Virus record (IMG/VR): IMGVR_UViG_3300021399_000137
Coordinates: 69,938 to 82,638 of that record
Direction: 5' to 3' (one strand)
Source: a virus
Lineage: Duplodnaviria > Heunggongvirae > Uroviricota > Caudoviricetes
DNA length: 12,701 bases
The notes under the pieces were generated by a model. The model was not told the DNA's origin, ran no database searches, and was given only the letters and a program-made list of their open reading frames with translations. Shown piece after piece: positions 1 through 12,701 of this stretch. How positions within the stretch are numbered: the first letter of the stretch is position 1; the number at the start of each line of letters is the position of its first letter. Both the position numbers and the translations under genes were made by a program.

Positions 1-1006
1 TATCTTCAGACTCACTAATTATTTCATTTTCTGGAATAGTATCTTGATTTAATAAATCTGCTAACTGTTTAATACCTCCAGAAATCCATCCTACATGAGC
101 TACTTTTACATTAAAACTTCTTCCAGTATCATCCTCTGGGTCAAACCACATAATAACATCACCGTGTTTAGGTGAATTAACTACAGCTCTAGGACCTTGA
201 TAAGCATCAAATCCAGTAACTGATTTAACTTCTCCTGAAATCTCATCTGCTAATTCTTGAGCTTGACCTCTTAAATCTTCTAACCAAGCAGACATTTCTT
301 CATCATTATCATCCCATTCTCCAGTCTCATTTAAACTAGATTCTTCGAATTTATCTACTATCCAAGCTTCACAGTTGGAGTCTCTCATTAAGCCTGCTAC
401 AAATTTAGCTGCTTGTTCATAGTTATCAAAGGATTGAACATATTCTCCATTACGATTAAATTCATCATCATAGTATCTTTGCCATACTTCATATCTATCT
501 TCAGACGATTCATCTAATTTTTTGTTATGTTCATCTGCCATTTTATCTTGAGTCTTTTTAGAAACTGTAATCTTTTTAAGATGACCTGTTTTAGTATCTC
601 TAATAGATTTATTTCCATCTTTATCTACTTCTACTTTATCTGCTTCAGTTAAATCTCCAAATGGATTTTCACAGCTAAGATAATAATTATATAATTCTTC
701 AGCATTATCAAAATCTTCAGTTTTTCTATTATTAAAATTACCATCATCATCTTGCTGTGCATCTTCAATAAAACTATCAAAAAAACTACAAACACTTTCA
801 GGATTTATTTTAAATGAATTTTTATAATCATTTATATAGATACTTCCTAATACTATTTCTTGCCTTAATTTCCATAATTGTTCCTTAGTTAAATTATTAG
901 GGTCTATTCTTTCAGCTTCAGTTAATGATTTGACTTTTCTTTTAGCTTTAAATTCTTCTTCTAAACTTTCATTTAAAGCATTAAAAATATTAATATTGGT
1001 CTTCAT
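1..1006 (-). CDS. Acidic modular protein (335 aa visible, runs off the window edge); putative virion internal/head polyprotein. Not in the supplied ORF track
   Basis: Hand translation: ATG at 1006 with GGAGG 9 nt upstream; open to position 2 with no stop (MKTNINIFNALNESLEEEFKAKRKVKSLTEAERID...LNQDTIPENEIISESED). Motifs ALNE|S, SLTE|A, DLTE|A, KLDE|S, SLNE|T and IISE|S fall between apparent domains. Confidence 0.85.
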   Translation of the reverse strand, partial: MKTNINIFNALNESLEEEFKAKRKVKSLTEAERIDPNNLTKEQLWKLRQEIVLGSIYINDYKNSFKINPESVCSFFDSFIEDAQQDDDGNFNNRKTEDFDNAEELYNYYLSCENPFGDLTEADKVEVDKDGNKSIRDTKTGHLKKITVSKKTQDKMADEHNKKLDESSEDRYEVWQRYYDDEFNRNGEYVQSFDNYEQAAKFVAGLMRDSNCEAWIVDKFEESSLNETGEWDDNDEEMSAWLEDLRGQAQELADEISGEVKSVTGFDAYQGPRAVVNSPKHGDVIMWFDPEDDTGRSFNVKVAHVGWISGGIKQLADLLNQDTIPENEIISESED

Positions 1007-2276
1007 CTTCTAAATCCTCCTCTCCATCTATATCTATATTTAAATCTATATCTTCATCTGGTTCTATAGGAGTTTCTTCATTATCTTCTTTTTGTAATTC
1101 TTCAGCTGCTTCAGGATTTATTTCTATTAAACAATTCATCAAGTATTCTACTATAGCTTCATGGTCAGGAGTTAACTCATTACCATATCTAGGATTTAAT
1201 TTATTTATTTCTTCAAAAGTATTAGGAAGTTTTACAAAATCAAATCTTTGTTCTAATTCTGTTTCATTATCTTCTTCTGGTTCTTCAGAAACTTCTATTT
1301 CTTCAGCTTCTTTTAATTTAATACCTTTTTCTTTACAAGCTTTAGCAGCTTTTTCCATAGCTTCCTTATGTCTAGCTAAATTAGAATTAGCATAAAGTTC
1401 TTTATTTCTATAATATTCAGCTTCGTCTTTATCTTTATAAGTTTTTTCATCTGCTTCTTTTAAATCTTCATCAGTATCTATTTTATCCATTATAGGTTCT
1501 TCTTCTGGTATTTCTTCTGAGTTTGCTTCAGATGGATTAGTATCTACTAACATTAAAACGTCATTAGACTCATCAGCTACTTTACCTATAATATAAACAC
1601 TATTGTTTAAATCTTCTTTATCTGTGATTTGATATAAATTTAAGTCTAAATCTACTAATATGTCTCTAAGTTCATTTAATTGTGTATCTAATTTAGACTC
1701 TTCCTCTACTGGATTTTCTTCTTGGTCTTCTTCACTATCTATTGTATCTTCTAATTCTTCTTGATTTTCAATATCTTCTTTAGCTTTATCTTTTAAATCT
1801 TCGATTTCATCGTCTGCTTCTGTTAATTTAGCAGATTCATTTCTTGGAGCAATAGATTTTACATTCATTGTTAAATCTGCATGGTCTGAATTATTCCAAT
1901 TTTCTTTAAATTTATTATAAATTTCTATTGCTTCATCATCACTTGTTGCACCAAATCTTTTTACATCATTTGCATCTACTGTAATAATATAATTGTTTCC
2001 TTTAGAGTCAGTTCCAAAATTGAATTTCATTAAAGACATAAATCCGTCTCTTGCAATCTCAGTAGCATCCCAATATTCTTCAGTAGAGCTTTCTTTTAAT
2101 TTTTTATTTTTATTATTTAAATCGTTACATGCAGCTGTCATTACTTTCTTAGAACCTTTTTGTACAAACTTCTTAGTCTTAGTATCATAAACACCAAATT
2201 TAGCTCCAGTTCCATCGTATTCTCTTACTTGGTATCTATCAGATGCACTTTCTACTAATTTTAATTTCTTATACAT
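990..2276 (-). CDS. Highly acidic 428-aa modular protein; putative head/core (scaffold-like or internal) protein
   Basis: ORF with AGGAG RBS; D/E-rich low-complexity linkers; motifs KLVE|S, KLKE|S, KLTE|A, DLKE|A, KLKE|A. Function is inferred only. Confidence 0.8.
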   Translation of the reverse strand: MYKKLKLVESASDRYQVREYDGTGAKFGVYDTKTKKFVQKGSKKVMTAACNDLNNKNKKLKESSTEEYWDATEIARDGFMSLMKFNFGTDSKGNNYIITVDANDVKRFGATSDDEAIEIYNKFKENWNNSDHADLTMNVKSIAPRNESAKLTEADDEIEDLKDKAKEDIENQEELEDTIDSEEDQEENPVEEESKLDTQLNELRDILVDLDLNLYQITDKEDLNNSVYIIGKVADESNDVLMLVDTNPSEANSEEIPEEEPIMDKIDTDEDLKEADEKTYKDKDEAEYYRNKELYANSNLARHKEAMEKAAKACKEKGIKLKEAEEIEVSEEPEEDNETELEQRFDFVKLPNTFEEINKLNPRYGNELTPDHEAIVEYLMNCLIEINPEAAEELQKEDNEETPIEPDEDIDLNIDIDGEEDLEDEDQY

Positions 2277-2290
2277 TATAAATCTCCTTT

Positions 2291-2674
2291 CTAAAAACTT
2301 CTTTGTGAATAAATACTTCTATAAAACATTTCAATTGTTTTTAACCTCTCTTTTTCATTATAAAGAGGTTTAGACTCTTCTTCTATAATATCTAAAGCAG
2401 ACTTTATTCTTTCTTTCTGTTGTTTTTCTAAACTAGTATTGTTAGCTATTAACTTCATAGCTTTTTTACATTGACTAGAAAAATACTGTACTTCTGTAAT
2501 TAATTCTAATAATCTACTATATTCATATACTATAATATTAAATTGATTAGATATAAACACAGTATCTTGTTGTTTATTAAAGTCTGCCATTTCTATTTTT
2601 GGAGTATTATCTAAATACTCATCTACTTTCTTTATTAAAACATTTAAAGTATTATTTAAAGATGATAAATCCAT
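2291..2674 (-). CDS. Hypothetical helical/coiled-coil protein (127 aa)
   Basis: ORF with GGAGG RBS; heptad-like helical pattern; no recognised family. Confidence 0.75.
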   Translation of the reverse strand: MDLSSLNNTLNVLIKKVDEYLDNTPKIEMADFNKQQDTVFISNQFNIIVYEYSRLLELITEVQYFSSQCKKAMKLIANNTSLEKQQKERIKSALDIIEEESKPLYNEKERLKTIEMFYRSIYSQRSF

Positions 2675-2715
2675 TTTAATATACCTCCATAAGTTACTAT
2701 AAATATTAATATGAA

Positions 2716-4476
2716 TTATTGAACGTTTTTAATTTTTGGTTCATATTTTCTTGCAAACTCTAGTTCTTCTTCTGTTGCATCATATAAACCATCTTTTAAT
2801 GCCATTTTCATTAGTTTTTTAAATACTTCTTCCATCTCTTCATAAAATGGGTCTTCAGCTAAATCTTCATAGTCTTCTTCAGAAGCTTCATCTGGAATTC
2901 CAAAAGCTAACCAATAATTATAAAATAATTCTTCATCATTTACTTTTCTAGCAATGTTATCCATCATTTTTAATGTATTTATTTTTTCTTCTTCTGAGAT
3001 TTGCCTGAGACTTTTATCAGCTTCAGTTACAGTATCTTCTCCAGATTCACCAGAATCCTCTTTAGTATTAAATTCTTCTCCGTCTTTAATAACTTCACAT
3101 CTATCCAAATAGTCTTTATCTGCTTCTTCTTTAGACTCATAAATCTCAGCGTTTTCTATTTCACCCTCAGATAAATTATAGTTCTCACCTACTATATATC
3201 TAGTTCCCTCAGATTTATCTTCTAGCATATAAACGTTACCTTGTTCTTTAATTACTTGTAAATCTTTAACTTCTGTTTGAGCAGCTTCTACTACAGGTTT
3301 CTTTTCTATTTTTTCTGACTCTTCTAAATCATATTTATTAGCTATCATCTTCATTTGATTTTCAACTGTTTCTTCAAAATCATATACTATTTGTTTAGCT
3401 AAATTAGTACCAAAGTTTTCTACTTCTATAGTTCTTAATTGATATAATAGAGATTTCATATCAGAAATAAAATCTTCTGGGTATCCACCTAATCTTTCTG
3501 AATAGTCTTCTTTTAAAGATTTGTCACATCCTTCTTGTAATTCTTTTTCCAAATTAGCGATTTCATCTTCTATAGCAGCTTTCTCATCATCTGCTAATTG
3601 GTCACCGTCTTTTTCTAATTGAGTTTTAAGACTAGCTAATTTATCTTCTTTAGAAGTATCTATAGGAGCAGCTTCTTTTAATTGAGCAACTATAAATTTA
3701 TCAGACAGATTAATATCGTTGTTTGTATTTTTAATAAATTCATTTTTAAATTCATCTGCTTCAGACTTTGTTGGAAATCTAATAGCCTTTTCTTTTTCAT
3801 AAGCTGTAGTTTCATTGTCTATTACATATAAAGGACCTCTATCTGTTTTTATATAAATTATAAAATCTCCATTTTTAGCTTCATTAAGTTTTTTACAATT
3901 GCATTCAGCTAATGGTTTACCACACTCTTTACAGATTTCTTCTCCTTCAGAGTATAAACCTTTTTCTATACTGTCTGCTTTTGCATCTTCTATTTGTCCA
4001 TCTTCTAATTTTTTAATCATTTTTACTTCTCTTAAATCTTCTAACATTTTTCTTAATTCTTCTTTTCCATAGACAACATTATATACAGTACCTGTTTCAG
4101 TACCATCATCGTCTACTCCTACAAACTCCCAAACGTTACCTTCTTCAGCAGCTTGTTTAGCAGCTTCTAATTCTTCTGGGTCTCCACCATATTCTGACTT
4201 ATATCCTTCATCATAGTCTTCTGGATTTTGATAATTCTCAGAATATCTAACTACCATAGCTACACCATCTGGGTCTCTAAAATAAACTTCATCTCCTGAA
4301 ATTACACTATCTAAAGCTGAAGAGGCATCTTCTGTTAGAACATAATTCTTTTCTTCTTTTAATTCTTCTACCCTAACATCAGAACCTTCCATAAATACTT
4401 TTTTCTTAATTTGAATAGCTTTTGTTTCACTTTCATTAAGCTCATTCATTAAATTAAAACTAAGTTTGTTTAACAT
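2716..4476 (-). CDS. Acidic 586-aa modular protein; putative processed virion internal polyprotein containing a CxxC-x6-CxC motif
   Basis: ORF with AAGGAG RBS; motifs ELNE|S, VLTE|D, KLNE|A, QLKE|A, SLKE|D, DLEE|S, PVVE|A, TVTE|A; CKECGKPLAECNC at aa 182-194. Confidence 0.8.
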   Translation of the reverse strand: MLNKLSFNLMNELNESETKAIQIKKKVFMEGSDVRVEELKEEKNYVLTEDASSALDSVISGDEVYFRDPDGVAMVVRYSENYQNPEDYDEGYKSEYGGDPEELEAAKQAAEEGNVWEFVGVDDDGTETGTVYNVVYGKEELRKMLEDLREVKMIKKLEDGQIEDAKADSIEKGLYSEGEEICKECGKPLAECNCKKLNEAKNGDFIIYIKTDRGPLYVIDNETTAYEKEKAIRFPTKSEADEFKNEFIKNTNNDINLSDKFIVAQLKEAAPIDTSKEDKLASLKTQLEKDGDQLADDEKAAIEDEIANLEKELQEGCDKSLKEDYSERLGGYPEDFISDMKSLLYQLRTIEVENFGTNLAKQIVYDFEETVENQMKMIANKYDLEESEKIEKKPVVEAAQTEVKDLQVIKEQGNVYMLEDKSEGTRYIVGENYNLSEGEIENAEIYESKEEADKDYLDRCEVIKDGEEFNTKEDSGESGEDTVTEADKSLRQISEEEKINTLKMMDNIARKVNDEELFYNYWLAFGIPDEASEEDYEDLAEDPFYEEMEEVFKKLMKMALKDGLYDATEEELEFARKYEPKIKNVQ

Positions 4477-4494
4477 AATCTTAATTTCTCCTTT

Positions 4495-4770
4495 CTAAAC
4501 TTTTTCTAAAATCATTCCTACAGCTGTTTTTTCTTCTCCTTGTATAGATAATATGTCAAAATAAGGTTTTATTATAATGTCAAATCCTGAAGGTGTTGCT
4601 AAACCTCTAGCTGTAATTACAGCTTTTACAGCCTGATTTACTGCAGGAACTCCAACACATTTTAATTCTAGCTTATCTACGTTTTTAATATTAGCATAGA
4701 TGGCTGCAGCTAGTTTTTTAATGTCAGTATCTTTTCCTACTCTAAACTCTGGTATGTTCTTTACTTCCAT
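4495..4770 (-). CDS. spoVS: Stage V sporulation protein S (SpoVS) homologue
   Basis: CVGVPAVNQAVKAVITARGLATPSGFDIIIKPYFDILSIQGEEKTAVGMILE matches the SpoVS signature as I recall it from B. subtilis (AIGAGALNQAVKAVAIARGFVAPSGVDLICIPAFTDIQIDGEERTAIKLIV); length is typical; GGAGG RBS. Confidence 0.9.
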   Translation of the reverse strand: MEVKNIPEFRVGKDTDIKKLAAAIYANIKNVDKLELKCVGVPAVNQAVKAVITARGLATPSGFDIIIKPYFDILSIQGEEKTAVGMILEKV

Positions 4771-4825
4771 AATTACCTCCTAAATTACTATTTCTAGCTC
4801 CTAATATAATAAATAACTGAGATGT

Positions 4826-4856
4826 AAAAAGATACCAGAATTAATTCTGGTATCTT
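4826..4856 (-). terminator. Probable intrinsic terminator (perfect 28-bp palindrome) overlapping the stop codon of 4841..5518
   Basis: AAGATACCAGAA-TTAA-TTCTGGTATCTT at 4829-4856, ending in a run of five T on the minus strand. Confidence 0.65.
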
Positions 4857-5518
4857 CTATTTAAATCTAAAATAAAGTTAAATACTCTTAATTCAGTATT
4901 GTAGATAGGAGACTCCATAAAGTTATACATAGCAGTCTCTATAGAATTATATTTAGCTCTTTTATAATCTTCTATAATTCTTTTATACCATTTAGATATA
5001 TTATTACTAGGTATAGTAACTCTATTTAAGAAAGTTAATAAACTCATTTCTATATATTCAGCTCCTACTTTATCTAATAACTGTAAATAAGTTTTAGATA
5101 TAGTAATAGTGTCTGTATTAAAGCTTCTTAAAAATTCTAAGAAAGCACCAGTATTGTCGTACTCCTTCATTTGCCATTTACCTGTAATCCACATATATTC
5201 TATTTGTTCTCTAAAGGTATAATCGTCTAAATCTTGATAAAACTCTAATAAATATTTAGGAACTTTTCTTTTCCATTTAGAAAATACTACTTCTAATAAA
5301 GTTAATCTATCTGTTAAATCTATTTCACCTGCTGAAGATACTACTATATAATTTACTCCTAAAGCTTTAATCTTATTTAAATTTTTAGTATCTCCTATCC
5401 AAATAATATTTTTATCAGATGATATTACGGGTTTATCTAATATTCTATAATCAGGGTACATAAATTGTAACAAACCTATATCATCTATTTTTACACTATG
5501 ATTTATAATACTAATCAT
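4841..5518 (-). CDS. Hypothetical protein (225 aa)
   Basis: Clean ORF starting 4 nt after the helicase stop codon; alpha/beta N-terminal half and helical C-terminal half; no confident family. Confidence 0.75.
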   Translation of the reverse strand: MISIINHSVKIDDIGLLQFMYPDYRILDKPVISSDKNIIWIGDTKNLNKIKALGVNYIVVSSAGEIDLTDRLTLLEVVFSKWKRKVPKYLLEFYQDLDDYTFREQIEYMWITGKWQMKEYDNTGAFLEFLRSFNTDTITISKTYLQLLDKVGAEYIEMSLLTFLNRVTIPSNNISKWYKRIIEDYKRAKYNSIETAMYNFMESPIYNTELRVFNFILDLNRRYQN

Positions 5519-5521
5519 TCT

Positions 5522-7714
5522 CTACCCTTTCTTTATATTATTTCTTTTACAATAAGAAATTATTGTATTTTTATCTCTATTTAATTTTTCAGCTATTTTT
5601 TTATGAGATATATTATTAATATTATTTTTTATAAATTCTTTTTCTTCTTTTGTTAAATAGTTAATCTTCTTTTTATATTCTATATAGTTTAATCTACAAT
5701 AATTTCTTATTGTAGGTTCAGCTCTATTTAATTTCTCTGCTATTTCTTTAAGTATCATATTTTTAGCATTTTTCTTTATAAAGTCTTTTTCTTCTGATAA
5801 AAGTGGATAAGTCTTTTTTCTTATATTTTTAAATTCTATATTATTTCTATTACAATATTCTCTAATTGTACAGTCTGACCTATTTAGTTTTTTTGCTATT
5901 TCTTTAGGCATCATATTTTCAATATTTTTCTTTATAAAATCTTTTTCTTTTTTTGATAAAGGATTAAATTCTTTTTTATATTCTATATTATTTCTAATAC
6001 AATAATAAAGTATTGTATTTTTATCTCTAATTGTTGTTCCTGATTTATTTAATTTTTTAAATATTTCTTTAATAGTCATATTTTTAGCATTTTTCTTTAT
6101 AAAATCTTTTTCTTCTTCTGTAAAAATATTATACTTTTTTTTATACTTTATATTATTTTTTTTATAATAATATCTTATTGTTGCTATACCTCTATTTAAT
6201 TTTTTTGATATTTCTTTAGGTGTCATAATCATAGCATTTTTCTTTATAAAATCTTTTTCTTCTTCTGATAAAAAATAATATTCTTTTTTAAATTCTATAT
6301 TATTTCTATCACAATAATCTCTAATTGTAGATTCTGACCTACCTAATTTTAATACTATTTTACGTATAGTCATATTTTTAGCATTTTTTTCTATAAAATC
6401 TTTTTCTTCTTCTGATAAGTAATAAACTTCTTTTTTATACTTTATATTATTTCTTTTATAATAATTTCTTATAGTACGAGGTTTTTTATTTAATTTTTTT
6501 GCTATTTCTCTAGTTATCATAGTCATAGCATTTTCTTCTATAAATTTTTTTTCTTCTTCTGATAAATAAGTAAATGTATAAGTATTTTCTTTAATTATAT
6601 TTATTAAATCTTCTTGTCTTGTATAAATTTTTAATTCTTCTTTTTTCTTTCCTACTTTAATATTAGATATACTTATATTTCTTTTTTTAGCAAAATTTTC
6701 CCAAATAGATATATATCCATTATCTAAATTATATGCGTTATTAACTAAATCAAATACTATAGCATCTTCTTTATGTTCAGAAATCATTCTACCTAATTGT
6801 TGTTGATATATAATATTACTCTGTGTCTTTCTTAAAAATACAGCCACATCTATATTAGATAAATGTATACCTTCAGTAAACATATTTATAGAATATAATA
6901 TGTTTATTCCTTCTTTAGAATTATAAAAATCTTCTAACTCTTGATTATTAAACTTTTTAGATTTTTTAGAGTGCATTACAAAATGATTAATATCTTTATC
7001 TATCCATAATTCTATAAAATTTTTAGCTTGTTCTATATCATTAATTCTAGATACAAATACTATAATATGAAGAGGTTTACTATAATCTATAAATTCTTCA
7101 AATATATTTTTTACTTCAGTATTTATATCATAATTAGATAGTTTCTTTTGTAGAGCTTTATTTTTATAATATCTGTAATCTATCTCATAAATAGAAGAAA
7201 CGTATTTTATTTGAGGTAATATTCCTTGTTCTATGGACTCAGCTAAATATAAAGGCTCTATTTCTTCATTATTAAATATTAATTCTATAGGATTTTTACC
7301 ATCCATTCTTTCAGGAGTAGCACTAAATCCTATCATTTTACCTTTATAATCTTCTAAATCTTTCTTTAATATATTACCCCATTTTTCTGTAACTGACCTA
7401 TGCATTTCATCTAAAAATATATAATCATAATCTAATAAAGACTCATGATTAAAATTTTGTTTTAGTAAATTACTATATATTATAAAATCTGTATTATTAT
7501 AATTTCCAAATTCTTTAATATATTCAACAATATTATCTCTAGGTTCTATAATAAGTTTCTTTCCTGGAAGCTTATTACATAATTCCATTATAATATGAGA
7601 TTTACCAAAACCTACCGGTCTTACTACACCAAATTTATCACAAGTCTTTAATTTTTCTAATATTAAATCTTTAGTCTTTATTCTTTCTATAGATAGTAAA
7701 CTTTTATCAAACAT
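5522..7714 (-). CDS. SF2 DExH-box helicase/ATPase (type III restriction Res-like core) with seven C-terminal tandem HTH-like repeats
   Basis: Motif I RPVGFGKS, motif II FLDEMHR, motif III SATPER, motif V NMFTEGIHL, motif VI QQQLGR; repeats from aa 384 to 730; no nuclease motif seen. Confidence 0.9.
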   Translation of the reverse strand: MFDKSLLSIERIKTKDLILEKLKTCDKFGVVRPVGFGKSHIIMELCNKLPGKKLIIEPRDNIVEYIKEFGNYNNTDFIIYSNLLKQNFNHESLLDYDYIFLDEMHRSVTEKWGNILKKDLEDYKGKMIGFSATPERMDGKNPIELIFNNEEIEPLYLAESIEQGILPQIKYVSSIYEIDYRYYKNKALQKKLSNYDINTEVKNIFEEFIDYSKPLHIIVFVSRINDIEQAKNFIELWIDKDINHFVMHSKKSKKFNNQELEDFYNSKEGINILYSINMFTEGIHLSNIDVAVFLRKTQSNIIYQQQLGRMISEHKEDAIVFDLVNNAYNLDNGYISIWENFAKKRNISISNIKVGKKKEELKIYTRQEDLINIIKENTYTFTYLSEEEKKFIEENAMTMITREIAKKLNKKPRTIRNYYKRNNIKYKKEVYYLSEEEKDFIEKNAKNMTIRKIVLKLGRSESTIRDYCDRNNIEFKKEYYFLSEEEKDFIKKNAMIMTPKEISKKLNRGIATIRYYYKKNNIKYKKKYNIFTEEEKDFIKKNAKNMTIKEIFKKLNKSGTTIRDKNTILYYCIRNNIEYKKEFNPLSKKEKDFIKKNIENMMPKEIAKKLNRSDCTIREYCNRNNIEFKNIRKKTYPLLSEEKDFIKKNAKNMILKEIAEKLNRAEPTIRNYCRLNYIEYKKKINYLTKEEKEFIKNNINNISHKKIAEKLNRDKNTIISYCKRNNIKKG
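5525..6565 (-). repeat. Seven tandem ~49-aa (~147-nt) coding repeats, consensus LSEEEKDFIKKNAKNMTxKEIAKKLNRxxxTIRxYCxRNNIEYKK
   Basis: Repeats start at aa 384, 433, 482, 531, 586, 638 and 687 and are visible in both protein and DNA; three-helix (Myb/SANT-like HTH) pattern. Confidence 0.95.
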
Positions 7715-7745
7715 AGTTAATATCTCCTTAAAATTTTTTATTTAT

Positions 7746-7774
7746 ATTATATCATAAAAAATCATAAATGTAAA
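7746..7774 (-). promoter_or_regulatory. Sigma-A/sigma-70-type promoter for the helicase gene
   Basis: Minus strand reads TTTACA (7774-7769), a 17-nt spacer ending in TGA, then TATAAT (7751-7746): an extended -10 in the intergenic gap, upstream of an AAGGAG RBS. Confidence 0.75.
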
Positions 7775-7782
7775 TAAAAATT

Positions 7783-8115
7783 TTAGTATAATTCATATTC
7801 AAATATTCCAGGTATGTAGAATATACCTGAATAAAACATCTTTTCCCAGTTATGACTTAATTTTATTTCTCTAATATAATTACTATACTTTCCATCTAAA
7901 ATGTCACTGAATGAAATCTGATACTTACCAGCTATTAATATAATGTCATATCCTTTTTCATATACTGTAGCACTTATTGCATGAGTTTGTGTAGTAATAA
8001 TCTCTTCCTCATCTTTCTTTATAGCTTCTTTTAATGACTGTATTGTAAAGCAACATCTTAATATATCGTCTGCTGGTATATCTTTAGTTAAATAAACTCT
8101 AATTACTTTTTTCAT
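7783..8115 (-). CDS. Hypothetical protein (110 aa)
   Basis: ORF with a GGAGG RBS inside the upstream gene's 3' end (coupled overlap); no recognised family. Confidence 0.75.
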   Translation of the reverse strand: MKKVIRVYLTKDIPADDILRCCFTIQSLKEAIKKDEEEIITTQTHAISATVYEKGYDIILIAGKYQISFSDILDGKYSNYIREIKLSHNWEKMFYSGIFYIPGIFEYELY

Positions 8116-8647
8116 TTTTTTCTAATCCTCCTAAGATTTGTAAAATCTTATCTTTATTCTTTCTATATTCCATCATTTTATAATATATTGCTAAATTAGG
8201 ACAATGTTCTGCCATAAATTTATCTAATTCTACTCCAGAAATATCTCTATCATTAATGTAATCTAAAGCGTCTAGTATATCTATAAAGTCACATTTAAAA
8301 TCTAAATCTTTAGGATATTTAATACATGTTTTTATTCTGCTATGTAAAGATGATGAAATATTATCCTCTGATGCTAATAATATTAATGGTAACTTTATTT
8401 CTTCTACTAGCTTTAATAGTATAGTATCTCTATATAAAGCTGATATATCTTCTACAACTATAGGTTTATTATATTCTATGTTATAAAAATTAGTAATTAA
8501 TTCTTTAGCATCTTCAGTATTATAAATCTTATAGATGTTTCCTTTATAAATCATTTTAAATAAAGTCATAGCTCCACCTATTAATAGTACTGGAGTTTTA
8601 CCTTTTATATCTTTTAAAGTTTCATAAATATAATCTAGTTTAGTCAT
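8099..8647 (-). CDS. Degenerate AAA+ clamp-loader-like protein (DNA polymerase III delta-prime / RFC-small-like)
   Basis: Walker-B-like IVVEDIS, then LLKLVEE, LILLAS and SSLHSRIK, resembling the clamp-loader pattern LLKxLEE...FILxT...TIxSRC. No GKT Walker A (PVLLIGGAMT). AAGGAGG RBS. Confidence 0.55.
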   Translation of the reverse strand: MTKLDYIYETLKDIKGKTPVLLIGGAMTLFKMIYKGNIYKIYNTEDAKELITNFYNIEYNKPIVVEDISALYRDTILLKLVEEIKLPLILLASEDNISSSLHSRIKTCIKYPKDLDFKCDFIDILDALDYINDRDISGVELDKFMAEHCPNLAIYYKMMEYRKNKDKILQILGGLEKNEKSN

Positions 8648-8677
8648 ACTAAACCTCCTTTATATTTATTATGATGC

Positions 8678-8705
8678 AAAAAATAAGGAGGCTGTTACCT
8701 CCTTA
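8678..8705 (-). terminator. Intrinsic terminator
   Basis: Minus strand TAAGGAGG-TAACAG-CCTCCTTA followed by TTTTTT. Confidence 0.85.
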
Positions 8706-8775
8706 GCACAGACTCCATGTAGGAGTGCACCTCTATATCTAGCAGTGGAGGATAGTCCACTGTCGCTAGCTACTT
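8678..8775 (-). ncRNA. Candidate structured small RNA or cis-regulatory leader (two hairpins plus terminator)
   Basis: GC-rich intergenic island. Hairpin 8739-8769 (CTAG-CGA-CAGTGGA-loop-TCCACTG-CTAG), hairpin 8706-8728 (ACTCC/GGAGT core), then the terminator; TATAAT boxes upstream at 8786-8781 and 8796-8791. No known family recognised. Confidence 0.4.
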
Positions 8776-8791
8776 CTAATATTATATATAA

Positions 8792-9067
8792 TTATAATGC
8801 TAAATTAGTAAGATAGTCATCTAAATTTAATAATAAATCTACATCGTTTAAATCTTCTTCTTTAATGCCTAATTTAATTAATTCAGATTTTTCCCAATTT
8901 ATTCTGTCATCGTCGTCATCCCAAGCATTAGCATTTATCATTCGACTTATTTTATCTATTAAAGGTTTTAAATATTCAGGAATTTCTGTATTATTCCAAT
9001 CTACATTATTCATATCATTAACTAATTTGTCTATACTAATTTCTTTATTTAATATTATCTGACTCAT
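8792..9067 (-). CDS. Hypothetical acidic protein (91 aa); may be a frameshifted continuation of 9045..9347
   Basis: ORF with no clear SD sequence; its ATG lies 23 nt inside the upstream gene. Confidence 0.65.
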   Translation of the reverse strand: MSQIILNKEISIDKLVNDMNNVDWNNTEIPEYLKPLIDKISRMINANAWDDDDDRINWEKSELIKLGIKEEDLNDVDLLLNLDDYLTNLAL

Positions 9068-9347
9068 CTAAATACTCAGCATTATCTTCAAATGTAGTAG
9101 AAACTAAACTTTTAACTGTATCTAAATCGTCACCATCCATTTCACATTGGTCAAATACTGATTGAACTTCATTCTCTAAAACTCCATCTGGAATTTCGTT
9201 TATTAATTGTTGAATATCATCCATATCTTCACAACTATCTAGTCTTTGTGCAAAGTTTTCTGCATCCTCTATAGTAATAGACTCTTTTAAATTTTCTTCT
9301 TTTAAATTATTTTGTATACTTTCAAATAATTTTCTTGTTTCACTCAT
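9045..9347 (-). CDS. Leader-bearing, very acidic small protein (100 aa)
   Basis: N-terminus MSETRKLFESIQNNLKE; D/E-rich helical body; AAGGAGG RBS. Confidence 0.85.
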   Translation of the reverse strand: MSETRKLFESIQNNLKEENLKESITIEDAENFAQRLDSCEDMDDIQQLINEIPDGVLENEVQSVFDQCEMDGDDLDTVKSLVSTTFEDNAEYLDESDNIK

Positions 9348-9834
9348 TTTTATAAACCTCCTTAATTACTTTAGCAATTTTACAAATATATTCTTTTCTA
9401 TCTGATTTTATAATAAATTCATCGATAGATTTATCATATTCTTTTCCGATATATGCATTTACAAAGCTAGATATTACTAAATCTCTATCTAATTCTGGGT
9501 TGTCTAATAATGTTTGTCTACATACTAAAACTGAATAATCTAAATTATACGGACCTTTTAACTCTACAGGTTCTACCTCATAAAGATAATTATATTCTGA
9601 TTTATATTCATTAGCAATATTTATATCATTAGTTAAATATACTGCTCTAGATATAAATTTAATTCCTAAAGCTGTATTATATGCTAGTGCTATATCTTTA
9701 GGTATACTGTTTACATTTACAATTAAGTCACCTGGTTCATAGTGAGTACCATTACCACTATAAAATATATTGTTTGAGTTATCTTCGTTAAGGCTATTTT
9801 CTATACTTTCTAATAACTTTCTTGTTTCACTCAT
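9340..9834 (-). CDS. Leader-bearing ADP-ribosyltransferase-like protein (Arr / H-Y-E clade-like)
   Basis: Leader MSETRKLLESIENSLNE; IFYSGN...PGDLI (compare FYHGT...GDLL), AVYLTNDINIANEY, YLYEVEP, and a C-terminal strand KEYI...AKVIKEV. The canonical His is replaced by Ser. Confidence 0.55.
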   Translation of the reverse strand: MSETRKLLESIENSLNEDNSNNIFYSGNGTHYEPGDLIVNVNSIPKDIALAYNTALGIKFISRAVYLTNDINIANEYKSEYNYLYEVEPVELKGPYNLDYSVLVCRQTLLDNPELDRDLVISSFVNAYIGKEYDKSIDEFIIKSDRKEYICKIAKVIKEVYKNE

Positions 9835-9847
9835 AATTATTCCTCCT

Positions 9848-10093
9848 TTATCTTTCCAAATCTTCTTCTTTAGATTTAACTAATCCTCGTTCTAAAGCTT
9901 CTTTATATGGCATAGCATTAAAGTGAAAATGAGTTCCTTCTTTACTCCACATATCATAACTACTATCACCAGGATTAAATATGATATGGTCTATTTGTGG
10001 ATGTTGTCTAGTATCAGTTATGAATGTTAAATCATCTCCACCTATGTAATAATTTCTATCTCTTAAAAACTGTTGTATTTCCCAATCATACAT
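9848..10093 (-). CDS. Hypothetical protein (81 aa), no leader
   Basis: ORF with AAGGAG RBS; no recognised family. Confidence 0.75.
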   Translation of the reverse strand: MYDWEIQQFLRDRNYYIGGDDLTFITDTRQHPQIDHIIFNPGDSSYDMWSKEGTHFHFNAMPYKEALERGLVKSKEEDLER

Positions 10094-10113
10094 CTTTTGT
10101 TTCTCCTTATATT

Positions 10114-10341
10114 TTATTTTTCTCGATATTTAAACTTATCTTGATAGTTTTTATTAATCCAATATTGATTTAATACTTTACAGTTCTCTTCATAGTTTTC
10201 TAAAAACTTCATAGAGTCTATTAAAACATCTAGTTTTTCTAACGCACTTATTGGGTCTATAGACTCTTCTTTTAAAGCTTCACCTTCGTGTTGAAGTAAG
10301 CTTATTAATTTATCTATCATTAATTTCTTATTATCATCCAT
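10114..10341 (-). CDS. Hypothetical helical protein (75 aa), no leader
   Basis: ORF with AAAGGA RBS; no recognised family. Confidence 0.7.
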   Translation of the reverse strand: MDDNKKLMIDKLISLLQHEGEALKEESIDPISALEKLDVLIDSMKFLENYEENCKVLNQYWINKNYQDKFKYREK

Positions 10342-10362
10342 TTATACTAATCCTTTCAAAGT

Positions 10363-11379
10363 TTAATAAGTATTTATAGCTCCTGTATCAGCATAATAAT
10401 ATCCTTCAAAGTTTAAATCTCTACCAAAAGCTTCGTAATCAAAATGATTTTCAAAAAATCCATTGTCATTATCAGCAATAGCAGTTTGTATATCTTCATC
10501 TACCATAGCATCTAAAGTCTCTTCTGAATATTCTTCATCTACAGAGTCTAAATATTCTTCTATCCCTTCAGCTACAGAGTTTCTGTCAATATAATTTTCT
10601 TTATTAGATACGCCTTCAAAACCAACCATATCAACATAAGCTTTACCTAAATCTTCGTCATTATCTACTCCTGGAAAAAATATATAATCTCCACTTTCAT
10701 AAATGTTTAATGCTTCTTCAAAGTTATCATTGTGCTCTTCAAATATAGCTAAGAAAGCGTCTTTATTATTAATATCCTCTAATTTTTCTAATTGTTCTAT
10801 TATTTCCCAAGGGTTATCATATTCATCTACACTAATAGGACAATTTTCAGTATCATTTATAAAAGGTTCTTCGTCTTTATGAGCTTCTAAAAATTCTTTA
10901 GCTTGGTCTACAGACATCCAACCACCATTTATAGACTCTACATCTGCGCCATTAATATTATAATTACCCCAAGTATTCATATATAGTTGAATATTATTAA
11001 AATCTTCATCTTCATGTAAATGTTTTTCAGGTTTAACTATAGATGACTCTTTAACAATTCTATCTTTATTTATTATCTTTTCTAATACTTCATTTATATT
11101 AGTATTAGTAATTATTTTTTCTTGGTCTGCAGGAGTTAAAGCTTGATAACCTCCATCTTTACCACTAGCTATTATAGTAGTCCATTTCCAATCTTGACCA
11201 AAATCAAAATAAGTGTTTTGAACTGAATAAGAATGCTTCAATCCACTTCTATTTAATTTAATACAAAAATCTTTTAAGCGTTTAAACTCTAAGCTGTCTT
11301 CAGGAAATACTCTAATAAATTCAGAGTTTTCATTTAAATTTCTTTGGAAACTTTCAAATAATTTTTTAGTATTTGACAT
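10363..11379 (-). CDS. ardA: Leader + unknown domain + ArdA anti-restriction (type I RM DNA-mimic) domain
   Basis: IQLYMNTWGNYN (ArdA VYIANLGKYN), EEPFINDTENCPISVDEYDN (EEYAIHDYELPFTVDEY) and NHFDYEAFGRDLNFEGYY (NYIDYQAYGRDLDLSG) match ArdA motifs from aa ~124 to 338; strongly acidic; leader MSNTKKLFESFQRNLNE. Confidence 0.85.
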   Translation of the reverse strand: MSNTKKLFESFQRNLNENSEFIRVFPEDSLEFKRLKDFCIKLNRSGLKHSYSVQNTYFDFGQDWKWTTIIASGKDGGYQALTPADQEKIITNTNINEVLEKIINKDRIVKESSIVKPEKHLHEDEDFNNIQLYMNTWGNYNINGADVESINGGWMSVDQAKEFLEAHKDEEPFINDTENCPISVDEYDNPWEIIEQLEKLEDINNKDAFLAIFEEHNDNFEEALNIYESGDYIFFPGVDNDEDLGKAYVDMVGFEGVSNKENYIDRNSVAEGIEEYLDSVDEEYSEETLDAMVDEDIQTAIADNDNGFFENHFDYEAFGRDLNFEGYYYADTGAINTY

Positions 11380-11381
11380 CT

Positions 11382-11825
11382 TTATACCTCCTTATATATA
11401 ATTCCATTCATTCCTATAGTAACATCTAATCTATCTCCTTCTGAATTTTCTCCAAAAGCTTCTTCATTTTTATATGTAGGAGTAAATCCTTTAGATAACA
11501 TTTCATCTGATATACAGACTCCTTTATACTCCTTAGGAGTTCCTACTTTAAAAATATTACTATGGTCTATTACTTTATTATTAATTACATTCCAAAAATG
11601 TGGTTGATATGAACCGTCTTCTAAAACTACTTTACCACCATAAATTTTTTCAGCATCGTTCTCTGAATATGCTTTAAAAGCATTTATTTTACAAGCATCA
11701 GTTCTAGGATTATAATTTTTACCCTTTTCAAATTCAGTAAAACTTTCAGCATTATTTGGAAGATTTATATCTTCATTAAGATTATTTTGTATACTTTCTA
11801 ATAATTTCATTGTATCATTTTTCAT
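11382..11825 (-). CDS. Leader-bearing papain/transglutaminase-fold-like protein (putative Cys-His-Asp triad)
   Basis: Leader MKNDTMKLLESIQNNLNE; DAC45KINA, YGG, QPH76FWNV and VID87 fit the C-x2-N...H-x-W...D pattern. Confidence 0.5.
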   Translation of the reverse strand: MKNDTMKLLESIQNNLNEDINLPNNAESFTEFEKGKNYNPRTDACKINAFKAYSENDAEKIYGGKVVLEDGSYQPHFWNVINNKVIDHSNIFKVGTPKEYKGVCISDEMLSKGFTPTYKNEEAFGENSEGDRLDVTIGMNGIIYKEV

Positions 11826-11838
11826 AATATCCTCCTTT

Positions 11839-12357
11839 TTAAATTTCTTCTACTTTTCCTTTAATATCTTTATTATTGTTAATTAAATTAATTAAATCAT
11901 GTTCAGCATTATCTTTATCAGAATAAACTTTAGCGTTATCTCTATTAACTATTGATTTATCATCACTTAGATAACCCTCTTCATTTGTAGATAAATTAGA
12001 TGCATATACTATATATTTATTTTCTACGTCTATAAATGTAGATTTATCAAAATCATTTTTTAATTTTTTAATTGTACTATAAATATCATTAGATTTTTCT
12101 ACACTTAAATGTATACTAGGTCCATTCATATTTCCTTTATTAGTATGTAAAACTGTTCCTTTATCTTTTTTAGTATCTAATTTAACATATTTTCCTGCGT
12201 CTGTAATCCATAGGTCGGCATTATCATAACTTACTGATATAGATTTAGCAGTTTGTTTAGCATTTTTATCAAATATAGATTTTACTGCATTTAAAAGTTC
12301 ACTTTCATTTAAATTAGATTGTATACTTTCTAACAGTTTTATTGTATCATTTTTCAT
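11839..12357 (-). CDS. Leader-bearing hypothetical protein (172 aa)
   Basis: Leader MKNDTIKLLESIQSNLNE; AAGGAG RBS; C-terminal module ending NAKVYSDKDNAE. Confidence 0.8.
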   Translation of the reverse strand: MKNDTIKLLESIQSNLNESELLNAVKSIFDKNAKQTAKSISVSYDNADLWITDAGKYVKLDTKKDKGTVLHTNKGNMNGPSIHLSVEKSNDIYSTIKKLKNDFDKSTFIDVENKYIVYASNLSTNEEGYLSDDKSIVNRDNAKVYSDKDNAEHDLINLINNNKDIKGKVEEI

Positions 12358-12371
12358 AATAATATTCTCCT

Positions 12372-12701
12372 TTATTTTTTAGAAGATTTTTTTCTTTTAG
12401 TCTTTTTAGTATTTTTGTCTAGTTGTTTAAGTAGACCTTCAACCCAATCAGACAATTCTGGATATAGTTTAATAGTATCTTTATTAGATTGATAATATTG
12501 GTTAGCTGTATCTCCAAACACATAACCCATAGCTTGCCAATCACAAATCATTTCTATATATGCTTTTTTAACTAAATTTTCATTTTCTAATGGAATTAAT
12601 TCTCCACTTTCATCTATCCAATGTTGCCAATGATGTGGATTATTTTGAAAATGATGATACCAAGCAGCTTGAAAATTAGCTTCGTTAGCTATAGATCGGA
12701 A
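12372..12701 (-). CDS. DUF5662-like HD-related protein (5' part outside the window). Not in the supplied ORF track
   Basis: Hand translation: ...FQAAWYHHFQNNPHHWQHWIDESG...AYIEMICDWQAMG...KKSSKK*, with TAA at 12374-12372. The AWxHH...NxHHWxxW...EMICDW signature is what I recall for DUF5662. Confidence 0.7.
   Translation of the reverse strand, partial: FRSIANEANFQAAWYHHFQNNPHHWQHWIDESGELIPLENENLVKKAYIEMICDWQAMGYVFGDTANQYYQSNKDTIKLYPELSDWVEGLLKQLDKNTKKTKRKKSSKK

Follow-up and report, generated by a model that had tools for sequence, protein, structure and literature searches.

Genes, leaders and modules

We analyzed a 12,701-nucleotide stretch (the window) from the genome of an uncultured phage of the gut whose head is of the T4 type; its relatives have genomes of about 120-130 kb. 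A sequence-only reading of the window had described three large acidic polyproteins at its beginning. All three reading frames, here referred to as A, B and C, were present at the positions given and lie on the minus strand; they are indeed acidic, with D+E contents of 22-28% versus 12-13% for K+R. Gene A is truncated by the window edge; the full-length protein comprises 949 amino acids (aa) and runs past the window. The genes and their leaders are as follows (the vertical bar marks the putative cleavage point):

2..1006 (-), gene A (whole gene at genome 68094-70943), first 335 of its 949 aa; the remainder falls beyond the window edge
990..2276 (-), gene B, 428 aa, 28% D+E; modules 10-62, 63-153, 154-274, 275-323 and 324-428
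2716..4476 (-), gene C, 586 aa; modules 16-49, 50-199, 200-268, 269-323, 324-386, 398-485 and 486-586
968..1006 (-), A leader MKTNINIFNALNE|S, 13 aa; L11, N12, E13 and S14 nearly invariant in 52 homologues
2250..2276 (-), B leader MYKKLKLVE|S, 9 aa; fused directly to differing first modules in homologues
4432..4476 (-), C leader MLNKLSFNLMNELNE|S, 15 aa; conserved within the C family
9045..9347 (-), stand-alone leader-plus-cargo gene, 100 aa; the cargo (aa 22-100) starts after LKE|S

The chains consist of five to ten modules each, about 45-150 aa in size. In the AlphaFold models, which cover A and C, many of the modules are folded with pLDDT values of 80-93, and coiled-coil modules occur among those of the three proteins. 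Gene A has a variable modular N-terminal third followed by conserved anchor domains (376-638 and 709-949), and module 398-485 of gene C constitutes an invariant anchor. Recoding of CGG has been reported for this phage group; a check revealed zero in-frame CGG codons in A, B and C.

The leaders end in LNE|S (A), LVE|S (B) and LNE|S (C), and each leader is conserved within its own family. The N termini of A, B and C, which had been read as loose echoes of a leader found on five genes, instead represent three separate, strongly conserved leader classes. Modules are found in two or three of the A, B and C gene families, at varying positions. Furthermore, other phages carry the cargo of the 100-aa gene as a module inside polyproteins of the A and C families, where the embedded copies begin exactly after x-E|S and end at LxE|S/A. 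Stand-alone leader genes adjoin ArdA.

The motif [LVI]xE[SAD] at module junctions

The earlier estimate of about 20 [LVI]xE[SAD] motifs in A, B and C proved exact (5+5+10 = 20). The shuffling comparison that the sequence-only reading had proposed revealed a clear enrichment (20 versus 8.1), since composition-preserving shuffles gave an expectation of 8.07 ± 2.69 and none of 5,000 reached 20. For LxE[SAD], the same shuffles of A+B+C predicted 3.27 instances, and 16 were found. The excess persisted after removal of the first 20 residues, with 17 versus 7.7 for [LVI]xE[SAD] (p 0.002) and 13 versus 3.0 for LxE[SAD]. The control motif [LVI]xD[SAD] occurred as expected (5 versus 5.2), and [LVI]xE followed by any other P1′ residue was depleted (20 versus 29.5). 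By the same comparison, no motif excess was detected in the helicase and other proteins of the window, nor in the remaining genome (30 versus 23.5 expected in genes below genome position 68000). These shuffles and control motifs exclude composition as the source of the motifs. The caveat that Glu-rich proteins produce such motifs by chance nevertheless applies to part of the set, as about 14-16 of the 20 are credible and the remaining ones represent chance occurrences. Neighbour genes of L006 and L008 include further leader-bearing cargo genes and are therefore invalid as a control; the comparison with genes of the phage's own genome remains valid.

Mapping of the motifs onto the AlphaFold models of A and C, likewise proposed by the earlier reading, showed that they coincide with low-pLDDT linkers: segments with pLDDT<50 make up 29% of the residues and hold 13 of 20 motifs (p 8e-4). 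Shuffles of linker composition predicted 2.7 motifs in the linkers versus the 13 observed, and LxE with another P1′ residue had no linker association. The other seven instances lie outside these segments; of four motifs placed clearly within folded domains, three lack conservation (C 445, C 539 and A 944).

Homology breakpoints pointed to the same positions. In more than 350 homologues, which are mutually related, so that the counts are nonindependent events, breakpoints fell at [LVI]xE|[SAG] 3.0-3.4 times as often as at random positions, and at control motifs 0.6-1.3 times as often. This analysis used high-scoring segment pairs (HSPs) of at least 60% identity together with the control motifs, the version with all HSPs being too noisy. 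The pLDDT and breakpoint tests are interdependent, as low pLDDT at the junctions may stem in part from breaks in the alignment where modules have been shuffled. The individual junctions are as follows:

914..925 (-), A junction LTE|A, aa 28-31; low pLDDT; in homologues P3 is L/I/V and P1 is E in 42/43
641..652 (-), A junction LTE|A, aa 119-122; low pLDDT; in homologues P1 is E in 47/50 and P1′ is A/S
506..517 (-), A junction LDE|S, aa 164-167; low pLDDT; 20 HSPs end here
323..334 (-), A junction LNE|T, aa 225-228; low pLDDT; 23 HSPs start here; in homologues P1 is E in 33/33
8..19 (-), A junction ISE|S, aa 330-333; module boundary with 55 HSP ends and starts; pLDDT marginal
2088..2099 (-), B junction LKE|S, aa 60-63; 26 HSPs start here; the preceding KNKKLKE|S is like a B-type leader
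1815..1826 (-), B junction LTE|A, aa 151-154; residues across 120 homologues: P3 L89, I4, M4; P1 E87
1452..1463 (-), B junction LKE|A, aa 272-275; precedes a 49-aa module shared with proteins of the A and C families
1305..1316 (-), B junction LKE|A, aa 321-324; 24 HSPs end here
4327..4338 (-), C junction LTE|D, aa 47-50; low pLDDT; 28 HSPs end here
3877..3888 (-), C junction LNE|A, aa 197-200; followed by the module GDFIIYIKTDRGPLY
3670..3681 (-), C junction LKE|A, aa 266-269; low pLDDT; in homologues P1 is E in 42/45
3505..3516 (-), C junction LKE|D, aa 321-324; low pLDDT; follows a coiled-coil module
3283..3327 (-), C double junction LEE|S ... VVE|A, aa 384-398; precedes the invariant module
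3019..3030 (-), C junction VTE|A, aa 483-486; low pLDDT; follows the invariant module

At the linker sites, homologues keep P3, P1 and P1′, with P2 being variable. Both the conservation of the motifs at junctions and the exchange of modules there, two further points that the earlier reading had asked about, were thus observed. The module after aa 164-167 of A opens with SSEDRYEV, which resembles SASDRYQV of B, and the C module GDFIIYIKTDRGPLY sits directly after the B leader in 11 B-family proteins. Upstream of the invariant module of C, [LVI]xE|[SADG] occurs in 92 of 96 distinct homologue contexts, and the VTE|A site at aa 483-486 is missing in those homologues whose protein ends with the invariant module. 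A fixed joint at the DNA level was also looked for at the A, B and C junctions and was absent: the junction DNA is variable, differing in P2 and in synonymous codons, which argues that the constraint acts on the peptide.

Genome context and database searches

The genome encodes a T4-type portal (PF07230) and major capsid protein (PF07068). The prohead protease that the sequence-only reading had invoked was found in the same genome as a member of the gp21 family (Peptidase_S77; PF03420, 60 bits; phrog_207, 1e-45), and in an alignment with T4 gp21 (5JBL), its GESNHP and SSRGAGS correspond to the catalytic His and Ser motifs. T4 gp21, which cuts after Glu, prefers I/LxE (PMC12991175), and processing of the T4 capsid-targeting sequence (CTS) is determined by P3 and P1 (PMC9026906). 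Before the gp23 core, LKE|G, LKE|S and [LIM]TE|[AS] are retained in the major capsid protein as well as in its relatives. Two genes outside the window are relevant here:

genome 26696-27424, prohead protease gene
genome 27744-28631, separate K/E-rich scaffold candidate in the head module

Genes A, B and C are located at genome 68-74 kb, about 40 kb from the head module (25-32 kb). Their neighbours look early (helicase-HTH, SpoVS and ArdA). The content of A, B and C differs between close relatives.

A search against Pfam, PHROG and PDB gave zero matches for any A, B or C module, and 18 single modules compared with Pfam at E<=0.5 yielded noise only. Foldseek of the whole A and C models against PDB returned nothing at E<=0.001. 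Matches in AFDB were of the small DUF type and restricted to A 839-949; the C-terminal domain of A resembles small domains of the DUF3846/DUF6329 type. The ESM Atlas gave no usable functional lead, and a pattern-based IMG/VR search for gene C was empty. Among 50,697 phage records from GenBank, tblastn found no C homologue, and the sole match to A was a 44-aa module in Bacteroides phage BS-TP1. A, B and C yielded no match to any peptidase family, and neither these proteins nor the leaders exhibited homology to T4 Ip1-3, Alt or the T4 CTS in Pfam and PHROG, the leaders sharing the general form only. As to the earlier likening to polyvalent proteins, their domain LPD11 is present in several A and B homologues, but the window's own A, B and C match no described LPD and contain none of the other hallmark domains (MPTase, ART, ParB-like and others).

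Proposed processing in the capsid and its alternatives

Collectively, this indirect evidence makes it reasonably likely that A, B and C constitute precursor cargo proteins of the phage head. They would probably enter the capsid as whole chains, be separated there into their modules and be delivered together with the DNA. Their packaging, cleavage and ejection, like any role as effectors, are what we infer, and calling the modules effectors is a guess because they have no Pfam, PHROG or PDB match. According to this model, a family-specific N-terminal leader of 9-15 aa ending in L-x-E|S would bring the whole chain into the prohead core, a role modelled on the T4 CTS. The gp21-type prohead protease would then remove the leader and also cut between modules wherever [L/I/V]-x-E|[S/A] is exposed, so that a single targeting signal could load a string of small acidic proteins together with a conserved anchor domain. 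The released modules would stay in the head and most likely be ejected with the DNA, like T4 Ip1-3 and Alt. Relatives exchange, gain and lose modules at these joints and among the three genes, which fits the expectation for counter-defence cargo.

We consider it unlikely that only the N-terminal leaders are removed and that the chains are packaged intact as polyvalent proteins, the internal motifs being leftovers of gene fusion or a generic linker. The internal KNKKLKE|S of B does resemble the B leader, a protein of L008 contains an internal half-leader (PGLSE|SIQNNLNE|T), and the polyvalent N4 vRNAP is packaged unprocessed (PMC5512222). However, a decaying remnant should not hold P3, P1 and P1′ among homologues that share 40-60% identity and differ in P2 and in the flanks, nor should it vanish exactly where a module ends the protein; moreover, a protease that does cut the leader site should also act on identical sites exposed in linkers. 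It is quite improbable, too, that the three proteins are scaffold or core components like T4 gp22, gp67 and gp68 or propeptides of giant phages, which would be degraded to peptides that exit or stay as acidic counter-ions and would remain undelivered. In its favour are the acidic composition, the many cleavage motifs and the coiled-coil modules of A, B and C; T4 reduces gp22, gp67 and gp68 to small peptides (PMC9958956), and HSE3, a distant cultured relative, encodes a fusion of protease and scaffold in which this motif is densely spaced. This explanation is opposed by the folding of the modules into domains, by their variation between close relatives and occurrence in stand-alone leader genes beside ArdA, by LPD11 in homologues, and by the separate scaffold candidate in the head module.

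It is very improbable that A, B and C are not packaged at all and that the motif represents the site of another protease, a DNA-level recombination joint or a by-product of composition. The position of the genes among early-type genes would agree with this; scanning for TATAAATA, the late promoter of T4, found none and was uninformative. Composition is excluded by the shuffles and control motifs, a recombination joint is contradicted by the variable junction DNA, and the motif fits the specificity of the encoded protease family and also closes the propeptide region of the capsid protein.

Returning to cleavage at the junctions, we tentatively propose, with slightly less than even confidence, that widespread animal-gut phages of ~125 kb process polyproteins in the capsid. 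One capsid-targeting leader would load interchangeable small acidic modules whose L-x-E|S/A joints are cut by the prohead protease, yielding a combinatorial and rapidly reshuffled set of injected counter-defence proteins from domain families so far undescribed.

If the junctions are cut, the T4 CTS/gp21 paradigm would grow from one leader with one cargo to one leader with many, and polyvalent proteins would gain a means of release that works without an embedded peptidase. Injected proteins in metagenomes could then be predicted by a leader, [LIV]-x-E|[SA] joints and a genome with a gp21-type protease. The modules would represent a large reservoir of small proteins that evolve fast, probably act against defences and belong to no known family, and the joints would define exactly where each mature protein begins and ends, as needed for expression and screening. 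The joint rule could also help in designing T4-type delivery particles that are loaded with several cargoes.

Relation to known systems

The arrangement resembles T4 Ip1-3 and Alt in its short N-terminal leader ending in hydrophobic-x-Glu (PMC9026906, PMC12373910, PMC3012670), in the gp21-family protease of the genome, in the diverse unrelated cargo behind a conserved leader and in the clustering of the genes away from the head genes; here, anti-restriction cargo (ArdA) is found in neighbouring leader genes. T4 internal proteins carry a single cargo released by one cut (Alt is also cut near its C terminus), whereas here up to ~8-10 modules follow one another with a site at each junction. Unlike in T4, the leaders here have 9-15 aa and belong to at least four classes. 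T4 internal proteins are mostly basic, in contrast to the acidic A, B and C.

The inner-body and ejection proteins of phiKZ, 201phi2-1 and SPN3US are likewise processed after Glu by a gp21-related protease and ejected into the host (PMC5694885, PMC10052503, PMC9026906), and they also have several sites per protein and form paralogous families. However, P3 is A/S/G in the giant phages and L/I/V here, and their cuts mainly clear long N-terminal propeptides instead of separating independent folded modules. Their genomes exceed 200 kb, in contrast to the relatives described here, and no homology to these proteins (phiKZ gp93-97, SPN3US gp53/54) was detected in the tblastn searches with A and C. 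Polyvalent proteins similarly combine many unrelated domains, two to fifteen per chain, shuffled among relatives, and their delivery with the DNA has been predicted (Iyer et al. 2017, PMC5512222). Their release was proposed to proceed via embedded peptidase domains (MPTase and others), none of which were found here; instead, the junctions carry the site of a trans-acting prohead protease and the chain opens with a CTS-like leader. Finally, T4 gp22, gp67 and gp68 are also acidic core proteins with many gp21 cuts at I/L-x-E (PMC9958956), but they are conserved, essential or structural and encoded in the head module, whereas A, B and C are variable, modular and encoded elsewhere.

Gene setting and leaders of proteins A, B and C

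All genes of the window lie on the minus strand, and the three large open reading frames (ORFs) that the sequence-only reading had singled out, here called A, B and C, are present where it placed them. The encoded proteins are acidic (D+E 22-28%, K+R 12-13%) and carry repeats of the motif [LVI]xE|[SAD], in which the bar denotes the presumed cut bond. They are arranged with two further genes as follows:

2-1006, minus strand: A, truncated by the window edge (949 aa in the 82.6-kb contig G000)
990-2276, minus strand: B, ORF
2291-2674, minus strand: 127-aa protein between B and C, conserved, non-acidic and without any motif
2716-4476, minus strand: C, ORF
4495-4770, minus strand: SpoVS homologue (PF04232, 1e-21), 18 nt upstream of C and syntenic in relatives

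Contig G000, in which the window occupies 69938-82638, represents an approximately 65% complete phage fragment, its relatives being 120-133 kb long. The gene order SpoVS, C-like, 127 aa, B-like, A-like is kept in a human-gut contig (L006) and in a wolf-gut contig (L008), and the 127-aa gene is identical in length and position in both (L006 8015-8398 and L008 8670-9053). Its product yielded no family match and may serve the cargo genes as a factor for assembly or loading. With its SpoVS homologue beside C, the phage may have a host among the spore-forming Bacillota. A, B and C contain few CGG triplets, all of them out of frame, and therefore CGG recoding has no effect on these genes.

The N-termini of A, B and C had been thought to loosely echo the leader of the five neighbouring leader genes. 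This did not hold, as each protein instead starts with a leader of a separate class that is conserved within its family, giving three classes in all:

A leader, 13 aa: MKTNINIFNxLNE|S
B leader, 9-10 aa: M[YH][KR]xLKLxxE|S
C leader, 15 aa: MLNKLSxNLMNELNE|[SA]

Leader and anchor modules are family-specific in each gene family, and the B leader is fused directly to differing first modules.

Leaders or leader-like starts were also observed in two proteins outside the window. A 354-aa protein of the structural region (L003:1262-2326, i.e., genome 20262-21326, minus strand) starts with the leader-like MKRESLNIISSLNE|S and ends in a module that is bounded by LNE|G and IEE|S and homologous to C-family modules; from its sequence, it appears to be a fourth polyprotein of the cargo type. 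A 253-aa protein of the wolf-gut relative (L008:3158-3919, plus strand) begins with a leader of the five-gene type, MKKSLVE|SIQDNLNE|D, and contains a second, internal half-leader, PGLSE|SIQNNLNE|T, which suggests a recent fusion between two leader-plus-cargo genes.

Motif enrichment and position in predicted folds

The motif count of about 20 read from the sequence was borne out, and it exceeds chance. A, B and C together contain 20 copies of [LVI]xE[SAD] (5+5+10), compared with 8.07 ± 2.69 in 5000 shuffles that preserved the composition of each protein, and 0 of the 5000 shuffles contained at least 20. The narrower LxE[SAD] occurred 16 times (3.27 expected), and the excess persisted when the first 20 residues were excluded (17 versus 7.7 for [LVI]xE[SAD] and 13 versus 3.0 for LxE[SAD]), while the control motif [LVI]xD[SAD] was found 5 times versus 5.2 expected. 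Conversely, [LVI]xE followed by a residue other than S, A or D was depleted in the three proteins (20 versus 29.5 expected), which fits selection against stray protease sites. No enrichment was detected in other proteins of the window; all genes below genome position 68000 gave 30 sites versus 23.5 expected, and A, B and C plus the five neighbouring leader genes gave 31 versus approximately 7.6.

AlphaFold models, built for A and C from homologue alignments, resemble beads on a string. In C, confident domains (approximately residues 51-153, 273-316, 329-386, 403-461 and 492-586) are separated by segments with pLDDT<50; in A, the modular N-terminal third is poorly ordered, residues 236-332 form a confident domain, and 409-592, 709-775 and 838-949 are conserved domains. 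The P1 Glu falls in segments of pLDDT<50, which make up 29% of the residues, in 13 of the 20 [LVI]xE[SAD] sites of full-length A and C (binomial p 8e-4), although pLDDT may also be lowered by the alignment breaks that arise where modules are shuffled. Shuffling residues within the linkers predicted 2.7 sites there instead of 13, and [LVI]xE with other P1′ residues showed no linker bias (7/29). The motifs thus coincide preferentially with low-pLDDT linkers. A 944, C 445 and C 539 lie inside folded domains; column statistics showed these three sites to be unconserved in homologues, and they are chance motifs.

Module exchange and conservation of the joints

Metagenomes contain more than 130-280 relatives per protein, which are related to one another and hence do not count as independent events. 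Their coverage is patchy, e.g., 96% identity across one third of C, and the ends of high-scoring segment pairs (HSPs) cluster at the motifs of the query proteins. Among 360 proteins, 36-40% of the breakpoints (ends of HSPs of ≥60% identity lying inside both partners) were located ≤6 aa from [LVI]xE|[SAG], compared with 12% at random positions; the ratios for four control motifs were 0.6-1.3.

Module swapping was seen, with modules found in two or three of the A, B and C families and at differing positions. The segment A 228-332 has copies in 23 proteins of the A family and 31 of the C family, at positions 38-647; B 275-323 has copies in 20 and 16 proteins of these two families, respectively, and in 11 B-family proteins C 200-268 sits immediately behind the B leader. 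The leader protein that carries ArdA likewise has an N-terminal domain that recurs as an internal module. The most telling instance of exchange is a stand-alone leader gene:

9045-9347: stand-alone leader gene, 100 aa, with cargo embedded in A- and C-family polyproteins elsewhere

Its cargo is 55-65% identical to internal modules of other phages' A- and C-family polyproteins, and the embedded copies start exactly after x-E| (YLKE|SVTI, SMNE|SVTI) and end in LEE|S, LTE|A or LDE|A. The predicted mature ends are identical in both forms, and these shared boundaries indicate that the cargo would be delivered in two ways, on its own after a leader or as a single bead within a chain. A module at approximately aa 39-82 of A shares 64% identity with the N-terminus of the leaderless, stand-alone 184-aa gp73 of the cultured Bacteroides phage BS-TP1 (L009:2465-3019); members of this module family therefore occur in phage groups that are only distantly related.

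The joints are also conserved: at linker sites, P3 remains L/I/V/M, P1 is Glu or, in rare cases, Asp, and P1′ is for the most part S/A, with P2 free to vary. By column statistics, the linker class comprises:

A: 11, 28, 119, 225, 330, 706, 814
B: 60, 151
C: 13, 266, 395

Upstream of the invariant module of C (403-460), the motif is present in 92 of 96 distinct sequence contexts, typically as KP-I/V-x-E|AE; downstream, it is found if another module follows and is missing if the protein ends. A 519 (LQE|A) is invariant and located within a conserved core. The junction DNA varies in P2, in the codons for Leu, Ser and Ala, and in the flanks, showing that the constraint acts on the peptide; this agrees better with a site for a protease than with a joint made by recombination.

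Protease specificity and the proposed processing

The head module of the genome is T4-type, with a portal (PF07230), a major capsid protein (PF07068) and a gp21-family prohead protease (PF03420 at 60 bits; phrog_207 at 7e-45):

L003:7696-8424 (genome 26696-27424), minus strand: protease, with one motif site near the N-terminus and five in the C-terminal tail (last 60 aa)

Its alignment to T4 gp21 (PDB 5JBL) spans GESNHP and SSRGAGS, the catalytic His and Ser motifs; the catalytic residues of gp21 are H85/S140, and the enzyme cuts after Glu with a preference for I/L-x-E (PMC12991175). In the T4 capsid-targeting sequence (CTS), positions 8 and 10 (P3 and P1) control processing, which is prevented by an Asp at P1 (PMC9026906). 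The phage's own capsid protein carries LKE|G, LKE|S and LTE|A ahead of the gp23 core, and all three sites are kept in nine relatives, the third with L/I/M at P3 and A/S at P1′. The sites in the protease itself fit the autoprocessing described for T4, phiKZ and SPN3US. Together with those of the capsid protein, they make the [LVI]xE|[SA]-type motif a reasonable guess at the specificity of this protease.

We consider it probable, judging from sequence, that the leader would direct the chain into the prohead core, that the gp21-type protease would then cut off the leader and sever the exposed joints, and that the module-sized proteins would be retained in the head and pass into the host together with the DNA. 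Cutting at the leader only appears unlikely, and a role of A, B and C as core material that is degraded and then discarded appears slightly less likely again. That the three proteins are not packaged at all seems very improbable.

The favoured scheme of leader targeting and cutting at the joints resembles the CTS and gp21 processing of T4 Ip1-3 and Alt, a system with injected anti-restriction proteins (PMC12373910, PMC3012670), except that here each chain would hold many cargoes. Ejection proteins of giant phages also undergo multiple cuts after Glu (PMC5694885, PMC10052503); however, they differ from the present case in motif, in what the cuts are for and in genome size. In architecture, A, B and C match the polyvalent proteins, for which release by embedded peptidases was proposed (PMC5512222), but they contain no embedded peptidase and their joints bear the prohead-protease motif. 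The literature searched contained no account of polyproteins that combine an N-terminal leader with joints for the prohead protease. Searches of Pfam, PHROGs, PDB and Atlas gave no convincing match for module function; only the C-terminal domain of A resembles small DUF3846/DUF6329-type domains, and LPD11 or DUF7678 is present in some homologues.

In the portal (L003:10997-12979, minus strand), an acidic stretch at approximately aa 150-230 contains four motif sites (LKE|S, LTE|D, IFE|S and LKE|G) and may be a processed insertion. The closest cultured relative of the capsid protein, at 35% identity, is that of Bacillus phage vB_BceM-HSE3, whose propeptide contains VNE|A and MTE|S. The same phage encodes a protease-scaffold fusion, gp062 (L019:4200-5879), with a scaffold half dense in [LVI]xE|[SA], and could serve as a laboratory model in which to study the specificity of the protease.

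Follow-up and report, generated by a model that had tools for sequence, protein, structure and literature searches.

The phage protein P0001 consists of a superfamily 2 (SF2) ATPase motor followed by seven helix-turn-helix (HTH) repeats, and what is new here is the finding that the two parts have evolved separately, with the linker between them indicated by sequence comparison as the junction at which they recombine. The array probably anchors the motor on DNA, as judged from its sequence and from structure prediction.

The window, by which we mean the whole 12,701-nt stretch of DNA that was analysed, derives from an uncultured, T4-like gut phage. P0001 (730 aa) is encoded at 5522–7714 of the window in a reading frame without a stop, on the minus strand, as are all features of the window for which coordinates are given below. 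The original prediction was of an SF2 helicase with seven tandem HTH repeats at 5525–6565, and on this point the open reading frame, the repeat starts, TRF and the Pfam Helicase_C match agree.

The motor occupies aa 1–330 (6725–7714), where Pfam, PHROG, AF2 and Foldseek place an SF2 ATPase core of two RecA-like domains. It is compact, has a pI of 5.7 and no extra N-terminal domain, and is modelled by AF2 with pLDDT mostly 85–95; Helicase_C matches at 4e-10 and phrog_16 “DNA helicase” at 2.8e-26. Across 36 homologues, G37 and K38 of motif I (Walker A, G35-F-G37-K38-S39; 7598–7612) are invariant and G35 nearly so; E103 and H105 of motif II, the DExH box (DEMH, aa 102–105; 7400–7411), are likewise invariant, with D102 present in at least 90%, as are A132 and T133 of motif III (SAT, aa 131–133; 7316–7324) and Q305, Q306, G308 and R309 of motif VI (QQLGR, aa 305–309; 6788–6802). 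Motif VI is usually QxxGRxxR, but both P0001 and the family consensus have Ser where its second Arg would stand. By motifs I, II, III and VI and by its predicted fold, P0001 classes as an SF2 helicase/translocase, and its motor is under purifying selection, with a dN/dS of 0.15–0.18 against two relatives (the codon analyses draw on L051 and L052, both truncated loci from metagenomes). A Foldseek search with the core returned SauUSI, RadD, LlaBIII, XPB and UvsW, all at about 1e-10 to 1e-11, with XPB and TFIIH chains among the top structural matches; phmmer aligned residues 86–327 to 326–561 of the SauUSI chain (7clg) at 4e-12, and PADLOC mREase_IV matched residues 86–326 at 1e-13. The closest branch for the motor appears to be XPB/RadD/SauUSI-like, and the helicases without an array that siphophages carry in their replication-recombination modules fall in the same broad family.

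The motor had also been called a “nuclease-less type III-Res-like translocase”, and this description survives in its first half: no nuclease domain was found in P0001 by Pfam, PADLOC or NCBIfam, but “type III-Res-like” refers to no more than the generic Pfam ResIII/DEAD N-domain, and the nearest cores are those of SauUSI, RadD, XPB and phage replication-module helicases. Type III Res subunits carry a C-terminal PD-(D/E)xK endonuclease domain and have a partner Mod methyltransferase. P0001 is rejected as such a subunit, as it has no nuclease domain, its C-terminus is made up entirely of HTH repeats, and the window contains no methyltransferase; Pfam ResIII fails E<=1 on P0001, yet matches relatives. 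Type IV enzymes of the SauUSI type have an N-terminal PLD nuclease and a C-terminal modified-cytosine reader. This identity is rejected as well, with the ATPase core alone aligning, and the position of Walker A at residue 35 leaves P0001 no space for an N-terminal nuclease. Nor is there support for equating P0001 with T4 UvsW: the N-terminal double-wing DNA-binding domain of UvsW is missing, phmmer gave no match at E<0.01, and in the Foldseek search UvsW (2oca) stood at rank 14 (3e-10, TM 0.16–0.23) as one of many equal matches. P0001 may still act in a UvsW-like role, since the single other Helicase_C protein in complete relatives is of the SNF2 type.

The array fills aa 384–730 (5525–6565) with seven tandem repeats of ~49 aa that start at residues 384, 433, 482, 531, 586, 638 and 687, and TRF recovers it at the DNA level with periods of 147 (score 537) and 294 (score 746). 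The residues between KL[NG] and TI read KKPR, RSES, RGIA, KSGT, RSDC, RAEP and RDKN, all as claimed from the first reading of the sequence; the residue after TIR varies as was also claimed, with the corrections that repeat 4 has an internal duplication and that repeat 7 reads TII, not TIR. Repeat 1 (aa 384–432; 6419–6565; recognition segment KKPR..N) has its three helices at 386–395, 401–407 and 412–421 in the AF2 model, and repeat 2 (aa 433–481; 6272–6418; RSES..D) is placed by repeat alignment and AF2. Repeat 3 (aa 482–530; 6125–6271; RGIA..Y), placed by TRF and repeat alignment, is a paralogue of repeat 1, the two being 83% identical in nucleotides, and a two-repeat unit was evidently duplicated (period 294). 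Repeat 4 (aa 531–585; 5960–6124) is by alignment a hybrid, with a 6-aa internal duplication within helix 3 (TIR-DKNTIL-YY) whose insert, RDKNTI, equals the corresponding segment of repeat 7. Repeat 5 (aa 586–637; 5804–5959; RSDC..E), also placed by alignment, has a linker 3 aa longer, and repeats 6 (aa 638–686; 5657–5803; RAEP..N) and 7 (aa 687–730; 5525–5656; RDKN..S, C-terminal) are kept in the homologues P0002 and P0003, the latter a natural two-repeat form. Repeat number, whose variation had been proposed as a check, ranges from 1 to 8 HTH repeats among homologues, and the alignments show homogenisation of the scaffold between repeats and copy-number turnover.

AF2 predicts a three-helix bundle for every repeat (pLDDT ~90), with low confidence in the inter-repeat orientation (pTM 0.52–0.54). 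In Pfam the repeats match HTH_17 (4.6e-14), Sigma70_r4_2 (2.3e-12), HTH_23 (1.1e-11) and HTH_38 (8.2e-11), all past the cut-offs; they also match GerE, phrog_323 “transcriptional regulator” and the PHROG “HNH endonuclease” families 8446 and 1891. NUMOD1 (PF07453) has no match on P0001 and is sub-threshold in the distant array-bearing relative L007 (3.9e-4; 21 bits, where 22.8 is required). VIA-align superposes the repeats on the GcrA DBD, the Tc3 HTH, R3-MYB and a resolvase HTH with Z 5.7–6.6 and rmsd 1.3–2.4 Å, and a Foldseek search of a two-repeat model against the PDB gave nothing at E<0.1; scores at this level (Z<7, E>0.1) are common for small helical domains, and are consistent with an HTH without being diagnostic alone. 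The best sequence-profile match in the PDB is Cbp2 (2lvs, 1.7e-3), with the Eve homeodomain at 3.6e-3. The array is homologous at 9e-31 to the nine-repeat array of P0052, which Pfam calls Myb_DNA-binding (PF00249) at 2e-41 and whose near-identical, Myb-like repeats differ chiefly at the same positions that vary among the repeats of P0001. PF00249 is present in 24 of 70 long relatives but has no match on P0001 itself, where the Myb Trp positions hold L/F, F and Y instead. Thus Pfam, AF2, VIA-align and the profile matches all point, as had been proposed, to tri-helical HTH repeats with a Myb/homeodomain-like predicted fold. The array has a pI of 9.8, against 5.7 for the motor, and contains 91 K+R versus 49 D+E; helix 1 bears a conserved acidic EEE patch and the inter-repeat linkers a KYKK patch.

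Motor and array are joined by a linker (aa 331–383; 6566–6724) for which the AF2 secondary structure gives a helix, a beta hairpin and a helix ending ...LKIYTRQEDLINII. It is in this linker, at residues ~363–390, that identity collapses in seven independent homologue pairs: motors 0.6–3% apart bear unrelated arrays of 1–8 repeats, and the breakpoint is always at the linker. P0025/P0027, P0005/P0009, P0024/P0028 and P0022/P0031 are pairs in which one motor is combined with two different arrays. One array type, conversely, is found unchanged on motors 9.6% apart, with differences at 0 of 30 recognition positions and at 1.6% of other positions. Because unrelated arrays sit on near-identical cores while one type is kept on diverged cores, the whole array behaves, in these comparisons, as an exchangeable, selected cassette.

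The explanation that we favour, and to which we give about an even chance of being correct, is that P0001 is a replication/recombination motor, expressed early and tethered to DNA through the multivalent binding of its HTHs. The SF2 motor would be an ATP-driven helicase or dsDNA translocase that serves DNA metabolism and is conserved in this T4-like phage lineage, held on duplex DNA by its seven basic Myb/homeodomain-like modules. Binding by the array would be multivalent, would owe a degree of sequence preference to the helix-3 face, and would serve to position or retain the motor, which could then unwind or pump nearby DNA during replication initiation or the remodelling of forks or recombination intermediates. 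Exchange of array cassettes between co-infecting relatives would change where, or how tightly, the motor anchors. Several observations sit uneasily with a tether: acidic residues, which are frequent at helix-3 positions 1–2, would not be typical of a clamp that holds DNA without any specificity; the exchange of cassettes between near-identical phages is a pattern seen more with specificity determinants than with a housekeeping tether; no iteron-like target was found; and the genes upstream of P0001 in the window are not replication genes.

The genomic setting differs between the window and its relatives. The gene was found in every complete relative examined and is conserved throughout the phage lineage, and in the complete relatives it adjoins genes for an ATP-dependent DNA ligase and a metallophosphoesterase, with FolD also a neighbour; in Lactobacillus phage A2 the array-less relative lies in the order Gam, Sak4, helicase, SSB, primase, ori. 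Among GenBank phages, megablast found no close relative and tblastn gave the core alone, at <30% identity, and a literature search turned up nothing specific on phage helicases with tandem HTH repeats. In the window, the genes upstream of P0001 are of the capsid-cargo/anti-restriction kind, including ArdA. A 225-aa gene (4841–5518) starts 3 nt past the helicase stop, has 35–38% identity to L002/L003 ORFs, and is kept in relatives, where it is not always adjacent to the helicase; it has no Pfam, PHROG or NCBIfam match, and Atlas gives it faint clamp-loader-lid-like leads only. A conserved 182-aa neighbour (8099–8647) shows faint AAA-ATPase-like features (Atlas 0.82–0.88, leads only). The idea that the two are degenerate clamp-loader subunits was rejected, with faint Atlas leads (0.80–0.88) alone behind it and no Pfam, PHROG or NCBIfam match; Gp44_lid had no match in three genomes, a profile that failed everywhere as a control too. 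Neither in the 82.6-kb record nor in a complete 129-kb relative did TRF detect an iteron-like array of matching copy number; the candidates left are limited to a 21-bp x3 repeat at G000:61473–61538 and some short, AT-rich repeats.

The gene is probably expressed early. Directly upstream, at 7746–7774, is a near-consensus sigma-70 promoter-like site (TTTACA, 17 nt, TG-TATAAT, an extended -10; 11/12 matches) that is the top-scoring site within 4400–9100; since the total number of such sites in this AT-rich DNA is not above shuffled expectation, its reading as an active promoter is no more than suggestive. A Shine-Dalgarno sequence, AAGGAG (7724–7729), was read 9 nt ahead of the ATG, and the gene has 0 in-frame CGG codons and is therefore untouched by the CGG recoding that has been reported for this phage.

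In an alignment of 155 repeats from 32 homologues the top column entropies are at helix-3 positions 1, 2, 5, 6 and 9, so the variability that was first noticed in the recognition helix is not due to chance; variation is also seen in the scaffold and where helix 2 begins. The variable face aligns with homeodomain positions 46, 47 and 50 and, by motif via P0052, with the c-Myb base contacts K128, E132, N179, K182, N183 and N186 (PMC3203581), in keeping with the proposal that the variable residues lie on the DNA-facing side. Between P0001 and P0002, recognition-face positions are 44% different versus 22% for the scaffold (p=0.007), with helix-3 position 2 differing in 6/6 orthologous repeats. Between the window and L051, dN/dS is about 4 on the face versus 0.4 elsewhere, a ratio that comes from 9.3 non-synonymous versus 0.7 synonymous changes and does not reach significance when compared with neutrality; paralogous repeats give a pN/pS of 1.46 for the face and 0.63 elsewhere. 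The predicted excess of non-synonymous change at the variable positions is thus seen in the P0001 sub-lineage, on about 10 substitutions, but not in a second sub-lineage, where the recognition face differs at 0/30 positions.

These data bear directly on a rather unlikely alternative, in which each repeat would read its own sub-site through helix-3 positions 1, 2, 5, 6 and 9, the seven would together specify a long composite site, and the array cassette would be the specificity module that directs the translocase there. Such a reader would fit the variability on the base-contact face of homeodomains and c-Myb, the elevated divergence on that face in all three comparisons above, the swapping of arrays as entire cassettes and the confinement of differences among P0052 repeats mainly to the same positions; the strict conservation of the face within one array type (0/30) is also as expected if it is important. 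However, the TRF scans yielded no target, a dN/dS above 1 built on 9.3 versus 0.7 changes does not depart significantly from neutrality, variation at the exposed N-termini of helices is common to many proteins (and here the start of helix 2 and the scaffold vary too), and AF2 has low confidence in how the repeats are oriented to one another. We consider it similarly doubtful that phages re-target a conserved SF2 motor by swapping whole arrays at a fixed linker junction, with the array as a true specificity cassette. A sub-variant, in which reader and site travel together as lambda O does with ori, is disfavoured because the array dS (0.25) is not below the motor dS (0.15).

It is improbable that P0001 is a conflict factor whose array is aimed at the DNA of the host or of a competing phage, or at part of the host's defences, so that the motor displaces proteins or remodels DNA for takeover, anti-defence or exclusion and array exchange reflects an arms race. 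Fast array turnover with cassette exchange among near-identical phages, the adjacency in the window to genes for capsid-targeted cargo and ArdA, the resemblance of the motor to the ATPase of SauUSI (type IV) and the early-looking promoter are all compatible with such a role. Yet the gene is conserved lineage-wide and its motor is under strong constraint, one array type persists over 10% motor divergence, there is neither a nuclease nor another effector domain, PADLOC matches the generic HTH and ATPase core only, and the neighbours in relatives (ligase, phosphoesterase, FolD) are not of the defence type. The defence or anti-defence function raised in the original prediction found no positive support, the gene being a conserved one that in relatives lies beside ligase/replication-type genes.

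A role in transcription, with an XPB-like translocase anchored at promoters by its HTHs so as to open or remodel the promoter or act with host RNAP in place of a MotA-type middle-gene activator, is very unlikely. It can draw on XPB/TFIIH among the top structural matches, on the repeat matches to sigma-70 region 4, GerE, GcrA-type HTHs and phrog_323, and on the precedent of Rad25-like RNAP-associated helicases proposed in jumbo phages (PMC7824862). On the other hand, RadD, SauUSI and UvsW score equally in the same structural search, P0001 has no RNAP-interaction motif, no sigma-like neighbour is co-conserved at the locus, and no recurrent promoter-associated motif was identified. That the array is instead a protein/RNA-binding scaffold or oligomerisation device and no DNA binder, as the winged-helix array of Lhr reportedly is, and as pairing of the helix 1 EEE patch with the KYKK patch could allow, is scarcely credible given an array so strongly basic, whose nearest relatives are all DNA-binding HTHs and whose variable face corresponds to the side through which homeodomains and Myb touch DNA.

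What follows from all this depends on which reading is right. If, as we favour, the array merely tethers, P0001 is another phage helicase with an acquired DNA anchor, and the chief use of the result is annotation: hundreds of metagenomic “helicase” or “transcriptional regulator” calls could be given a better description. Should specificity lie in the helix-3 face, the family would be a tractable natural system, with a near-identical scaffold, few hypervariable positions and whole-array exchange, and would offer a route to a Myb/homeodomain-type recognition code and a steerable DNA translocase; were the array a true specificity cassette, it would be a case of natural, recombination-driven modular DNA targeting with a logic like HsdS/TRD swapping or TALEs. 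The decoupled histories of motor and array provide a clean comparative handle, namely pairs of phages for which the array is nearly the sole difference and whose comparison could reveal what it recognises.

Among known systems, the SF2 helicases with C-terminal HA domains (PF03457) fall in the same helicase clade and tree, with cores 31–32% identical to that of P0001, and share its layout of a compact ResIII/Helicase_C core followed by a variable number of small three-helix modules. Sister clades of the P0001 helicase bear 1–11 Pfam HA repeats instead of HTHs, whereas the helicases with HTHs group apart from them, in clades of their own that are well supported. The NMR structure of the HA domain is said to indicate DNA binding (Mills 2013, as cited in PMC12191111). 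HA and HTH modules are unrelated in sequence, the former being ~64–70 aa long and the P0001 repeats 49 aa; homology between them was rejected (hhalign against the 7-HA array of L025, probability 0.2%), and a custom HA profile matches no HTH-bearing member. The array-less siphophage SF2 “DEAD/DEAH box helicase” (A2 ORF33, S. thermophilus phages) has a homologous core (24–27% over ~300 aa) and is likewise phage-encoded in a DNA-metabolism context, but lacks the HTH array and belongs to another phage type. SauUSI (7clg) and the type ISP enzyme LlaBIII (4xqk), the best solved-structure matches for the motor, follow a similar logic in placing a recognition module C-terminal to a dsDNA translocase; unlike them, P0001 is a phage-encoded, conserved lineage gene that lacks a methyltransferase and any PLD or Mrr nuclease, and in which the HTH array replaces an SRA-like or TRD domain.

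For the array itself, two-repeat structural alignments lead to Tc3, Cbp2, R2R3 Myb and Reb1, and the fold and ~50-aa period are those of c-Myb R2R3, the Tc3 bipartite domain, the DUX4 double homeodomain and Cbp1/Cbp2 (2lvs), the last being archaeal, CRISPR-repeat-binding proteins. P0001 differs from Myb, Tc3, Cbp2 and DUX4 in having seven copies rather than two or three, in the fusion to a motor and in that its DNA binding is predicted; its repeats read L/F-S/T-E-E-E-K-x-F-I where Myb has W-T-x-E-E-D. TALE arrays share the near-identical scaffold, the few hypervariable positions, the variable copy number and concerted evolution, but have another fold, and the variable set in P0001 is 5–6 positions, not a di-residue; a one-repeat-one-base code is a TALE feature. 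For the tethered motor that we favour, the closest functional analogy is HSV-1 UL9, a viral SF2 helicase that is anchored at the origin by a C-terminal sequence-specific DNA-binding domain (PMC12543377), although that domain is non-repetitive and unrelated to the P0001 array.

The window makes up the final 12.7 kb of an 82.6-kb IMG/VR record whose completeness is estimated at 65%, has a GC content of about 26% and carries all of its genes on the minus strand. Translation of one of these (5522–7714, minus strand) yields P0001, a protein of 730 aa in which an ATPase core (aa 1–330) and a linker (aa 331–383) precede seven tandem repeats (5525–6565, minus strand) starting at aa 384, 433, 482, 531, 586, 638 and 687, exactly the span originally predicted. 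The tetrads and post-TIR residues listed at that time as differing from copy to copy were also recovered, with two additions: repeat 7 reads TII, and repeat 4 (5960–6124, minus strand) is a hybrid with a 6-aa internal duplication in helix 3 (TIR-DKNTIL-YY), in which RDKNTI is identical to a segment of repeat 7. This insertion resembles the trace of inter-repeat slippage or gene conversion. The array DNA is periodic by TRF at 147 (score 537) and 294 (score 746), nucleotide identity reaches 82–83% for repeats 1/3 and 2/4, and the period-294 signal is a two-repeat unit that has been duplicated. The array coding DNA is the GC minimum of the window (17.8%), and the P0001 gene contains no in-frame CGG codon.

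The core is an SF2 motor of the dsDNA-translocase type that lacks a nuclease, given its structure, phmmer and PADLOC matches together with its domain content. Pfam detects Helicase_C (4e-10) and DEAD only below threshold, PHROGs returns phrog_16 ‘DNA helicase’ (2.8e-26), and G37/K38, E103/H105, A132/T133 and Q305/Q306/G308/R309 are invariant across an alignment of 36 homologues, so that this part of the original prediction holds. Since Walker A lies at residue 35, P0001 has no N-terminal domain. The PDB structures nearest to its AF2 model (mean pLDDT 84) are SauUSI (7clg), RadD, LlaBIII (type ISP), XPB and T4 UvsW, all at ~1e-10 to 1e-11; phmmer likewise finds SauUSI (4e-12) and archaeal XPB (2e-4), and PADLOC a SauUSI-type ATPase core (1e-13). 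The proposed likeness to type III Res did not survive: ResIII, which does match relatives, has no match in P0001 at E ≤ 1, and with no nuclease and the closest cores being those just named, identity as a type III Res subunit is ruled out.

The predicted HTH/Myb fold of the repeats is borne out by Pfam, where HTH_17, Sigma70_r4_2, HTH_11, HTH_23 and HTH_38 all exceed the cut-off on the array, and by AF2, in which every repeat is predicted to form a bundle of three helices (for repeat 1, H1 386–395, H2 401–407 and H3 412–421) and a model of two repeats reaches a pLDDT of 91, although inter-repeat geometry in these models is unreliable (pTM 0.52–0.54). Foldseek returned no significant PDB match for the two-repeat model, with DUX4 double homeodomains, Cbp2 (2lvs) and Tc3 at the head of the listing. 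In VIA-align, single repeats superpose on the GcrA DBD, Tc3 HTH, R3-MYB and resolvase HTHs with Z 5.7–6.6 and rmsd 1.3–2.4 Å, values that small helical domains commonly give and that do no more than back up the profile matches, and two repeats on Tc3, Reb1, Cbp2 and R2R3 Myb. A profile of the two-repeat unit matches Cbp2 (1.7e-3) and the Even-skipped homeodomain (3.6e-3). When the array alone was searched against 1.84 billion representatives, 614 proteins were retrieved at E ≤ 1e-3, with the consensus W-T-x-E-E..L..N.......E-I-A..L.R....I; among the 70 of at least 400 aa, Pfam assigns Myb_DNA-binding to 24, GcrA to 22 and Helicase_C to 11. The second-best match, P0052, is a distant metagenomic SF2 helicase of 807 aa with nine near-identical 47-aa repeats (PWTQEEDxFLKQNY...EIAEHLGR...; Pfam Myb 2e-41). 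From the Pfam, profile and relatives’ Myb matches, the module is best described as a Myb/homeodomain-like HTH whose tryptophans have been replaced. The array has a pI of 9.8, against 5.7 for the motor.

Column entropy over 155 repeats from 32 homologues is highest at helix-3 positions 1 and 2 (3.8 bits), followed by 6, 5 and 9, and these five positions form one helix face. In the same set, the start of helix 2 is likewise variable, and helix 1 is far more conserved on its exposed face than helix 3 on its variable face. An HMMER alignment to Even-skipped places the variable columns at positions 46, 47 and 50 of the homeodomain and a conserved R/K at Asn51. With P0052 as a bridge, and on a by-eye motif alignment to the c-Myb sequence, the variable columns presumably also coincide with c-Myb K128, E132, N179, K182, N183 and N186. 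These six c-Myb residues are involved in base recognition (PMC3203581). The repeats of P0052 vary chiefly at helix-3 positions 1–3 and 5–6, a pattern more TALE-like than that of P0001.

The variable positions had also been expected to show an excess of non-synonymous change, and here the picture is divided. Between P0001 and its homologue P0002, the core differs by 9%, the recognition face (helix-3 positions 1, 2, 5, 6 and 9) by 44% (16/36) and other repeat positions by 22% (53/237; Fisher p = 0.007), with helix-3 position 2 altered in all six orthologous repeats. Codon tests against relatives, which rest on two truncated metagenome loci (L051 and L052), give a core dN/dS of 0.15–0.18 and, against L051 (Nei–Gojobori), an omega of 0.53 for the whole array, 0.40 for its remaining columns and a suggestive ~4.3 for the face (9.3 non-synonymous and 0.7 synonymous changes), which is not significant against neutrality. 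Among the seven paralogous repeats of P0001, pN is 0.54 versus pS 0.37 on the face and 0.19 versus 0.30 in other columns. The expectation fails in one sub-lineage (P0013, P0015–17, P0019 and P0020), where the array varies less than the motor (3.6% vs 12.2% of columns variable, p = 3.5e-4) and the face differs at 0/30 positions. This identity, taken with the divergence elsewhere, points to a face that is constrained within an array type and different between types.

Motor and array have separate histories. Copy number varies from 1 to 8 among homologues, as had been anticipated, even on nearly identical cores (P0003 with 2, P0004 with 4 and P0001 with 7; P0027 with 7, P0025 with 6 and P0026 with 4). 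In 43 pairs with cores more than 85% identical, array identity is bimodal (16 pairs above 0.9 and 18 below 0.5), and the overall rank correlation of core with array identity is 0.17. P0025 and P0027 differ at 2/335 core residues but at 34% of other repeat columns and 67% of the face; core differences of 3% (P0005/P0009), 2% (P0024/P0028) and 2.7% (P0022/P0031) accompany array differences of 77–83%, 69–76% and 67–100%, respectively. In seven independent pairs, identity breaks down at a common site, where the linker helix ends (...LKI.T.Q.DLI..L, residues ~363–390), directly before repeat 1. The arrays of P0022 and P0026 are each other's best match (identity 0.50) despite 56% core identity, dS between the window and L052 is 0.52 for the array and 0.23 for the core, and the scaffold is homogenised within each protein (concerted evolution). 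The mismatch and the shared breakpoint together argue that the array is an exchangeable cassette with its junction at the linker.

The helicase gene is preceded directly by a putative near-consensus sigma-70 promoter with an extended -10 (7774–7746, minus strand), then AAGGAG and ATG, and the sole terminator-like hairpin of the region (8705–8684, minus strand) lies between the upstream gene block and a 182-aa gene (8099–8647, minus strand). This gene, a 225-aa gene (4841–5518, minus strand) and a SpoVS homologue (4495–4770, minus strand; Pfam SpoVS 1.1e-21; phrog_35646) stay together with the helicase in the complete 129-kb and 132-kb relatives (G001 and G002), where an ATP-dependent DNA ligase and a metallophosphoesterase intervene and FolD lies upstream; the SpoVS homologue, 58–64% identical there, is always directly downstream of the 225-aa gene. 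No family match was found for the 182-aa and 225-aa proteins. Faint Atlas leads (0.80–0.88) liken the former to AAA-ATPases and the latter to a clamp-loader lid/RFC_C, and by eye an LLKLVEE...SRI stretch of the 182-aa protein resembles a delta-prime motif. A Helicase_C family search of the complete relatives detected no UvsW-type helicase, the sole other such protein being a 514-aa SNF2/Rad54-type ATPase (1z63 7e-11; L050:1216–2760, minus strand, in G001; L047 in G002). Several of the adjacent, unrelated ORFs at 9045–12357 (minus strand) share the leader M-[SK]-x-[TD]-x-K-L-[FL]-E-S-I-[QE]-N-x-L-[NK]-E. Outside the window, at G000:C1:61473–61538, a 21-bp unit present three times (84% matches) lies within ~470 bp that contain no ORF of at least 80 aa; no other iteron-like non-coding repeat was seen in the record. 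In the 129-kb relative, an AT-rich ~20-bp tandem repeat (AATATAAATAATATAA.TA, 2.5 copies) lies upstream of the helicase gene at a distance of ~3 kb (G001:C1:71448–71506) and recurs near the contig end (G001:C1:128772–128830). A full-length homologue with 37% identity sits on a 132.5-kb contig (JAFQXM010000001.1) binned in a goat-duodenum ‘Bacilli’ MAG, a weak hint of the host or a binning artefact.

With roughly even confidence, we read P0001 as an SF2 motor of the replication/recombination type, conserved in the lineage and probably early, which a multivalent basic HTH array would hold on DNA. That the helix-3 face matters is suggested by its conservation within array types and the exchange of whole arrays between near-identical phages, which keeps alive the idea of a programmable reader whose repeats each read their own stretch of DNA through this face; this is nevertheless unlikely. 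TRF found no iteron-like partner array in the 82.6-kb record and one complete relative. Less supported are a role in conflict, which we consider improbable, one in transcription, more improbable again, and a non-DNA scaffold function of the array, which we regard as very improbable. A variant in which the array would bind the 147-bp-periodic DNA that encodes it is disfavoured, since this DNA shows no reduction in synonymous divergence.

In a tree of 73 cores from the wider helicase clade, HTH-bearing proteins fall into two well-supported clades (27 rows, SH-aLRT 99; 8 rows, 98), and the remaining clades carry 1–11 Pfam HA domains or other tails; homology of the HA domains to the present repeats was rejected, the two being unrelated in sequence. 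Firmicutes genomes contain more than 426 relatives with the core only (~30% identity), probably within prophages, and Lactobacillus phage A2 encodes an array-less relative in the gene order Gam, Sak4, helicase, SSB, primase, ori. A literature search for an SF2 helicase with a tandem HTH array found no description of the P0001 architecture. The nearest described designs are HSV UL9 (PMC12543377) and Pfam's HA-domain helicases, which differ from P0001 in the kind of repeat they carry.

Follow-up and report, generated by a model that had tools for sequence, protein, structure and literature searches.

We identified five ORFs that open with one and the same leader peptide, M-S-x-T-[RK]-K-L-[FL]-E-S-[IF]-Q-N-N-L-[NK]-E (17-18 residues), within a 12,701 nt stretch (the window; positions 69,938 to 82,638 of IMG/VR record IMGVR_UViG_3300021399_000137) of an 82.6-kb phage contig. 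We interpret the leader as a bipartite capsid-targeting propeptide of a T4-type head assembly that is probably removed by the prohead protease, a reading to which we assign a probability of about 0.6. All features located below are on the minus strand, and their coordinates are those of the window.

The leaders belong to proteins of 172 aa (MKNDTIKLLESIQSNLNE, 18 aa, 12304..12357, 35.9 bits with a leader HMM), 147 aa (MKNDTMKLLESIQNNLNE, 18 aa, 11772..11825, 39.6 bits), 338 aa with two modules (MSNTKKLFESFQRNLNE, 17 aa, 11329..11379, 36.4 bits) and 164 aa (MSETRKLLESIENSLNE, 17 aa, 9784..9834, 36.5 bits), and to an acidic 100-aa ORF (MSETRKLFESIQNNLKE, 17 aa, 9297..9347, 41.1 bits). When all six frames of the contig were searched, the runner-up scored 5.9 bits, and given this gap we conclude that the shared leader is not due to chance. 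Mutual comparison of the five proteins revealed no similarity past about residue 20. Each leader has two L-x-E sites located 8 residues apart, K-L-[FL]-E|S at residue 9/10 and N-L-[NK]-E| at residue 17/18. AF2 predicts a helix whose hydrophobic positions are i, i+1, i+4 and i+8; in the 338-aa protein it spans residues 3-18.

Upstream of each leader ATG the DNA is unrelated, with the exception of the ribosome-binding site, and similarity begins at the ATG. The conserved residues are encoded by differing codons (Leu by TTA/CTT/CTG, Lys by AAA/AAG), including two-base Leu changes. In combination, the varied codons and unrelated upstream DNA indicate that the leader is conserved at the protein level. 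The same observations argue against a nucleic-acid element, in which the 51-54 nt would mark the edge of a recombination cassette or enhance translation initiation, with no role for the peptide, as do the recovery of the peptide across clusters with diverged DNA in a profile search and the presence of the motif in internal protein linkers. What such an element would explain is the exchange of MS-type and MKN-type leaders between the window and a relative (L039), where the cargo is otherwise almost identical and the junction is at LNE. This exchange demonstrates recombination at or inside the leader, but we consider a role for the DNA alone very improbable.

When 1.84 billion proteins were searched exhaustively with a profile, a lineage-restricted leader family of 41 clusters (E <= 1e-3) emerged, with the leader at residue 1 in 40 of them and protein lengths of 29-722 aa. 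The cargos are highly diverse and mostly unannotated, and their genes occur in tandem arrays of 2-8. Thus, the scan suggested in the earlier note recovered dozens of unrelated, N-terminally tagged cargos, all of them confined to phage-like metagenomic contexts. Among 40 leaders, per-column conservation is 37-40/40 through the final Glu and <=8/40 thereafter. The final site has L in 37/40 and E in 39/40, and the other site, K-L-x-E|S, is present in 40/40. The claims made previously that five ORFs share one N-terminal leader, that they diverge completely behind it and that it ends in L-x-E are therefore all borne out.

A helix of this kind could also act without being cleaved, as a docking, oligomerisation or localisation tag, with L-x-E incidental to an amphipathic Leu/Glu helix. 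Its hydrophobic spacing suits such a role, and the partner would be a phage or host component, for instance a chaperone, a membrane or the DUF5662 protein. DUF5662 is always first in the array in the array-bearing loci compared, and in the window it is encoded by an ORF cut by the contig end (12372..12701; Pfam 2.7e-19). However, in several relatives DUF5662 has a full or degenerate leader of its own (L014, MSNTIKLLESIQRVLNE; L040; L039; L012), which makes it appear to be cargo and not a partner, and the array continues past the contig end. No conserved enzyme other than DUF5662 adjoins the arrays in the loci compared. Moreover, conservation ends exactly at Glu17, the leader's second half is found again within proteins as a linker, and one protein (P0030) has a full leader internally, between two modules. 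An uncleaved helix thus appears unlikely.

The proteins behind the leaders differ in how far they can be assigned. The C-terminal module (aa 127-338; 10366..11001) of the 338-aa protein (10363-11379) is confirmed as ArdA, a DNA-mimic anti-restriction protein, in agreement with the earlier note. It matches Pfam PF07275 (1.3e-9; 39.3 bits against a cut-off of 27) and, by Foldseek, 2W82 (E 1.7e-5, TM 0.70), and was modelled by AF2 with a pLDDT of 75-93. The two other domains named at that time, ART-like and Cys-His-Asp, are leads only. For the 164-aa protein (9340-9834), a possible ART fold (Arr/DUF2441-like) is suggested by ESM Atlas structure neighbours (DUF2441, Arr-ms and DUF3990, TM 0.47-0.61). 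Its cargo had no Pfam or PDB sequence matches, its AF2 model (pLDDT 38) is unusable, and its homologue in L039 has an MK-type leader. The 147-aa protein (11382-11825) is a candidate YunG/transglutaminase-like Cys-His-Asp protein, based on a below-threshold Pfam match to YunG (E 0.016) and ESM Atlas neighbours (YunG, Phage_YunG-like and Transglut_core). The cargo of the 172-aa protein (11839-12357), whose homologues P0033 and P0021 both have an MS-type leader, had no informative neighbours by which to assign its fold.

The acidic mini-protein described previously does exist as a 100-aa ORF (9045-9347), but it is the front half of a longer gene. Together with a 91-aa ORF (8792..9067) that encodes the second module, it corresponds to a single 184-aa ORF in L039 (96% nucleotide identity, with a lone 1-nt gap). 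The window has an extra A near 9045-9050, at the junction of the two ORFs, and this 1-nt indel splits the gene. Elsewhere the 91-aa module is found directly behind a leader (P0022, aa 20-102, 54% identity). Two small leaderless ORFs of 81 and 75 aa within the array (9848..10341) had no family matches. Overall, the cargo is strongly acidic, with a median pI of 4.47 and a pI <6 in 29 of 35 cases.

In the 338-aa protein an internal L-H-E|D site (aa 121-123; 11011..11019) is located just ahead of ArdA in a disordered linker, residues 110-126 being without secondary structure in the AF2 model. This column reads [LI]-x-E in six of seven homologues (LHE, LTE, LSE, LNE, INE, LEE), and ArdA is preceded by LNE| in L009, LHE| in the window and LSE| in P0017, a multi-module protein.

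The region 2..4476 encodes a 127-aa ORF and three acidic polyproteins, of 428 aa, 586 aa and, in the full contig, 949 aa. The polyprotein modules, most of which have no Pfam family, are set apart by K-L-x-E|[SA] sites. In the polyproteins L.E[SA] was observed 14 times versus 2.2 expected (z 8.4). For E[ST].L.E the count was 11, against an expectation of 0.4 (z 15.6); generic [LI]-x-E, which is common in the Leu/Glu-rich proteome of this phage, was not enriched. The linker between modules is the second half of the leader, and modules that are leader-borne in one phage are internal in another, after ES-x-LNE, LKE or ISE. For example, the C-terminal module of the 586-aa polyprotein is directly behind a leader in G003, and the homologue of the 428-aa polyprotein in L040, where an LPD11 domain protein is encoded near the array, has a leader at its start. 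As the [LI]-x-E grammar also occurs between polyprotein modules, one protease could process these too. The bipartite leader, the linker role of its second half and the acidity of the cargo had escaped the earlier note.

Linkers that delimit modules this clearly might alternatively reflect a cytoplasmic polyprotein strategy with no encapsidation. Processing in the infected cell would then take place at the leader and at the L-x-E linkers, through the leader-tagged YunG/transglutaminase-like protein or a host enzyme, and the array would be an expression device that frees many small anti-defence proteins. Consistent with this, a papain-like candidate is itself encoded in the array, polyvalent proteins of phages often have their own peptidase (PMC5512222), and both the acidic cargo and its location among early-type genes suit action in the cytoplasm.

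The contig encodes a T4-type portal (Portal_T4, 2.6e-40), Peptidase_S77 (2.3e-16) and Gp23 (2.2e-47), identified with Pfam as well as PHROGs; it is thus a phage with the gp21-like S77 protease and gp23-like capsid protein that the earlier note had proposed to look for, and with a gp20-type portal as well. The prohead protease (60.3 bits against a cut-off of 27) aligns with T4 gp21 (5JBL) and retains the catalytic His (GESNHP) and Ser (GVSSRG), the residues mutated in the 5JBL crystal construct. Its own N-terminus, MKQILNE|QLTSSLFE|A, has two sites 8 residues apart, the spacing seen in the leader. In the capsid protein, VLTE|AGT is located 14 residues ahead of the core that aligns to gp23 from residue 96, so that L-T-E|A occupies the position of T4 gp23 maturation and is probably the propeptide site. 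An [LI]-x-E at residues 3-20 is more frequent in head-module proteins (12 of 18) than in the remainder (80 of 264; Fisher p 0.002). Finally, a gene situated between those for the head-tail adaptor and the tail encodes a 354-aa protein with an N-terminus that resembles the leader (MRNSKTVELFESYQENLNE| in the G003 homologue), a basic 180-aa region (pI 9.5) and a C-terminal module that also occurs in leader proteins (E 1.9e-9). Purely cytoplasmic processing would leave this protein unexplained and give no reason for a conserved 17-aa helix on single-module proteins, and the motif agrees with what S77 proteases are known to cleave as well as with the maturation site of the capsid protein. We therefore consider such processing quite unlikely.

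Capsid targeting is favored by the presence of T4-type head genes and the leader array on one contig, by L-x-E in the capsid protein and protease themselves, by the leader-like start of the 354-aa structural-region protein and by a promoter-like motif, TTATATAT, which six relatives have upstream of structural and leader-array operons alike. Another motif, GCATAATA, is associated with non-structural genes only. The strictly N-terminal leader family, its sharp end of conservation and the L-x-E sites at module boundaries count in favor as well. Several observations count against it. The array sits among DNA-metabolism genes (SNF2 helicase, ligase) rather than head genes, and an extended -10 (TGnTATAAT) also occurs upstream of DUF5662 in L039 and G003, so early expression of the array is possible. 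No leader gene was found in G002, a near-complete relative (94% complete), and generic [LI]-x-E is unenriched. The cargo is acidic, whereas the internal proteins (IPs) of T4 are basic and DNA-associated; ArdA is classically produced from incoming DNA after entry, not carried in; and no homology could be detected between the leader and the CTS (capsid targeting sequence) of T4. The contig sequence had no match in RNA runs. The source is an uncultured T4-like phage from an animal gut, and its host is probably a Firmicute.

Under the capsid-targeting reading, the amphipathic N-terminal helix would dock the cargo on the scaffolding core of the prohead, and the gp21-like S77 protease would cleave after K-L-[FL]-E|S (9/10) and N-L-[NK]-E| (17/18), freeing the cargo within the head, from which it would be ejected along with the DNA. 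The same protease may also dice multi-module proteins and polyproteins into single effectors. The cargo set would constitute a pre-made anti-defence and takeover kit (ArdA against type I restriction, a possible ART, a papain/transglutaminase-like protein and acidic unknowns) for a phage with apparently hypermodified DNA. More tentatively, and at somewhat less than even odds, all modules behind a leader or between ES-x-L-x-E linkers may be loaded into the prohead and freed by S77, such that the virion delivers ArdA and dozens of acidic proteins, possibly DNA mimics. The interpretation in the earlier note is partly supported: its sequence-level predictions all held, and packaging, cleavage and injection are proposed steps.

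If this more tentative scheme is right, a tailed phage would for the first time be seen to deliver effectors polyprotein-style through its maturation protease, and ArdA would for the first time be known as a virion cargo. Should the leader act as a capsid-targeting tag, what an uncultured phage group injects could be listed from sequence, and >40 families of mostly acidic proteins without annotation would be available for testing as anti-defence candidates. T4's pairing of a single address tag with a single protease would prove to have been reinvented, in phages of Gram-positive gut bacteria, with different tags and with an extension to polyproteins, and a second, longer packaging tag could be used for protein delivery via engineered phages.

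In T4, gp21 cleaves after L/I-x-E and removes the 10-aa CTS of IPI, IPII and IPIII (Mullaney and Black 1996, as cited in PMC9026906, PMC3012670) as well as the propeptide of Alt, a packaged ART (PMC9026906, PMC3012670). The T-even internal proteins are diverse defence proteins with the CTS as their sole common part (PMC3012670, PMC9026906), and the CTS is already in use as a portable packaging tag (PMC9026906). As the concept is established for T4, the surprise is limited, and the cargo toolkit and portable tag are less novel than first stated. As in T4, a short N-terminal peptide ending in L/I-x-E is found on otherwise unrelated proteins of a phage with gp20-, gp21- and gp23-type head genes, and an anti-restriction protein and a possible ART parallel IPI* and Alt. 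The first L-x-E at residue 9/10 corresponds to the 10-aa CTS in layout only (Met, 5-7 residues, L-x-E); no homology was detectable, and no T-even proteins were among the 41 profile matches. Unlike the CTS, the leader is bipartite, with 17-18 residues and sites 8 residues apart, and its second half is a polyprotein linker. Also unlike T4, the cargo is mostly very acidic and encoded in tandem arrays of 2-8, and the host is probably a gut Firmicute.

In phage P1, the Dar anti-restriction proteins (DarA/DarB/Hdf/Ulx/DdrA/DdrB) enter the head during assembly and are then injected, as we propose for the leader-borne cargo. Their incorporation is an ordered protein-protein process that is not known to involve a common cleavable leader or a T4-type protease motif.

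In giant phages (phiKZ gp175, SPN3US gp245, 201phi2-1), ejection and inner-body proteins are cut after S/A-x-E (PMC9026906, PMC7411985). There, too, the protease is related to gp21; it acts on the C-terminal side of Glu in many proteins inside the head, and its several redundant sites lie both in propeptides and between domains. However, the P3 preference is Ser/Ala rather than Leu/Ile, no single common leader family has been described, and the genomes are 2-3 times larger.

The polyvalent proteins of phages and conjugative elements (Iyer, Burroughs, Anand, de Souza, Aravind 2017; PMC5512222) are multi-module effectors with ArdA, ART, ParB-like and peptidase-like domains that are predicted to travel with the DNA. 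Their processing was attributed to built-in MPTase-type peptidases (PMC5512222), whereas the modules described here are small, mostly unannotated and set apart by a prohead-protease-type motif, and also occur as single genes behind one leader.

The earlier note had described five ORFs, quoting their N-termini, as sharing one leader in front of unrelated cargo, and both halves of this description were borne out. A hidden Markov model (HMM) of the five leaders scored 35.9-41.1 bits on the minus-strand ORFs at 9045-9347, 9340-9834, 10363-11379, 11382-11825 and 11839-12357, and the next best match in a six-frame scan of the contig reached 5.9 bits. Past residue ~20 the five proteins are unrelated. 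Each leader ATG is preceded only by a ribosome-binding site and the 3′ terminus of the gene before it, and the codons vary at conserved residues (Leu TTA/CTT/CTG, Lys AAA/AAG, Thr ACA/ACT). The leader is therefore conserved at the protein level; a DNA-level cassette element is a rival reading. Nearly identical cargo carries different leader variants, MSxT[RK]K.. or MKN[DN]T[MI]K.., in the window and in the related contig L039. The switch point is at LNE, which indicates recombination at the leader or inside it.

A profile of seven leaders, searched against 1.84 billion representative proteins, returned 41 matches at E ≤ 1e-3. The match begins at residue 1 in 40 of the 41, and the proteins are 29-722 aa long. 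Ten of them were looked up, and all are metagenomic, in clusters of 1-4 members. Among 40 sequences, the conserved columns are T (39), K (39), L (40), E (40) and S (39), and at later positions Q (37), N (37), L (37) and E (39). Past the final Glu the commonest residue occurs in at most 8 of the 40 sequences at every position, so the Glu of N-L-[NK]-E is precisely where the leader family stops. The first L-x-E site, K-L-[FL]-E↓S (↓ marks the site), has its Glu at residue 9 in MS-type and at residue 10 in MKN-type leaders, and the second site lies eight residues after the first. The geometry of the first site is that of the T4 capsid targeting sequence (CTS), which is 10 residues long and in which residues 8 and 10 control processing (PMC9026906). 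In one gene of the complete 132.9-kb relative G003 (G003:C1:113783-114331; L026 1991-2542), the leader ends in NLNQ, with the second-site Glu gone and the first site, ALFE↓S, kept. A leader-pattern scan of viral contigs confirmed one locus only, since tblastn seldom lets a query of 22 aa through. Bacillus phage vB_BceM-HSE3 is the closest isolate whose capsid is related; its first 50 kb, scanned without supervision for N-termini in common, yielded one borderline pair.

The window forms the final 12.7 kb of an 82.6-kb IMG/VR viral contig (estimated CheckV completeness 65%, GC 27%, 105 of 107 called genes on the minus strand), which encodes T4-type head proteins. The contig has matches to Portal_T4 (E 2.6e-40), Peptidase_S77 (genome 26696-27490; 2.3e-16, 60 bits, cut-off 27) and the Gp23 capsid protein (2.2e-47), with PHROGs in agreement; a 295-aa protein of this phage is a scaffold candidate. 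The S77 protease aligns to the crystal structure of the T4 prohead protease gp21 (5JBL), and its His (GESNHP) and Ser (GVSSRG) occupy both Ala positions of that inactive construct. Alignment of the capsid protein to gp23 begins at its own residue 83, equivalent to gp23 residue 96. VLTE↓AGT lies 14 residues before the start of this alignable core, and the N-terminal 31 residues hold two more L/I-x-E-type sites. Maturation of T4 gp23 removes a 65-residue propeptide, and gp21 cleaves after L/I-x-E (PMC9026906); gp23 chain lengths of 521 and 456 aa agree with this. The N-terminus of the contig's protease probably reads MKQILNE↓QLTSSLFE↓A, with two sites eight residues apart; LIE is found at residue 9 of T4 gp21 (PMC9026906). 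In the window's contig and G003, [LI]-x-E occurs at residues 3-20 in 12 of the 18 proteins encoded from portal to capsid versus 80 of 264 others (Fisher p 0.002).

What the sequences show is the leader family, where it stands, where it ends, and the head genes. On the best-supported reading, with a probability of roughly 0.6, the leader serves as a propeptide that targets proteins to the capsid and is processed by the S77 protease; this would be a system of the T4 CTS/internal-protein type with a new bipartite tag and a polyprotein extension. Leader-bearing cargo would dock to the prohead core, the leader would be cleaved by the S77 protease, and the cargo would be packaged into the head and then ejected. 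Counted against the propeptide reading is that the leader lacks homology to the T4 CTS.

Several other genes of the contig are of note. A 186-aa protein (genome 44739-45299; L007:6739-7299, minus strand) matches sigma-70 region 2 only (28.1 bits, cut-off 24); it equals the T4 late sigma gp55 in size, and a clamp-loader gene adjoins it. SpoVS-like (window 4495-4770) and SpoVG-like (genome 40440-40709) genes, plus HU and GroES-like genes, indicate a spore-forming Firmicute host, with SpoVS/SpoVG making a gut bacterium of the class Clostridia probable. A 730-aa helicase-like protein (window 5522-7714) has about seven tandem helix-turn-helix-like repeats, "LSEEEKDFIKKNA..TIR.YC.RNNI". The window had no megablast match among 50,697 phage records, and the sole tblastn match to the 338-aa protein (10363-11379) was a distant ArdA.

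Cargo modules that stand behind the leader in one phage recur inside longer proteins of another, and in all cases examined the internal module comes after an [LI]-x-E site or a close variant of it. ArdA directly follows the leader in the related contig L009 (..NLNE↓EYNPLN..); the site ahead of it is LHE↓D in the window protein and LSE↓D in the metagenomic protein P0017. Across an alignment of seven sequences, the column before ArdA reads LHE, LTE, LSE, LNE, INE, LEE and one LSDE. The 100-aa ORF shares its module with P0017, where it is internal and comes after LDESALNE↓, and the module of P0035 is internal in P0028, after STKLKE↓ (both metagenomic proteins). Of the window polyproteins at 2-4476, the 586-aa one has a C-terminal module (after ISE↓) that stands behind a leader in G003, and a homologue of the 428-aa one in the related contig L040 has the leader at its start. 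Another metagenomic protein, P0030, carries a complete leader between two modules. L-x-E[SA] was observed 14 times in the three window polyproteins versus 2.2 expected (z 8.4), and E[ST]-x-L-x-E 11 times in long metagenomic leader proteins versus 0.4 expected (z 15.6), with the reversed control flat in each case. The linker statistics rest on these specific forms only; plain [LI]-x-E was discarded as uninformative, as the reversed control was just as enriched.

In the AF2 model of the 338-aa protein, residues 3-18 form a helix, the first module is of low confidence, and residues 110-126 (with IVKE↓S and HLHE↓D) have no secondary structure. A confident ArdA domain at 127-338 matches 2W82, and the ArdA assignment is solid. 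A rival reading takes the leader as an uncleaved docking helix; the modelled helix would suit it, and the recurrent L-x-E boundaries would suit cleavage.

Among the late structural genes is one for a 354-aa protein, flanked by the head-tail adaptor (phrog_211) and by the genes for sheath and tube. This protein begins MKRESLNIISSLNE↓SILNE↓K, and its G003 homologue, which the leader HMM detected, begins MRNSKTVELFESYQENLNE↓K. The protein has a basic 180-residue region (pI 9.5). Its C-terminal module, after SLNE↓, is homologous to the module of the metagenomic leader protein P0040 (E 1.9e-9) and to a 183-aa leader protein of G003 (E 1.4e-5). From its start and the shared module, this is a protein of the late structural block built with the grammar of the leader proteins.

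All visible contexts of leader matches belong to one and the same phage lineage. The array is located behind a DUF5662 gene, and its flanks encode an SNF2 helicase, a DNA ligase, SpoVS and large acidic proteins. This non-structural neighbourhood is counted against the propeptide reading. It would suit a rival in which the modules belong to a cytoplasmic polyprotein strategy with a protease other than S77; the T4-type protease and the 354-aa structural protein favour the propeptide reading. The array comprises two leader genes in G003, five in the related contig L014 and eight in L039, which is 96% identical to the window. The DUF5662 protein is itself leader-bearing in several relatives, and thus the window's array extends past the contig end; no mention of DUF5662 was found in the literature searched. 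When constant neighbours of the arrays were sought, as candidates for a partner that the tag might mark, DUF5662 alone qualified, and it bears the tag itself. A protein with large polyvalent-protein-associated domain 11 (LPD11; L040 4416-5522) precedes the leader array of L040 by a few genes. The relative G002 (IMGVR_UViG_3300035497_000162; 119.7 kb, 94% complete, capsid identity 81%) lacks both a leader match and DUF5662. Either the array can be dispensed with or the missing 6% contains it, and its absence from one near-complete relative is also counted against the propeptide reading. The relative G001, a 35% fragment without S77, is uninformative on the co-occurrence of leader and S77.

The cargo minus the leader is strongly acidic (median pI 4.47), a further point counted against the propeptide reading. 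For the 164-aa protein (9340-9834), the proposed ART-like fold is a lead from Atlas structural neighbours in the ART-fold families DUF2441, Arr-ms, DUF3990 and PARP (TM 0.36-0.61), with no support at the sequence level; AF2 from a 2-sequence alignment gave pLDDT 38. The 147-aa protein (11382-11825) may resemble YunG/Phage_YunG-like and transglutaminase-core proteins. PDB sequence searches with these two proteins returned nothing useful, and the 172-aa protein (11839-12357) had no informative neighbour. Pfam named only ArdA and YunG, in one protein each, among 38 metagenomic leader proteins. The leader protein P0025 (L015 670-1155) had no Pfam match at E ≤ 1e-3 and ends in a ..REQDGRHRV.. motif, which resembles that of ParB/Srx-fold nucleases. 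At window 9040-9070, ORFs 9045-9347 and 8792-9067 correspond to a single 184-aa gene in L039. The junction has one extra A in the window (AATATTAAATAAAG versus AATATT-AATAAAG in L039), which reflects a genuine frameshift or else a mistake in assembling a short A run.

Two promoter-like motifs, GCATAATA and TTATATAT, are over-represented in G003 intergenic DNA. The first, in the form (T)GCATAATA, occurs within 60 nt upstream of seven G003 genes and nowhere in the 21-83-kb structural block; it stands only before non-structural genes, often right after a terminator-like hairpin plus T-run. The second lies upstream of eight structural-block genes and three outside, one of which starts the DUF5662-leader operon (hypergeometric probability of the split 165/43758 = 0.004, computed by hand). 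TTATATAT(T/A), 20-45 nt before start codons, is also found upstream of the array-containing operon in the related contigs L014, L016, L012, L015 and L040 and of structural operons in the window's own contig. An extended -10, TGnTATAAT, also occurs upstream of DUF5662 in L039 and G003. This possible early promoter upstream of the array is also counted against the propeptide reading. T4 internal-protein genes are expressed early and late, and expression of the array at both times would fit the motifs seen. The T4 late-promoter octamer TATAAATA was dropped as a marker, as 1 of 24 copies in G003 is intergenic, with no enrichment.

The principle of CTS-tagged internal proteins is already textbook for T-even phages, whose internal proteins are described as diverse defence proteins with the CTS as their only common part (PMC3012670). 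GFP, nucleases and further proteins have already been packaged with the T4 CTS, and many internal proteins of giant phages undergo processing at x-x-E sites (PMC9026906). Packaging has also been predicted for polyvalent proteins with ArdA (PMC5512222). Compared with these systems, what is new here is the tag sequence with its two-site design, the reuse of the leader to link the modules of polyproteins, the predicted virion cargo of ArdA and many acidic unknowns, and the setting in a Firmicute-type gut phage.
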